From: Coprobacillus sp. CAG:698
GTDB taxonomy: Bacteria; Bacillota_I; Bacilli_A; ML615J-28; CAG-698
Direction of reading: 5' to 3'
DNA length: 64,000 nt
Assembly: GCA_000431235.1 (NCBI GenBank)
Contig: HF988734.1
Location: 92-64,091, forward strand
Shown here: positions 1 to 64,000 of the stretch, in pieces
How the letters are laid out: every line of letters starts with the position of its first letter
Position numbering within the stretch: position 1 is the stretch's first letter
Made by a program: the position numbers and the translations under genes
Notes under the pieces: model-generated
Seen by the model: the letters and a program-made list of their open reading frames with translations, nothing else
Told to the model about the DNA's origin: nothing
The model's database searches: none

Positions 1-3000
1 TTACAAGAGATGATAATGCAAAAAGCTATACAGCAATTGTTTATAAAGATAATATTCAATATTCAATAATTGAAAACTTTAATAGTGATCAAGAAATTGT
101 TTTTTCAAGAAGAGGAACTTATCAAATAAAGGTTCAAGCTAAGGGAGACAAAATAAATTACTTAGATTCAGATTATTCGAATGAATATACTATGATATGT
201 AATATAAAAGTATTGTATGTTTCTCAAAATAAAGATGATGATTATAAAACCCTTGATGAAGCAATAAAAAACTGTGAAGATGGGTTCACAATTATGCTTG
301 AGAAAGGAACTTATGACTTAACAATAGTTATTAATAAATCAGTTGTAATAAAAGGAAAAGGAATCAATAACACAACTATTAATGTCAAGAAAGATGTGGC
401 TGGAAACTTAAATGCTAAGACAATCGAGTTTGATGGAGTTACTCTACGAGGAACAGGTGGAGAAGCTACCACTACAGGAGTGTACTTTCAAAATGGAAGT
501 AATTTAACAGAATTTACGGTAAAGAATTCCCATATTACTAGCATGAATACTTTTATAAAATTTGTAAGTGAAAGTAAAAATAAAATTAATATTAATATAT
601 TAAATAGTAAAATTGATTACATAGGTCAATTCTTACTATGGGTAACAAAAAGTATAAATGAAATAAATTTAGATGGAAATGTAATTGATACCTCTACATG
701 TGGAGCAGTTGCGAACGTTAATGCTGCATTATTAAGAGTTAGATCAGGGAAAGCAATTGTATATAACAATGAATTTATTTCTGATGTTCAAGCAATTGAT
801 GGTTTATTTGAATGTGGTGTAAATGGAACATTAGTGAGTGTTAAATATAATACTTTCAAAAATGTAACTAAATTTGTCCATATCAATGATGGAAAAGAAG
901 TTGAATTTGATAAGAACTTATATCTAGATGTAAATGGAAAGTCACTAAGTGAAGTCCCTACACAAGTAACTGGTAATGGTGTGAAAAGCGGTTCTCTAGT
1001 AGCAAGTGATGATGCTCGATTAAATGCATACTTAGATAATAGCAATACGAAATTCATTTTAAAATATGATTTACAAGGCGGAAGATTTGAAGAAAATGTT
1101 AGTAAAATATATGATAGTGAAATAGGTATAAACATCTTACCTATACCAGTTAAAGAAAATCATGCTTTTCTTGGTTGGATGTTAGATGGTAAAATAATTG
1201 AAAAACTACCTAAAAATATACTTAACGATATTACGTTAGTAGCTTCTTGGAAATCAATAGAAGGTGAAATATACATGATAACATATTATACAGAAAAAGG
1301 TGAATGGCCTACAAGAGATGCTAAAGATAGATTTGAAATAATCAACGCTCTTTTACAAGACATATATGAGTGGGCAAAGGATAATGGTTATACAGGTACT
1401 TTTGAAAACTATGAAAAGAGTATTCGTGATAAACTTTCAAAATATGAAGATATAAATATAAGAAGTACAGAAATAGGAGATCGTGCTTATGAAGATGGTA
1501 CAACTAAATATTTCTTGAATATACCTAAATATTATGAAAAATGGAATGAATTCTTTAAAGTATTTGATAAAGCAATGCTTAAAGTAAATGCAACTCAATC
1601 ATTCTATAAAGATACATATGCAACTATGGTACGTTTAAATCAATTTATAGCACAAGATTGGAGCACAGGAAAAGGAAATCAATATTTTGGTTCATTCCTT
1701 CCAGAAATGTATAAAACTGTTCAAATACCTGAAGAAATTCAAAAAACATATCAAAGTGGTCAAAGAGTAATTCTTCCTATATTAACATCTAAAACAGGGA
1801 CTAAGTTCTTAGGCTGGTATGAGACAGAAGACTTTAAAGGAAGTCCAGTTACAGAAATTAAAGTAACTGATTATGGTAATAAATCATTCTATGCAAAGTG
1901 GGAAGAAGAAACAAAAGTTGAAAAAGTAACAATTAATCAAATTAGTGAATTAAAGAGATTTGAAACATATAAATTAGAATGGAATCTTAATCCAAGTAAT
2001 GCTTCTAATAAAGATGTTGAATTTACATCAAGCAATGAAAATGTTGCTTCAGTAACAAGCAAAACAGGACTAATAACAGCTCATACAAATGGTAAAACAG
2101 TAATCACTATGAAAGTGTTTGGAAACCGTGAACTTGATGTTAAGTTTGAACTTGAAGTTTATACTCCATCATATGTTACTGGTAAATTTGTGGATAATTC
2201 GTATGTTGTTGAGAATGAAACAATTAAAATAGATGCTGAAGTTAATAATTCTAATGATAAAATTATTTGGTCAACAAGTGATAATTCTATTGCCGTTGTT
2301 GATGAAAATGGCGTAGTTACAGGCTTAAAGGCAGGAAACGTAGTTATAAAGGCAACTTCTGAAAGAAATAATGATTTAGTAATGGAATTTACAGTTACAA
2401 TTATTTCACCATCATCAAGTAATATTTTAAAGTTTATTGCTAGCGAAAACAATGCTAATATATTTACAGAATTAGGCCTTACAATTGGTGGAACATATGA
2501 TGCTGATATTTATGGTAGTGTAAGTAAAATACTTAATGAAAAGTTTGCTGTTAATGATAAATATTATGCAGTCCAACAAGAAAAAGATAGTAATGGCAAT
2601 TATGTAAAGAAAAACTTTGGACCTGTAAAAGATAGTACAGAATTTATCACAGTTCACTATACAGGTAATATGTCTAAAGGTGCTGATGGAGCTGCTAATG
2701 CCTCATACTTTTCTAATGGCGGTTCGGGAACATCAATTCATTATGTAACTGGAAATGATGGAATATATTCTTCGTTAGATGAGAAGTTTGTTGGTTTCCA
2801 TGCTGGCGATGGAAGAGATGTAAAATTTGAATGGAGTCCTACAGGAGTTAAATATAATACAAACGATCCGAAGACTCCAAAATGGGGAATATCAAGTGAT
2901 TCTTACTTTACAATTAATGGCAATAAAACTACAATTAAAACACCATATGATGGTCCATACAAAAATAGTAAAGGAACTATAACTTATCCAGGAAATGGAC

Positions 3001-3554
3001 AAGTAACAGACAGTAAATGGATTAATAATATGGGATTAGCTTATAAGATTGTAGATGGTGAATACTATATGGGTACAACTTGGTGGTGCCATACACAAAT
3101 TCTTGAAGGAAGAATTTGTTCTAAAGGCGGAAACAATAATTCTATAGGAATTGAATCTTGTGTTAACCAAGGAAGTGATTTGTGGTATACATGGCAAAAA
3201 ACAGCACAATTAGTTGCTGATATAATGATTAGGCATAATCTTGATATTACAAGAGTTGTAGGACATCACTTCTTCAGTGCTAAAAATTGTCCTCAACCTA
3301 TGCTTGAAAATGATTTAAGAATATGGCATGAATTTATCAAACTTGTTGAAGCTGAATATGAAAAGATGACAACATATAAAGATTACGAAATAACATTCAT
3401 ATCAAATAATCCTAACATAGTTGATAACCGTGGACGTGTCATAAGTGTTCCAGAATTTACAACATGTGTAACATATACTGTTACGGTAAAGAAAGGAAAT
3501 GACATTCAAAAAATCACATTATCGTCAATTGTTCCAGGAAAATATGAAATGTAA
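1..3554 (+). CDS. 5'-truncated giant secreted cell-wall hydrolase. It has right-handed beta-helix (pectate-lyase-like) repeats, two Listeria-Bacteroides (Flg_new) repeats, two Big_2 Ig-like domains and a C-terminal Amidase_2/PGRP-type N-acetylmuramoyl-L-alanine amidase domain.
   Basis: The reading frame is open from position 3 with no upstream stop, so the true start lies before the window. Motifs seen: GWMLDGKII...LVASWK and FLGWYETEDF...YAKWEE (Flg_new); VASVTSKTGLITA and IAVVDENGVVTGLKAGNVVIKATS (Big_2); GNNNSIGIE...VVGHHFFSAKNCPQP (Amidase_2 signature). Confidence 0.7.
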   Translation, partial: TRDDNAKSYTAIVYKDNIQYSIIENFNSDQEIVFSRRGTYQIKVQAKGDKINYLDSDYSNEYTMICNIKVLYVSQNKDDDYKTLDEAIKNCEDGFTIMLEKGTYDLTIVINKSVVIKGKGINNTTINVKKDVAGNLNAKTIEFDGVTLRGTGGEATTTGVYFQNGSNLTEFTVKNSHITSMNTFIKFVSESKNKININILNSKIDYIGQFLLWVTKSINEINLDGNVIDTSTCGAVANVNAALLRVRSGKAIVYNNEFISDVQAIDGLFECGVNGTLVSVKYNTFKNVTKFVHINDGKEVEFDKNLYLDVNGKSLSEVPTQVTGNGVKSGSLVASDDARLNAYLDNSNTKFILKYDLQGGRFEENVSKIYDSEIGINILPIPVKENHAFLGWMLDGKIIEKLPKNILNDITLVASWKSIEGEIYMITYYTEKGEWPTRDAKDRFEIINALLQDIYEWAKDNGYTGTFENYEKSIRDKLSKYEDINIRSTEIGDRAYEDGTTKYFLNIPKYYEKWNEFFKVFDKAMLKVNATQSFYKDTYATMVRLNQFIAQDWSTGKGNQYFGSFLPEMYKTVQIPEEIQKTYQSGQRVILPILTSKTGTKFLGWYETEDFKGSPVTEIKVTDYGNKSFYAKWEEETKVEKVTINQISELKRFETYKLEWNLNPSNASNKDVEFTSSNENVASVTSKTGLITAHTNGKTVITMKVFGNRELDVKFELEVYTPSYVTGKFVDNSYVVENETIKIDAEVNNSNDKIIWSTSDNSIAVVDENGVVTGLKAGNVVIKATSERNNDLVMEFTVTIISPSSSNILKFIASENNANIFTELGLTIGGTYDADIYGSVSKILNEKFAVNDKYYAVQQEKDSNGNYVKKNFGPVKDSTEFITVHYTGNMSKGADGAANASYFSNGGSGTSIHYVTGNDGIYSSLDEKFVGFHAGDGRDVKFEWSPTGVKYNTNDPKTPKWGISSDSYFTINGNKTTIKTPYDGPYKNSKGTITYPGNGQVTDSKWINNMGLAYKIVDGEYYMGTTWWCHTQILEGRICSKGGNNNSIGIESCVNQGSDLWYTWQKTAQLVADIMIRHNLDITRVVGHHFFSAKNCPQPMLENDLRIWHEFIKLVEAEYEKMTTYKDYEITFISNNPNIVDNRGRVISVPEFTTCVTYTVTVKKGNDIQKITLSSIVPGKYEM

Positions 3555-3559
3555 TGAAT

Positions 3560-3590
3560 AACGCTCTAACTTGTTAGGGCGCTTTTCTTT
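3560..3590 (+). terminator. Rho-independent terminator after the hydrolase gene.
   Basis: Stem CGCTCTAAC/GTTAGGGCG (one G-U wobble) followed by CTTTTCTTT. Confidence 0.55.
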
Positions 3591-3600
3591 ATGTGAATAC

Positions 3601-3629
3601 TTGAGTTTATTTAGTAAATATGTTATAAT
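3601..3629 (+). promoter_or_regulatory. Sigma-A type promoter: TTGAGT, 17 nt, then TGtTATAAT (extended -10).
   Basis: Read directly from the sequence, 24 nt upstream of the RBS AAAGGAG of the 3653 gene. Confidence 0.5.
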
Positions 3630-3652
3630 AAATTAGAAAAAGGAGCTATTTT

Positions 3653-5734
3653 ATGAATAATTTAAAGAAAACAATATCATTTATACTTGCATTATTATTA
3701 ATAGTTTTTTTAGGAGCATGTAATTCTAAAATTTATACTATTGAAGAAGTATATAATGGAACTAGTGATACATATACAATTAATGCAAAGTGTGAATACG
3801 TGTCAAATTCTTATATAATCTTTAGAGATGATACAGGAATATTAGTGTATAAAACTAGTAATGAAAATGTAGATGTTAACACAAGTAAATGCTATAAAAT
3901 AAAAATAAAAGTTAATGAAATAAATAATATTAAACAGATAACTAAAATTACTCAAATTGACTTGATTGATACATTTGCTGTAAAAGATGAGCAAATTGAA
4001 AAAGTTGATAAAAACTTTTCAGTAGATGTAAACAAAACAAGTAAAATTGAAATAAGCGGTTATGTAGAATACAATGATATATTTTATGTAAATAATAAAT
4101 ATTTAGATATAAAAGCTTATACTGAAAATGCATTTGATAGTACAAAGCTTGAAGTAATGTATGATAGATATGTAAAAGTAAAAGGATATGTTGTTGGAAT
4201 AAAAGATAATTCAATGCTTGACTTAGCCATTACTTCTGTTGAGGAAAGCTTTGATATGGGTGAAGATACATCAATGTTAGATCTTCATATATTGGAAATG
4301 AATGATACTCATGGATATTGTATGCAAGATGAAAACGGTAAAAATGGTTTAAGCAATATGGCTTATATAATTAACCAAATAAGAGAAGAATCTAATGAAA
4401 ACACAGTTTTAATCGCTAATGGAGATATGTTCCAGGGAACTGCTTTGTCTAATATAACTTATGGAAAAGCAATGGTTGAAATTATGAATGCAATGAAAGT
4501 TGATTGTATGACTTTAGGTAATCATGAATTTGATTGGGGAATTGAAAAAGTCTTACAATATTTTGATAAAGATTTAAGTAATGGTGAAGCAAACTTTCAA
4601 CTTTTAAATGCTAATGTTTATAAAAATGGAGGCACGTTACTTACTGTAGAGAATGGAAATGTTTTTGAAAGTACAATTATTAACCGTTCTGGAATTAATA
4701 TTGGTGTTATAGGATGTATTGGCGATGTTTATACATCAATTAATTATTTACGTGTGAAAGATTATTATTTTGAAAATAACATAGAAAATACTGTTTCTAA
4801 AATAGGAACAAAATTAAAAGATGAAGGCTGTGACATTATAGTTGTTGCAGTTCATGGAGGAAACTCTAGTGGTGTTGAAAACTATGTTGTTAATAACAAA
4901 TTAGCTAGTCTTAAATATAAAGAAGGATATCTAGTTGATGCCGTAATTAATGGGCATACTCATACAAAACAAAATGGATATATTGAGAGAACTAGTGGTT
5001 TAAAATTACCAGTTGTTCAAGCTGGATGTAATGGTAAAGCTTTAGGTGATATAGTTTTAAAAGTTGATGAAAAATCTAAAAAAGTTATTGCTTCAGTAAT
5101 TAAAAGCCATAACGTTTATGAAGCCGATACAAACTATGATGATAAAGTTGAGGAAGTTGTTAGAAAGCAAAGAAAAGAAAACGAAAGTGAGTTGAGTGAA
5201 GTATATTCTGTGGCTGGCGAAACTATCGAAACACAATATGATTTAATTCCATGGGTAGGAAATGTGTTAGTAAGTGGAACGGGTGCTGATGTCGCTGTTT
5301 GTAATACAGGGGGTTTAAGATCGAATGGAAACATCAAAAAAGGAAGTAATATTACTATTGAAAATATGTATATGATTAATCCGTTTGATAATGAAATAAT
5401 TCTTGTGAAAGTTAAGGGAAACTTATTAGCACAGTTTATGCAAAACGGAAAAATGTTCTTTGGAAAAAAGGAAAATCTAGGAGAACTAGAAATGAATACA
5501 GAATACCTAGTTGCTGTAGTTGATTATGTTTATTATGGAGGTGATTTTCCTCAAAATGAAACTGCTTATTCTACAGGAATTATTATGCGAGATTTACTTA
5601 TAGAAGATATTAAATTGCACTCTGTCTTTAGTCCAATTCGAGATCCTAAAGCTAAAATAACTGTTAAAGAGAACAAAATCCAAACTAATATTTATTATAA
5701 AAAGGAAGATTTATATGAAAATTATTGTTATTGA
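3653..5734 (+). CDS. Lipoprotein in the bifunctional metallophosphatase/5'-nucleotidase family, with an N-terminal OB-like domain, a calcineurin-like phosphoesterase domain and a 5'-nucleotidase C-terminal domain.
   Basis: Signal peptide with lipobox LGAC. Motifs GNHEFDWG and NGHTHT. RBS AAAGGAG. Confidence 0.8.
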   Translation: MNNLKKTISFILALLLIVFLGACNSKIYTIEEVYNGTSDTYTINAKCEYVSNSYIIFRDDTGILVYKTSNENVDVNTSKCYKIKIKVNEINNIKQITKITQIDLIDTFAVKDEQIEKVDKNFSVDVNKTSKIEISGYVEYNDIFYVNNKYLDIKAYTENAFDSTKLEVMYDRYVKVKGYVVGIKDNSMLDLAITSVEESFDMGEDTSMLDLHILEMNDTHGYCMQDENGKNGLSNMAYIINQIREESNENTVLIANGDMFQGTALSNITYGKAMVEIMNAMKVDCMTLGNHEFDWGIEKVLQYFDKDLSNGEANFQLLNANVYKNGGTLLTVENGNVFESTIINRSGINIGVIGCIGDVYTSINYLRVKDYYFENNIENTVSKIGTKLKDEGCDIIVVAVHGGNSSGVENYVVNNKLASLKYKEGYLVDAVINGHTHTKQNGYIERTSGLKLPVVQAGCNGKALGDIVLKVDEKSKKVIASVIKSHNVYEADTNYDDKVEEVVRKQRKENESELSEVYSVAGETIETQYDLIPWVGNVLVSGTGADVAVCNTGGLRSNGNIKKGSNITIENMYMINPFDNEIILVKVKGNLLAQFMQNGKMFFGKKENLGELEMNTEYLVAVVDYVYYGGDFPQNETAYSTGIIMRDLLIEDIKLHSVFSPIRDPKAKITVKENKIQTNIYYKKEDLYENYCY

Positions 5735-6116
5735 TGGCCAAGGAGGAAAGCTTGGATACGAAATAATTAGTGCGCTAAATAAATGTGAGATTGATAGTGA
5801 GATAATAGCTATTGGAACGAATGCAATTGCAACCCAAGCTATGCTTAAAGCAAAACCTACTTTTGCGGCAACAGGTGAAAATCCGGTAGTTGTTAATACA
5901 AAAAATGCTGATTATATTATAGGACCAATTGGGATAGTGATTGCTGACTCTTTGTTTGGGGAAATAACTAGCACAATGGCTTTGGCAATTTCCAAATCAA
6001 ACGCTAAAAGAATATTAATACCGATAAATAAATGCAATAATTTACTAGTTGGTGTAAAAGACAATACTTTAGATGATAAAATTACTGAAGTAATTAGAAT
6101 ATTAAAAACAAAATAA
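5715..6116 (+). CDS. Small conserved protein, DUF3842-like, of unknown function.
   Basis: MKIIVIDGQGGKLG...IIAIGTNAIAT...ATGENPVV pattern. Its start overlaps the upstream gene by 20 nt, suggesting translational coupling. Confidence 0.5.
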   Translation: MKIIVIDGQGGKLGYEIISALNKCEIDSEIIAIGTNAIATQAMLKAKPTFAATGENPVVVNTKNADYIIGPIGIVIADSLFGEITSTMALAISKSNAKRILIPINKCNNLLVGVKDNTLDDKITEVIRILKTK

Positions 6117-6119
6117 GTA

Positions 6120-6148
6120 TTGCCAAAAATAAATTGATATGATAGAAT
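6120..6148 (+). promoter_or_regulatory. Sigma-A promoter: TTGCCA, 17 nt, then TGaTAGAAT.
   Basis: Good -35 and extended -10. Drives a leader of about 110 nt ahead of the 6264 gene. Confidence 0.55.
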
Positions 6149-6154
6149 ATTATC

Positions 6155-6263
6155 GTAATGCATCATGAAGGTGCGAAGAAAAGGTTATTAAAAGAATAAA
6201 TATATTCATGAAGAATATCAATACTTTTTTGTATTGATATTTTTTTGATTTAAGGAGGCAAAA
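6155..6263 (+). promoter_or_regulatory. Structured 5' leader with an intrinsic terminator immediately upstream of the transporter gene. It is a candidate riboswitch or attenuator.
   Basis: Hairpin ATATTC-atgaa-GAATAT at 6202-6218 abuts the terminator ATCAATAC-TTTTTT-GTATTGAT plus ATTTTTTT at 6217-6247, then the RBS AAGGAGG. Confidence 0.4.
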
Positions 6264-6800
6264 ATGAAACAAACAAAAATTTTTAAAATCACATTATCTG
6301 GATTATTACTAGCATTAGGAATAGTATTACCATTCCTTACTGGTATGCAATTAGGATCTGTTCTTTGTCCTATGCATATTCCTATCTTACTATGCGGAAT
6401 TATTTGCGGATGGCAGTATGGATTATTAATTGGCATAATTTGTCCACTTTTACGAAGTGTAATAGTGGGAATGCCTCCAATTTATCCTACAGCGATAAGT
6501 ATGAGTGTAGAACTTGGTATATATGGATTTGTAAGTGGCTTTTTATTTGAAAAGTTAAAGAATAAAAACCTTAATCTATTATTAGTATGTTTTATATCAC
6601 TTATATCAGCTCAACTTTTAGGTAGACTTGGATGGGGTTTAGTTCGTTTTATTATGGGATTAATTGATAAAACTAATGTCTTTACTTTTAATGCATTTTT
6701 ATCAGGAGCATTTATAGTAGCATGGCCAGGAATACTTGTCCAATTAATAATAATTCCAATACTAATAATTAGTTTAAATAAAGCAGGATACATAAAATAA
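6264..6800 (+). CDS. Small polytopic membrane protein resembling an ECF-transporter S (substrate-capture) component. Substrate unknown; there is some resemblance to ThiW/QueT-type S components.
   Basis: 178 aa with 5-6 TM helices. CPMHIPILLCGIICGWQYG and PLLRSVIVG motifs. Strong RBS AAGGAGG. Confidence 0.5.
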   Translation: MKQTKIFKITLSGLLLALGIVLPFLTGMQLGSVLCPMHIPILLCGIICGWQYGLLIGIICPLLRSVIVGMPPIYPTAISMSVELGIYGFVSGFLFEKLKNKNLNLLLVCFISLISAQLLGRLGWGLVRFIMGLIDKTNVFTFNAFLSGAFIVAWPGILVQLIIIPILIISLNKAGYIK

Positions 6801-6801
6801 A

Positions 6802-6838
6802 AAGTCCTATGACGGTTGTCATAAGACTTCTTTTTTTA
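6802..6838. terminator. Bidirectional terminator between the convergent transporter gene and clpP.
   Basis: AAGTCcTATGAC-ggtt-GTCATAaGACTT flanked by an A-run and a T-run. Confidence 0.6.
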
Positions 6839-7414
6839 TTTTTTCTCAACAATTTTATCAATTAAACCATAATCTAAAGCTTCACTAGCAGACATAAAAT
6901 AATCACGTTCAGTATCAGCACTAACTTGAGCTAATGTCTTTCCTGTGTTAGAAGCAAGAATCGAATTAAGTCTTTCCTTAACACGTAAAATATTCTTAGC
7001 ATGAATTTCAATATCCGTAGCTTGACCTTGATAACCACCAAGAACTTGATGAATCATTATTTCACTATTTGGAAGACTATAACGTTTGCCTTTAGCTCCT
7101 GAAGATAATAAGAATGCTCCCATACTTGCTGCGTAACCTAAGCAAATAGTGCATACATCAGGTTTAATATAATTCATAGTATCATATATTGCCATTCCCG
7201 CAGTTACAGAACCTCCAGGAGAACATATATACAAAGAAATATCTTTATCGGGATCTTCAGCTGCCAAAAATAATAATTGTGCAATAACAGAATTTGCAAG
7301 ATTATCATCGATTTCCCCACTTAAAAGAACAATACGATCTTTTAATAAACGTGAGTAAATATCATATGACCTTTCCCCATTAGAAGTTTTTTCAATTACA
7401 TAAGGTATATACAT
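6836..7414 (-). CDS. clpP: ATP-dependent Clp protease proteolytic subunit.
   Basis: Full-length match to the ClpP fold (…[16 protein letters not shown]…[11 protein letters not shown]…), with catalytic Ser-His context. RBS AAAGGAGG. Confidence 0.95.
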
Positions 7415-7541
7415 ATAAAATTTCCTCCTTTTTTTATATTAATAGTATATAATAATTCTTTGCAAAAGTAAAGCAAAAATACAAGGTATACGCACATTCA
7501 CAAAAATTTAGTAAACATATAATGTAATGGGAGGTGAAAGA

Positions 7542-7796
7542 ATGAACGGAAACTTCAATCAAAATGTTACTGTTAATCCACCAATTGTTACAAGACAAAC
7601 TAATGTAGTTAATAGATATTTTTATATTGATCAACCACATATTTGTGAAATGGAGACACAATATGTAAATCATTACATTAAACGTCACAAATTTATTCCT
7701 AAATATACATGTTGCGAGAAAAACGTATATTGTGAAGAAAATTGTGGATGCTGCCCTGGTATGAATCAAGGCATGAATAATATTAATAATCAATAA
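7542..7796 (+). CDS. Small Cys-rich protein, a possible spore coat protein (CotD-like is a guess).
   Basis: RBS GGGAGGTGA then ATG at 7542; the listed ORF start 7527 lies inside the RBS. C-terminus is CCEKNVYCEENCGCCPG. Confidence 0.45.
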   Translation: MNGNFNQNVTVNPPIVTRQTNVVNRYFYIDQPHICEMETQYVNHYIKRHKFIPKYTCCEKNVYCEENCGCCPGMNQGMNNINNQ

Positions 7797-7831
7797 TATA
7801 TTATATCTAATAACTTAAAATTTATTACAAA

Positions 7832-7870
7832 GGAAGGAAACAAGTTGAAAAACTTGTTTTTTCCTTTATA
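7832..7870 (+). terminator. Rho-independent terminator.
   Basis: GGAAGGAAACAAGTT-gaaa-AACTTGTTTTTTCCTT. Confidence 0.55.
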
Positions 7871-8060
7871 AATGTGTCTCATATAATAGTAATAAAAGTT
7901 AACTAAAGAAAATATAATTAATATATTAATTTCATATTGAACTTGCATAAATAATTGCCTTTTAAGTTAAAGTATGATAAAATAAAATAAACAAAAGTTA
8001 ATAAATTGTATAAATACCATAAAAAGGTAAATAATAATCTATCATAAGGGGGAGTATTCT

Positions 8061-11000
8061 ATGGATAGTATTAATATGCCAACTTGGCTAACGCCATCAT
8101 TTGTAGCTACTGGACTGACAATTTTAAGTATTGTAGTTATTCTCATAGGTTTTTTGATTGGATTTATTAGAGGCACGTATCGCGCAAGTTATCGTTTTAT
8201 TGTTTCAATAGTTGTTATATTGGGCCTATGGTTAATCATGCCGATATTCACAAACAAACTGTTATCACTTGATTTACACAAATTTAATTTAGAGATAATA
8301 AATGTAACAGGTTATAAATCTGTTGAAGGATTTCAAGTGAACTCAGTAAAAGATGCTGTGGATATATATTCACGTGTTCTTTTAGGCTTAACAACAGAAA
8401 ACGAAGGAGTATTAATCCTTAAAGAAACAAATATAAATATTGGCGAAACAATGATATATCAAACACTTATAAGTGCTGTTGAGATGTTATTAAGAGCTGC
8501 GTTGCTTCTTGTTATTATTATATTAAATTGGACATTATTTAGATTTATCTTCTTTATTGTTTATTTGTGTACTAAACCAAAGAGAGAAAATAAATATCAA
8601 AAGAAAAAAACAATGAAATCAAGATTAATTGGTTCACTAATTGGAACTGTTAATATGATTTGTATTTTATTAATAGTATGTATACCTCTTTCAGGAGTCT
8701 TTTCATTAGCTGAAAGTTCAGTTAAATTAATTGAGACTGAAGAAAGTGATGTTATCAAATTAAGTTTAAACAAAGAAGTTATTGATTTAGATGAGAATCC
8801 AGACTTCGTTGAATTTGCTAACGAAAATAAAGAATGGGTATATGTCTATCGTAAAACATTCTTAGGAAAAATTTTTGGAATTAAAGTAAGCAAAGATACG
8901 CCGTTAGATTGTGCACTATTTGATGGAATCTTCTCATTCAAAGCTGGAGGAGAAAAAATAGCTCTAAGAAAAGAATTAGATGTATGTCTAAAGGCTATGG
9001 AACCATTAAAAGATGAGATAATAATACCTTTAATTAAAAATGAAAATACTGCAACTATTTTAGATAATTTATCTAGTGATACGATAAAGAATTCATTAGA
9101 CAAGTTATCAGAACTAAAACTAGTCAATGCTGTAGTAAATGTTGGTTTAAATACGGGAATCATAATTGCTAAAAACGATGGTGAGATCTTCAAAGAATAT
9201 GTAAACTTAAAAGATATCTTACTAAGATTAGAAGGTAAAGAAATAAATGCCTCTGAATTATTACGAGAAATTGGTGATCTATCTGAAGCTATTTTAACAC
9301 TTACAAAAAGCAGTGGATATAAAATCAGTGAGTTACTTTCAGAAGACAATGGAAATACAGTTTCTAAACTTGTTGATATACTATTAAAAGTTGATACAAA
9401 TGTAGTCACAAATGTATTTGATGCCATTTCTAAAATTGAATTAATTGACTTAATCCAAGAAATTACTTTTCCAACTCTTGAAGATTATCTCAACAATAAC
9501 GAGAATTTAAATAGAATAATTTTATTATATCCAAAAGTTACTTTAGATGAAAACTATTTAGTTATAAATGGTATTAAAACTAATATTTTGTGGGATAAAG
9601 ATACATTAGAGAACATATCGTTTAAAGTTAGTAAAGATAACAAATGGATTGTTGATGGAAAAGAGACTAATTTAGATGCTAGTGGTAGTATTTTTAAAAT
9701 AAAACTTGATGGAATAAAATTAACAGATGAAGTTAAAAACATAGGCTCTTTATACAAAGCCTTTAAAGATTTAGATATTAATTCATTTAGTCAAATTCAA
9801 CTTTTAATTGAAAAAGGACAAGTTGAAGGAAGCTATGATCTAGAAAAAGCAACATATGATAAAATAGATAACTTATTTAAGAGTTTATTGGACTTTAAAA
9901 TTATTAGTAATTGTAAAGATAATATATATGCTATTTTAAATAATATGTTACCAAATGAGTATCGTAATTTGCTCAGTAGATGTAAATTTGATAGTGAAGA
10001 TTTAGCATCACTTGTGTATGCAGGTAAAGTAGTTGCAAGCACAGGAGTAATTTGGGATATAGATGGAAAATTAAAAACCGATGGAAACATCGATTATACA
10101 AAGGTTTATACTATTTTCAATAGTATAAAAGATGAATTATCAGAAAATCTAGCTAAATCAAGTATTATTGTTGAGAACATAAATACGGTGGCAAGCTACG
10201 CACTTAGTGTTTTTGCTCCAGATATGAAATTAGATTTTGCTTCTGTTGACTGGAAGAATAATAGTAAAGAAGAACTTAATAAACTATTTAATGTTTTGAA
10301 TGTATGTTTAAAACATGGCAATAAAATCACTTCAGATTTTTATAGTTTAACAGATGAAGAAATTGATGAAATAGCTAATGTATTAAAAGAAAATATTGCT
10401 ACTTCAGATTTATTAAAGAAGAATATGAATAATATAGTATCTGTAGTTTCAAATTTAGAATCACTAAAAGAACTAAATGCAACAATTGCTCCTCTTGATG
10501 AAGATGAATGGACTACCGAAGAATTAGATAGTATATTTGATTCAGTGAAAATAATCGTTAAGATGGTTAAAGCTTCTAGCGGAGATCAAAACAATCTTTT
10601 AGTCACTCTATTGAAACTAAATGAAAATGATATAAATACTATTTTGGATTCAAAATTCATATCATTAAATATTGTTTACAACTTATGTGCTCAAGCAAGT
10701 GAAGGTGGATTACTTTACGAAAAAGTAATTATTAACCTTGATAGAGATGATCCTTCTTGGTATGGAGATGAAGGTGAATTAAAAACAATATTATCAAATG
10801 CAATTAAATTAATTGATGGAGTGGATAATTTAGAAAACACAGATGAAGCTGTGGAAAAAATCGTTAAAAATATTTCTAAATTAAATAGCAACTTCAAGAA
10901 AGAAAATGATGATATTGGAAAACTTTTGTCAAGTAGTGTAATTTCTGATACGTTAATTTACTATTTAGAAAACCTTGATAAGTTCTTAGGTAAAGAAATC

Positions 11001-13805
11001 TCTGATATGATTGTCATACCAGAAGATATTAACTGGAAAGATACAACTGAAGAAGGCGAACTAAGAAAAATATTAGTAGCTACCAAAGATGTTTTAGTTG
11101 ATGAAAATGGTGAAGTTATCATTAATGATCTAAAAACAGGTGATGAAAAACAAATAATAAAAGTTTTATTAAAGATTAATGATGAAAAGATAGATCAAGT
11201 TTTAGATAGTAAAATAATCTTAAAAACAGCAGTTAAGTTTATTGAAAAGTATAGTAAAGAAGAAAATAAATTACAAATCTTCTTACAAAACAAAACTAGA
11301 GACGATGCATATTGGCAAAGTCAAATGAAGACAGTGCTAAAAGGATTAAAAGACATACTACTTGATAGTGAAGGCAATGTAATTAGTTTTGAATTGCAAG
11401 GAGAAGAATACATTGAAATCATTAGTAAACTAAAAGAAGAAAGCATAAATAAACTTTTAGATAGTGAAATACTTGTTGATACAATTGCTCATTTAATCAT
11501 TAATATGGCAGACCAAGAAAATAGTCTATTTGTTGTCCGTAATGACTTTAGAGAAACTGATGAAAAATGGAGCAGTACGCAAACAGATATCTGGAGAAAT
11601 GAAATTAATAAAATAATCACTTCAGCAAAATCATTGTTGATTAAAGAGAATCCAGATGGAACATATACTAATAATTTTAAAGTGTTTACAGAAGGAACAG
11701 CAGAAGAACAAATTAATCTTTTACTTGATGTTAAAGATGAAGATATTATCAAGATTACTGACAGTGTAATCATTGTTGATTCAATAAGTAAAGTTCTTAT
11801 AGACATGTCAAATGAAGAAAATGCTGTTATAAAAATATCTGATGAAGTAAAAGGATATGATATACAAAGTTGGAAAGTAGAAATTCAAAAATTAATCGCA
11901 TCGATTAAAGAGTTACTAATTGATGAAAATGGTGAAAAACAAACTGCCAAACTATTAAACGGAAATCAAGATGATATTATCATGATTTTAGTTAACATTG
12001 GCGAAGATGAAAGCAAGATAAGAAAAATTATTGATAGTGAAATAGTTTACCAAACATTAACAAGTTCTGTAAAAGAATTAGGTGAAGGCGAAGAAAAAGT
12101 AATTTATTTACCAAGTGATATTGATTCTTGGACTAAAGATGATTGGATAAATGAAGTTAAAGGCATAATTTATGCTTCAAATAAATTATTTATCGAAGGC
12201 GAAGGCGAACAAAAGAAAGTAAACTTTGATAAACTAAATGGTGATACTAACACTTTACTTCAAACTATTGTAGATTTATATGATGACACAAATGAAAACG
12301 ATGATTTATCAAAAGTATTACAAAGCTTAATAATTGTTAAGACAATCTCAGAACAAATAATCAAATTGTCAAAAGAAAATGACATGATTAATACAAACGG
12401 AGTTATAAGCTACTCTCTTGATGAGTGGAAAGTAGAGATTAGAGCTCTAGTGGCTTCTTCAAAACTTGTGTTTGCTGATGAGACAGGAAAGATAGATATA
12501 AATAATATATCTTTTGATAAATTTATTGTTCTAAATGACAAGCAAATTGAAACATTATTAGATTCACAAATAATTCGTTATAGTGCTTCGAAAAAAACAT
12601 ATGAAATACTAAACGATGGTGCTTTAAAAGATTATATTAATTTAAGTGGTAATGAATCAGAAGATGTTGATTTAGTAAGTAGTGATTTACCTAACCTATT
12701 AAAAGTAATCAGAGATTTAAATGAAAAAGGTATAAATTATACTGAATTTACTTTTGATAAGTTCAAGGAGAAAATAGGTGATGATGAAACTAAAGCAGAT
12801 GAAATAAGTGACATCTTACTTACTTCACAAATAATTTGTAATTCATTAAGCAAAATGATAGGTAAAGTATTAGATGGCGCCTTAGGCGTAGATTCTGATA
12901 TGAGAAAAGCAGTTAATTTAGATATGGATAAAACTGAAACTGAAGGTAGAAATTACTGGTTAGATAATCCAGAAACTAAAGAAATAGGTGAATTTAAAAA
13001 GATATTTAGATTATTAACATGCATAGATCAGTTTACTAATGTTAATAATATAGAGAATAATAAAAACATAAAAGAAGCTAGTCTTATTGCTACACCATTA
13101 AAACGTATTAATGATTCTATGGTTTTACGTGGTATTATTCCTATGTTTGTTGAGGAAACAACTGCTAATGTGGATGCGTGGAAATATAGTTCTGGCGATA
13201 ATATGTATAAGGATCCATACGTATTTACTAAAGAAGAATGGGATCAAGAAATAGATAACATTAGTACAATAATTTCTTTAGTAAATGCTAATAGTCTTAC
13301 ATTAGGTGGTATTAATGTAAAAGAAACTGATCTTAAAGTATTAAAAATGATACTCAAAGAAGTTGCCAAATCAAGAATTTTAAATATCGCATGCATTGAA
13401 AAAACTGTTAAAGAAGGCGTTGACAATACATTCTTTGGTGGAAAAGATACAGTTACTGTTGCTAAAGTTTATGATGGCACAAATTATGATGAGAAAGTTT
13501 TAGCTTGGAATGGAAACGAAGAAAATCTAGGTGAAATCGATAAACTTATTAATGCACTAGAAGTCTTAAAGACTATTACATCTACAGAAATAAATGGAAC
13601 TGCTGCTGGACAAGCTAATGCTAAAGTTATAGGAAGATTCTTAGATAAGTGTAAAGAATCTAAAATGTTATGTAGTGTGATAGTTACTATTGTTAATGAG
13701 AAATATAAAGATTCTTTAAGTAAAATAGGTATAACTGTAACTGAAAGTTCACTTCAAGGAATTAACTTTGAAACATCATTACCTTTAGCTGCATTATTTA
13801 TGTAA
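8061..13805 (+). CDS. Giant 1914-aa protein. The N-terminal 230 aa form a polytopic CvpA-like membrane domain, followed by about 1700 aa of highly acidic, degenerate tandem repeats of roughly 90-100 aa.
   Basis: N-terminus LIGFLIGFIRGTYRASYRF with several TM helices. The repeat unit recurs at least 6 times as W..E(I/V)..L(I/V)AS.K.LLIDENGE...LLDS(E/K)I(I/V). Strong RBS AAGGGGGAG. The antisense ORFs inside it are artefacts. Confidence 0.7.
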   Translation: MDSINMPTWLTPSFVATGLTILSIVVILIGFLIGFIRGTYRASYRFIVSIVVILGLWLIMPIFTNKLLSLDLHKFNLEIINVTGYKSVEGFQVNSVKDAVDIYSRVLLGLTTENEGVLILKETNINIGETMIYQTLISAVEMLLRAALLLVIIILNWTLFRFIFFIVYLCTKPKRENKYQKKKTMKSRLIGSLIGTVNMICILLIVCIPLSGVFSLAESSVKLIETEESDVIKLSLNKEVIDLDENPDFVEFANENKEWVYVYRKTFLGKIFGIKVSKDTPLDCALFDGIFSFKAGGEKIALRKELDVCLKAMEPLKDEIIIPLIKNENTATILDNLSSDTIKNSLDKLSELKLVNAVVNVGLNTGIIIAKNDGEIFKEYVNLKDILLRLEGKEINASELLREIGDLSEAILTLTKSSGYKISELLSEDNGNTVSKLVDILLKVDTNVVTNVFDAISKIELIDLIQEITFPTLEDYLNNNENLNRIILLYPKVTLDENYLVINGIKTNILWDKDTLENISFKVSKDNKWIVDGKETNLDASGSIFKIKLDGIKLTDEVKNIGSLYKAFKDLDINSFSQIQLLIEKGQVEGSYDLEKATYDKIDNLFKSLLDFKIISNCKDNIYAILNNMLPNEYRNLLSRCKFDSEDLASLVYAGKVVASTGVIWDIDGKLKTDGNIDYTKVYTIFNSIKDELSENLAKSSIIVENINTVASYALSVFAPDMKLDFASVDWKNNSKEELNKLFNVLNVCLKHGNKITSDFYSLTDEEIDEIANVLKENIATSDLLKKNMNNIVSVVSNLESLKELNATIAPLDEDEWTTEELDSIFDSVKIIVKMVKASSGDQNNLLVTLLKLNENDINTILDSKFISLNIVYNLCAQASEGGLLYEKVIINLDRDDPSWYGDEGELKTILSNAIKLIDGVDNLENTDEAVEKIVKNISKLNSNFKKENDDIGKLLSSSVISDTLIYYLENLDKFLGKEISDMIVIPEDINWKDTTEEGELRKILVATKDVLVDENGEVIINDLKTGDEKQIIKVLLKINDEKIDQVLDSKIILKTAVKFIEKYSKEENKLQIFLQNKTRDDAYWQSQMKTVLKGLKDILLDSEGNVISFELQGEEYIEIISKLKEESINKLLDSEILVDTIAHLIINMADQENSLFVVRNDFRETDEKWSSTQTDIWRNEINKIITSAKSLLIKENPDGTYTNNFKVFTEGTAEEQINLLLDVKDEDIIKITDSVIIVDSISKVLIDMSNEENAVIKISDEVKGYDIQSWKVEIQKLIASIKELLIDENGEKQTAKLLNGNQDDIIMILVNIGEDESKIRKIIDSEIVYQTLTSSVKELGEGEEKVIYLPSDIDSWTKDDWINEVKGIIYASNKLFIEGEGEQKKVNFDKLNGDTNTLLQTIVDLYDDTNENDDLSKVLQSLIIVKTISEQIIKLSKENDMINTNGVISYSLDEWKVEIRALVASSKLVFADETGKIDINNISFDKFIVLNDKQIETLLDSQIIRYSASKKTYEILNDGALKDYINLSGNESEDVDLVSSDLPNLLKVIRDLNEKGINYTEFTFDKFKEKIGDDETKADEISDILLTSQIICNSLSKMIGKVLDGALGVDSDMRKAVNLDMDKTETEGRNYWLDNPETKEIGEFKKIFRLLTCIDQFTNVNNIENNKNIKEASLIATPLKRINDSMVLRGIIPMFVEETTANVDAWKYSSGDNMYKDPYVFTKEEWDQEIDNISTIISLVNANSLTLGGINVKETDLKVLKMILKEVAKSRILNIACIEKTVKEGVDNTFFGGKDTVTVAKVYDGTNYDEKVLAWNGNEENLGEIDKLINALEVLKTITSTEINGTAAGQANAKVIGRFLDKCKESKMLCSVIVTIVNEKYKDSLSKIGITVTESSLQGINFETSLPLAALFM

Positions 13806-13813
13806 AAGAAAAT

Positions 13814-13860
13814 ACTCTTGTTTTAGTACAATTAATGTACGAAAGCAAGAGTTTTTTAAT
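13814..13860 (+). terminator. Terminator after the giant gene.
   Basis: ACTCTTG...CAAGAGT with an inner GTAC/GTAC stem, then TTTTTAAT. Confidence 0.45.
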
Positions 13861-13966
13861 TATTTTTAAAATTCATAAGATATAATATATGACGTATAAA
13901 AATAAAGTAATGGACTTATAAGCAAAATTATGATAAAATATATCATACTTTGAAAGGAGACCAAAA

Positions 13967-14785
13967 ATGAGTGATGAAAATAAAGCAATAGTTTTTGATG
14001 AAGTGGTATTTAAATATAGCAAAAACAATACTATTCTAAATAAAGTCTCTTTTGTTGTTGAAAAAGGTGAATATTGTGTACTACTTGGTCATAATGGTAG
14101 TGGGAAAAGTACGCTAGCCAAACTAATAATAGGATTATTAGAGCATCAATCAGGCAAAATCGAAGTTAATGGTTTAGAATTAAACGAAAAAAATATAAAT
14201 GAAATTAGAAAAAATGTTGGAATTGTCTTTCAAAATCCCGATAATCAATTTGTTGGAGTAACAGTAAAAGATGATATAGCCTTTGGCATGGAAAATAGGC
14301 AAATAGAATATAAAGAAATGGAGAAAAGAATTGATTATTATTCTAAGCTTGTTGGAATGAACGAATTCTTAGATCGAAATCCTGAAAGTTTAAGTGGAGG
14401 TCAAAAACAAAGAGTGGCTATCAGTAGTGTATTAGCTTTTGAACCAGAAATAATAATTCTTGACGAAGCAACTTCAATGCTAGATCCTCTAGGAGTGAAA
14501 GAAGTTAATGATACAATTAAATCATTAATTGGTAAAAAAACAATACTAGCAATAACACACAATCTAAACGAAGCAATTTATGCTGATAGAGTTATTGTTT
14601 TAAACAATGGTGAAATTACTTTAAATGGAACTCCATTTGAAGTGTTTAAAGAAAAAGAAAAATTAAAAGAAGCTAATCTTGATATTACTGATTCAATGAA
14701 ATTATTAGAATTAATTGAAAAAAGTAATATTAAAGACAAGGAGAAGTTAAGGAGTATATTATGGGAATTAACTTTTCAAAAGTAA
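13967..14785 (+). CDS. ecfA1: Energy-coupling factor transporter ATPase subunit A1.
   Basis: Walker A GHNGSGKST, ABC signature LSGGQKQR, Walker B ILDE. Confidence 0.9.
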   Translation: MSDENKAIVFDEVVFKYSKNNTILNKVSFVVEKGEYCVLLGHNGSGKSTLAKLIIGLLEHQSGKIEVNGLELNEKNINEIRKNVGIVFQNPDNQFVGVTVKDDIAFGMENRQIEYKEMEKRIDYYSKLVGMNEFLDRNPESLSGGQKQRVAISSVLAFEPEIIILDEATSMLDPLGVKEVNDTIKSLIGKKTILAITHNLNEAIYADRVIVLNNGEITLNGTPFEVFKEKEKLKEANLDITDSMKLLELIEKSNIKDKEKLRSILWELTFQK

Positions 14786-15615
14786 ATTATACGTACGCAC
14801 CACAAAAGAAAAAAGTTAAAAACAAATATATTTTAGAAGATATAAATCTAACAATTTCAGAAAAAAACGAATTCATAACTATTGTTGGACACACAGGCAG
14901 TGGTAAAAGTACATTAGTACAAATGATGAATGCTCTTTTAGTTCCAACAACAGGTAGTGTAACAGTTTTTGGAAATGAAATTACCTATAAAAAACAAAAA
15001 AACTTAAAGAGGTTAAGAAAAAACGTTGGACTTGTATTTCAATTTCCAGAATATCAATTATTTGAAGAAACAGTTCTAAAAGATGTTTGTTTTGGACCTA
15101 AAAACTATAAACTTGAAAATCCAGTTGCTAAAGCTAAAGAAGCACTTACAAGCGTTAAAATTTATGAAGATAAATACGAAAAGAGCCCCTTTAGATTATC
15201 AGGTGGAGAAAAGCGTAAAGTAGCCATTGCTGGAATATTAGCAAGTGAGCCTAATGTGTTAATTCTTGATGAACCTACTGTTGGCTTAGATCCACAAACA
15301 AAGAAAGAATTACTTTTGTTATTAAAAGAAATAAACAAAGAAAAAACAATAATTATTATAACTCATGATATGAATGCTCTGTGGGAAGTATCTACACGTG
15401 TGATAGTTTTAGATGACAAAAAAATAGTTTATGATGGCGATAAATACACATTATTTAAAAACGAAGAACTTGTGCGAAAACATTCTTTAGATTATCCTGA
15501 TATAATCAAGATAATGAATACTATTAAAGAAAAAACAGGAAAGGACATGGACGTTTATAAAGAGAACATTGATGATGCCTTTGATGAACTTCTAAAGGTG
15601 TTTGGAAATGAATAA
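14761..15615 (+). CDS. ecfA2: Energy-coupling factor transporter ATPase subunit A2.
   Basis: GHTGSGKST, LSGGEKRKV, LILDEPT. Overlaps ecfA1 by 25 nt. Confidence 0.9.
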   Translation: MGINFSKVNYTYAPQKKKVKNKYILEDINLTISEKNEFITIVGHTGSGKSTLVQMMNALLVPTTGSVTVFGNEITYKKQKNLKRLRKNVGLVFQFPEYQLFEETVLKDVCFGPKNYKLENPVAKAKEALTSVKIYEDKYEKSPFRLSGGEKRKVAIAGILASEPNVLILDEPTVGLDPQTKKELLLLLKEINKEKTIIIITHDMNALWEVSTRVIVLDDKKIVYDGDKYTLFKNEELVRKHSLDYPDIIKIMNTIKEKTGKDMDVYKENIDDAFDELLKVFGNE

Positions 15616-16567
15616 TAAAATAATCTTTGGACAATACTATAATACCAATTCTTGGATTCATAAATTAGATCCACGAAGCAAAATAATTGCCGTATTATTA
15701 TTCATGATATCTGTTTTCTTTGTTGATAGTTTGTATGCTCTATTAGGAATATTTTTAGGATTAATTATTATCGTAATTAGTTCTAAAATACCTGCTTTAA
15801 AGTTTTTAGGAAGCATTAAAGCAGTTTCTTATCTTTTACTTTTCGCATTTGTTTGTCAAGTGTTATTTAGAAAAACGGGAGAAGTATTGACTGAATTTAA
15901 ATTTACTTTAACATATATTAATCTAGCAATAGGAATTGTTTTACTTCTTCTATACTTTCTTTCAGGAAAAGTAATAAAGAAATTTCGATTCTTATTATTT
16001 GTATTAACGCTTTTTGTGTGCTTCTTTATCCAAATCTATTTTAAAGTAGGCACAAAAATAACAGACTATGAAATTGTAATTTATAAAGATAGTCTAATAT
16101 CATCAAGTTTTATTATTTTGAGAATTATTATGATTTTGCTTATGTCATCATTAATGACATTAACAACAAAACCTACAGACTTAAATAATGGTTTAGAAAA
16201 ACTATTGAAGTTTTTGAAAGTATTTAGAATTAATCCAGCTGTTATTGCAATGATTATGTCAATAGCACTTCGAGAAATACCAAAACTAATAGGCGAAGCT
16301 GATAAAGTTTTGAAAGCTCAAGCTTCACGTGGAGTGGACTTTAAAGAAGCTAAGTTAAAAGATAAAATAGGTCAAATTGTTTCCTTAATAGTGCCAATGT
16401 TTATTATATCTTATCAAATTGCTGATGATTTATCAGATGCAATGGAAGCTAGAGGATATGATCCTGATGCGAAAAGAACTACAATCAATATCTTAAAAAT
16501 GCGTGCAATTGATTATATATGCATTGGTCTAATGACTATTATGCTAGTCGTAACAATTGTTATTTAG
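15602..16567 (+). CDS. ecfT: Energy-coupling factor transporter transmembrane subunit T.
   Basis: Multi-TM protein in the canonical position after ecfA1A2. Conserved C-terminal ARG motif (AMEARGYD). Confidence 0.85.
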   Translation: MEMNNKIIFGQYYNTNSWIHKLDPRSKIIAVLLFMISVFFVDSLYALLGIFLGLIIIVISSKIPALKFLGSIKAVSYLLLFAFVCQVLFRKTGEVLTEFKFTLTYINLAIGIVLLLLYFLSGKVIKKFRFLLFVLTLFVCFFIQIYFKVGTKITDYEIVIYKDSLISSSFIILRIIMILLMSSLMTLTTKPTDLNNGLEKLLKFLKVFRINPAVIAMIMSIALREIPKLIGEADKVLKAQASRGVDFKEAKLKDKIGQIVSLIVPMFIISYQIADDLSDAMEARGYDPDAKRTTINILKMRAIDYICIGLMTIMLVVTIVI

Positions 16568-16575
16568 GTGATGAA

Positions 16576-17307
16576 ATGAGATACAAATGTATAGTTAGTT
16601 ATGATGGAACGTGCTTTCATGGATTTCAAGTACAACCTAACCTACGTACAGTTCAAGAAGAAATTGAAAAAGTATTACAAATAATATGTAAAAAGAAAAT
16701 TACGATCTTTCCTTCGGGAAGAACTGATACAGGCGTTCATGCGATAGGTCAAGTATTTCACTTTGATACAGAAATAGATATGGGTGAATGGAACATGAAA
16801 AATGCGATAAACTCGCGCCTTCCTCGCGATATTTATATTAAAGAAGTATCAAAAGTTTCACTAGATTTCCATGCTCGTTTTTCTTCGAAAAGAAAAGAGT
16901 ATCACTACATAATAGGATTGGATGAATATAATCCTTTACGAAAGAATTATGTATATTATCCACCTTTTAAGAATTTTGATATTGATAAAATGAAAGATGC
17001 AAGTAGTATTTTTGTTGGTGAGCATGACTTTAAGTCATTTACAAAAAATCATAAGATTGAAAATACAGTAAGAACAATATATTCAATAAATTTTGAAAAA
17101 ACTGAAGATATACTTATAATTAAATTTATTGGTAATGGTTTCTTACACAACATGGTTAGAATTTTAGTTGCAATGCTTTTTATGGTTGGAATTGGTAAAT
17201 TGTCGAAAGATGATTTAAAATCGATTCTAGACAAAAAAAACAGGGTATATGCCCCTAAAATTGCTCCAAGTAATGGATTATATTTATATGAAGTAAAATA
17301 CGAATAA
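16576..17307 (+). CDS. truA: tRNA pseudouridine(38-40) synthase.
   Basis: MRYKCIVSYDGT..FHGFQ...GRTDTGVHA with the catalytic Asp context. Start corrected to the ATG preceded by AGGTGA. Confidence 0.9.
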   Translation: MRYKCIVSYDGTCFHGFQVQPNLRTVQEEIEKVLQIICKKKITIFPSGRTDTGVHAIGQVFHFDTEIDMGEWNMKNAINSRLPRDIYIKEVSKVSLDFHARFSSKRKEYHYIIGLDEYNPLRKNYVYYPPFKNFDIDKMKDASSIFVGEHDFKSFTKNHKIENTVRTIYSINFEKTEDILIIKFIGNGFLHNMVRILVAMLFMVGIGKLSKDDLKSILDKKNRVYAPKIAPSNGLYLYEVKYE

Positions 17308-17321
17308 AAACGGAGGTAAAA

Positions 17322-20300
17322 ATGAAAAAGATTATTAATATATTAGTATTAGTATTTATAATGCTTTTAACTTTTGGATGTGATAAAAGTAAAGACATTA
17401 AAATACTTCTTGAAAGCGAAGAAATTGAAATCAAAGTAAATCAAGAAGTTGACTTTAAGAAATATTTTGAAGTATATGTTGCTAATAGTAAAGTAGTTGT
17501 TGTTGATGAATATCTAACAAGTAATGTTGATATAACTAAACCTGGAGATTATGAAGTTACTTTAACATTTGAAAATGTATCAAAAACACTAAAAGTTAAA
17601 GTTATTAACAAACAAATTGAAATACTTTTATCAGAAGATGAAATAAATGTTTATGTAAATTCAAACTTTGATTACAAGAAATATTTTAAAGTTTTAATAG
17701 ATGAACAAGAAGTAAATCTAGAAAATGATAAAAATGTTCACTTTGAAAGTAATGTTGATATAACTAAACCTGGAGATTATGAAGTTACTTTAACATTTGA
17801 AAATGTATCCAAAACACTAAAGGTTAAAGTTATCGAAGAAGAAAAATATCTTGAAATAACAGATAGTATTAAAGTACTAAATCCTGGTGATGAACATAAA
17901 CTAGAATATAAAACAAATGAAGAAAATGTAGAATTTAGTTCAAATAACGAAAAAGTTGCTACAGTTACAAGTGAAGGTGTTGTTAAGGCTTTAGAAATTG
18001 GAACTGTAACTATTACAATAACAGGAAGTGGTTCAAGCTCATCAATTACAATTGAAGTAAAAGACGTTGAAAAAGTTGATTTATCAAAAGCATTTAATAA
18101 ACTTGTTGATAAGAAAAAATGGAACTTTAAACTTATTTTTACAACATTAATTGAAGAAGTAAGTCAAGTTATTAGTGACCAATATTCTTATGATGGTGAA
18201 AATATAATTTATACATATGAATATGATGGATATAATTATGTTGATTACTTAATAACAGATAATGGTGTTAAATATTATTATACTAGCGAAGAAGCTAAAT
18301 ATGTAAAATATGCTGAAGGAACAAGTAACTATAAATTATTAAGCCAATACATCACCGACATTGACTTTTCTAAACTTCTTACTTATTCAGTAATAAAGAA
18401 AGGTGATGTGTATTATTTTGAAAATCCAAAAACAGTAAATGACGAAATCTTAGGTGAATATGAGTCTAATTATACTGTGGAAAGTGTTGCTATAGAACTT
18501 AATAATGATTATGTTTCCAAAATGACTTTCACTTGTAAAGTATTTGACGAAGGAACAAATAAATATTATACATATATTGATACAATTGAAATATATGATT
18601 ATGATAAAGTTACTATTGATATTGAAAAAGTCAAAAAACTAGTTCAAGAAGAAGTAATCGTAACAGAAGGAAAAAAATCAGTATTTCTAGATCAAGACCT
18701 AAAAGTATCTAGTTCTAGTCCTGAATATACAGCAGATAAACTTGCTAATTCTTATGATAATATTCGTGGAGTGCAATTCTTACAAAATGTAGGAAATGTA
18801 AAAATCACATCTAAAAAATCATATGAGGATGTAAAGAGTATTACACTTGTTCTCGCTACAAATCAAGAATTAGGTGCTAAAGTTAAAGTCAAGGTTGGTT
18901 CAGTATATTTAAAATGTAATGGCCAAGAAGAAGTTACAATCTCAAAAACTAATTTTAATGAAACGGTTACAGTAACATTTACGGCAAATGATTTACTAGA
19001 TGGTGTTATTGAAGTAGAGTTGATACCTACTTCCACAAAAAAATCTATCTATATCAAATCAATAGCATTTGCAAGTACCGGAAGCGGAAGTGAAGCAAAT
19101 GAATACATGGAAAAACAAAACTATGATTCAAAAACATTTAATCATAACACTTTACAAGATTATATCAAAGAAAGTGATGATTCTATAGGCTTACCTAGTG
19201 AAGGAAACATCAATGTTTTAGTAGTTCCTGTACAATTTAAGGAATATAAAAAATATACAAACGAACAATTACAAAATTTAAATAAAGCTTTTAACGGAAC
19301 AGTAGAAGATACTGGATGGCAAAGCGTAAAAACATATTATCAAACATCATCTTTTGGAAAATTAAATATGACATTTGATATCGTAGATCCAGTAGATTTA
19401 TCAAATTCAGTTAGTTATTATGAAAAATATTCTAAACAAGTAATTTGGGATGATGGAACGCAAGATACAAAAGATGGGTCAATGCTAATACTAGAAGAAG
19501 TATTGGGTAAGTTAGATCCAGAAATGGATTTAACAAAATATGATAATGACAACGATAAAGTCATTGATGGAGTATATTTAATATACAATAATGAAGTAGA
19601 TTATGATGGCGATTTCTACTGGGCTTATGTTTCATGGTATTCACAACCTGATGAAAAGACATATGATGGATTATCAGCATATTATTATTTATTTGCAAGT
19701 TATTATTTTGTTGATGAAGATACAGAAACAGGCTATAAATATGAAGGCATTATAAAAGGATTAAAACTTAACTCAACAACTTTTATTCATGAAACTGGCC
19801 ATATGCTTTCAATGGATGACTATTACGATTATAACAAAGGTGAAGGTAGTGATAGAGGTCTAGGTGGTGCAGCAATGATGGATAATGCTTATGGTGACCA
19901 TGATTCGTACACAAAAACAATAATGGGATGGGTAACACCAACAATTATTACAGAAACTAAAACAATAACTATCAAAGACTTTGAATCAAGTGGTGATGTA
20001 ATTTTAGTACCATTAAAATTTAATAACTCATATATGTCAGAATATCTATTAATAGATTTATATACAAATACTGGTTTAAATAAACTTCATGGCGATATGA
20101 CTTATCTATATGGTTTATGTCAATATGGAGTTAGAATATATCATATTTCCTCTGATATTGAAAAACCATATAATGATAGTTATGGATCATTCACAACAAA
20201 CAACAATTCAATGTCTGAATATGCTTTAATAAAATTAATTGAAGCTGATGGCGATACAAACTTTGAATCAAGTGAAGGATATGCATCATCAACAGACCTT

Positions 20301-20435
20301 TGGCTTGCTAATACGTCATTACAAGATGTATTTCCTAAGTATACTAGAAATGATGGAAAACTAATTAATTTTAATATTAAAATTAATAGTGTAAACATAA
20401 ATGAAGCTAGTATTACAATTGAATATATGAATTAG
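17322..20435 (+). CDS. Secreted lipoprotein zinc metalloprotease (HExxH; M6/immune-inhibitor-A-like) with N-terminal tandem Ig-like (Big_2-type) domains.
   Basis: Lipobox LTFGC. HETGHMLSMDDYYDY motif. Big_2-like VATVTSEGVVKALEIGTVTITI. Confidence 0.6.
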   Translation: MKKIINILVLVFIMLLTFGCDKSKDIKILLESEEIEIKVNQEVDFKKYFEVYVANSKVVVVDEYLTSNVDITKPGDYEVTLTFENVSKTLKVKVINKQIEILLSEDEINVYVNSNFDYKKYFKVLIDEQEVNLENDKNVHFESNVDITKPGDYEVTLTFENVSKTLKVKVIEEEKYLEITDSIKVLNPGDEHKLEYKTNEENVEFSSNNEKVATVTSEGVVKALEIGTVTITITGSGSSSSITIEVKDVEKVDLSKAFNKLVDKKKWNFKLIFTTLIEEVSQVISDQYSYDGENIIYTYEYDGYNYVDYLITDNGVKYYYTSEEAKYVKYAEGTSNYKLLSQYITDIDFSKLLTYSVIKKGDVYYFENPKTVNDEILGEYESNYTVESVAIELNNDYVSKMTFTCKVFDEGTNKYYTYIDTIEIYDYDKVTIDIEKVKKLVQEEVIVTEGKKSVFLDQDLKVSSSSPEYTADKLANSYDNIRGVQFLQNVGNVKITSKKSYEDVKSITLVLATNQELGAKVKVKVGSVYLKCNGQEEVTISKTNFNETVTVTFTANDLLDGVIEVELIPTSTKKSIYIKSIAFASTGSGSEANEYMEKQNYDSKTFNHNTLQDYIKESDDSIGLPSEGNINVLVVPVQFKEYKKYTNEQLQNLNKAFNGTVEDTGWQSVKTYYQTSSFGKLNMTFDIVDPVDLSNSVSYYEKYSKQVIWDDGTQDTKDGSMLILEEVLGKLDPEMDLTKYDNDNDKVIDGVYLIYNNEVDYDGDFYWAYVSWYSQPDEKTYDGLSAYYYLFASYYFVDEDTETGYKYEGIIKGLKLNSTTFIHETGHMLSMDDYYDYNKGEGSDRGLGGAAMMDNAYGDHDSYTKTIMGWVTPTIITETKTITIKDFESSGDVILVPLKFNNSYMSEYLLIDLYTNTGLNKLHGDMTYLYGLCQYGVRIYHISSDIEKPYNDSYGSFTTNNNSMSEYALIKLIEADGDTNFESSEGYASSTDLWLANTSLQDVFPKYTRNDGKLINFNIKINSVNINEASITIEYMN
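17520..17852 (+). repeat. Two near-identical 86-nt direct repeats (3 mismatches), 247 nt apart, inside the protease gene. This looks like a recent duplication of a 77-aa domain.
   Basis: The string AGTAATGTTGATATAACTAAACCTGGAGATTATGAAGTTACTTTAACATTTGAAAATGTATC... occurs at 17520-17605 and 17767-17852. Confidence 0.85.
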
Positions 20436-20523
20436 GACTTTTATTGTCCTTTTTCTTTTGCATTTGACAACAATTATACATAATAGTATAATACACATAA
20501 ATTAATGTTAAAGAGGTTTGATT

Positions 20524-22182
20524 ATGAGAACAAAAATTAAAATGCTTAGTTTGGGATTATTAGTTATGATATTGTTATGTATAATGGTATCTTGTGAGAA
20601 AAAAATCATAAGTAGCGACATAGTAATACTTTATACTAATGATGTTCACTGTAAAATAGATGAAAAAATAGGTTATGCTGGGTTAGCAAGTTATAAAAAC
20701 TATGTAAAAACGAAGACTGATTATGTTACCTTAGTAGATTGTGGAGATGCAATCCAAGGTGATGCAATTGGAACTATCTCTAAGGGTGAACTTATAATAG
20801 ACTTAATGAACGAAGTAGGATATGATTACGCTATATTAGGTAATCATGAATTTGATTATGGAATAGACCAATTATCAAACTTAATAAATAAATCTAAGGC
20901 TACATATTTAGGATGTAATCTTGAGTATAGTGGAACTAAAACAAATAAATTATCAAATGTTAAAAGGTATGAGATAAAAGAATATGATGATAAAAAAGTA
21001 GCATATATAGGCGTAAGTACTCCTGACACATTAGTGTCATCAAATCCGACTAACTTTAAAGAAGACAATGAATTTGTTTATGGATTTTTTGGTGAATCTA
21101 ATGAAAAATTCTATGATAGAGTTCAAGACACAATCGATGAATGCAAAAACAAAGGTGCAGATTATGTTGTTATTTTATCACATTTAGGTGATGAAGTAGG
21201 AGTAAGTGGTATTACATCGATGTCTTTAATTGAAAACACAAAAGGAATAGATGTCTGCTTAGATGCACATAGTCATCACGCTTTCTCAACAAAGCTTATA
21301 GAAAATAAAGATAAAAAGAAAGTATTACTATCACAAACTGGAACACAATTAGATGCTATAGGGCAACTAGTAATAACACATGATGGTTTCCTTACAACAA
21401 GCTTAATAACTGATTATACTGATAAAGATACAAAAGTTAATAATAAGATTGAAGAGGTTAGAAAAACATGCAATGAAATATTAAAAGAAAAAATAGCCAC
21501 AAGTGATATTTCATTATCTATAGCAGATACTGAAGGCGTAAGAATGGTTCGTAACCGTGAAACCACAATTGGCTCATTCTGTGCAGACGCCTATAGACTA
21601 GTTACAGAAGCTGATATAGCATGTGTAAATGGAGGAGGAATTAGAGCAAGTTTGCCTCAAGGTGAAATAACATACGAAGATATAATCGCCATTCATCCAT
21701 TTGGAAATATGATTTGTGTTGTTGAAGCAACAGGGCAAGAGATACTAGATATGTTAGAGGTAGCCTCACGTAACACTGAATTAGTATACAAAAAAGATGG
21801 TCTTGCATATGGTGAAAACGGAGGTTTCTTACAAGTGTCAGGTATAAAATATACAATTGATACAAGTATTAAATCAAGTGTTGTCTTTGATGAAAAAGGA
21901 TTCTTTAAAGAAATAAATGGTAAACGAAGAGTTTGTGATGTTTATGTACTAAGTGGTAACGACTATACTTTAATTGATGTTAATAAAACATACACTTTAG
22001 CATCAAATAATTATATTATTAAAAATGGTGGCGATGGTATTAATATGTTTATGGATAATAAATTAATACAAGATGAGACACTAATTGATAATCAAGTGTT
22101 AATCACATATATACGTGATATATTAGGTGGTAAAGTTGGCGATAAATATTCAACAACACAAAATAGAATAATAATAAAATAA
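20524..22182 (+). CDS. Second 5'-nucleotidase/metallophosphatase lipoprotein, a paralogue of the 3653 gene.
   Basis: Lipobox MVSC. GNHEFDYG and DAHSHH motifs. RBS AAAGAGGT. ATG at 20524, downstream of the listed TTG. Confidence 0.8.
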   Translation: MRTKIKMLSLGLLVMILLCIMVSCEKKIISSDIVILYTNDVHCKIDEKIGYAGLASYKNYVKTKTDYVTLVDCGDAIQGDAIGTISKGELIIDLMNEVGYDYAILGNHEFDYGIDQLSNLINKSKATYLGCNLEYSGTKTNKLSNVKRYEIKEYDDKKVAYIGVSTPDTLVSSNPTNFKEDNEFVYGFFGESNEKFYDRVQDTIDECKNKGADYVVILSHLGDEVGVSGITSMSLIENTKGIDVCLDAHSHHAFSTKLIENKDKKKVLLSQTGTQLDAIGQLVITHDGFLTTSLITDYTDKDTKVNNKIEEVRKTCNEILKEKIATSDISLSIADTEGVRMVRNRETTIGSFCADAYRLVTEADIACVNGGGIRASLPQGEITYEDIIAIHPFGNMICVVEATGQEILDMLEVASRNTELVYKKDGLAYGENGGFLQVSGIKYTIDTSIKSSVVFDEKGFFKEINGKRRVCDVYVLSGNDYTLIDVNKTYTLASNNYIIKNGGDGINMFMDNKLIQDETLIDNQVLITYIRDILGGKVGDKYSTTQNRIIIK

Positions 22183-22190
22183 AGGATTTT

Positions 22191-22228
22191 AAAAGGTTAT
22201 ATAGGTTTTATCTATTAACCTTTTTTAA
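22191..22228 (+). terminator. Terminator hairpin.
   Basis: AAAAGGTT...AACCTTTTTT. Confidence 0.45.
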
Positions 22229-22287
22229 AATAATTGTCACCAATTTATAACATTAAATGTCTTATAGGTAAAAGGAGGCAGAATGTT

Positions 22288-23181
22288 ATGAAGAACATTT
22301 GGGAAAAAATTATCTATTTATTCACAGCTATAGCATGTTTGTTTTCTATTGGATGTAAAGAGGAAAAAGATGAAAAAAGCAAAACTAGCGTAAAACAAGA
22401 AGAAATGAACGAAAAGAATAATCTTGTTATTACAAATGAAAAAGAATTACCAGGTTTAAGGGCTAAAATTTATGGTCAGGACATTGAAAAAGTAAATATC
22501 TTTATGACGCTAGTCTATGAAAATGGTGAAATTGATGACGACGAATTAGTCAGATATCATAAAGAAAATCAAGAGAAAGTGCTTTCGGAAAATGGTTTAG
22601 ATATATATGATGACTATAGAATAAAACAATACTACTCAAATAATGTATATTATAATATTCCATATAGTAATTGGAATGAAAACATAAAGAGTGATTTCGA
22701 AAAAGCAAAACAAAAAATGAAGATTACATATATTTCTAAGTATAACACAATTTATGCAAGTTTACCTAGTAGTAGTAATCTTGAAAAGGTTGATTATAAA
22801 GAACTAAATGTTAAAGAAAATATTAAACCAGGTATTTATTTTACATATGATGAATATGCTAAGGAAAATCAGGCATTTATCGATAAAAATGTATTTGAAG
22901 ATTATAATCTTGTTATAACAAAAACATTATCTGTGCCATATATGAATATTAAAAAAGAAATAAATGAAGTATATATGAATAATAATACTTTAGAAATATG
23001 TGAAAAAACATATGAACCTTTAGTTACAATGTGTGCTGAAAAAACATATAATTATGTTCTTTTAGTTCCTAAGAGATATAATATTAAAGATGTTAAAGTA
23101 AATAGTATTATTAGTTTTGATAAAATCAAAGGTATAAGAGATGCATATTATAAAACCTACACATTGAATGAAAAGAGATAA
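22288..23181 (+). CDS. Lipoprotein of unknown function.
   Basis: RBS AAAGGAGG, then ATG at 22288. Lipobox FSIGC. Confidence 0.6.
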   Translation: MKNIWEKIIYLFTAIACLFSIGCKEEKDEKSKTSVKQEEMNEKNNLVITNEKELPGLRAKIYGQDIEKVNIFMTLVYENGEIDDDELVRYHKENQEKVLSENGLDIYDDYRIKQYYSNNVYYNIPYSNWNENIKSDFEKAKQKMKITYISKYNTIYASLPSSSNLEKVDYKELNVKENIKPGIYFTYDEYAKENQAFIDKNVFEDYNLVITKTLSVPYMNIKKEINEVYMNNNTLEICEKTYEPLVTMCAEKTYNYVLLVPKRYNIKDVKVNSIISFDKIKGIRDAYYKTYTLNEKR

Positions 23182-23241
23182 AGTGAAATGGTTATGTAGA
23201 TAAATGCATAACCTTATAAATTATATAAGGAGGATATTTAA

Positions 23242-24474
23242 ATGAAAAAATTAGGAAAGATTATGAGCCTATACTTACTGCTTGCCTTGTTTGTTGGTTT
23301 ATTTGCTTGTTCTGATAGATTATTTACTGAAAGAAAAATAATGTCTAGTGAACTTACAAGTAATGTCCAAACAAGAGAAATTAAGGTTAAGGATATAGAT
23401 ATAACTTTCGAAAATATTTACAGCGAATTTGCTGTGAAGATGATGAAAGAGTTATATGAAGAAGAAAATACTTGTATATCTCCACTTTCAATAGCTGCTG
23501 CTTTTGGTATGGTTACAAATGGCGCAAATGGAAAAACAAAAGATGAATTGGAGTCATTACTAGGAACTGATGTCCAAACATTTAATTCTTATTTTGCATC
23601 ATTAATGAGTAAAAATGGAAAAAGTAAGAAATTATATCTAGCAAATTCGATATGGAGTCGAAAAGATGAAGTAACAGTCAAAGATGAATTTTTAGATATT
23701 GTTAAGAATAATTATCATGCTCAAGTTTATTCATCAGAATTTGATGATAATACAGTAAAAGATATCAATAATTGGGTTTATAACAATACACGAGGTGGTA
23801 TTGGCAATATAATCGAAAAAATTGAACCTTATGAAATACTTTTCTTAATTAATGCTCTTGATTTTGAGTCAGAATGGAAAGAAAAATTTGAGAAGAATGA
23901 AATCGTAAATAAAACATTCCATGGATTACAAAGTGAAAAAGAAGTTTCTATGATGTTCGCTACAGAACATACTTATATTGAGTCTAAAAATGCCAAAGGA
24001 TTTATAAAATCATATGCAGATGAGGATTATAAATTTGCTGCTCTACTTCCAAACGAAGATATATCAATCAAAGAATATATGAATTCTCTTACTGGCGAAG
24101 AACTCAATAAAATATTAGCAAATGCACAAAAAGAGTCTATTAGAATAGGCCTACCTAAATTTGATTTTGAAAACACATTTGATATGAAACCAACTCTAAA
24201 GAAACTAGGAGTAAATGAAGCATTTGAAGAATATGGTGATTTCACTAATCTTGGAACTAGTAAAAATGGAATTATGTATATAGGAAGCGTTATTCATAAA
24301 ACACACATTTCAGTAGATGAGATGAAAACAAAAGCAAGTGCGGTAACAAGTATTGGGATGACAAATGATTCAGCAGTAATGTTAAAACCAATTATTCTTG
24401 ATAAACCATTTATCTATATGATACTTGATAAAAATAATTTACCTATATTTATTGGTGCAATTGTAAACTTTTAA
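23242..24474 (+). CDS. Serpin-family (serine protease inhibitor) lipoprotein.
   Basis: Lipobox LFAC. Serpin-like core, with a hinge/reactive-centre-loop region (…KASAVTSIGMT…) and a C-terminal PIFIGAIVNF-type motif. RBS AAGGAGG. Confidence 0.65.
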   Translation: MKKLGKIMSLYLLLALFVGLFACSDRLFTERKIMSSELTSNVQTREIKVKDIDITFENIYSEFAVKMMKELYEEENTCISPLSIAAAFGMVTNGANGKTKDELESLLGTDVQTFNSYFASLMSKNGKSKKLYLANSIWSRKDEVTVKDEFLDIVKNNYHAQVYSSEFDDNTVKDINNWVYNNTRGGIGNIIEKIEPYEILFLINALDFESEWKEKFEKNEIVNKTFHGLQSEKEVSMMFATEHTYIESKNAKGFIKSYADEDYKFAALLPNEDISIKEYMNSLTGEELNKILANAQKESIRIGLPKFDFENTFDMKPTLKKLGVNEAFEEYGDFTNLGTSKNGIMYIGSVIHKTHISVDEMKTKASAVTSIGMTNDSAVMLKPIILDKPFIYMILDKNNLPIFIGAIVNF

Positions 24475-24624
24475 ATGATTGTTTTATATAAAATCTATAT
24501 TTTATATTTTAAACCTTATAATTAAGCAAAAATTACAATTAGTTGTTGAAATATCTTCTTTGTTATTATACAATATAGGCATGATAGTGCATTTTAAATT
24601 ATATGGAACAATGGAGGTAATGAA

Positions 24625-25053
24625 ATGAAAAAAATAGCTATAGTTGTAATTTATGTATTTTTGGCAATTATACTATGCTCATGTAAAAGAAATCTAAATA
24701 TTGAAAAAGGAATGAGTTATAGTGAATTTATGGAACAAACAAAAGGTTTATCATTATTTCAATTTGGTAAGTATGCTTGCTATGAAGAAAATAATGCTAA
24801 CTTGGTTATAGAATTTGGAGAGAATGATGATAATAATTCTATAATTGTAAATTATCAAAGATTTCCAAAAAGAAAAGTGTCTTTAAAAGATAAAGATAAA
24901 ATAAAAAAGGGTATGACAATTTATGAAGTTGTGGAAATATTAGGTACACCTAGTGGAATAGTAACTTCTGGGCTAATTGTAGTAGCTTTTCCAATAAGTT
25001 ATAAAGATATGATTACGGTTCAATTTAACGATAATTTAGTAGTAATTGGTTAA
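24625..25053 (+). CDS. Small lipoprotein of unknown function.
   Basis: Lipobox ILCSC. RBS GGAGGT. Confidence 0.55.
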   Translation: MKKIAIVVIYVFLAIILCSCKRNLNIEKGMSYSEFMEQTKGLSLFQFGKYACYEENNANLVIEFGENDDNNSIIVNYQRFPKRKVSLKDKDKIKKGMTIYEVVEILGTPSGIVTSGLIVVAFPISYKDMITVQFNDNLVVIG

Positions 25054-25084
25054 ATTATAAAGTTAAGTTATTGTAAATACTATT

Positions 25085-25131
25085 GAGTTAGTAAAACACA
25101 AGTGCGTAGTTTCACTAACTCTTTTATTTTT
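25085..25131 (+). terminator. Terminator.
   Basis: GAGTTAGTAAAAC...GTTTCACTAACTC then TTTTATTTTT. Confidence 0.5.
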
Positions 25132-25265
25132 CAAATAAAAAAAGTTAAAATAGATGATAAAGTTTTAGACATAATTTGGAATATAGTCATGAAAAATTAA
25201 CTTAATCAAAAAATCTCTTTATTTTTTTTAATAAATGTGAGATAATTAATAATAAGGTGAAAATT

Positions 25266-25898
25266 ATGAGTATAAAGTTTATAACAATCGAAGGTGGAGA
25301 AGGATCTGGTAAAACTAGTATTATCAAATTACTTCTCGAAGATTTGAAAAAAGAAAATATTGATGCTATCTCAACAAGAGAACCCGGAGGTAGTAAAATA
25401 GCTGAACAGATACGTAATGTGATTCTTAATGTTGATAATGTTAATATGGATTATATGACTGAAGCTTTACTATATGCTGCAAGTCGTCGCCAACACTTAG
25501 AAGAAGTTGTAAAACCAGCTATTGATGATGGTAAACTTGTAATATGTGATAGATATATTGATTCTTCGCTTGCTTATCAAGGTTATGCTAGAAATTTGGG
25601 AATAGATAATGTCTATAATATTAATATGTATGCTACAAATGGATTTCTTCCAGACCTTACAATTCTAATAGATATACCTCCTGAGGTGGGGTTAGAACGA
25701 ATAAAAAAGAATAGTCGTGAAGTTGATCGTTTAGATTTAGAAAAAATGTCCTTTCATAAAAAAGTACATGAAGGATACTTACTAGTTTCTAAAAAGTTCC
25801 CATCAAGAATTGTTATTGTAGATGGAAATAAACCTTTAGATGATGTATATAAAGATGTTAAGAAAATTATTGAAGAAAGGCTTAAATTAAGGAGTTAA
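25266..25898 (+). CDS. tmk: Thymidylate kinase.
   Basis: IEGGEGSGKT P-loop and DRY motif. Start at the ATG after AAGGTGA. Confidence 0.9.
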   Translation: MSIKFITIEGGEGSGKTSIIKLLLEDLKKENIDAISTREPGGSKIAEQIRNVILNVDNVNMDYMTEALLYAASRRQHLEEVVKPAIDDGKLVICDRYIDSSLAYQGYARNLGIDNVYNINMYATNGFLPDLTILIDIPPEVGLERIKKNSREVDRLDLEKMSFHKKVHEGYLLVSKKFPSRIVIVDGNKPLDDVYKDVKKIIEERLKLRS

Positions 25899-25899
25899 T

Positions 25900-26901
25900 A
25901 TGGATTATAGTTTTTTATTAAAAACCCAAAGCAAAATTGTTAAGCTTTTTAATAATGGACTTAAAAAAGACAGATTAGCCCAGGTATACCTAATAGAAGG
26001 AATACAAGGAACTCCTAAAATGCAAGCAGCAATGTATCTTGCTAATATGATACTATGTGATACTCATGATTTCTGTGGGAAGTGCATTAATTGTAAACGT
26101 ATTGAAGAAGGCGTTCATCCTCGTCTTTTCACACTTGAACCAATAAAAGCTGAAGGTGCAAGTGCAAGTATCAAAAAAGAACAAATAGATGCTCTAGAAG
26201 AAGAATTCTCATATAGTGGACTAGAAAAAGGACCACGAGTATTTATCATAAATGATATTGAAAAAGCAACATTGAGTGCTGAAAATAGTTTGCTTAAGTT
26301 TCTTGAGGAGATGAAAGAAAACTGTTACGGAGTTTTAATAACTTCAAATTTAAGCCAAGTATTAGAGACTATTAAATCGAGATGCCAAGTTGTTACTCTT
26401 GAAAGAATAAATAAAAATGTTTTAAAAGAAGCATATTTGAGTAAAGGAACAAATGAAGAATTAGCTCGTATATTATGTACACTAACAAATAATGTTAAAG
26501 AAGGATTAACATTTTTAGAAGATGAAACAATTAATAAAATAATTTCTTTAGTCAGAAGTATTAATAGAACATTTTATAATAACGATGTTTCTGAGCTAAC
26601 TATGAATGACGAAGGTAAGTTTTTATTACAAGCACAAGATAAGAAATATCATCAAATATTTTTAGATTTGTTAATTACAATAACAAATGATGCTATTTAC
26701 TATTTGCTTGGGGAAAAAGATAATATCGTTTTTGTTAATACGATTGAAGAACTTATGGAATACGATGTCGATAAAAGTAAGGTAGATTATAAAAATATAT
26801 CTAAGCGAATGGATATATTATTAGAGTGCCGTAGAAAAATAGAATACAATGTAAACATAGAATTATTGTATATGGATATGTTTATTAGATGTAATAAATA
26901 A
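25900..26901 (+). CDS. holB: DNA polymerase III delta-prime subunit.
   Basis: AAA+ clamp-loader fold with a zinc module CGKCINC. Position after tmk matches Bacillus synteny. Confidence 0.8.
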   Translation: MDYSFLLKTQSKIVKLFNNGLKKDRLAQVYLIEGIQGTPKMQAAMYLANMILCDTHDFCGKCINCKRIEEGVHPRLFTLEPIKAEGASASIKKEQIDALEEEFSYSGLEKGPRVFIINDIEKATLSAENSLLKFLEEMKENCYGVLITSNLSQVLETIKSRCQVVTLERINKNVLKEAYLSKGTNEELARILCTLTNNVKEGLTFLEDETINKIISLVRSINRTFYNNDVSELTMNDEGKFLLQAQDKKYHQIFLDLLITITNDAIYYLLGEKDNIVFVNTIEELMEYDVDKSKVDYKNISKRMDILLECRRKIEYNVNIELLYMDMFIRCNK

Positions 26902-26915
26902 ATGTGAGGTTAAAA

Positions 26916-27773
26916 ATGGCAAAAGTTGTAGGTATAGTGTTTAAAGATATTGGAAAAATATATTGGTTTAAACCAGAACCATATAGTCCTCAAAAAGGGG
27001 ACAAAGTCGTAGTTGAGACAGTAAGAGGCTTAGAACTTGGTTTCGTTGAGACAGATGTAAAAGAAATACCTGATGAAGAATTAGAACATGAACTTAAACC
27101 AATAGTTCGTATGGCTAATAAATATGATATTAAAAACTATCTCAGCAATCTTGAAAAAGCTGAAAAAGATTTTGAAGCTTGTAAGAAAATTGTTAGCAAT
27201 AGAAAATTAGATATGAAATTATTATATTGTGAGTACACATTAGATAAACAAAAAATAATTATCTATTATAATGCTGAAGGTAGAGTAGACTTCCGAGAAT
27301 TATTAAAAGACTTAGCAAGTGAATTTAGAGTACGTATAGAGCTAAGACAAATAGGACCTCGTGAAGGTGCTAAGATAATCGGAGGAATTGGTCCTTGTGG
27401 CAGAGAAATATGTTGTAAACAACACTTACGAGAATTTGATTTAGTTACAATGAAAATGGCAAAGGATCAAAATATGAGTTTAAGTGCTTCAAAGATAGCT
27501 GGACTATGTGGAAAGTTAATGTGCTGCATAGGCTATGAGAACGAAACTTACTGTGAAATACGAAAGCGCATCCCTCTTACCGGCGATATCGTTAATACTC
27601 CTAATGCGAAGAATTGTAAAGTCGTTGGCGTTGATATTTTAGCTGAACGAATAAAAGTAATGGATAAAGACGAAGTTGTAACAGAGTGGAATGCTAAAGA
27701 TGTTATAAAAATAAAAGGTCATAAAGAAGAAATTTCTGCAAAAGACCTTACTGATGATGTTGAAGATGATTAA
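26916..27773 (+). CDS. yaaT: PSP1 domain protein (stage 0 sporulation protein YaaT / RicT).
   Basis: PSP1 C-terminal domain; Cys cluster GPCGREICCKQHL...CGKLMCC. Confidence 0.8.
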   Translation: MAKVVGIVFKDIGKIYWFKPEPYSPQKGDKVVVETVRGLELGFVETDVKEIPDEELEHELKPIVRMANKYDIKNYLSNLEKAEKDFEACKKIVSNRKLDMKLLYCEYTLDKQKIIIYYNAEGRVDFRELLKDLASEFRVRIELRQIGPREGAKIIGGIGPCGREICCKQHLREFDLVTMKMAKDQNMSLSASKIAGLCGKLMCCIGYENETYCEIRKRIPLTGDIVNTPNAKNCKVVGVDILAERIKVMDKDEVVTEWNAKDVIKIKGHKEEISAKDLTDDVEDD

Positions 27774-28506
27774 TAATGGTGAAAAGATTCATGAATTATT
27801 AGGTTATGAAAATATCAAAATAATTCAAAAAGATGATGTATTTAGTTTTTCGCTTGACTCAATGCTTCTTGCAAACTTCATTGACGCAAATAAAGCTCAA
27901 AAGATAATTGATTTAGGTACGGGTAATGCTCCTATTCCTCTATTTTTAACTCTTAAGACTAATGCCAAAATATATGGAATAGAAATTCAAGAAGAACCTT
28001 TTGACCTGGCTCAAAGAAGTGTTGAACTAAATCATTTAGAAAATCAAATAACAATTATTAAGGATGATTTAAAAGGTATTTATAAAAAATTAGGAGCAAA
28101 CACGTTTGATATAGTTTGCTCTAATCCACCATATTTCAAAGTATCAGATACAAGTATTATCAATAAAAATGATACTCTAACAATTGCTCGTCATGAAGTA
28201 AAGGCTAATGTAAATGATATTATCGAAGAAGCAAGTAAACTACTTGTTGATGGAGGCAAATTATATATCATACATAGAATTGAGCGAATGCCGGAAATAA
28301 TAAAATTATTAGATAACAAAAACTTTGGAATCAAAAGAATGCAACTTATATATCCAAAGGAAGATGGTAATGCATATATGTTTATCATTGAAAGTAAAAA
28401 AAACAAAAAAACAGATTTAAAGATTATCAAACCATTAGTTGTACATAATAATGGTAGATATACAGATGAAGTATTAAAAATATTTAATTTTAAAAAAACT
28501 TGTTAG
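27754..28506 (+). CDS. Class I SAM-dependent methyltransferase (YabB/TrmN6-like tRNA m6A methyltransferase).
   Basis: DLGTGNA and NPPYF motifs. Position matches B. subtilis yabB. Confidence 0.7.
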   Translation: MMLKMINNGEKIHELLGYENIKIIQKDDVFSFSLDSMLLANFIDANKAQKIIDLGTGNAPIPLFLTLKTNAKIYGIEIQEEPFDLAQRSVELNHLENQITIIKDDLKGIYKKLGANTFDIVCSNPPYFKVSDTSIINKNDTLTIARHEVKANVNDIIEEASKLLVDGGKLYIIHRIERMPEIIKLLDNKNFGIKRMQLIYPKEDGNAYMFIIESKKNKKTDLKIIKPLVVHNNGRYTDEVLKIFNFKKTC

Positions 28507-28519
28507 AAGGAGGACTTAT

Positions 28520-28924
28520 ATGTTATTGAATTTATTATCAAAAGAAGAAAAGTACTATTTTTTAGATCTTTTAACTAAGGTATTTACTGCTGATGGAGAA
28601 GTAACAGACTTTGAAAAACGAATTCTTCAAATTTATAAAACAGAAATGGGTGATGATATAAATAAACATCGTCATAGTAACTTGCCATTTGAAAAACTTG
28701 TTGAGTATTTTGCATCAAAACCAAAGACAACAAAAAACATTGTTTATTATAACATCGTTTTTGTTTCACTTTCCGATGAATTTTATTCTGTTGAGGTTCA
28801 TGAAATACTTGATCAAATACAACATGAATTATTAATAACAAATAAGAAAAAGATTGAATTGCTTAAAGCAATTTATGCTGAAAAAGACTTAAGAGAAAAA
28901 GTAAAAAGGCTTGTATTTGAATGA
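28520..28924 (+). CDS. Hypothetical 134-aa protein.
   Basis: Compact ORF with RBS GAAGGAGG, in an operon with rsmI. Confidence 0.5.
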   Translation: MLLNLLSKEEKYYFLDLLTKVFTADGEVTDFEKRILQIYKTEMGDDINKHRHSNLPFEKLVEYFASKPKTTKNIVYYNIVFVSLSDEFYSVEVHEILDQIQHELLITNKKKIELLKAIYAEKDLREKVKRLVFE

Positions 28925-29748
28925 TAAACTTATACTTAGTTCCTACTCCAATAGGTAACATCTCTGATATGACATTTCGGAGTATTGAAGTTTTAAATAG
29001 TGTAGATACTATTTATTCGGAAGATACAAGAAATACTAAAGTGCTTTTAGCACATTATGATATAAAAAAACCTTTGAAAAGCTATCATAAATTTAATGAA
29101 GATGAAAGATCAAAAGAAATAATTGAAGAACTAAAACAAGGAAAAACGGCAGCAATTGTCAGTGACGCTGGATATCCTGGAATTAGTGACCCTGGGTATT
29201 TAATTGCTAAGAGAGCAATAGACGAAGGTTTATGTGTCTCTACAATTCCTGGGGCAACGGCTTCTCTAACGGCCTTGGTAACATCAGGACTTCCTTGTGA
29301 TCGCTTTTACTTCTATGGATTTCTTCAACATACAATTAGTCAAAAGAAAAAAGAATTAACTAATTTAATAGATTTTAAAGATACACTTATATTTTATGAA
29401 TCACCACATCGAATAAATGAAACATTGAAAGTGATTAATGAAGTAATGGGTAATAGAAGAATAGTAATTGCTAGAGAACTTACTAAAAAGTATGAAGAGT
29501 ATATTCGTGGGAGTGTTCAAGAGTTAATCAATATGAATTTAGAATTAAAAGGAGAACTTGTTATAATATTAGAAGGCAGTAAAAAAGAAGCCTTAAAAGT
29601 AAACCTTTCAAATCTAAAAGTTGAAGAACACTACAACTATTATTTAAACCAAGGAATCGATTCTAAGACTGCTCTAAAAATGGTAGCTAAAGATAGAGGA
29701 GTTGGTAAAAGTGAAATATATGGTTTATTATTTACGAAAAAGGAGTGA
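28921..29748 (+). CDS. rsmI: 16S rRNA (cytidine1402-2'-O)-methyltransferase.
   Basis: The N-terminus LYLVPTPIGN is the hallmark of RsmI. Confidence 0.9.
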   Translation: MINLYLVPTPIGNISDMTFRSIEVLNSVDTIYSEDTRNTKVLLAHYDIKKPLKSYHKFNEDERSKEIIEELKQGKTAAIVSDAGYPGISDPGYLIAKRAIDEGLCVSTIPGATASLTALVTSGLPCDRFYFYGFLQHTISQKKKELTNLIDFKDTLIFYESPHRINETLKVINEVMGNRRIVIARELTKKYEEYIRGSVQELINMNLELKGELVIILEGSKKEALKVNLSNLKVEEHYNYYLNQGIDSKTALKMVAKDRGVGKSEIYGLLFTKKE

Positions 29749-29754
29749 AATTTA

Positions 29755-30288
29755 ATGGATATCAAAGGAACAAAAACTGAAAAAAACTTAATGGAAGCAT
29801 TTGCTGGTGAATCTCAAGCACGAAATAAGTATAACTATTTTGCAAGTGTTGCCAAAAAGGAAGGATACGAGCAAATAGCAAGTATCTTTGAGGAAACTGC
29901 AAATAACGAAAAAGAACATGCAAAAATGTGGTTTAAGGAATTAAAAGGTATAGGAACAACAAAAGAAAATCTATTACATGCTGCCTTAGGCGAAAATTAT
30001 GAATGGACAGAAATGTATGAAAAGTTTGCTGAAGAAGCCGAAGAAGAAGGATTTATTGAACTTGCTAATAAATTTAGAAAAGTTGCCGCAATAGAAAAAA
30101 AACATGAAGAAAGATATCGTAAGCTTTTAAAAAATATTGAGATGCAACAAGTGTTTGAAAAATCAGAAATTACAATGTGGGAATGCCGTAATTGTGGACA
30201 TATAGTTGTCGGCAAAAAAGCACCAGAAGTATGTCCTGTATGTAACCATCCACAAAGTTATTTCGAAGTAAGAAAAGAAAATTATTAA
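29755..30288 (+). CDS. rbr: Rubrerythrin.
   Basis: Di-iron four-helix motifs (E..H), plus a C-terminal rubredoxin-like CRNCG...CPVCNHP. Confidence 0.85.
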
Positions 30289-30335
30289 TAAGTTCATAGT
30301 ATTTATGAACTTTTAATATACAAATGAGGCAATTC

Positions 30336-30895
30336 ATGAGAAAAAATTTAGGTGTAAACCATGGTTTTATCCATTACCAGTTTTAATAATTGGAACATAT
30401 GATGAAAACGAAATTCCAAATGCAATGAATGCAGCATATGGTGGATTGTACGATGCTGATATGGTTGAATTTAATATTGGCCACAACAAAAAAACATTCA
30501 AAAATATTCAATTAACAAAAGAATTCACAGTTAGTTTTGCTGATGTAGATAATGTTGTAGCTAGTGATTATGTTGGCTTAGTATCTGGTAATGAAGAAAC
30601 AAAAAAGATCGAAAAGTCAGGTTGGACAGTAGTTAAAGCAGAACATGTGAATGCTCCTATATTTGAAGAACTTCCTGTTACTTGGGAGTGCAAATTAGTC
30701 CGAATAACTGAAGAAGGTAATGTTATTGGAAAGTTAGTAAATGTGAGCGTAAACGATAGAGTTCTTGATGAAAAAGATAAAATATCAATGGATAAATTCA
30801 AACCATTAGTTTTCGATCATGTTTCTGGTGATTATTTAAAGGTAGATGGTGTTGTAGGTAAAGCATTTGAAGTAGGAAAGAAACTAATTAAATAA
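30336..30895 (+). CDS. Flavin reductase-like domain protein with an apparent frameshift in codon 8. Either pseudogenised or an assembly error.
   Basis: ATG at 30336 with RBS TGAGG encodes MRKNLGV in frame 0. The conserved N-terminus KPWFYPLPVLIIGTYDENEIPNAM is in frame +2 from 30359 and is continuous with the ORF at 30425-30895. The likely cause is one missing A in the AAA run at 30356-30358. Confidence 0.6.
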
Positions 30896-30907
30896 TAAGC
30901 AAATAAA

Positions 30908-30950
30908 AAATGGTCAACTGATACATATTCATAGTTGACCATTTATTTAC
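30908..30950 (+). terminator. Strong intrinsic terminator.
   Basis: Perfect 10-bp stem ATGGTCAACT/AGTTGACCAT followed by TTATTT. Confidence 0.65.
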
Positions 30951-31181
30951 TAGGGAAATTCATTTTATCTAAAATTTTAGTTAAATAATTCTTGCTTTAT
31001 AAAAAGATATATGGTAAAATATGGTTGTAATAATTAATAATACACTATAAAAAACACCTTAAACACGTAATAATATCCGCAGCAATATACGTAGCACAAT
31101 CTATACTCTTTTTAGGTAAAGGGTTTTTTTGCGTATTTGTTGATTATTAATTAATAGAATATTATACGAGGAGGAGTTAAA

Positions 31182-31241
31182 ATGAAACTTTATTTATTTT
31201 TGAAAAGAATTATCAAAGAGTCTTTTGGATTAGTGTATTAG
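31182..31241 (+). CDS. 19-codon small ORF with a very strong RBS, lying in a 395-nt intergenic region. It could be a leader peptide or a small protein.
   Basis: ACGAGGAGGAG, 7 nt, then ATG. Encodes MKLYLFLKRIIKESFGLVY. Confidence 0.3.
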   Translation: MKLYLFLKRIIKESFGLVY

Positions 31242-31290
31242 CTATTAATATACTAATCATAAAAACAAATAAAAAGAAAGGAAAGAAAAT

Positions 31291-31998
31291 ATGAAAAAAT
31301 TATTTTTAATAGTATTGTTACTAGTTTTGAGTATAGGACTTTTTGGATGTGAAATTAACAAAGAATACAGAGATGAAAATTTTAAATATAGATATCAAAC
31401 TTATATGAATCAAAACATTATACATCTAACAGGATTAACAGATGAAGGTAAGCAAAAGAAATATTTATATGTGCCTGGAAGATTTAAAGGCTGGAAAGTT
31501 GAAATAAGCTCGACATCAATATTAACAGATTTAGTCACATTGCAAAGTGATGTGCTTGAAAAGTTATATGTTTCAGTAGAAATTAGTACTTTGGGGTATT
31601 TAATTATAGGAGGAGATGCTAAAGTATTTGTCATATCAAATAAAATAGACTTTTATTCAAGATGTATTTGTAATTATGTAACATCAAAAAGATATTATGA
31701 GATAAATAATGATAAAAATTATTCATCAATTAATCTAGCCCCAGCCAATGTAAGTTATATATATAACTATGAAGATGCTCCTAATGATGGATATTATTTT
31801 ATTGATGATTGTAATAATGAATTAATTGAATTTGTACCTGATGACCCTGAAAGAGAAGGATACACTTTTAAAGGATGGTACAAAGAAGCAGAGTGCACAA
31901 GCAAATGGGATTTTGAAATTGACATTGTTCCTGAAAAAGATGATGAGGAATTTATAGAAACTAAATTATATGCTAAGTGGGATAAAATAAACAAATAA
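31291..31998 (+). CDS. Lipoprotein with a C-terminal Listeria-Bacteroides (Flg_new) repeat.
   Basis: Lipobox LFGC. YTFKGWYKEAECTSKWDFEIDIV...KLYAKWDKI. Confidence 0.6.
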   Translation: MKKLFLIVLLLVLSIGLFGCEINKEYRDENFKYRYQTYMNQNIIHLTGLTDEGKQKKYLYVPGRFKGWKVEISSTSILTDLVTLQSDVLEKLYVSVEISTLGYLIIGGDAKVFVISNKIDFYSRCICNYVTSKRYYEINNDKNYSSINLAPANVSYIYNYEDAPNDGYYFIDDCNNELIEFVPDDPEREGYTFKGWYKEAECTSKWDFEIDIVPEKDDEEFIETKLYAKWDKINK

Positions 31999-32009
31999 AG
32001 GAGTAAAAA

Positions 32010-35000
32010 ATGAAAAATACAAATAGAATAGCAAAAATATTCTTTTTTTCAATAATTATATTACTGATTATTACGTGCTTTGGACTTGTAAACATTAATG
32101 TTTATGCATCAATATCACCTGATGACATCTATACAGGGTATTCGTCAACACTTGATCGTAATACATTGAAAGAAAAAACTACTACGACAAATTTTACAAC
32201 TGTTGATTATGAGAACAATAATTTCGTATATAGCAGAACAACTGAAATGGTCGATGATTCAGAACCACTATTAACAGTTCTTGTACCTGGATATGGAAGT
32301 GAAGCGAGTGTTTGGAGTAATAGTTTTGAATATTTTCCTAAAACAGATTTTGTAAAATCTGAAGGTGAAGATGAGGATAAAAAACAAGAAAGAAAAAGAA
32401 AAATGGTATTTGCTTACGACTCTGATTCAATAATTGAGAGATTAAGACATGTATCAAATGCAAATGTTTATTGGGCAAAAATGAATTCTCATGATTCATT
32501 TGTTTTATATCAATTGCCTGATTTATCTGAACAAGAAAAATATGTTTCAGATATATTTCAAGTGAATAGGACAATTACGTATGAAGAATTAAATTTAATT
32601 TCATATAAAGAAAATGCAACAATAGTAAGACAAATTAGTGATATATCAAAACATTCAATAATTGTATTTGAATCTTTTAAACCAGAAAATAGTAATGATT
32701 TCGTTTATGAAGAACTAGATTACGTGATAGATAAGATTGTATATGATATTAAAGTTTTAAATGAAAATAAATTACCAAAAGTCAACTTAATTTCTCATAG
32801 TAGAGGTGGATTAACAGTAATGCAGTATACTTTAGATCACCCAGATTTAGTTGAAAATGTGTACACAATAGGTTCACCTTTTTTAGGATCAAAACTAGGC
32901 TCATCAGATTTGATTATAAGTTTTATATATGAAGAAAAAGATGAAGGTATAAATGATATTTTAGATTATAATTTGTATATGGCATATCAAAATAGATGGA
33001 ATAGTAACTACGAAATATTATATAATAATATAAACTTTAATGCAATTGGTGGTTATTCTTCAATAGATTTTATTGCTGAAATGCTTTTATATAATATTTT
33101 TAATGTACCTCAATGGGTGGGAATTATTACTTCTTTAATTAATAAAATAAAAATATTAGAAAATAGCATTATAGGATTAACAGCATTAATTGGTAAACTT
33201 GGTGATAAGTATGAATGGGGAGCTGCAATTAATAAATTTACAGATTCACTCAAAATAGAACATTTTAAAGATTTTTTTACAGGAAGACTTGTTATCGAAG
33301 ATGATTTATTTATAGATCTTGAGTCACAATTAGGTACAGGTTATTTAGGCTTTAAGGAATTCAAAAGGTGTTTTGAAATTGACAACTGTAATTTAAATAA
33401 AGTGGCACAGCCAAACACAGCAATAGTGCATAATTTAGAGTCTAGAGATGAAATAATAATTAATCATATAATGCAAGATATTACAATGATTGGAAAAAAT
33501 CCATCGGATTATGAAATATATTTGATTGATGAATCTTCAGTTGGAATAAAATCATATATAGGCAAATCATTAATTAATATGTTAGTAATACCTTCTGTTA
33601 TTGATAATAAAACTGTTGTTGAAATTGGTGAGTATGCTTTTTCAAATTTAAAATCTTCTCAATTAGTAGATACAATTTATATACCTACATCTATTGAAAC
33701 TATAAAAAAAGGTAGTTTCTATGATTGTGTGAACTTAGAAAATGTTTATTTTTCAAATACATCTAATGTTAGGAATATTGGAGAATCTGCATTTAGAAAT
33801 TGTATTAATTTAGCGAGTATTAGTATACCTAATTCAGTATTGTCAATAGGTGATAGATGTTATTATCTATGTAAAGATTTAACAACACTTGATATTGGAA
33901 GCGGCTTAACAAATATAGGAGATGCAGCTTTTGCATATTGTAATTTAAGCGTAGTAACAATAAATGAAAATACGAATTTTTCGTTTAGTAATAATACATT
34001 ATATGATGTAATTAACAACGCAATAATTAGTTGCAATTCTTCAAATGAAAATTTTGTTGTTCCAGATAATATAACTAAGATAAAAGATTATGCTTTTTAT
34101 GGAAATGAAAACATTTCATCTATTTCTTTAAATAATGTAACTGAAATAGGTGCTTATGCATTTGGAAAATGTACAAGTTTAGAGAATTTTGTTAATGCAG
34201 GCAATGTTAACAGGGCAAAGAGAAATTCATTTTATAACACTCCATGGTTAGATAATAGTAATATTAGACTAATTGGTAAAACACTTGTAAAATATGATGA
34301 TGAAAATAACAATGTTTATGTAGTTCCATCAAATATTAGCACAATAGGAGACGATGCATTCAATTCCTTTGAATTAGAAAAAATAATATTAAATGAAAGT
34401 ATAGAGTATATTGGTGAAAATGGCCTAGCAGCTTGTGTAAATTTAAATGATATATATTTTTTAAGAACTATACCATGCGTAATATTTAATAATAGTATTA
34501 TAAATAAGTCTACTATGAATATATATGTTCCTCAAATAGGACTTGATAGATATCGCAGTGATACAAAATTTTCAAAATATTATAATAGTATTAAAACAAA
34601 AAGTGTTATGTTGAAATTATATGATGGTCAAGTTATAATTGATAGTAAAACAGTTTTATTTGGCTCAATAATAAATAATATAAGACAACAAAATAAAACA
34701 GGTTATAGTTTTTCTGGCTGGAAAAATGAAAATACTAATGAAATATACAATACAGGATCATATTTAAATATATATGATGACCAAATAAATCTATATGCAC
34801 ATTATATACCTAATGAGTATATAATATATTTAAATAACGAAGGTATTTTTTTAAATGATGAATTAATACGTTATGGTGCAGTAGCAAGTTTGCCAGTACC
34901 ATATAAAAATGGATATGATTTCATTGGTTGGTTTGATGGGCCATCAGATAGTTATAATAGAATAACAACTAATGATGGTTTATTAATTAATAATTGGAGT

Positions 35001-36257
35001 TATGACCATGATAGCGTGTTGTATGCAGTTTATACACCTAAGGAATATAATATTACTTATGTTTTAAATAATGGTATATCACCAAATAATCCTTTAAAAT
35101 ATAGCTATGGCGATACTATTATTCTAAATGAGCCTAAAAGATACGGATATCATTTTAGTGGATGGAAAATAAATGATGTAATGACAAATGTAATTACACC
35201 GACAATGCAAGGTGATTTAGTGATTGAAGCTATTTGGATTGGTAGGACTATTAATTTGAATGGTATGGTTTCAGTTCATAATGTATCAAGTACAGCAGAA
35301 ATTATTAATCTATCTAATCTAACAACACCGAGCACAGGAATAGTCTTTAATATTCCAAGTAATGTTCTTCAGGTTACATTTATTGGAAGCACATCGAAAA
35401 GATATAGAGCTAGAATTAATATTGCTAATAGATCAACAAGTCTTTTGATTAATTTAGAAAACGTAGATTTTATTTCTCCTAATGGATATCATTGTATTGA
35501 TGCTGGTAAAGGAAATTATTCATTGCATCTTAACTGTGTTGGTACGAATTCATTAATAGGAGGAAGTGGTTTGTATGATGGTAATGATAATGGATTATCA
35601 GGATATTATGGTATATTAGCATATAGATTATTTATTTATGGTGATTCACTAAGTGTCACGGGTGGTAATGGAAGTAATGGATTAAATGGAACAAATGGTG
35701 AAAGAGGAATGGATGGAGTAAATGGTCCTAGCGGTGGCGCTTTTGATCCAATTCAAGGTGATTCTGGAACAGATGGGACAGATGGATCAAATGGAACAAA
35801 TGGCGGTCATGGTGGATTTGCTATTTACACAATTTCTAGATATTATAATAGTTGTAATCAATTAACTTTGACTGGTGGAAGAGGAGGCAATGGTGGAGCC
35901 GGTGGTAATGGTGGAGCTGGTGGTAATGGTGCTTCTGATGATTCATCTAGTATTTTTACTGGTGTTGGTGATCCTGGAAATGGAGGAAATGGAGGCAATG
36001 GTGGAAACGGCGGAAATGCTGGGTCTGGACAATATGCTAATAATAATGATTTGAATGGAAATAGATCACAAAATGGAACTCCCGGAAGAGGAGGAACAGG
36101 TGGAGCTGGTGGCACAGGGGGATTGGCAGGCTCTTATGGAAATGATGGAAACGATGGATCATTTGGATTATCAGGATTAAATGGAACAATCATTTCACAA
36201 TATTATATAAAATTAAATTGTCTTTCTGATACTTCTAAGAATAGTTTTATCACCTAG
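32010..36257 (+). CDS. 1415-aa mosaic surface protein. It has a signal/TM anchor, a lipase/esterase-like alpha/beta-hydrolase domain, BspA-type leucine-rich repeats, three Listeria-Bacteroides repeats and a C-terminal collagen-like Gly-X-Y / glycine-rich region.
   Basis: SHSRGG nucleophile-elbow-like motif. LRR units (…IGEYAFSNLKSS…IGESAFRNCINLASISIPNSV…IGDAAFAYCNLS…). Flg_new repeats YSFSGWKNEN, YDFIGWFDG and YHFSGWKIND. GXY runs such as GSNGLNGTNGERGMDGVNGPSGG and GGRGGNGGAGGNGGAGGNG. Confidence 0.7.
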   Translation: MKNTNRIAKIFFFSIIILLIITCFGLVNINVYASISPDDIYTGYSSTLDRNTLKEKTTTTNFTTVDYENNNFVYSRTTEMVDDSEPLLTVLVPGYGSEASVWSNSFEYFPKTDFVKSEGEDEDKKQERKRKMVFAYDSDSIIERLRHVSNANVYWAKMNSHDSFVLYQLPDLSEQEKYVSDIFQVNRTITYEELNLISYKENATIVRQISDISKHSIIVFESFKPENSNDFVYEELDYVIDKIVYDIKVLNENKLPKVNLISHSRGGLTVMQYTLDHPDLVENVYTIGSPFLGSKLGSSDLIISFIYEEKDEGINDILDYNLYMAYQNRWNSNYEILYNNINFNAIGGYSSIDFIAEMLLYNIFNVPQWVGIITSLINKIKILENSIIGLTALIGKLGDKYEWGAAINKFTDSLKIEHFKDFFTGRLVIEDDLFIDLESQLGTGYLGFKEFKRCFEIDNCNLNKVAQPNTAIVHNLESRDEIIINHIMQDITMIGKNPSDYEIYLIDESSVGIKSYIGKSLINMLVIPSVIDNKTVVEIGEYAFSNLKSSQLVDTIYIPTSIETIKKGSFYDCVNLENVYFSNTSNVRNIGESAFRNCINLASISIPNSVLSIGDRCYYLCKDLTTLDIGSGLTNIGDAAFAYCNLSVVTINENTNFSFSNNTLYDVINNAIISCNSSNENFVVPDNITKIKDYAFYGNENISSISLNNVTEIGAYAFGKCTSLENFVNAGNVNRAKRNSFYNTPWLDNSNIRLIGKTLVKYDDENNNVYVVPSNISTIGDDAFNSFELEKIILNESIEYIGENGLAACVNLNDIYFLRTIPCVIFNNSIINKSTMNIYVPQIGLDRYRSDTKFSKYYNSIKTKSVMLKLYDGQVIIDSKTVLFGSIINNIRQQNKTGYSFSGWKNENTNEIYNTGSYLNIYDDQINLYAHYIPNEYIIYLNNEGIFLNDELIRYGAVASLPVPYKNGYDFIGWFDGPSDSYNRITTNDGLLINNWSYDHDSVLYAVYTPKEYNITYVLNNGISPNNPLKYSYGDTIILNEPKRYGYHFSGWKINDVMTNVITPTMQGDLVIEAIWIGRTINLNGMVSVHNVSSTAEIINLSNLTTPSTGIVFNIPSNVLQVTFIGSTSKRYRARINIANRSTSLLINLENVDFISPNGYHCIDAGKGNYSLHLNCVGTNSLIGGSGLYDGNDNGLSGYYGILAYRLFIYGDSLSVTGGNGSNGLNGTNGERGMDGVNGPSGGAFDPIQGDSGTDGTDGSNGTNGGHGGFAIYTISRYYNSCNQLTLTGGRGGNGGAGGNGGAGGNGASDDSSSIFTGVGDPGNGGNGGNGGNGGNAGSGQYANNNDLNGNRSQNGTPGRGGTGGAGGTGGLAGSYGNDGNDGSFGLSGLNGTIISQYYIKLNCLSDTSKNSFIT
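35650..36180 (+). repeat. Low-complexity GGN/GGT codon repeat region encoding collagen-like GXY triplets.
   Basis: Runs of ggtggaNNN codons. The reverse-strand Pro-rich ORF 35858-36115 is its mirror image. Confidence 0.8.
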
Positions 36258-36297
36258 TGGAGAATCTTTCATTGAATTAACTATTCAATGTCAAGGA

Positions 36298-37851
36298 ATG
36301 TATTTTATAGAAACAAATTCTGTTTATGGAACTAATATGTATTTGCTTGATTATAATAAAAATCTAGTTAGCAATGTTAACGGATTTAGGATTAATAATG
36401 ATTTAGATATGTTTATTTTTCCTACACTTTCATCTGGAATTTATTATCTAAAAATCACAAATAATGATAATATAATATCAAATGTTGATGTGTCGTTTGA
36501 ATATCGAAATAATACATCAGAATGTTTAAATGTTAATCAACAAATTGAAATAGTAGATTGTATTCATAATAGTCAGAAAAAATATCTTTTATCGTTGGCA
36601 ACATCTGGGTTATATAAAATTGAACTAAACGCAATATCAGATTTTGATATTACATTTGGAACTGGAACAATAGAAATTTATTATAAAGATAGTCTTATGA
36701 AAAAAGTAAATATAAGCAACTTTTCTAATTACACACAAAGCATTCAAAATGCAAATAGTATTGTTTTCTTTGTAGAACAAAATAAAATATATTATGTTGT
36801 TATTAACTTTTCGCAGATTTATGTTGACCAATTGTATTTAAATTTAGAACCAGTAGAACAAATTGCATTTGGAGCTTACGATGACTATAATAGTGAAGAA
36901 GCTTTGATTTATGGGGATGCAGTTAAAAGATGGGTTGTTAAAGGAACTTCTCAATATAAAATTTCACTTGATTATTATGGAAATAGCATTTCTAACCATG
37001 AGTTTTATATTTTAAAACAAAATGGTAATAATATTATGTATATGGATTCTACAAGTTTCAGTGGATATGTTCATATGAAACATAGAGAAATGATAGTAAA
37101 TTTAAGTAATGATGATGTAATTTATTTAGGATATTTTGATGGTGTTTCAGATGGAACAATTAAAATAACGATTGAAAGAAATATAGCTCAATCCTTTGAT
37201 ATATTAGTTGATCCAAATAGTGGTTATACTGTTGGTTCAGAAGTAAATTTAGGCTTTGGTCCATATGGCGAAACTATAATTCATCAAGGCTTAACTAGAA
37301 TATGTTATTTAGGCCCAGACGCACCAGACTCACGATCTAGATTAAATTATGAGTGGATTTCTGCAGATGAAGGAATTGCTAAAGTTAGTGCCTATGGTAC
37401 TATTACTGCTATATCTCCAAGAAGAACAAAAATAATGCCGATATATAAATTAGATAAAACAATTGTTGGAACAATTTATATTGATGTAATTGGTTATCCT
37501 GGTGAGGGAATAATTTATTTAAATTATGGAATGGACGTAAGAGTAGATGGAACAATATCTGGAACAGAAGTAACAAGCGGAAGTGGCAGCATAATAGAAG
37601 TTTCATCTAGTCCATATGTGACTATTCATTTAGGTAATACAAGATTGATATGTTTAGGTAGTGATAGTCCTAGTTTGAGCATTCAAGATTTTGAATGGAG
37701 TTCGGGTGATACTAGCATAGCAACTGTATCAAGTTTTGGAACAATAAATGCACTTGAAGTTGGTAGCGTAGTTATTTATGGAAAGTATAAATATAATCAA
37801 AACTATAGAGTAAGGATTGATATAGAAGTATTACCATTAACTGATTATTAA
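36298..37851 (+). CDS. 517-aa secreted or surface protein with two C-terminal Big_2 Ig-like domains. Likely co-transcribed with the upstream mosaic gene.
   Basis: Big_2 motifs ADEGIAKVSAYGTITAISP and GDTSIATVSSFGTINALEVGSVVIYG. Start context CAAGGAATG. Confidence 0.55.
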   Translation: MYFIETNSVYGTNMYLLDYNKNLVSNVNGFRINNDLDMFIFPTLSSGIYYLKITNNDNIISNVDVSFEYRNNTSECLNVNQQIEIVDCIHNSQKKYLLSLATSGLYKIELNAISDFDITFGTGTIEIYYKDSLMKKVNISNFSNYTQSIQNANSIVFFVEQNKIYYVVINFSQIYVDQLYLNLEPVEQIAFGAYDDYNSEEALIYGDAVKRWVVKGTSQYKISLDYYGNSISNHEFYILKQNGNNIMYMDSTSFSGYVHMKHREMIVNLSNDDVIYLGYFDGVSDGTIKITIERNIAQSFDILVDPNSGYTVGSEVNLGFGPYGETIIHQGLTRICYLGPDAPDSRSRLNYEWISADEGIAKVSAYGTITAISPRRTKIMPIYKLDKTIVGTIYIDVIGYPGEGIIYLNYGMDVRVDGTISGTEVTSGSGSIIEVSSSPYVTIHLGNTRLICLGSDSPSLSIQDFEWSSGDTSIATVSSFGTINALEVGSVVIYGKYKYNQNYRVRIDIEVLPLTDY

Positions 37852-37920
37852 AAAATGCTATAAAGATTATACACTTAGTGATTTATTAAGTGAAGTTATA
37901 ATTAATTATATTTTAAATAA

Positions 37921-37962
37921 AAAGTTGTTACATAGCTTTCTAGTTAAGTAACAACTTTTTTC
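37921..37962. terminator. Bidirectional terminator.
   Basis: AAAA-GTTGTTAC...GTAACAAC-TTTTTT. Confidence 0.6.
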
Positions 37963-38036
37963 ATTCTATATATAATACTAATTATGTTTTTAATACTTTC
38001 ATTAAATAATTTATTACAAAATAAAAAGAAAACCCT

Positions 38037-38071
38037 CAAATAGTGAGGGTTAGGATGTTAACAAAGTCCAA
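38037..38071 (-). terminator. asnA terminator on the minus strand.
   Basis: AACCCTCA-aatag-TGAGGGTT, with a T-run on the minus strand. Confidence 0.6.
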
Positions 38072-38077
38072 AATATT

Positions 38078-39067
38078 TTATAATAAATGTATATTTTGTT
38101 TAGCTAAACTTTCAATGTCTTCTTCACTCCATACAGAAGATTGTACTTCACCAATATGAGCCTTTTTTAAGAAAAACATACATAGACGAGATTGTCCGAT
38201 CCCTCCACCAATAGTATAAGGAAGTTCTTTTTTCAATATGCTTTGGCAGTATGGATTGCTAAGCTTGTATATTTCGTTTTTTGCTTCTAATTGTTTTACC
38301 AAGCTATCTTCATCTACTCTAATACCCATTGAAGATATTTCATATGCACGATCAATAACTTCATTGTAAAGAATAATATCACCATTTAAATTCCAGTCAT
38401 CATAATCAGCAGCTCTTCCATCATGAGATGAACCATCACTTAAAGGCCAACCTATTTGATAAAGGAAGACAGCTTTATATTCTTTTGCAATCGCGTTTTC
38501 TCGTTCTTTACGTGAATAAGTAGGATATCTTTTTTCTAATTCTTTTGTAGAGATAAAGGTAATATCTTTTGGTAAGTCAAAAGTTAATTCAGGATATTTT
38601 TTAGTAACTAAATCAGCAGTTTTAAGAATAACAGCATATATTTTACTAACTATCTTTTTAAGATAACTATAAGTTCTTTCGTTCTTAGAAATAATTTTCT
38701 CCCAGTCCCATTGATCAACATAGGCAGAATGAAGTAAATCAAGATCTTCATCACGACGGATGGCATTCATGTCAGTATATAATCCTTTACTATGCTCAAA
38801 ATTATATTTTTTAAGAGCCATACGCTTCCACTTTGCTAAGGATTGGACGATTTCAACGTCTTTACCAATTGCTTTAATATCAAATCTAACTGCACGTTCG
38901 TAGCCGTTAAGATTGTCATTAAGTCCAGTCTCCGGAATAACAAATAATGGAGCAGATACACGTGTAAGCTCTAATTTTTTTCCTAGAAGCTTTTCAAAAT
39001 TGTCTTTTACAAACTTAATAGCAACTTCAGTTTCTAGTAGATTTAAGATTGGTTTATAATCTTTCAT
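38078..39067 (-). CDS. asnA: Aspartate--ammonia ligase (asparagine synthetase A).
   Basis: Full-length AsnA signature (class II aaRS-like fold): …LELTRVSAPLFV…GIRVDEDSL…. Confidence 0.9.
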   Translation of the reverse strand: MKDYKPILNLLETEVAIKFVKDNFEKLLGKKLELTRVSAPLFVIPETGLNDNLNGYERAVRFDIKAIGKDVEIVQSLAKWKRMALKKYNFEHSKGLYTDMNAIRRDEDLDLLHSAYVDQWDWEKIISKNERTYSYLKKIVSKIYAVILKTADLVTKKYPELTFDLPKDITFISTKELEKRYPTYSRKERENAIAKEYKAVFLYQIGWPLSDGSSHDGRAADYDDWNLNGDIILYNEVIDRAYEISSMGIRVDEDSLVKQLEAKNEIYKLSNPYCQSILKKELPYTIGGGIGQSRLCMFFLKKAHIGEVQSSVWSEEDIESLAKQNIHLL

Positions 39068-39349
39068 TTTAACACCTCCGTTTTGTGTAAATTATAACAC
39101 TATCTTTTTGAAAACTACAAGAAGAAAATGCTTACATTTGCATTTTTTAACACTTTTTATAGGTTTAAAGTAATTCTTCAAATAATTATATTAAAGTAAA
39201 TAGGAAAAAATACATAAATGTATAATTACAAAAATGTACATACATAAAGATAAATTTATATAAATAATTTGTTAATGACAATTTTTAAAGCATATAGAAA
39301 TAAAAGTAAGAGATGTTAAGGCAACTATTACTGATTCAGGCAGATTCAA

Positions 39350-39714
39350 ATGCAATTAGATAAAATCTATTTGACGCAATATTACGACATAGATTTATTA
39401 AGAAAAGCGGGATATAACAAATTTAAGATAACGGGAACATTAGATGTGAAGAAAATCGATGCTGGATATCGGCATATATTTTTCTTTAGTATAGATGAAA
39501 CAAATGATAAGTATTGTTTAAATGGTGCCGATGGCCATCAATTTGAAATAGATTCAGATAAAAAATAACTAGTTATGTAAAATATTCTTTTACAGAAACA
39601 ATTTCTAATAGAGAATTAAAAGAATATTTATATATAAGATATGAAGCGTCAGGTAAATTTGAAGATACATGGGTAAATAAAAATGTCCTTGTAAATATCA
39701 CTCCTATAAAATAG
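39350..39714 (+). CDS. Small hypothetical gene split by a +1 frameshift at an A6 run (39556-39561).
   Basis: ORF 39350-39568 ends ...EIDSDKK*. A protein-like frame continues for 49 more codons (ITSYVKYSFTETISNRELKEYLYIRYEASGKFEDTWVNKNVLVNITPIK*) with no start codon. One extra A would join the two parts. Confidence 0.45.
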
Positions 39715-39796
39715 TATTAATATAATAAAATCTTTTATAAATCAATAGACAAAAGAAGTCAGTAATGATATAATAAGGGCATAACGAGGTATAAAG

Positions 39797-40666
39797 ATGA
39801 AGATAGTAAAAAATAATAATGTTTCAATAAAAATAAATGAGTTAGGAGCAGAACTTAAGTCATTTAATGTTTTTGGAAAAGAATACATATGGTATTCTGA
39901 CCCTAAGTTTTGGGGTAGATCAGCACCATTTCTATTTCCAATTGTTGGTTCAATAAAAGATAAAAAAACAATAATTAATGGAAAAGAATACTTTCTATCG
40001 CAACATGGATTCTTACGTGATCAAGAATTTATTGTAAAAAATGAAAATAGTAATTATATTGAATTTGAGAACACTTATTCAGAAGAAACACTAAAGCTAT
40101 ATCCATTTAAGTATAAAGCTAATGTTAGATATGATATTAATGATGATTCTGTAAAAACAAGTATTACCATAACAAATTTAGGTGAAGACATAATGCCTTT
40201 TAATATAGGTGGTCATCCTGCTTTTAATTGCCCATTAGAAAAAGATGAAAAGTTTTCAGATTATAGGATTATTTTCTCTAAAGAAGAATCATTTGCTTCT
40301 CCCAAAGTATGTGCAGGGGGATTATTAGACTTTAGTACTAAAGTATATGAGCAAAAGAATATAAAAGAATTACAACTAAATAAAGAAATATTTACTATTG
40401 ATACAATACTAATAACAAATGTAAAATCAAAAGAAGTAAAACTTGTGAATAAAAATAATAAAGGAATTCAATTCATATATGATGATTTTTCAACGCTTGC
40501 GATTTGGACTCCATATAATGAAGCACCATTTATTTGTCTTGAACCATGGATTGGATATAATGACAAGGTAGACACTAATGGTCAATACCTAACAAAAGAT
40601 AATCTAGTAAAACTAAAGAAGGGTGAATCGTTCACAGCAAGTTATACAATAAGGGCACTTAACTAG
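39797..40666 (+). CDS. Aldose 1-epimerase family protein (LacX / galactose-mutarotase-like).
   Basis: …IWYSDPKFWGRSAPFLFPIVG… and a C-terminal LEPW motif. Confidence 0.75.
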   Translation: MKIVKNNNVSIKINELGAELKSFNVFGKEYIWYSDPKFWGRSAPFLFPIVGSIKDKKTIINGKEYFLSQHGFLRDQEFIVKNENSNYIEFENTYSEETLKLYPFKYKANVRYDINDDSVKTSITITNLGEDIMPFNIGGHPAFNCPLEKDEKFSDYRIIFSKEESFASPKVCAGGLLDFSTKVYEQKNIKELQLNKEIFTIDTILITNVKSKEVKLVNKNNKGIQFIYDDFSTLAIWTPYNEAPFICLEPWIGYNDKVDTNGQYLTKDNLVKLKKGESFTASYTIRALN

Positions 40667-40747
40667 GTGTCCTTTTCAACTTGTAGATTTTAAACATTAA
40701 AAAGTACGTATGGAGTATAATGTATACGTAAAAAGGAGGAAGTGTAT

Positions 40748-42325
40748 ATGAGTATTTTAAAATCAAAAATCATTCGTAACTTCGTAAACACAATTTATTT
40801 ATTTGGACTTAATGCTTCAAGTGAGGTTCGTCAAATTATTATCAATTATCTTGAAAAAGTATTTAATTATAAATTAGATGATGAAACTAAAGATATTCTT
40901 CTTAATGATAGATTATCTCTTGAAGAAATAAATCTCTTTTTCCGAAAATACAAATATATGCTTTTGGATGGAGATGAAGTTGGAGAATTAGAAGAAGTAA
41001 AAAAAGTATATGAAGTAGCACGTGAAAGTATTAACTTATTTACAAGCTTAGAAATAAAAGTTGAAGATGATAGTATTTCAGTTCTTAAATCATTTGAAAC
41101 TTTACAAGAAGCTTTTAGTAAAAACTTAATTCTTGCTAATAGTATATATGGAGTAATTTATTATAATGGAATATTTAAGGATATAAATGTTGATAAAGCT
41201 AATATGTACTTTATAAAGAATGCTTTATGGAATAATGAATTTGCTATGTTAGCCTTAGCATTAAATTATAAAGAACAAAAAGATTATGAAAAGAGTTTAT
41301 ATTGGGAACGCATGGCGATGAAAATGAACTTTTTAGAAGAATGTGAAGAATATGATTTGCCAAAAAATGTTATCAAAAAAATAGAAAAAGAAGTTGAAAA
41401 GGATTATGAAATACATAAACTTTTAAAAGATGATCGTGCAAGTAGCCAATACAACTTACAAACTTATAATCCAAGTTTATCAAAAATACTTTATGATAAA
41501 TCATTTAATATTACTGAAAAGAAAGCTTTACTTTTCACACAACAAAAAATGGATTTTTCACATGTAAGTGCTTTAGTATGCGAAAAGAAAAAATATGAAT
41601 TATCAAAAATAAAATATAGTTTCCGTGCTGATGAGCAAGAAAGATTGATTAAAGCTTTAAAAGTTATCACAAGTAAAGAAAATAACTATCCATTAATTAT
41701 AAATTGTGAAAGCAAAGAAATTATTAATTTATATTCTAACTTTATTAATGAATATTTTAAAAATGATATCGTAAAAGATTTAGATGCCACTAGATGTGAT
41801 TATAATGCTCTTTTAAGAACATATGCACAAAATAACTATTTATATCAAATAGTAACTCAAAATGGATCTAATAATATAGTTATGAAATATCATAACTTAC
41901 ATGAAGTAAAAGATTCTAATCTTTCAATGTTCTTAAGTTTATTGAATCCTAATGAGAAGTATTTCATTCAAGATTTGATGGCATCTGTTGATAAGAGTCA
42001 TTTAATTAATATTATCTTTGTACAAAATTTACATTCATTAGATAGCCGCATTTTACAATCTTCAAATATCATAACTTTAAAGAAAGAAACAGAAGAAGAA
42101 AAAGAAGAAATTGTTCGCACAAAATTCTTAATTGAATTAGAAAACAAAGGAATCGAATATTCAAAAGAATATGATAAGTATATAGATAAAATAGCATCTA
42201 CAATATCATTTGAAAGAATATTTGAAGTAATCAATGAAGTTGTATCACGTGTTAGTTTCGAAACTGAAGATGTTCTTAATGAAATAATTGTACAAGCTAA
42301 AAACTCTCGTACAATTGGGTTTTAG
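40748..42325 (+). CDS. 526-aa all-helical hypothetical protein with Sel1/TPR-like repeat(s). It is the upstream partner of the T4CP-like ATPase.
   Basis: RBS AAGGAGG then ATG at 40748. Sel1-like segment MYFIKNALWNNEFAMLALALNYKEQKDYEKSLYWERMA. The stop is 10 nt before the next gene's start. Confidence 0.55.
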   Translation: MSILKSKIIRNFVNTIYLFGLNASSEVRQIIINYLEKVFNYKLDDETKDILLNDRLSLEEINLFFRKYKYMLLDGDEVGELEEVKKVYEVARESINLFTSLEIKVEDDSISVLKSFETLQEAFSKNLILANSIYGVIYYNGIFKDINVDKANMYFIKNALWNNEFAMLALALNYKEQKDYEKSLYWERMAMKMNFLEECEEYDLPKNVIKKIEKEVEKDYEIHKLLKDDRASSQYNLQTYNPSLSKILYDKSFNITEKKALLFTQQKMDFSHVSALVCEKKKYELSKIKYSFRADEQERLIKALKVITSKENNYPLIINCESKEIINLYSNFINEYFKNDIVKDLDATRCDYNALLRTYAQNNYLYQIVTQNGSNNIVMKYHNLHEVKDSNLSMFLSLLNPNEKYFIQDLMASVDKSHLINIIFVQNLHSLDSRILQSSNIITLKKETEEEKEEIVRTKFLIELENKGIEYSKEYDKYIDKIASTISFERIFEVINEVVSRVSFETEDVLNEIIVQAKNSRTIGF

Positions 42326-42335
42326 GAGGTAAATT

Positions 42336-44561
42336 ATGAATCGTAAAATTGATTTAATTAGTAAAAATCGTGAAAACACACCATTTTATGATTTTAAGGA
42401 TATAAAAAAATTATGTAAAGATCCTAATAATGAATATTTTGGTAAGTGTGTTCCTTATAATGAACTTGAAAACTATGAAACAAATTGTATTCCTATTGCT
42501 CACTTTTATGATGATAACAACAAATTACAAGTTGTATTTTCAAGAGATCCTTCTCATGCTTTAGGTATTGGATGTACAGGAGCAGGAAAAACAACTTCTT
42601 TAGTAATTCCTAAAGTTAATATTTTATCATCTCTTAAAAATAAACCATCATTTATTATCATTGATGTAAAAGGAGAACTTCATGATAAATTAAGTGGTCA
42701 TTTGAAAGAAAAAGGATATAATATAAAAGTTATTGATTTAGACGAACCAGAATATAGTGCATCATGGAATCCTTTATTAAGCATTTATGATAAATATATA
42801 GAAGCACATGAAATTGTCAAGAAAGTTGTTGAACATACAGATAGTATCTCAGATTATCCAAATCTTTCAAAGTTTGCATATAAAGGGAAACCAAGTGTAT
42901 GGTATGAATTTGATGATGTTGCTTATAGTGATTTAACAAATCTTAATAAAGCAATAAGTCATAAAAAAGAAAAGTTAATAGCCGATGTATCTGAAGAAAT
43001 ACGCGACTTATCATATATGTTTATCGTAACCCAAAACTTAGATGATCCTCACTGGGATGATACAGCTCGTGACTTGTTTGCAGGTGTAATCTTTGCAATG
43101 CTTGAACGTACAATACTTGAAGATGGTAAATGCTTAACAAGGAATCAGTTTAACTTACGAAACATTGTTAATGCCATCTTAGCATCAAGAGAAGATGATT
43201 TAAAGAGATTTATTAACAATAGCGATAGACGTGGGGAAGCTTATCGATTTGCAACAAGAATCGTTAATATGGAAGCAGAGAAAACTAAATCATGTTATTT
43301 TGGCGTTTTATCGACACAACTTTCACCATTTAAGAGTTATGCTATTCAAAAGGTTACAATTAAGAATACAATAGATTTTGATAGAATTACTGATGAACCA
43401 GAAGCAGTTTTTATCAAAATGGATGACTTGAAAGAATCTAATTACAAATTAGCTCAATTAATAATATTAAGATTATATCAACAAATCAAAAATATAGCTA
43501 AGAAAATGCCTGGAAGAACTCTTGCTAAACCTGTGCATTTTATCTTAGATGAATTTGGCAATTTCCCAAAATTTAATGAGTTTGCCAAAATGATTAGTGT
43601 GAGCCGTAGTTATAATATATGGTATACAATGATTGTTCAATCGTATAGCCAACTTAAAATGATTTATGGTGAAGGTGTATCAAATGTTATTATCGAAAAT
43701 AGTAACATGAGATTATTCTTTGGTACAAATGATTTCTATACTATGAAGAGTTTTTCAGAGGCTTGTGGGAAGAAAGCTAAAATATCTGAAGTAGCTTATT
43801 TGAATGTCAATTCATCTAATTTGTCAGCATGCCCAATTGAAGAATTTCCAACTGTACCGGTGTCTGATTTATCAAAGATTGATACATCTGAAGTTTATAT
43901 AACATGCTTTAGAATGCCAGTGTTACATTCAAGGATGGAAAGATATTATTTAGTTAAAGAGTTTGAACCTCTTCCACCAGTTGAATATAGAGTAATTGAC
44001 AATATTGAAATCGGAACTAAGGAATATACATTTGATATTGGCGAAGATGATAACATATTCTCAGGAAAGAAACAATTCCCATCAAAATATGTTCCAAATA
44101 AGAAAAAAGAAGCTGATATAACAAAGAAAATGTTAGCTTATTTTGAAGAATTATTAATCATAAAGAAACCTGGTAAAAATGCTATACGTTCATTTATAGA
44201 AGTATCACGTACTATTTTGCCTATGTATATACTTGATTATTTAAGTAATGTTAATGAAAGAAATATTTATATGGATTATAGGGAGTTATCAAAAAACAAT
44301 TTGATTACGAAAACAACGTTCTATAAAACATTAAATAAAGAAATAGTCACTGCGTTCTTGGAAAACGAAATAGAAAGCTTAGATGTTAATAAAGAAAGCT
44401 TTATGGATGATTTACGAAAAAGATTTGATGAAGTAATATTTAATTCGATGAACTATGCAGTAGCAATTTTCCCTCAAGAATTCTCTGAAAATCTTAAGTT
44501 TATACGAGATGATTTCGATACAAACACTTTAGATTACTTAAAAGAATTTATATTAAAATAA
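42336..44561 (+). CDS. Soluble VirD4/TraG/TraD-family (type IV coupling protein-like) P-loop ATPase with an extra C-terminal domain of about 240 aa. It has no N-terminal TM helices.
   Basis: Walker A GCTGAGKTTS. Walker B HFILDEFGNFPKF. TraG-D_C-like RSYNIWYTMIVQSYSQLKMIYGE. RBS GGAGGT. Confidence 0.7.
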   Translation: MNRKIDLISKNRENTPFYDFKDIKKLCKDPNNEYFGKCVPYNELENYETNCIPIAHFYDDNNKLQVVFSRDPSHALGIGCTGAGKTTSLVIPKVNILSSLKNKPSFIIIDVKGELHDKLSGHLKEKGYNIKVIDLDEPEYSASWNPLLSIYDKYIEAHEIVKKVVEHTDSISDYPNLSKFAYKGKPSVWYEFDDVAYSDLTNLNKAISHKKEKLIADVSEEIRDLSYMFIVTQNLDDPHWDDTARDLFAGVIFAMLERTILEDGKCLTRNQFNLRNIVNAILASREDDLKRFINNSDRRGEAYRFATRIVNMEAEKTKSCYFGVLSTQLSPFKSYAIQKVTIKNTIDFDRITDEPEAVFIKMDDLKESNYKLAQLIILRLYQQIKNIAKKMPGRTLAKPVHFILDEFGNFPKFNEFAKMISVSRSYNIWYTMIVQSYSQLKMIYGEGVSNVIIENSNMRLFFGTNDFYTMKSFSEACGKKAKISEVAYLNVNSSNLSACPIEEFPTVPVSDLSKIDTSEVYITCFRMPVLHSRMERYYLVKEFEPLPPVEYRVIDNIEIGTKEYTFDIGEDDNIFSGKKQFPSKYVPNKKKEADITKKMLAYFEELLIIKKPGKNAIRSFIEVSRTILPMYILDYLSNVNERNIYMDYRELSKNNLITKTTFYKTLNKEIVTAFLENEIESLDVNKESFMDDLRKRFDEVIFNSMNYAVAIFPQEFSENLKFIRDDFDTNTLDYLKEFILK

Positions 44562-44590
44562 TTATATTTACAAAAATTTTTAAAAAACCC

Positions 44591-44619
44591 TTTATAAATT
44601 TAATAAAATGTGATATAAT
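44591..44619 (+). promoter_or_regulatory. Promoter with an extended -10 (TGTGaTATAAT).
   Basis: TTTATA, 17 nt, then TGaTATAAT. The 13-mer AATGTGATATAAT recurs at 59796-59808. Confidence 0.45.
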
Positions 44620-44657
44620 CAGTTAGTAAATTTTAAAAAAAGATTGGAGATATATTT

Positions 44658-45227
44658 ATGGAAATGATTTCTGCAATAGATCTACGTGCTGGAAATACAT
44701 TTGAGTATAACAATAGTGTATGGCAAGTTTTAGATCAAAACTTTATGAAACCTGGAAAAGGAAATGCTGTAATGCGTGTACGTATGAAAGATTTAAGAAG
44801 TGGTTCAATTATTGAAACTACTTTAAATCCAAACAATAAATACAAGAAATGCATTATTGACAAAAAAGAAATGTTATTTTCTTATATTGAAGGCGATAGT
44901 TATGTATTCATGGATAATGAAGATTATAGCACTCTTGAACTTCCAAAAGAAAGACTAGAATGGTATAAAAACTTTATGATTGAAGGCGAAACAGTTTGTA
45001 TCGTAATGATGTGTGAAGGTGAAATTCTTGGAGTTCAAACAAAGGATGAAAAGGTTACACTAACTGTTACACAAGCTGAACCAGCTGTAAAAGGTAATAC
45101 ATCACAAACAGCTAGAAAGAAAGTAACTCTTGAAACTGGTTTCGAAGTAGAAGTTCCTCTATTTATTGAAGAAGGCGATAAGATTATTGTTAATGTTAAC
45201 GATGGATCTTATTGTTCAAGAGCATAA
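44658..45227 (+). CDS. efp: Elongation factor P.
   Basis: The KPGKG loop and full-length EF-P similarity. Confidence 0.9.
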   Translation: MEMISAIDLRAGNTFEYNNSVWQVLDQNFMKPGKGNAVMRVRMKDLRSGSIIETTLNPNNKYKKCIIDKKEMLFSYIEGDSYVFMDNEDYSTLELPKERLEWYKNFMIEGETVCIVMMCEGEILGVQTKDEKVTLTVTQAEPAVKGNTSQTARKKVTLETGFEVEVPLFIEEGDKIIVNVNDGSYCSRA

Positions 45228-45247
45228 AAAAATAAAAAAGGTAAAAA

Positions 45248-45283
45248 GGCTGATGGATGTTATCTATTAGCTTTTAATTTTTA
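45248..45283 (+). terminator. Terminator after efp.
   Basis: GGCUGAUGGAU-guu-AUCUAUUAGC (two G-U pairs), then TTTTAATTTTT. Confidence 0.5.
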
Positions 45284-45284
45284 G

Positions 45285-45758
45285 ATGTTTAAAATTAATT
45301 TATCAAAAATTAATTTGCCTATTGATATATCTTATTATGATACTTTGCCTGAAGAAAATTATTATGTTTTCATTGATGATGAGAATAACATAGTAGAAGG
45401 TAAAATCAATATAGATATTTCTAAACTAGACGAAATAAAAATAATCAAAATTATTAGAAATATCCTATATGTAAATGAATTGTATGTTTATGGAAGTATT
45501 GGTGCATATTACGAGAGATTTTCATTAAAGAATATTGATTGTGTCTACAAACGCAAAAGAAAAATATATTTTGTAGCATATAATAAAACATATAATTATA
45601 AATCAGACATATTCAGTTTAAGAGGAAATTTACTTCTATTTGGTTTTAAAAAAACGAAAAAAGGCATGTGGATAAATCCACTTAGCGAAAGGATAAAAAA
45701 AGAATCAATTTTAAATTCAAAAGCGAAAAAATATTTGTATGATAATATAAACTTCTAA
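45285..45758 (+). CDS. Hypothetical 157-aa basic protein.
   Basis: ORF only; no recognisable motif. Confidence 0.4.
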   Translation: MFKINLSKINLPIDISYYDTLPEENYYVFIDDENNIVEGKINIDISKLDEIKIIKIIRNILYVNELYVYGSIGAYYERFSLKNIDCVYKRKRKIYFVAYNKTYNYKSDIFSLRGNLLLFGFKKTKKGMWINPLSERIKKESILNSKAKKYLYDNINF

Positions 45759-45774
45759 GAAAAAGGTGAAAAAA

Positions 45775-46533
45775 ATGTTAGTATGTTTAGATGTTGGTAA
45801 TACACATATAGTGTTAGGTGTATATAATAATGAGGAATTAAAAACTTATCGTATTTGTACAAATCCTAATGCTACTAGTGATGAACTAGGAATCAAAATA
45901 AAAGAAATATTAAATTTCAATTATAAAAATGCAACAAAATATGATTTTGTAATAAGTAGCGTTGTCCCCAAAATAGATCTTGCCATAAAGAAGATGTGTG
46001 CAAAGTATTTCAATTGTGAAGCATTGTTTGTGGAACAAGGAGTTAAAAGTGGAATTAAAATAAGACTTGATAACCCTAAAGAGCTAGGTGCAGACATTTT
46101 AGTTGGCGCAGTAGCTAGTGTAAGTCAATATGGTGGTAATTGTTTAGTAATTGACATCGGAACCGCAATGACAATGGTATATGTAAACGAAAATAAAGAG
46201 CTTTTAGGAGGAACTATTTTTCCTGGAATGCATACATCTTTTTCTAGTTTGATGTCTAAAGCAGCAAAACTTGAAGAAGTTTCTTTTGAAAAACCTAAAG
46301 ATATTATCGGAACAGATACTAAAAGTTGTTTACAAAGTGGTATGATTTATGGATATTTAAGCCTTATTGAAGGATTAATAGAAATGTATAAAAAACGACT
46401 TGGAGAGTTCAAAGTTGTTATAACTGGTGGTGAAGCAGCACTTTTAAAAGAATTTTTCAAAGATAAAGATTATATATTTGATGACGAACTCTTAATAAAG
46501 GGTTTAAAAATTATTTATGAAAAGAATAAATAA
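45775..46533 (+). CDS. coaX: Type III pantothenate kinase.
   Basis: LVCLDVGNTHIVLGVY (DxGNT) and the GGN...IDIGTA motif. RBS AAAGGTGA. Confidence 0.85.
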   Translation: MLVCLDVGNTHIVLGVYNNEELKTYRICTNPNATSDELGIKIKEILNFNYKNATKYDFVISSVVPKIDLAIKKMCAKYFNCEALFVEQGVKSGIKIRLDNPKELGADILVGAVASVSQYGGNCLVIDIGTAMTMVYVNENKELLGGTIFPGMHTSFSSLMSKAAKLEEVSFEKPKDIIGTDTKSCLQSGMIYGYLSLIEGLIEMYKKRLGEFKVVITGGEAALLKEFFKDKDYIFDDELLIKGLKIIYEKNK

Positions 46534-46535
46534 AA

Positions 46536-46594
46536 AAATCATCCTTACATATATGAACAAATAACTCATATAATGTAATGGGTGATTTTTTTTG
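46536..46594 (+). terminator. Long imperfect hairpin followed by T8.
   Basis: AAATCATCCTTACAT...ATGTAATGGGTGATTTTTTTT. Confidence 0.45.
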
Positions 46595-46612
46595 AATAAT
46601 AAAGGACCATTA

Positions 46613-46936
46613 ATGTTTATTAATACAGTGCAAGAAAATAAGAATTTTGAAACTGGCAAAAAAAAGTTTGACAGTCGCTTCGTAAAAAAACAAGTAGAAA
46701 CTAAAGAAATTAGAACAATTCTAATTGACAAAAGTAAAATAGAAAATGTTGTTGTACTATATAAACACAATATGCCTGTAGTATGTGAGATTTCTTTAGA
46801 TGATATCGTTTATGAGGGAATACCAACAGATATTTTTATAACTCCTGACAAACAAGAATTAGATGTTCTAGTAAATGAAGAACATATAAAAGTTGATTTA
46901 TCAAAAATTAGAGATTTCAAAATATTAGAGATTTAG
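46613..46936 (+). CDS. Hypothetical 107-aa protein. Start uncertain: the listed TTG at 46592 lies in the terminator T-tract.
   Basis: AAAGGA, 5 nt, then ATG at 46613. Its stop overlaps the stop of the convergent gene (TTAG). Confidence 0.4.
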   Translation: MFINTVQENKNFETGKKKFDSRFVKKQVETKEIRTILIDKSKIENVVVLYKHNMPVVCEISLDDIVYEGIPTDIFITPDKQELDVLVNEEHIKVDLSKIRDFKILEI

Positions 46937-47355
46937 TTGTTCCCACAAGTTCCTGTACAAGCTTCACAGCAAATAGGTGCGTGACATTGTAAGCCACAAA
47001 TGCAATCAATCTTTAAAATTGTTGTATAGTTAGTGCAAGTATAAGCATTATCTGTAACTGTAATTAAACGTAAAACTACGCAATCATTTTTGATGTTTTC
47101 AATTCTAAAAACATTAGTAGTTGCAGTTGAACCAACTTCAGGCAAAGTAACTGTATAAGTGTTTCCGCAGCACAAGTAACAAGTAATAGGTTTAGTGTTA
47201 TAGAAAGCAGAAATTAAAGAACCTTCACATCCCTCACAAGCACTTTGAACAGTTGCTGCTTTTTGCATTTGATCGATTTTTGCAAGTGTGTCATAAATAA
47301 AACCACGATTTGTAGTTGGAGTAGTAGTTTGAGGAGTTTGATTAATACATGCCAT
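46933..47355 (-). CDS. Cys-rich 140-aa protein, with about 20 Cys in CxxC/CC clusters. Possibly a spore coat or crust protein.
   Basis: Strong RBS GAGGTGA, 7 nt, then ATG on the minus strand. Motifs ACEGCEGS, CYLCCGNTY and CICGLQCHAPICCEACTGTCGNN. The upstream CATATTATA matches the sigma-K -10 consensus CATAnnnTA. Confidence 0.6.
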   Translation of the reverse strand: MACINQTPQTTTPTTNRGFIYDTLAKIDQMQKAATVQSACEGCEGSLISAFYNTKPITCYLCCGNTYTVTLPEVGSTATTNVFRIENIKNDCVVLRLITVTDNAYTCTNYTTILKIDCICGLQCHAPICCEACTGTCGNN

Positions 47356-47447
47356 TTATTTCACCTCACTTTCAATACTATAATATGAAACAAATGAAAA
47401 AATGGTAATGTTATATAACTATTTTTAATAAACTTTTAAAAAGTATA

Positions 47448-47476
47448 TTGGTTTTTTTTGTAAATGGTGGTATAAT
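47448..47476 (+). promoter_or_regulatory. Promoter: TTGGTT, 17 nt, then TGgTATAAT.
   Basis: Read directly from the sequence. Confidence 0.45.
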
Positions 47477-47514
47477 ATAGAATATATGAAAAAGACTATA
47501 TGGAGGAATATATT

Positions 47515-47901
47515 ATGTTTTTAGAAGCATCACAAACAAATGAAAATATGGCTTTAATAATGCTAGGTATTTGTATTATTCCAATTGCCGTTTTAATTGT
47601 ACTTGCTTTTGTAATGAAGTTTAAAAAGGTATCAAAATCAAAATTAACAAAAGAAGATAATACTAATGCTGAGGTTGATCCTGAAGTTAGAAAAGAGTTC
47701 TATGATGCATATGGTGGTGAAAGTAATGTTACATCAGTTACATCTGAACTAAGTCGAATAAAAGTAAAAGTTAATAATGTGGAACTTGTAAATACTGAAA
47801 AATTAAAAGAATTAGGTGCCGTTAATGTTTTAATTATCGGTGATGAAGTACGCGCATCTTTCTCTGACCGCGTTAGTTATGTATATAATATAATGAAATA
47901 G
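47515..47901 (+). CDS. Membrane-anchored PTS EIIB(Glc)-like domain protein in which the phospho-acceptor Cys is absent.
   Basis: One TM helix, then YGGESNVTSVTSELSRIKVKV...LKELGAVNVLIIGDEV, which matches the EIIB fold. The canonical C-[IT]-T-R-L-R Cys is replaced (SELSRIK). Start at the ATG after GGAGG. Confidence 0.5.
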   Translation: MFLEASQTNENMALIMLGICIIPIAVLIVLAFVMKFKKVSKSKLTKEDNTNAEVDPEVRKEFYDAYGGESNVTSVTSELSRIKVKVNNVELVNTEKLKELGAVNVLIIGDEVRASFSDRVSYVYNIMK

Positions 47902-47908
47902 GTAAATT

Positions 47909-49882
47909 ATGAATAAAATTGATGAAAAAATAATAGCTAATATTCGTGTTGTAACACAAGAAATGATCACAGGTGCTAAATCGGGTCATCCCGGAATAGC
48001 ATTAGGTGCTGCTCCAATTATGCATGCATTATATTCACGTGTACTTAAAATTACTTCAAAAAATAGTAAATGGCACAATAGAGATAGATTTGTATTAGCG
48101 GCAGGACATGGTTCAAGTTTGCTATATACTATGCTTCATCTATATGGATATAAAGTATCAGTTGAAGATCTAAAATCATTTAGAAAGATAAATAGTTTAA
48201 CACCAGGACATCCAGAATATGGACATACTGATGGTGTTGATGCAACAAGTGGACCATTGGGTCAAGGAATACCTATGGCTGTAGGAATGGCACTTTCTGA
48301 ATTATTTTTAGAAGCAAAATATAATAAAGAAGATATCACTTTATTCAATAATTATACATATGTATTATGTGGCGATGGTGACTTGCAAGAAGGAGTTACA
48401 TGTGAAGCTCTAAGTTTAGCTGGTAATTTAAAACTAAATAAACTAATAATTTTATATGATTCAAATGACATTCAATTAGATGGTAAAGTTGCTGATTGTA
48501 ATACAGAATCAACACAAAAGAAAGTTGAAGCTATGAATATCAACTATTTAAGAGTTGCTGATGGTGAAAACATTGACGACATTGTAAACAAAATAGAACT
48601 TGCAAAGAAAAGCGATAAGCCAACACTAATAGAAATAAAAACAATTATTGGTAAAACATCTAGTTTAGAGAATACATGTGCAATTCATGGGTCCCCATTA
48701 CCTTTAGAAGAAGTAATTAAAATGCGTGAAGCTATTGGTGGTAAGCCATTTGAATTTACTCCAGAAGTATATGAATGTTATAAACGTAAGTGTGAAGAAA
48801 ATAATCTAGTATATCTACAAGAAGAAAAAGTTCTCAAAGAATATGCGGAAAAATATAAAGCAGATTATCTTGAACTCAACTTATTCTATAATGGTAATGA
48901 CCAAATTACTAAGAATGATTTTATGTTAGATTTTGATGAAACATACTCGAAAGCAACAAGAAATGCTGCCGGAGAAGTAATGAATTCATTAACTTCTATG
49001 TGCCCAATCATAATTGGTGGTTCAGCTGATTTATCAAAATCAACTTGTATAAAAGGTGCTGATGGCAATTACAATTATACAACAAGAACAGGAAGAAATA
49101 TTCTATTTGGAGTACGTGAACATGCTATGGCTGCTATTTGCAATGGTATCTCTCTAAATGGAATAACAAAGGCTTTCTGTGGAGGATTCTTTGTCTTCTC
49201 TGACTATATGAAACCTGCAATTAGGATGTCAGCATTAATGCATTTACCTGTAATGTATTTCTTTACACATGATAGCATTGCCGTTGGTGAAGATGGACCT
49301 ACACATGAACCTATTGAACAATTAACAATGCTTAGAGCAATTCCTAATCTTAATGTGATTAGACCATGTGGAAGGGAAGAAGTAAAAGAAGCTATTACGA
49401 TAGCTTACAACTCAAAAGATAACCCAACAGCCATTATTCTTTCAAGACAAGGACTTTTAGAAAGTCGTACAAAAGAAAATTCTCAAGAAAATTTATCTTT
49501 AAAAGGTGCATATATAATTAGTAAAGAACAAAAAAATCTCGATGCTGTAATCATTGCCTCAGGGTCAGAAGTTCCTTTAGCAATAAGTGCTCAAAAAGTT
49601 TTACTAAACGAAGGTATAGATATAAGAATAGTTAGTATGCCTTCAATGTTCTTATTTGATAAAATGGATAGTGACTATAAAGAAACCATCGTTCCAACAA
49701 AGGTAAAGAAAATTGCAATTGAAATGAGTGAAGCAGCTCATATGTATAAGTATGTTAAGGATGGCGAAGTAATTAATATAAAAACATTTGGATTATCAGG
49801 AAAAGCAAGTGATGTCTTAGACTCATTCGGATTTACTACAGAAAAGATAGTTCAAAAAATCAAAGAAATTATAAATAAATAA
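47909..49882 (+). CDS. tkt: Transketolase.
   Basis: 657 aa; TPP-binding GDGDLQEG motif. Confidence 0.95.
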   Translation: MNKIDEKIIANIRVVTQEMITGAKSGHPGIALGAAPIMHALYSRVLKITSKNSKWHNRDRFVLAAGHGSSLLYTMLHLYGYKVSVEDLKSFRKINSLTPGHPEYGHTDGVDATSGPLGQGIPMAVGMALSELFLEAKYNKEDITLFNNYTYVLCGDGDLQEGVTCEALSLAGNLKLNKLIILYDSNDIQLDGKVADCNTESTQKKVEAMNINYLRVADGENIDDIVNKIELAKKSDKPTLIEIKTIIGKTSSLENTCAIHGSPLPLEEVIKMREAIGGKPFEFTPEVYECYKRKCEENNLVYLQEEKVLKEYAEKYKADYLELNLFYNGNDQITKNDFMLDFDETYSKATRNAAGEVMNSLTSMCPIIIGGSADLSKSTCIKGADGNYNYTTRTGRNILFGVREHAMAAICNGISLNGITKAFCGGFFVFSDYMKPAIRMSALMHLPVMYFFTHDSIAVGEDGPTHEPIEQLTMLRAIPNLNVIRPCGREEVKEAITIAYNSKDNPTAIILSRQGLLESRTKENSQENLSLKGAYIISKEQKNLDAVIIASGSEVPLAISAQKVLLNEGIDIRIVSMPSMFLFDKMDSDYKETIVPTKVKKIAIEMSEAAHMYKYVKDGEVINIKTFGLSGKASDVLDSFGFTTEKIVQKIKEIINK

Positions 49883-49892
49883 TCAAAAAGAT

Positions 49893-49927
49893 AAAAAATC
49901 ATCTATTCACTGAGTAGATGATTTTTA
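49893..49927. terminator. Bidirectional terminator between tkt and sspI.
   Basis: AAAAAATCATCTA-ttcactgag-TAGATGATTTTT. Confidence 0.65.
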
Positions 49928-49932
49928 TGCAT

Positions 49933-50139
49933 TTACTTTAAATTTTGTGATATTCTCTGCACGACATTACTTTTTTCACTATTATTTAAATTATTCCAGT
50001 AAACTTCAAACATAACACCTAAACCTGGCAAAATTGTTTCTGATTTACTAGTTGTTGCATCATCAATAATTTCTTTTATTGCCTCAGTGTTAGATGTTGA
50101 TAAATTCTCAATAACAGCTTTTCTTAAATCTAAGTTCAT
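49933..50139 (-). CDS. sspI: Small acid-soluble spore protein I.
   Basis: MNLDLRKAVIENLS...LPGLGVMFEVYW matches the SspI family pattern. RBS GGAGG. Confidence 0.85.
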   Translation of the reverse strand: MNLDLRKAVIENLSTSNTEAIKEIIDDATTSKSETILPGLGVMFEVYWNNLNNSEKSNVVQRISQNLK

Positions 50140-50214
50140 ATTTTTCCTCCAAAAATAAATTTACTATATTAATTTAACCCAAAATGTGATATACTATACA
50201 CTGAGGTGCTAAAA

Positions 50215-51543
50215 ATGATTAATTTTGAAAAAGAATATTTGAAATATAAAAATGAAATTATTGATGAAACTATGAAACTTATAAACATTCCTAGTGTACT
50301 AAACGAAAATGAAGAAGTTGAAGGCAAGGTTTATAAATTTGGATATAATAACAAATTAGCTTTAGATTACTTTTTATCTTTAGCTAGTAAAATGGGCTTT
50401 AAAACAAAAAACATAGAAAATGTTTGTGGACATGTTGAGTATGGTGAAGGTGAAGAAATTTTTGCGTGCTTATGCCATTTAGATGTTGTGCCTGCAGATG
50501 GTGATTGGAATAATCCACCTTTTGAGTCATGGATTGAAGATGGAAAAATCTTTGGAAGAGGATCATCTGATGACAAGGGCCCTGCTGTAGCTTCGCTTTA
50601 CGCACTAAAGGTTTTAAAAGATCTTAATGTGAAACTAAAGAGAAGAGTTCGTTTAATTGTAGGTACAGATGAAGAAACGTATTCACGTGGTTTAAAGAGA
50701 TATTTAGAAGTAGAAGAAAAACCAACATTAGGAATATCTCCTGATGCAGACTTTCCTATTATTTATGGTGAAAAAGGAATAGCCTCTTTAATGATAAAGT
50801 CTAAAAATGAAAGTGGTATTAGAGCGGTTGGAGGAGTTAGATATAATGTAGTTGCTCCATGGACAAAAGTTAAAAAAACTATCGATACAAAATATTTAGA
50901 GGATTTATCAAATGTAACTTGTGATAATGATGAGTATTATATAGAAGGTAAGAGTGCTCATGCAATGGAACCAGATAATGGAATTAATGCTATTAAAGAT
51001 TTTGTTAAGGCATCTTATAAAAAATTAAATAGTAAATTCATTGATTTTATATATGAAAATCTTATGAATACAAGACTTAAAAGTATGGGCTTAGATGTGA
51101 GATCTGAGGAAATGGGCGATCTTACAATGAATATTGGTTTATTAAAAATGGATGAGAACTGTGAATTAGGTATTAATATAAGATATCCTAATGTTCTTGA
51201 TTTTGATAACTTTGTAAATAGTTTCAAAGAAAAAGCAGCCCAATATGGTCAAGAAGTTGTAGTGGTAAGTAACACAAACCCTCATTATGTAAATCCAAAC
51301 TCTGACTTTATCAAAACATTACATGCTTCATATATAAAATATACAAACGATAATTCCCCACTTAAAACAATAGGTGGAGGTACATATGCTCGTGATATAC
51401 CTAATGGCGTTGCATTCGGAGTTAAATTTCCAAATGAAGAAGAAATGGCCCATGAAGCAAATGAATTTATTAGAATTGATAGTTTAATAAAAGCAGGAAT
51501 CATCATAACTGATGCTATTTATAACGTCAATAAAGAGGATTAA
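50215..51543 (+). CDS. pepV: M20-family dipeptidase (PepV/Sapep-like).
   Basis: HLDVVPA and SSDDKGP motifs. RBS GAGGTG. Confidence 0.8.
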   Translation: MINFEKEYLKYKNEIIDETMKLINIPSVLNENEEVEGKVYKFGYNNKLALDYFLSLASKMGFKTKNIENVCGHVEYGEGEEIFACLCHLDVVPADGDWNNPPFESWIEDGKIFGRGSSDDKGPAVASLYALKVLKDLNVKLKRRVRLIVGTDEETYSRGLKRYLEVEEKPTLGISPDADFPIIYGEKGIASLMIKSKNESGIRAVGGVRYNVVAPWTKVKKTIDTKYLEDLSNVTCDNDEYYIEGKSAHAMEPDNGINAIKDFVKASYKKLNSKFIDFIYENLMNTRLKSMGLDVRSEEMGDLTMNIGLLKMDENCELGINIRYPNVLDFDNFVNSFKEKAAQYGQEVVVVSNTNPHYVNPNSDFIKTLHASYIKYTNDNSPLKTIGGGTYARDIPNGVAFGVKFPNEEEMAHEANEFIRIDSLIKAGIIITDAIYNVNKED

Positions 51544-51544
51544 T

Positions 51545-52177
51545 ATGAGATTACGAAAGGTTAAGAACGTTGAAGAAAAAATAAAAGAATATGAAGGGTT
51601 TATCATTTTTGAGCCTGAGTCAAAAAAAGGTTCTTGGCATAAACTTTTCGGTAATAATAATCCTATACATATGGAAATAGGTATGGGAAAAGGAAAGTTC
51701 ATTATGGAAATGGCCCAAAAAAATCCGAATATTAATTATATTGGATGTGAACTGAGTGAAAGCATAATATACAAAGCAGCCAAAAAAATGGTCGGAATTC
51801 CTAATTTACTATTAATAAATTATGATGCTTTAAAGTTAGATTCTGTTTTTGAAAAAGGTGAAATTAGCAAAATATATCTTAATTTCAGTGATCCATGGCC
51901 TAAATCTAGACATGAAAAACGAAGACTAACTAGTGATGCTTTTTTGAATGTTTATGAGAAAATATTAAAAGACAATTCAGAAATAGAGTTTAAAACGGAT
52001 AATAGAGGATTATTTGAGTACTCTGTGATATCTTTAAATAAAAAGGGATATGAGTTTCTGGATATATCATTTGATTTACATAACAGTCAAAAAGAAGATA
52101 TCGTAACTACAGAATATGAAGATCGTTTCTCACAAATGGGAAATGTAATATATTACATAAAAGTGAAGGTGAAATAA
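51545..52177 (+). CDS. trmB: tRNA (guanine46-N7)-methyltransferase.
   Basis: MRLRKVKN... with an SAM-binding EIGMGKG motif. RBS AAGAGGA. Confidence 0.85.
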   Translation: MRLRKVKNVEEKIKEYEGFIIFEPESKKGSWHKLFGNNNPIHMEIGMGKGKFIMEMAQKNPNINYIGCELSESIIYKAAKKMVGIPNLLLINYDALKLDSVFEKGEISKIYLNFSDPWPKSRHEKRRLTSDAFLNVYEKILKDNSEIEFKTDNRGLFEYSVISLNKKGYEFLDISFDLHNSQKEDIVTTEYEDRFSQMGNVIYYIKVKVK

Positions 52178-53221
52178 ATGAATATTGAATTATACAAAAA
52201 AATATCATCAATGCATGGCCCAAGTGGCAATGAACATAATATGAAAGCATATATGAAAGAAGCACTAAAAGATGCTGATGAAATTTTAGAAGACCGTATG
52301 GGAGGAGTTTTTGGAGTATTCAAAGGAGAAAAAGAAGGACCAAAGATTATGATATGCGCTCATATGGATGAAGTAGGTGCAATTATAACTGATATCACGA
52401 AAGATGGATTTATGAAAATAACAAGCATTGGCGGTGTTAATCCAGAAGTATTAGTATCTTCAAATGTAAATATTGAAACAAAAGATGGAAAATTAATTAA
52501 GGGAGTAATCAGTTCAATCCCTCCACATATTTCCAAAGATAATAAACTTGCAATCGAAGATTTAACACTTGATATCGGAGCAATAAGTGATGAAGAAGTT
52601 AGAAATTTAGGAATCGAAATAGGATGTTTTGTATCACCTGTAGATTATTTCTATGTAACTGAAAACGGAAAACGAATGGTAAATAAAGCTTTTGATGATC
52701 GTATGGGTTGTGCAATAGTTTTAGAATTAATTGAAGAAATCAAAAACATAAAGCATCCTAATACAATTATTTTAGGTGGAACTGTTCAAGAGGAAGTAGG
52801 ATTACGTGGTGCACGAGTTGCAACTCCACTTGTAAACCCTGATTTATTCTTGACAATTGATGTGAGCCCGATGATGGATTATTTAGGAAAACCAAATGAA
52901 GGCGCACTTGGAAAAGGCTTTTTGTTAAGATACTTTGATCCTGGTTGTATAATGCCATTAAAGTTAAAGAATTATATCATATCACTTTCTGAAAAGAATA
53001 ATATCAAATACCAAATGTTTAGATCAAGAGGTGGAACTGATGCTGGTGCGGCACAGTATGCAGGGTATGGAACTCTCGCAACAACTTTAGGAGTACCAGG
53101 AAGATATATTCACTCTCCAGCATCAATGGTAGATTTAGATGATGTTAATTCAGTAAAAGAAATTGCCAAAAAGATAATTGAAGATTTTGATAATGATAAA
53201 TTGAAAGAAATATTAAATTAA
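52178..53221 (+). CDS. M42-family glutamyl aminopeptidase (FrvX/YsdC-like).
   Basis: N-terminus MHGPSGNEH, plus HMDEVG and DDRMGCA motifs. Confidence 0.85.
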   Translation: MNIELYKKISSMHGPSGNEHNMKAYMKEALKDADEILEDRMGGVFGVFKGEKEGPKIMICAHMDEVGAIITDITKDGFMKITSIGGVNPEVLVSSNVNIETKDGKLIKGVISSIPPHISKDNKLAIEDLTLDIGAISDEEVRNLGIEIGCFVSPVDYFYVTENGKRMVNKAFDDRMGCAIVLELIEEIKNIKHPNTIILGGTVQEEVGLRGARVATPLVNPDLFLTIDVSPMMDYLGKPNEGALGKGFLLRYFDPGCIMPLKLKNYIISLSEKNNIKYQMFRSRGGTDAGAAQYAGYGTLATTLGVPGRYIHSPASMVDLDDVNSVKEIAKKIIEDFDNDKLKEILN

Positions 53222-53284
53222 GAAAAAAAGTTGACACTATTATTTAGTGCCAATTTTTTTAATAAACTGATAAAAATTATTTAA

Positions 53285-53313
53285 TTGAAACCAAATCAAA
53301 AATATGATAAAAT
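53285..53313 (+). promoter_or_regulatory. Promoter: TTGAAA, 17 nt, then TGaTAAAAT.
   Basis: Read directly from the sequence, upstream of AAAGGAGG and the DJ-1 gene. Confidence 0.45.
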
Positions 53314-53339
53314 AAAGACAAAAAAAGGAGGACGTCAAA

Positions 53340-53882
53340 ATGAAAGGATTAATAATACTTGCAAATGGATTCGAAGATACAGAAGCTCTAACAACTATTG
53401 ATATATTATCAAGAGCAAAAATTGCTTTAGATAAGGTAAATATGGAAAGCAGTAAAGAGGTAGTAACACAATATCAAAATGTAGTTTTAGTACCTCTTAA
53501 GTTTGATGAGATTAGTGAAGATGACTATGATTTTCTAATAATACCTGGAGGAAAAGCTGTAAAAGAAAAATTATATAATGATAAAAGAGTAGAGAAACTT
53601 GTTAGAAAATATGCTAGTGAACAGAAATTAATATGTGCAATATGTGCAGGACCAATGGTAATAGGTAAACATGGATATTTTGCTAACAAAAAGTTTACGT
53701 GTTTTTCTGGCTGTGAAAAAGGAATATCAGGAATATATACTAATGAAGGAGTAACTGTTTCTGGGAACTTCATTACTGCAAAATCAATGGCATACACTAT
53801 TGAGTTTGCTCTAGAAATTGTGAAAAAATTGCTTGGAAAAGAAACAATGGAAAAAGTAAAGAAGAGCATTTATTCATTATAA
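53340..53882 (+). CDS. DJ-1/PfpI family protein.
   Basis: Class I glutamine-amidotransferase-like fold with the nucleophile elbow AICAGP. Confidence 0.8.
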   Translation: MKGLIILANGFEDTEALTTIDILSRAKIALDKVNMESSKEVVTQYQNVVLVPLKFDEISEDDYDFLIIPGGKAVKEKLYNDKRVEKLVRKYASEQKLICAICAGPMVIGKHGYFANKKFTCFSGCEKGISGIYTNEGVTVSGNFITAKSMAYTIEFALEIVKKLLGKETMEKVKKSIYSL

Positions 53883-53894
53883 AGAGGTGTTAAA

Positions 53895-54809
53895 ATGAAA
53901 AAGGTAAAGAAATTATGGATTGTTGTTGGTATTGGAATAATGATATTTTTTATGATTATTCTAATATCAGATATAATTGCTGCTGGAGAAAAAATAAGAA
54001 AAATAAGTCCATACTTAGAATATGGCTTTTATGTATTAACTGTTCTTTTGTTTTATTTTCTAATTTTTAACCCTTTAAGAATAATTTTGTTCTCACCAAG
54101 TTTTTCAATTGTAACGGTTGTAGATGAAGAAAATGAAAAGAACTTAAAAGTATATAAAAGAATTGTAAAAACATTAAAAGATGCCAAAAGCATTAATGAG
54201 GATGATGTTAAAAGGTTAGAAAGCTGTGAAACATCTGGGGAACTACGTGAAGAATTAAGCTTAGTATTTAATTCATCTATAAAAAAAGAAATAAATCGTA
54301 TTATTAGAAAAAATGCAAAAACAGTTTTAGTATCTACAGCAATATGTCAAAGTGGGAAATTAGATATGTATACTGTTATCAGCATAAACATTAAAATGAT
54401 TAAAGAAATAGTTGTTAAATGTGGATTTAGACCAAGTTATCCTAAACTTGGAAAACTTGCTGTCAGAGTCTTTTCAACTGCACTAATAGCAGAAAGTTTA
54501 GAAGGACTAGACTTTTCTGACATTTTTCCTCAATCAACTGTTAACTATTTAGCTGATGTTCCATTAGTTAAACCTATAGCAACAAGTTTAATCGGAGGAA
54601 TCTCTAATGCCCTTTTAACACTAAGAGTTGGAGTAGTAACAAGGAATTATTTATTCTCTGAAGGAAAACTAAACAAAGATGAAATAAGAACAAAAGCCAT
54701 CAAAGAGTCATTAAAAATTATACCTGGAGTTATAAAAGATGCTTTTGCTTACTTTCCAAATAAAATAATTAAAGCTTTTACCAAAAATAAAACAGAAGAA
54801 ACTGACTAA
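53895..54809 (+). CDS. Hypothetical membrane protein.
   Basis: N-terminal TM helices. No assignable family. Confidence 0.45.
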   Translation: MKKVKKLWIVVGIGIMIFFMIILISDIIAAGEKIRKISPYLEYGFYVLTVLLFYFLIFNPLRIILFSPSFSIVTVVDEENEKNLKVYKRIVKTLKDAKSINEDDVKRLESCETSGELREELSLVFNSSIKKEINRIIRKNAKTVLVSTAICQSGKLDMYTVISINIKMIKEIVVKCGFRPSYPKLGKLAVRVFSTALIAESLEGLDFSDIFPQSTVNYLADVPLVKPIATSLIGGISNALLTLRVGVVTRNYLFSEGKLNKDEIRTKAIKESLKIIPGVIKDAFAYFPNKIIKAFTKNKTEETD

Positions 54810-54839
54810 AATATTTAATTAATCATATACTAAAAATAG

Positions 54840-55643
54840 GTGATTAAATTGTTTGTTGATTGTGTTTTTGAAGGTGGAGGGATAAAAGGATTAACATATG
54901 TTGGTGTTTTAGAGTATTTTGAAGAAAATGGATTTCAGGTTCATAAAGCAGTAGGAACAAGTGTCGGTGCGATTTTCGCAGCTTTAGCAGTTGCAAAATT
55001 TTCTGTAAAAGAAATCAAAGTGATTATTGAAAGTCTTGACATAAAAACAATAATTTCTCGAAATAAATTTGTTACGTCTATAAAAGGCTTAGGAATGAAT
55101 AACATATATGAACTTGAAAAAAAACTCGATGAAATATTAAAAGCCAAAAACATATCTACATTTAGAGATATAAAGTTCGGAAATGATTATCGTTTGAAAG
55201 TAGTAACAACAGATTACAAGTTGAGAAAAGAAGTAGTCATTCCCGATGATTTGCCTAAGTATCATATTGATAAAGATTCATTTAAAGTAAGCAAAGCTTT
55301 AGCAATGAGCGCTTGCTTGCCATTAGTTTATTCGATTTATGAATATCATAATTATAAATTTATTGATGGAGGAGCAACAAATAAATTTCCAATTGAATTA
55401 CTAAGTAATTCTAAAAATCCTATTGTTGGATTAAAGATAGGAAAAGACAATCAGATTATAAAATCATTCCAAAACAAAGTTTTTAAAAGCTCCGATGAAA
55501 AAAAAGAAATAAACAATTCTTTTATAATCAAAATTGACACATTAGGATTAAGAGCAAGCCAATTCTCTAAAGGTCTAGATAATAAAGAAGATTTATACAA
55601 AGCAGGGTATTTAAGTATCAAAAATTATTTTCGTAATTTATAA
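54840..55643 (+). CDS. Patatin-like phospholipase. The start may instead be the TTG at 54849.
   Basis: GGGIKG oxyanion motif, GTSVG nucleophile elbow and a catalytic Asp in DGG. Confidence 0.8.
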   Translation: MIKLFVDCVFEGGGIKGLTYVGVLEYFEENGFQVHKAVGTSVGAIFAALAVAKFSVKEIKVIIESLDIKTIISRNKFVTSIKGLGMNNIYELEKKLDEILKAKNISTFRDIKFGNDYRLKVVTTDYKLRKEVVIPDDLPKYHIDKDSFKVSKALAMSACLPLVYSIYEYHNYKFIDGGATNKFPIELLSNSKNPIVGLKIGKDNQIIKSFQNKVFKSSDEKKEINNSFIIKIDTLGLRASQFSKGLDNKEDLYKAGYLSIKNYFRNL

Positions 55644-55705
55644 AATTATATTGAAGTAAAAGACAAAATATGGTACAATATACCCAAAACGAGGCGGTGA
55701 AAATA

Positions 55706-58417
55706 ATGGGAGACAAAAAAACGGATTCTTCAAAAATTAAAAAGAAAAGAATGCTGATTGAGGAAATTGATTCAGAGAATGAAGAAAAAGAAAAATTAGA
55801 AGAAAAGGTTGAAGTAGTTGTTCGTGATGATGAAACTTCAAAGAAATTAGAAGCTTTAAAAAAACAAGCAGTAGCTAACAAACCTAAGAAATATACAAGT
55901 GAAGAAAAAGACAATAGTGTAATGGAAGAAGAAACAGTAGTGGATGAAAGCGTCGAAAGATTTTTAGATGTTGATATCAGTGAAGGCTTAAATGATGAAC
56001 AAGTAAACAAAAGAATAGAACAAAAACTAACAAATGATACGAATGATGGAAAAGGAAAATCAATATTAGAAATTGTTTTAAGTAATATATTTACTTTCTT
56101 TAACATTTTATACTTTATCATTTTTATAGCTTTAATTCTTTTACAAGAAAAACAAATTACAAATTATTTCTTTGTCCTTGTAGTTACATTTAATTTAGGT
56201 ATCGGAATATATCAAGAAATAAAAGCAAAAAAGACTGTTGATAAAATGAAAATAATGTCAGCACCAACTGCTTTAGTAATAAGAAATGGAAAGAAATTAG
56301 AAATTCCAGTAAGTGAAGTTGTGCTCGATGATATAGTAATGTTCTCTTCAGGAAAGCAAATATGTGCTGACTGTATAGTTTTAGAAGGAAATGTTGAAGT
56401 TAACGAAGCATTGTTAACTGGTGAATCAGATGCCATTATCAAACAACCTGGAGATAAATTATTTTCTGGAAGTTTTTTATCAAGTGGAACTTGTGTTGCC
56501 CGTGCTGATCACGTTGGTAAAGACTGTTTCATAGAAAAGATGAGTGCTGATGCCAAAAAATACTCACCACCAAGATCAGAATTGTTGAAGACATTAAAAA
56601 CTGTAATAAAAATAATTTCAATTTTAATATTCCCAATTATTGTATTATATGTTACTGCACAACTGGGAACCCAATTTTCTGAATGGAATTTAGAAGATGT
56701 TAGAAAAACTCTTAAAGATTCATCATTTATAATTCTTGCAATGATACCATCAGGATTATTCTTGTTAACTAGTGTAGCATTATTTGTGGGTGTAGGTAGA
56801 TTAAGTAAAAACAATACTTTAGTTCAAGAATTATATTGTATTGAGATGCTTGCTCGTGTTGATGTTTTATGCCTAGACAAAACAGGAACAATCACAGATG
56901 GAACAATGAGAGTATGTGATTGTGTTGAAGTTAATAATCATACAGACTATACAATCAGGGAAATAGTTGGTTCAATGATGAATGCGTTTGAAGAGACAAA
57001 CCCAACAAGCGAAGCCTTGATTAAATATTTTGATAAAAATAATGTTTTAACCCCTCAAGAAGTTATTCCTTTTTCTTCGAAAAGAAAGTATAGCGCAGTT
57101 ACTTTTGTTGAAGAAGGAACATTTATTATTGGAGCTCCTGATTTTGTTATTAAAGACCAATATGATAAAATTAGTGCTAAAGTAAAAAGATTCTCAGAAC
57201 AAGGATGCCGTGTTTTAGTCTTAGGTTTTGTTTCCTCAAAACTAAAAGCTGAAGAACTTCCTAAGAATGTAAAACCAATAGCCATTATTGTTATTCAAGA
57301 TCATATACGTGAAGATGCGAGTGATACAATAAGTTTCTTCAAACAAAACAATGTCGACATAAAGATAATTTCTGGTGATAATCCAGAAACAGTATCGAAA
57401 ATTGCTGATCGAGTTGGCGTTGAACATGCTGATAGATGGATAAATCTAAATGGTATGACAGACGAAGAAATCGAAGAAAAGGTATTCGAGTACACTGTTT
57501 TTGGCCGTGTTACGCCAAGTCAAAAGAAATTGATTGTAAAAGTATTGAAGAAAAATGGTAAGATAGTAGCAATGACCGGTGATGGAGTTAATGATATTCC
57601 TGCTTTGAAAGAAGCGGATTGCAGTATAGCAATGGCCTCAGGAAGTGAAGCAACTAGATACGTTTCGCATTTAGTACTATTAGATTCTAACTTCTCTTCA
57701 ATGCCAAAAGTTGTTAATGAAGGAAGACGTGTAATAAACAATATTCAAAAAACATCTTCACTTTATCTTACAAAGAATCTATTTGCAATGTTACTTGCAA
57801 TTATGTACATAATTATAGGATTTTCAATTGATAAGAATTTCACATATAATAGATCATTTCCACTTCAAGCAAGTCATTTATTCTTAGTTGAAACAATTAT
57901 TTTGGGATTCGGTACAACTTGTTTAGCAATGCAACCAAATACACAACTTGTAAGTGGTAAGTTTATTTCTAATGTCATAAAAGAAATTCTTCCAGGAGCT
58001 ATTACGGTTTTACTATTCCAAATAATACTATTCTATGTCCAACAAATCCCTGCTAATGGTTCTCTTTTATTCCCTCATTTTGCTGATTCTCAAAGTAAAT
58101 ACTTTGTCTTTGAAACAATCTCGGCTCTAGTTATTACAGCAGTTATGCTTATGTGCTTTATTGAGGTTTGTAAACCATTTAATGGATTCCGTAAAATAGT
58201 TTTATCAATTATTATAGTATGTATTTTAGTTGTTCTAGTGGTTCCAGATTTAAGTGTGAAATTTAAATTTATGTTCTCTAACTTTACTGGTACGGAATGG
58301 CTATTATTAATAATCTTGCTTCAAGCAGCTTATCCTGTTATGATATGTGTTAAATTCATTCTTGGATTATTACATATAATACCAATGGATAAAAAAATGA
58401 GAGATTTATATCACTAA
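55706..58417 (+). CDS. Cation-transporting P-type ATPase (P2/P3-type) with a highly acidic N-terminal extension of about 130 aa.
   Basis: DKTGTIT, TGD and GDGVNDIPALKEAD motifs. Start at the ATG after GGTGA. Confidence 0.85.
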   Translation: MGDKKTDSSKIKKKRMLIEEIDSENEEKEKLEEKVEVVVRDDETSKKLEALKKQAVANKPKKYTSEEKDNSVMEEETVVDESVERFLDVDISEGLNDEQVNKRIEQKLTNDTNDGKGKSILEIVLSNIFTFFNILYFIIFIALILLQEKQITNYFFVLVVTFNLGIGIYQEIKAKKTVDKMKIMSAPTALVIRNGKKLEIPVSEVVLDDIVMFSSGKQICADCIVLEGNVEVNEALLTGESDAIIKQPGDKLFSGSFLSSGTCVARADHVGKDCFIEKMSADAKKYSPPRSELLKTLKTVIKIISILIFPIIVLYVTAQLGTQFSEWNLEDVRKTLKDSSFIILAMIPSGLFLLTSVALFVGVGRLSKNNTLVQELYCIEMLARVDVLCLDKTGTITDGTMRVCDCVEVNNHTDYTIREIVGSMMNAFEETNPTSEALIKYFDKNNVLTPQEVIPFSSKRKYSAVTFVEEGTFIIGAPDFVIKDQYDKISAKVKRFSEQGCRVLVLGFVSSKLKAEELPKNVKPIAIIVIQDHIREDASDTISFFKQNNVDIKIISGDNPETVSKIADRVGVEHADRWINLNGMTDEEIEEKVFEYTVFGRVTPSQKKLIVKVLKKNGKIVAMTGDGVNDIPALKEADCSIAMASGSEATRYVSHLVLLDSNFSSMPKVVNEGRRVINNIQKTSSLYLTKNLFAMLLAIMYIIIGFSIDKNFTYNRSFPLQASHLFLVETIILGFGTTCLAMQPNTQLVSGKFISNVIKEILPGAITVLLFQIILFYVQQIPANGSLLFPHFADSQSKYFVFETISALVITAVMLMCFIEVCKPFNGFRKIVLSIIIVCILVVLVVPDLSVKFKFMFSNFTGTEWLLLIILLQAAYPVMICVKFILGLLHIIPMDKKMRDLYH

Positions 58418-58425
58418 AATTATTA

Positions 58426-58458
58426 ATACTGATACTAACCCTATCAGTATTTTTATTA
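58426..58458 (+). terminator. Terminator after the ATPase gene.
   Basis: ATACTGATA-ctaaccc-TATCAGTAT followed by TTTTATT. Confidence 0.6.
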
Positions 58459-58464
58459 AATTAT

Positions 58465-58493
58465 AAAAAAACATTTACTTTTTAAAAAAAATA
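58465..58493 (+). promoter_or_regulatory. Promoter of the rpsF-ssb-rpsR operon: TTTACT, 17 nt, then TGtTATAAT.
   Basis: Read directly from the sequence. Confidence 0.5.
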
Positions 58494-58560
58494 TGTTATA
58501 ATATAACGTAATGAAATTGTAAAATTTCATCCTTGCTTCAATAGAAGCCCAACGACCAGA
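58494..58560 (+). promoter_or_regulatory. Structured rpsF 5' leader, a candidate S6:S18 autoregulatory element.
   Basis: Hairpin ATGAAATT-gtaa-AATTTCAT within the 80-nt leader. Confidence 0.35.
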
Positions 58561-58574
58561 AGGAGGTGCGAAGA

Positions 58575-58856
58575 ATGAAAACTTATACAGGTATGTACAT
58601 TATTCGTCCAACACTAACTGAAGAAGGATATCAAAAAGTTATAGCTGATATCAATGCTATTTTTACTGACAATGGTGGTAGTATTCTTGAAGTTAATGAA
58701 TGGGGAATTCGCGACATGGCTTATGAAATCAATGATTTCAGAAAAGGCTATTATGTAAAATTTGTAGTTAACGCTACAAAAGAAGCTGTTGCTGAATACG
58801 ATCGTATTTGTAATATCAAAGAAGATATTATTAGACACATTCTAGTTAAAGAATAA
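58575..58856 (+). CDS. rpsF: 30S ribosomal protein S6.
   Basis: YIIRP motif. RBS GGAGGTG. Confidence 0.9.
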   Translation: MKTYTGMYIIRPTLTEEGYQKVIADINAIFTDNGGSILEVNEWGIRDMAYEINDFRKGYYVKFVVNATKEAVAEYDRICNIKEDIIRHILVKE

Positions 58857-58882
58857 TTTCAAAATCATAAGGAGAAAAGAGA

Positions 58883-59392
58883 ATGAATAGAGTTATCTTA
58901 GTTGGCAGACTAGTAAAAGACCCAGAATTAAGAAAAACAAACAATGATATTGCTGTGGTTCAGTTTACACTTGCTGTAAATAGAACATACTCTCGTAATG
59001 GTGAAAGAACAGCAGATTTCATCAATTGTGTTGCTTGGAGAACTCAAGCTGAGAATCTTGCAAAATATATGCGTAAGGCAAGTCAAATTGGTGTAGAAGG
59101 CCAATTACAAGTTCGTACATATGAAGATAGTACTGGTGCTAAAAGATATGCTACTGAAGTAATATGCGACAATATTCATTTCCTAGAAGCAAAGAATACA
59201 CGTGATGGTGGAGGCTTTTCAGATGTAAATACTTATGATATTCCCGACTATCAAGGTGGAGGCTTTGACGATGTATTTGGTGCAGTAAAAACTACACCAA
59301 GTGTGAATACAAAATCACCTAATCAGATAGAAGATCCATTTGCAAACTTAAAAACAAAAACGGGTGTATCTGATGATGATTTACCATTTTAG
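58883..59392 (+). CDS. ssb: Single-stranded DNA-binding protein.
   Basis: OB fold with a C-terminal acidic tail DDDLPF. Confidence 0.9.
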   Translation: MNRVILVGRLVKDPELRKTNNDIAVVQFTLAVNRTYSRNGERTADFINCVAWRTQAENLAKYMRKASQIGVEGQLQVRTYEDSTGAKRYATEVICDNIHFLEAKNTRDGGGFSDVNTYDIPDYQGGGFDDVFGAVKTTPSVNTKSPNQIEDPFANLKTKTGVSDDDLPF

Positions 59393-59410
59393 TAAACAGG
59401 AGGTATAAAA

Positions 59411-59638
59411 ATGGCAAACAATTTTCGTGGTAAAAGAAAAAAGACATGCTATTTCACTGATAATAAAATTGAAAAAATAGATTGGACAAACGTTGAAATT
59501 TTAAGAAAGTTTGTTTCTGATCGTGGCAAAATTCTTCCTCGTCGTATAACAGGAACTAAAGCTATTTATCAAAGAGAATTAGCAGTAGCTATTAAACGTG
59601 CTCGTCATATGGCATTATTACCATTCGTTAGAGAGTAG
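59411..59638 (+). CDS. rpsR: 30S ribosomal protein S18.
   Basis: Conserved S18 core. Confidence 0.9.
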
Positions 59639-59660
59639 TTTAATCATAAACAAAAAACAA

Positions 59661-59686
59661 ATGTCCTTGAAAAAGGACTTTTTTTG
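59661..59686 (+). terminator. Terminator of the rpsF operon.
   Basis: GTCCTT-gaaaa-AAGGAC followed by TTTTTTT. Confidence 0.6.
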
Positions 59687-59779
59687 TATAGACTTTCGAT
59701 GAGGAAAAAAGTGCTTAACAATTACTTTAATCTTATGACGATTATAATCATAAAATATATTAAGAAATAAAATTAATGA

Positions 59780-59808
59780 TTTTATTTTTAATAATAATGT
59801 GATATAAT
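59780..59808 (+). promoter_or_regulatory. Promoter with a TGTGaTATAAT extended -10.
   Basis: The same 13-mer as the efp promoter. Upstream of RBS AGGTGA and gdpP. Confidence 0.4.
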
Positions 59809-59830
59809 AGTTATGAATAGTTAATTATAG

Positions 59831-61822
59831 GTGAAATATATGAAAAAAATTAAAATACTAAATACTATAGAATACTTGTTTTTAATGTTTTCTAGTATAG
59901 CGGTAATTATTCTAATCGTATTTAACCAAAATAGATATGTTATTTTTGGCTTATTCATAATAATAGGTTTACTATTAGGCATAATAATATCCTCAACAAT
60001 AAACCTAAAAAGGCAAAAACAAATAGATTGGCTAGAGGAAAGGATAAAACTAACAAATAGTATAGCTTATCGTGTAAAAATAGCTGGTGAAAAAGCTTTT
60101 ACAGAAATACCCTTAGGAATCATTGTTTTTGATAATTCCTACAAAATTGAATGGGCAAACAATTATGCTAAAGAAATATTTTTATCACCTTTAGTTGATC
60201 GAAAACTTTCATTAGTTGATACTGATTTAGAAGTAAAAGCAAGAGCGCTAAAGAACTTTACAATTACTATATATGGTCATGAGTATGAAGTAGATGTTTT
60301 ACATGATGATAATATAATGTTTCTAACAAATCGTACTGAATTGTTTGAATTAGAAAAAAAATACTTTGATAGAACTCAAGCTGCCGCAATCATAAGCTTA
60401 GATAACTTTGAAGAAGCCTTATCAACAGTTGATGCCCAAGCAAGAGCGATGACAGTGAGTGATATAATAGGTATATTAAGTGATTGGTGTCAAAAGTTTG
60501 GTCTCTTTATAAGAGGTTATTCTGAAAAGCAATATTTAGTTCTAATGAGCAGAGAGCAATTAGAACATGTAATGCAAGAACAATTTGATGTAGTTGATGC
60601 TGTAAATGAGTATTGTAATAATCAAGGCTTGAAAATATCTATTTCTATAGGTGTAGCCTGTTTCGATGTACAAATAACTGATTTAATGGCCAAAACAAGT
60701 GATATGCTTGATTTAGCCTTAAATAGAGGTGGAAACCAAGCAACAGTTTATATCGATGGAAAGATTAGATATTTCGGAGGCAAAGAAATAGGTTCAGAAA
60801 TAAGACTTCCAATATATGTAAGAATGAAAACTGAAGATTTATGTGAACTTATTGAAAAATCTCCAGATGTAATGATAATGGCACATAGTAATTCAGATAC
60901 AGATGCTTTTGGAGCTTGCGTTGGTTTACTAAAAATATGTATGGCTTTAGGCAAAGAAGCTAAAATCGTAATCGATGAAGACTTATGTGATGCAACAGTC
61001 AAAAAGATATTAAACGAAATTAGAGCTGAACATATCGGAATGAATGATTACTTCATAACATCAAGTAAAGCAATATCACAAATCACAAGTGAAACACTAT
61101 TGATTTTGGTTGACGTCCAATATGAAGGTAATTTAATCAGTCCTAAGCTTTACCGAAAAGCTAAAAAAATTGCGATTATCGATCATCATCGTAGTAGCAG
61201 TAAAGCTATTTCTAACTATCAATATATGTACAATAAAACAACATCATCTTCATCAGTTGAATTAATTGTTGAGATGTTTGATTATATCGATGGTGAGATA
61301 AATATAACAAGTATAGAAGCATCACTTATGCTTCTAGGTATATTAGTAGATACAAATAATCTAATTTATCGAACTTCGGCACAAACATTTGCTGTAATGA
61401 GTAAACTGCAGTTGTACGGAGCTGAAATGTCAAAAGCACAAAATTATTTACGTGAGGATGCAGATTCATATAATAAACGAATTGCTATTTTATCATCATT
61501 AAATATTATAGATGAAAAGTATGGAATTTGTTTATGTGATGTTGAAAATATATATACTCGTCCTTTTATTGCTAAAGTTGCTGATAACATCATAGCATTA
61601 AATACTGTAAAAGCTGGTTTTTGTATAGGCAGAATATCGGAAGACACAATTGGTGTGAGTGCTCGTAGTTTCGACTTTAACGTCCAACTAATAATGGAAC
61701 AACTTGGTGGTGGTGGTCACTTTAATAATGCTGCAACCCAAATCAAAGGTGCAACAATAGAAGAAATAGAAAGAAAATTAATTGAAATTCTCAGAAAAGA
61801 TGAAAGCGTTGGTGAAGAAACA
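59831..61822 (+). CDS. gdpP: Cyclic-di-AMP phosphodiesterase GdpP (2 TM, PAS-like, degenerate GGDEF, DHH and DHHA1 domains). It has no stop codon and runs in frame into rplI.
   Basis: DHH motif IMAHSNSDTDAFGA, IDHH, and DHHA1 GGGGHFNNAAT. The ORF continues in frame into MKIILVKDV... Confidence 0.8.
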
Positions 61823-62272
61823 ATGAAAATTATACTAGTAAAAGATGTAAAAGGAAAAGGTAAAGCCGGAGATATTATTGATATCCCATCAGGACATGCA
61901 AACTATTTGATTAAAAATAAACTTGCGATAGTTGCAAGTACTGATAATTTAAATGAATACAAAAAGAAAAGTGAACAAGATAAAATTGACGCTCAAAATT
62001 TGCTTGATGAAATGAGAAAATTAAAGGAATTCTTAGAGTCTCATCCAGTAAGCATTGGTGTAAAAGTTGGTAAAGAAGGAAAATTATTTGGTTCAGTAAG
62101 TAATAAACAAATTGTTGATGAAATTAAAACACAATATAATGTTTCTTTAGATAAAAGAAAAATTCTTTTTGAAAAAGATATTGATGCTTTAGGAACATAT
62201 ACTATTCCAATTCAATTACATAAAGAAGTAATAGCTAATATTACACTATATGTTGTTGAGAAAAAGAGTTGA
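61823..62272 (+). CDS. rplI: 50S ribosomal protein L9.
   Basis: 149-aa L9 signature MKIILVKDVKGKGKAGDI. Internal RBS GGTGAAG, 7 nt before the ATG. Confidence 0.85.
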   Translation: MKIILVKDVKGKGKAGDIIDIPSGHANYLIKNKLAIVASTDNLNEYKKKSEQDKIDAQNLLDEMRKLKEFLESHPVSIGVKVGKEGKLFGSVSNKQIVDEIKTQYNVSLDKRKILFEKDIDALGTYTIPIQLHKEVIANITLYVVEKKS

Positions 62273-63615
62273 TTATGGCAGAAGCAAAAATTCCTTGCAG
62301 TCGTGAAGCAGAAAATTATGTTCTTGGAAGTATACTAATAGATGAAGAACTAGCAAATGAGTTTTGTTCGTCATTAGGCGAAATAGATTTTTATATCAAA
62401 AAGAACAAATATGTTTTCAATGCTTTAAATACTTTGTATTTAAAAAGAGAGCCTATTTCTGTAATTAATGTTATTGAGACTTTAAAAGCTCAAGGAAATT
62501 ATGAACAAGTTACAGAAGCATATCTTTTTGAATTGACAGATATGATACCTACAACAGTTAATATTGAATCATATATTCAAGTTTTAAAAGAAAAGTCAAT
62601 CGAGAGAGAACTTTATTATGAAACATTAACAATTGGAAGTAAAGTATTAGCTGGTGAAGACAATGTAAGTGACTTACTTGCTTTAAGTGAAAAAAGAATA
62701 AAAGAAATAGCTGATAAACAAAGTAGTGGTAATATGCAAACTATATCTTTGTCTATGGATAAAGTATTTAATATTATCGATGAAAACCGACATAAAGATG
62801 GTTCTTTAATAGGCCTTGATACAGGATATGAAAAGTTAAATGAACTTACACTTGGATTTCAACCCGGTGAACTAATTATTTTAGCGGCAAGACCAGGTAT
62901 AGGTAAATCAGCTTTAGCTTTAAACATTGGTCGTAAGGTTTGTATGGATCACGGAAAGCATGTTGCCTTCTTCTCACTAGAAATGAGTAGTGAGCAAATA
63001 CTTATGCGTTTATTAAGTATGGCTTCTAACGTACCTTTATCAAAAATAAGAAGTGGTAACTTAGAAGAAGATGATACAACAAAACTATTAGGAGGTCGTA
63101 TTTCTTTAGATAATTTGAACTTTTATTTAGATGTTACATCTAGTAATAGTTTAGAAGATTTAAAGATACAATGCCGTCGCTTACGTCGTGAAAATAAATT
63201 AGATTTCATTATTGTTGACTATTTACAACTTCTAAATGTAAATAAAGACAATACTAAAGGCAAAACTATGTCACGTTATGAAGAAGTTACAATATTATCA
63301 CGTTCTTTAAAACTTCTAGCGATGGAATTAAATGTTCCAATTCTTGCTCTATCGCAATTATCACGTGCACCTGAGACAAGATCCAAAAAAGAAGGCAAAG
63401 GACCTGTATTATCTGATTTGCGTGAATCAGGAAGTATTGAACAAGATGCTGATATTGTAATGTTCTTATATGCTGAAGATAAAACTGATGAAAAAACAAA
63501 GAGCCGTGAAGTCATGCTTGATGTAGCTAAAAACCGTCAAGGTGAAACAGGCACTGTATATCTCTTCTTTAGAGCAGAGTGTACATTATTTGAAAATTAT
63601 ATAGGTAAAGAGTGA
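62269..63615 (+). CDS. dnaB: Replicative DNA helicase.
   Basis: Walker [10 protein letters not shown]. DnaB N-terminal and C-terminal domains. Confidence 0.9.
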
Positions 63616-63620
63616 TTATT

Positions 63621-64000
63621 ATGTTAGATAGATTAAAATTAATCGAAAGTAAATATCAAGAAATAAATGAAAAACTTTCAGATCCTGAAGTTGTAAAAGA
63701 TGTAAAAAAATACACAGCCCTAATGAAAGAACGAAGAGATAAAGAAAAAATTGTTGAAGTATACCATGAGTATAAAAACGTTCTAAACCAAATAGAGGAT
63801 CTTAAAATACTTGTTAAAGACGAAAATGAAGAAATCAAAGAACTTGCAGAAATGGATTTAGAAGAAGCAAACAAAAATAAAGTTGAATTAGAAGAAAAAC
63901 TTAAAATAATGTTAATACCTAAGGATCCTAATGATGACAAAAATGTTGTTTGTGAAATCCGTGGAGCAGCAGGTGGCGATGAGGCAAATATTTTTGCTGG
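63621..64000 (+). CDS. prfA: Peptide chain release factor 1 (3' end off the window).
   Basis: My own translation gives [24 protein letters not shown]...[15 protein letters not shown], which is the RF1 N-domain. It is absent from the supplied ORF list because it runs off the window end. Confidence 0.8.

Follow-up and report, generated by a model that had tools for sequence, protein, structure and literature searches.

The gene for GdpP, a predicted c-di-AMP phosphodiesterase, runs in frame into rplI, the gene for ribosomal protein L9, in the window analysed here, a 64,000-nt stretch of contig HF988734.1 of Coprobacillus sp. CAG:698. Comparison with related sequences indicates that this GdpP–L9 fusion is real and not an assembly error, and that it is evolutionarily old and typical of the Acholeplasma/Phytoplasma/Izemoplasma branch of the Mollicutes, where it is the norm. 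We consider it likely that the single open reading frame (ORF) makes two products, the GdpP–L9 fusion and a free L9, with both under selection.

The fusion reading frame and its surroundings

The reading frame is open from a GTG at 59,831 to position 62,272 of the forward strand (813 codons), and no stop interrupts it at the junction, where the GdpP C-terminus (...LRKDESVGEET) leads straight into the L9 start (MKIILVKDV). ORF reading and Pfam searches bear out the earlier note on this point, which had described gdpP as reading in frame into rplI over 813 codons. The true gdpP start is probably the ATG at 59,840, because homologues with 100%, 91% and 81% identity are all 810 aa long; the closest homologues also share the N-terminus MKKIK, and the GTG taken as the start in the ORF list lies within the Shine-Dalgarno (SD) sequence of this ATG (Table 1).

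Table 1. Features of the gdpP–rplI–dnaB unit (positions within the window)
Feature	Position	Strand	Remarks
Candidate extended -10 promoter element, TG-n-TATAAT, of the gdpP–rplI–dnaB unit	59800..59808	+	direct sequence reading
SD of gdpP, AGGTGA	59829..59834	+	contains GTG 59831 (ORF-list start); serves ATG 59840
gdpP–rplI fusion ORF	59840..62272	+	810 codons plus stop; predicted full-length product 91.3 kDa
GdpP part	59840..61822	+	two N-terminal hydrophobic helices, PAS, degenerate GGDEF, DHH/DHHA1
Linker E-S-V-G-E-E-T between last DHHA1 helix and L9	61802..61822	+	predicted disordered
Internal SD-like motif GGTGAAG	61811..61817	+	encoded by linker Gly-Glu-Glu codons
Probable internal L9 start codon ATG	61823..61825	+	conserved start residue
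rplI (bL9) part	61823..62272	+	149 codons plus stop; predicted free product 16.7 kDa, pI 9.2
dnaB (replicative helicase), third gene of the unit	62276..63615	+	candidate ATG 62276 from sequence reading

The candidate -10 element lies downstream of a terminator-like hairpin (59663–59678), which comes after rpsR. A promoter scan of positions 59400–63700 for an internal rplI promoter returned 25 sites against 24.4 expected by chance and is therefore uninformative in DNA of 28% GC. An Rfam scan of the whole window gave no match, and thus no known leader or riboswitch, and an rRNA search of the whole window found none. At the downstream end, the ORF-list start of dnaB is a TTG at 62269 that overlaps the L9 stop, and the gdpP–rplI–dnaB order is shared with relatives. 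The window as a whole has a GC content of 28.4%, and its genes read well in code 11.

Domains and predicted structure of the two parts

The encoded protein is a predicted c-di-AMP phosphodiesterase of the GdpP type with intact catalytic motifs, to which an L9 of canonical predicted fold is joined. Pfam profiles detect PAS_GdpP, GGDEF_GdpP, DHH and DHHA1 (PF21370, PF24898, PF01368 and PF02272), in this order, in the GdpP part, and Ribosomal_L9_N (PF01281, residues 665–710, E = 9e-15) and Ribosomal_L9_C (PF03948, residues 727–810, E = 1.6e-24) in the L9 part, all above the curated cut-offs. GdpP chains in the PDB (9n0l, E = 2.5e-66, and 5xsi) match residues 88–660 of the fusion. The GdpP part carries two predicted N-terminal transmembrane helices: hydrophobic 19-residue windows start at residues 6–13, 20–24 and 30–40, and an AlphaFold2 model places helices at residues 2–27 and 32–89. 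The DHH (448–450) and GGGH (624–627) motifs are intact, and both are invariant in 96 aligned fusion proteins.

Bacillus stearothermophilus L9 (1div) aligns, over its full length from its own residue 1, to residues 662–809 of the 810-aa protein, and the internal Met aligns with the first residue of every solved bacterial bL9 chain, none of which has an N-terminal extension. In the AlphaFold2 model of the 810-aa fusion (mean pLDDT 86.6), the L9 module adopts the canonical fold, with a strand at 661–666, a helix at 701–734 and a C-terminal beta domain. Linker residues 655–659 (DESVG) have a pLDDT below 50, as low as only one other segment of the model. Alignment of free, separate and Met-type L9 sequences gives a set of columns with at least 90% conservation (M1-K2, the GK loop, G-x-A-N, G..G..F-G and D-K-x-K), and the L9 of the window retains them all.

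Conservation and origin of the fusion

The same in-frame junction is found in more than 200 protein clusters. Among the matches listed, 119 of 120 homologue clusters with 50–100% identity, drawn from NCBI, JGI, ENA and Logan assemblies, consist of proteins of about 810 aa that have the full set of six domains, and 42 full-length representatives at the 50%-identity level extend across the junction. The identical 810-aa protein occurs in NCBI, ENA and Logan, on three contigs. With decreasing identity the tail of GdpP changes from RKDESVGEET (91%) and RKDESDGEET (81%) to RNQESVGEEN (65%), and the in-frame junction persists across many independent assemblies of relatives whose identity ranges from 100% to as little as about 30%; the length of the linker differs between lineages by up to 5 residues, in frame in every case.

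Among the 80 reference (species-representative) genome loci listed, gdpP and rplI are fused in 17, which belong to Acholeplasmatales, Anaeroplasmataceae, Mariniplasma, two Ca. Phytoplasma species and some Izemoplasma, and include the complete genomes of Ca. Phytoplasma mali and Ca. P. australasiaticum. The arrangement GdpP–L9–dnaB is seen in L001–L012, L015, L016, L018, L023 and L024, and also in L091 and L092. The statement of the earlier note that gdpP and rplI are adjacent but separate in Bacillota thus holds for ordinary Bacilli and Clostridia (63 of the 80 listed loci) and fails for the Acholeplasma/Phytoplasma/Izemoplasma lineage.

The unfused loci suggest how the fusion may have come about. 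Of the 63 unfused Bacillota loci listed, 21 have an ATGA in which the gdpP stop and the L9 start overlap, and in 9 the stop abuts the start; in 32 of the 63 the two genes share a frame and are one substitution short of fusion. The sample of 61 loci from ordinary Bacilli and Clostridia contains none that has drifted into fusion. Some Izemoplasmatales (L013, L014) have a stop one codon ahead of the L9 ATG. The ribosome-binding site of rplI lies in the 3' end of gdpP, and the two genes are co-expressed (PMC6398277, PMC3711813). Bacillota as a whole couple the translation of these two genes, and the fusion most likely arose in such a pair when the stop codon of gdpP was lost.

These comparisons make it barely conceivable that an indel in the A-run at 61795–61798 (placed at 61794–61797 in the earlier note) or a miscalled stop conceals a normal gdpP stop overlapping the L9 start. 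Such an artefact would have some features in its favour: the +1 frame does end in ...KKQ* within an ATGA, as the earlier note had read it, the ATGA overlap is the commonest arrangement in unfused Bacillaceae (the 21 of 63 listed loci), and some metagenome contigs of low coverage (L082, L084) do carry the ORF in broken form. However, the +1-frame ATGA is a by-product, because any L9 that starts with Met-Lys (universally ATG-AAA) carries a TGA in that frame, and the tail KDESVGEET is conserved in frame in relatives. The junction is kept over the whole range of identity in hundreds of independent assemblies as well as in complete genomes, and the identical protein recurs in three databases and on three contigs, so that the comparison of orthologous junctions proposed in the earlier note decides for its reading of a real fusion. 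The two other homopolymer-A frameshifts that it had reported from the window were not recovered: a strict frameshift screen of the window, in which absence is not proven, gave no candidates, and Pfam analysis of five overlapping or adjacent ORF pairs in the window (ecfA1, ecfA2, ecfT, truA, an M20 peptidase, a methyltransferase and nucleotidases) found distinct genes and no split genes. Programmed frameshifting at the A-run was also considered and set aside; the run is not a canonical slippery heptamer, and the stretch is unconserved at the nucleotide level across the family.

A conserved, probable internal start for L9

The internal start codon and its SD appear to be conserved beyond what the protein sequence needs, and together they suggest internal initiation of a free L9. 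The GGTGAAG that the earlier note had recognised as an SD of L9's own is present, its GGTGA core ending 7 nt ahead of the ATG. With an anti-SD duplex energy of -7.8 kcal/mol, it ranks in the top 3.7% of the 347 internal in-frame ATGs in the window and lies near the median of first-ATG gene starts (-8.3). All 18 fused ORFs have an equivalent motif that ranks within the top 0.3–6% of their codon positions (median 1.2%), and 15 of them hold no other in-frame start with an equally good SD. Of 20 loci, 18 show less structure at the junction than on average over the ORF, a modest signal. The lineages compared in both rank tests, for SD and for structure, lack phylogenetic independence. The SD of the window (GGTGA type) is among the weakest in the family, with that of Ca. 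P. mali weaker still (-6.6).

Of 214 fusion clusters, 197 have Met as the first residue of L9 and one has Val; the other 16, all from the tandem clade described below, have Lys. At the DNA level, the first L9 codon of the 17 fused genome loci listed is ATG in 14 and GTG in 3 (L009, L010 and L016, where the Val was confirmed as GTG). All 18 loci of the Met/Val type have a single L9 region, and in single-L9 genomes Val is the sole replacement of Met1; Ile or Leu was never found. A change from ATG to ATA is the easiest in AT-rich DNA, yet Ile is absent at this position.

The start is accompanied by a linker that stays open. A single substitution would turn an average of 6.8 of its last 12 codons into a stop, yet among the more than 200 clusters, whose linkers vary in length, no clean stop reversion was found. 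A search of close relatives for L9 alone returned L9-sized matches at 49–72% identity. Four of these that had looked like free rplI paralogues (P0122, P0128, P0129 and P0131) proved in context to be damaged fusion ORFs, two in which an in-frame nonsense codon interrupts DHHA1 or the GGGH motif and two with frameshifts on contigs of 0.46x and 2.3x coverage; P0125 and P0134 begin 16 nt from a contig end and are uninformative on a separate rplI, and P0143 and P0147 led to the tandem clade.

A clade with a fusion and a free rplI

The metagenome contigs L087, L088, L089 and L090 carry, immediately downstream of the fusion, a free rplI of 148 aa that has an SD of its own, and the fused L9 copy has Lys at position 1 and no SD. 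In the nearest Met-type relatives (L091, L092), dnaB follows the fusion directly, with no rplI between. The internal start and SD are therefore lost exactly where a separate rplI is present. The tandem clade is probably one evolutionary event, which gives this correlation an effective n of about 1; its genomic contexts cover L087–L090, with six further start-less representatives outside that comparison, and a metagenome scan around one start-less representative (P0400) returned only fragments without the junction.

dN/dS in the tandem clade is 0.12–0.21 for the fused L9, 0.14–0.20 for the free L9 and 0.09–0.15 for GdpP, ratios that are approximate because dS (0.9–2.2) is near saturation. These values indicate that the fused L9 domain is under purifying selection although a separate rplI exists, and the fusion protein itself therefore appears to be functional. 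The tandem-clade fusions belong to the same family as the window protein (43–46% identity) and have the same neighbours. Their fused L9, however, lacks several universal residues (Met1, the Gly of G[YH]A and the FG of GKLFGS), whereas the window has one L9 region, which keeps the start codon, the SD and the universal L9 residues, in place of a fusion with a second, free rplI.

The dual-product model and its alternatives

We propose that initiation at ATG 59840 would yield a 91-kDa protein, a membrane-anchored GdpP phosphodiesterase whose short flexible linker leads to a complete L9 module, and that initiation at ATG 61823, from the internal SD, would yield free L9 of the ordinary kind (16.7 kDa). 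Selection appears to act on both products. From the sequence patterns we infer internal initiation, accumulation of the full-length protein and a link between GdpP and the ribosome; our literature search on the fusion found no protein-level or ribosome-profiling report. The L9 module might, as a guess, dock GdpP to the ribosomal L9 site or to rRNA. A wider reading, which we hold as possible but doubtful, is that the L9 module is a working ribosome- or rRNA-binding domain that places GdpP at or near the L9 site of the 50S subunit and couples c-di-AMP turnover physically to the translation apparatus. On this reading, the nearly universal adjacency of gdpP and rplI in Bacillota, and their coupled translation, would stem from a functional partnership of GdpP and L9 that turned covalent in this lineage; the ORF would be truly dual-coding, and duplication would have let two L9 copies divide its roles in at least one clade.

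Release of L9 by a protease from a full-length protein that is the only translation product would fit a linker that is exposed and disordered in the model, and cleavable ribosomal-protein fusions do exist in eukaryotes, where the ubiquitin fusions UBA52 and RPS27A are cleaved proteolytically. We regard such processing as very improbable here, because cleavage requires neither a start codon nor an SD, yet both are conserved; the linker has no conserved peptide motif beyond the Gly and acidic residues that encode the SD, and one L9 per GdpP would tie the output of L9 to that of gdpP. It is easier to imagine, though still unlikely, that free L9 and GdpP catalysis are what matter and that the L9 tail is a harmless by-product of the lost stop. 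One substitution suffices for this in the half or so of unfused loci already in frame (32 of the 63 listed), a short disordered linker may leave GdpP undisturbed, and the stop retained in L013 and L014 shows that both states are viable. Against this, the fused L9 of the tandem clade, unneeded as a source of L9, stays intact at the low dN/dS given above (at saturated synonymous sites), no clean stop has been regained in more than 200 clusters with about 7 of 12 linker codons one step away, and none of the 61 ordinary loci sampled has drifted into the fused state. We also think it improbable that internal initiation is absent and the only L9 is the C-terminal domain of a membrane-bound GdpP, whether the tethered L9 then serves the ribosome or ribosomes largely go without L9. 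The ORF is continuous, the linker is flexible, and L9 is dispensable in some Mollicutes, having been lost in hemoplasmas and M. penetrans (PMC4014445). This reading nonetheless leaves unexplained the restriction of residue 1 to Met or GTG-encoded Val, the persistent SD in the linker and the loss of both exactly upon arrival of a free rplI; solved bL9 chains carry no N-terminal extension, and a low-abundance signalling enzyme would be unlikely to match ribosome stoichiometry. Production of both the fusion and a free L9 is the reading we prefer.

Relation to known systems

The window adds a further member to a fusion family that is known and annotated but unstudied. Table S3 of Grosjean et al. 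(2014, PLoS Genet; PMC4014445) marks RplI as 'fusion' for A. laidlawii PG-8A (ACL_0196) and three phytoplasmas (PAM012, PA0149 and ATP_00177), in the table cell only, with the partner unnamed and no discussion in the main text. The window fusion resembles these in being the same gene, in its order of GdpP then L9 and in its position ahead of dnaB, and Ca. P. mali (L023) and Ca. P. australasiaticum (L018) are fused in the same frame with ATG at L9 residue 1. The window protein is about 32% identical to the phytoplasma fusions; its nearest named relatives among the matches listed, at 50–54%, come from metagenome-assembled genomes labelled Acholeplasmataceae, Acholeplasmatales or 'Bacilli bacterium'. 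Public annotation (NCBI, JGI) calls the 810-aa proteins '50S ribosomal protein L9'. The A. laidlawii gene presumably bears the name 'Bifunctional signaling protein', which our literature search did not return, and searches on ACL_0196, PAM012, ATP_00177, PA0149 and AYWB_006 found nothing relevant.

The ordinary gdpP–rplI–dnaC/dnaB operon of Bacillota (Bacillus, Staphylococcus, Streptococcus, Clostridia) has the same three genes in the same order, with documented co-transcription and the rplI SD inside the 3' coding end of gdpP, often over the same Glu-Gly-Gly/Glu residues. A stop separates the two proteins in all 63 listed unfused loci, whereas the window has none, and ribosomes translating gdpP would therefore continue into L9. 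In Escherichia coli, infB (IF2 alpha/beta), clpB and cheA (long and short forms) have in-frame internal starts that yield a full-length and a C-terminal product. The GdpP–L9 ORF is like these in being one ORF with an internal SD and start in the coding sequence and nested products that share a C-terminus. It differs in that the short form there is the same protein cut short, while here it would be a complete, unrelated and universally conserved ribosomal protein, for which internal initiation is read from sequence.

Implications

The junction is correct as it stands, and the sequence of the window should not be 'repaired'. The label '50S ribosomal protein L9' hides a predicted c-di-AMP phosphodiesterase and probably a nested gene. 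gdpP lies immediately upstream of rplI across Bacillota, and the literature we found reports only their co-localisation and co-expression. That the two proteins have been kept covalently joined for so long speaks for c-di-AMP degradation being functionally linked to the ribosome, as does the retention of an L9-like domain on GdpP after a separate rplI arose. If our reading is true, the family would provide a clean bacterial case of two unrelated proteins made from one ORF through an internal start, and the tandem clade a case of subfunctionalisation after duplication of a dual-product gene. The link between c-di-AMP and the ribosome would be directly testable in the cultivable Acholeplasma laidlawii.

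A single reading frame for GdpP and L9

In the window, gdpP, which encodes a c-di-AMP phosphodiesterase, and rplI, which encodes ribosomal protein L9, share one open frame on the + strand (59831-62272; 813 codons if the GTG start is taken), and the gdpP tail ...LRKDESVGEET continues into the L9 start MKIILVKDV without a stop. Pfam places PAS_GdpP, GGDEF_GdpP, DHH and DHHA1 within residues 1-655 and, C-terminal to these, Ribosomal_L9_N and Ribosomal_L9_C at residues 665-810, all above curated thresholds. Reading frame and domain content thus bear out the earlier note, which had gdpP running into rplI. Translation of gdpP almost certainly begins at ATG rather than GTG; because the GTG lies within the Shine-Dalgarno (SD) sequence of that ATG and homologues have 810 aa, the gene most likely comprises 810 codons. 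The SD proposed for L9 itself is present, but the AAAA run, first placed at 61794-61797, lies at the position tabulated below.

Coordinates of features of the fusion ORF and of the tandem loci
Feature	Position	Strand	Remark
gdpP start ATG	59840	+	810 aa, length equal to closest homologues
SD AGGTGA of ATG 59840	59829-59834	+	encloses GTG at 59831
A-run	61795-61798	+	
Internal SD-like motif GGTGAAG	61811-61817	+	
L9 start codon ATG	61823-61825	+	
Fusion plus free rplI	L088:551-3447; L089:3501-6408; L090:2482-5391		also L087

The predicted full product (91.3 kDa) has two hydrophobic helices at its N-terminal end, intact DHH (448) and GGGH (624) motifs, an acidic GdpP part (computed pI 5.1) and a basic L9 part (16.7 kDa, computed pI 9.2). 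An AlphaFold2 model (alignment of 96 sequences; mean pLDDT 86.6, pTM 0.43) gives the L9 module its canonical fold, with pLDDT below 50 in two segments only, one being the linker (residues 655-659) that precedes L9 Met 662. Comparison with the PDB found no solved chain containing both halves.

Distribution of the fusion

An indel in the A-run, hiding a normal gdpP stop, had been put forward as the alternative to a real fusion. It is ruled out by relatives that keep the junction tail in the present frame (RKDESVGEET, RKDESDGEET and RNQESVGEEN at 91%, 81% and 65% identity), and the real-fusion reading stands. A whole-ORF search listed 120 clusters from NCBI, JGI, ENA and Logan assemblies, 100% down to 50% identical to the window ORF; 119 have all six domains, and most are 805-832 aa long, with three entries shorter or partial.

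The comparison of orthologous junctions that the earlier note called for was made by classifying 80 species-representative genome loci individually. The genes are fused in frame in 17, including the complete genomes of Ca. Phytoplasma mali and Ca. P. australasiaticum, MAGs labelled Acholeplasmatales, Acholeplasmataceae, Anaeroplasmataceae, Mariniplasma, Mycoplasmatota or Bacilli, and Ca. Izemoplasma sp. B36 (L006) and one Izimaplasma MAG (L024). A stop is present in 63/80, comprising two Izemoplasmatales and otherwise Bacilli, Clostridia, Haloplasmataceae and Erysipelothrix. Both states therefore occur within Izemoplasmatales, where the stop-separated loci (L013:7948-7953 and L014:7948-7953) have the gdpP stop one codon ahead of the L9 ATG. 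Two contigs look mis-binned: L016 (CAVFGN010000018.1), binned as Alistipes finegoldii, carries a fused locus of Mollicute type, and L019 (CAYSIC010000052.1), assigned to Atopobium, matches a Ligilactobacillus MAG (L021) exactly at the junction. When 1.84 billion cluster representatives were searched exhaustively with HMMER, 60 matches reached E<=1e-30, 42 of them full-length with the junction crossed in one aligned stretch. Judged from these counts, the fusion family is moderately sized and confined to one clade.

Within the Acholeplasma/Phytoplasma/Izemoplasma lineage the gene is normally fused, and the fusion had been annotated before. In Grosjean et al. (2014; PMC4014445) the RPLI entries of Table S3 read 'fusion' for Ca. 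P. mali (ATP_00177), Ca. P. australiense (PA0149), onion yellows phytoplasma (PAM012) and A. laidlawii (ACL_0196); the main text leaves this undiscussed. Public annotation labels GdpP-L9 proteins '50S ribosomal protein L9', and our literature search found no paper analysing the fusion, what it does or the products made from it. Neither dual-coding evidence for the ORF nor evidence for an own function of the L9 tail on GdpP appears to have been described earlier.

Origin from a coupled gene pair

Of the 63 unfused loci, 21 show an ATGA overlap between gdpP stop and L9 start, and in nine the two codons abut; in 32 the genes share a frame, so that one substitution would be enough for fusion. The rplI SD sits in the final gdpP codons, often as Glu-Gly-Gly or Glu-Gly-Glu; gdpP and rplI are co-expressed, and gdpP deletion mutants retain the gdpP 3' end so that the rplI RBS survives (PMC6398277; PMC3711813). 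Taken together, these arrangements indicate that the fusion is a stop loss within a tightly coupled pair. In the window, a terminator-like hairpin with a T-run lies 3' of rpsR (59663-59690) and a candidate extended -10 element, TG-n-TATAAT, about 30 nt ahead of gdpP (59800-59808), which suggests a gdpP-rplI-dnaB transcription unit apart from rpsF-ssb-rpsR. Rfam gave no family at gathering score on either strand of the whole 64-kb window, and no rRNA, tRNA-like, riboswitch or ribosomal-protein-leader match.

Probable internal initiation of free L9

The codon for L9 residue 1 is ATG in 14 and GTG in three of the 17 fused genome loci; of 214 fusion clusters, 197 have Met there, one has Val and 16 have Lys, and the 42 divergent HMMER representatives include 31 with Met and five with Val. 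Ile or Leu is never seen in these three sets, although they are the usual replacements of Met and ATG to ATA is favoured in AT-rich DNA. Such a pattern is, on sequence grounds, the signature of a start codon rather than of a structural Met. Most fused loci have a strong SD within the linker codons (aaggagga, ggaggtggag, gggagga). When codon positions are ranked by anti-SD pairing, the junction comes within the top 0.3-6% (median 1.2%) in 18/18 fused ORFs, 15 of which have no other in-frame start with an equally good SD, and in 18/20 loci the junction mRNA shows less structure than the average over the ORF. The window motif, at -7.8 kcal/mol, is weaker than that of most fused loci; among 347 internal in-frame ATGs it nevertheless ranks within the top 3.7%, and it lies near the median of first-ATG gene starts. 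Solved bacterial bL9 chains all start at the residue aligned to the window L9 Met. The ORF is thus probably dual-coding: full-length GdpP-L9 would be made from the gdpP start, and free L9 from the internal SD and ATG.

A tandem clade with fused and free L9

A search for a free rplI paralogue found two contigs, L087 and L088, in which a complete fusion has a free rplI (148 aa, preceded by a separate SD) directly after it, then dnaB. Their fused copies have Lys at L9 residue 1 and a linker without Gly and without SD (caagaagcagta AAA AAA). The 16 Lys clusters form one sub-clade (at least 75% identity to L088, in a search seeded with its protein). A prediction set beforehand, of free rplI in Lys-type loci and none in the nearest Met-type, agreed with 4/4 look-ups: L089 and L090 (Lys-type) have free rplI, and in L091 and L092 (Met-type) dnaB directly follows the fusion. 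All 18 Met/Val-type loci have a single L9 region. In six further representatives (P0382, P0388, P0394, P0400, P0445, P0478) the residue at L9 position 1 is incompatible with a start codon, and the FGS of the universal GxLFGS motif is missing from each; they are very divergent (25-44% identity to each other) and may have undergone the tandem-clade event independently.

If the fused L9 domain were no more than a by-product, it would have decayed or been truncated by a stop. In the tandem clade its dN/dS is 0.12-0.21, against 0.14-0.20 for free L9 and 0.09-0.15 for the GdpP part (dS 0.9-2.2), ratios by which it is under purifying selection, pointing to a selected fusion protein. The fused copies are altered at residues otherwise universal in L9 (Met1, Gly in G[YH]A, FG in GKLFGS) and conserved among themselves, and the free copies retain all universal L9 residues; this looks like subfunctionalisation after tandem duplication. 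Elsewhere in the family, a single substitution would turn about seven of the final 12 linker codons into a stop, and linker length varies by up to five residues, in frame throughout. No clean reversion to separate genes was found in the fusion family.

Four other L9-sized relatives, considered as free L9, proved in context to be fusion ORFs broken by a nonsense codon or a frameshift; for three of the four contigs coverage is 0.46x, 2.3x and 3.8x. In the metagenome contig L083 (3.8x) an in-frame TGA takes the place of the leading Gly in the invariant GGGH motif (L083:2551-2553), and in L081, another single metagenome contig, an in-frame TAA lies in the last DHHA1 helix (L081:2417-2419). Linker and L9 are still conserved downstream of both stops, which stem from sequencing error or else from very recent gdpP inactivation with L9 expressible from the internal start.

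The window gene joins an already annotated fusion family as a further member. From the selection pattern, the L9 tail appears to have its own function on GdpP; the leading guess, a tentative and rather doubtful one, is that it may dock GdpP to the ribosome or rRNA.
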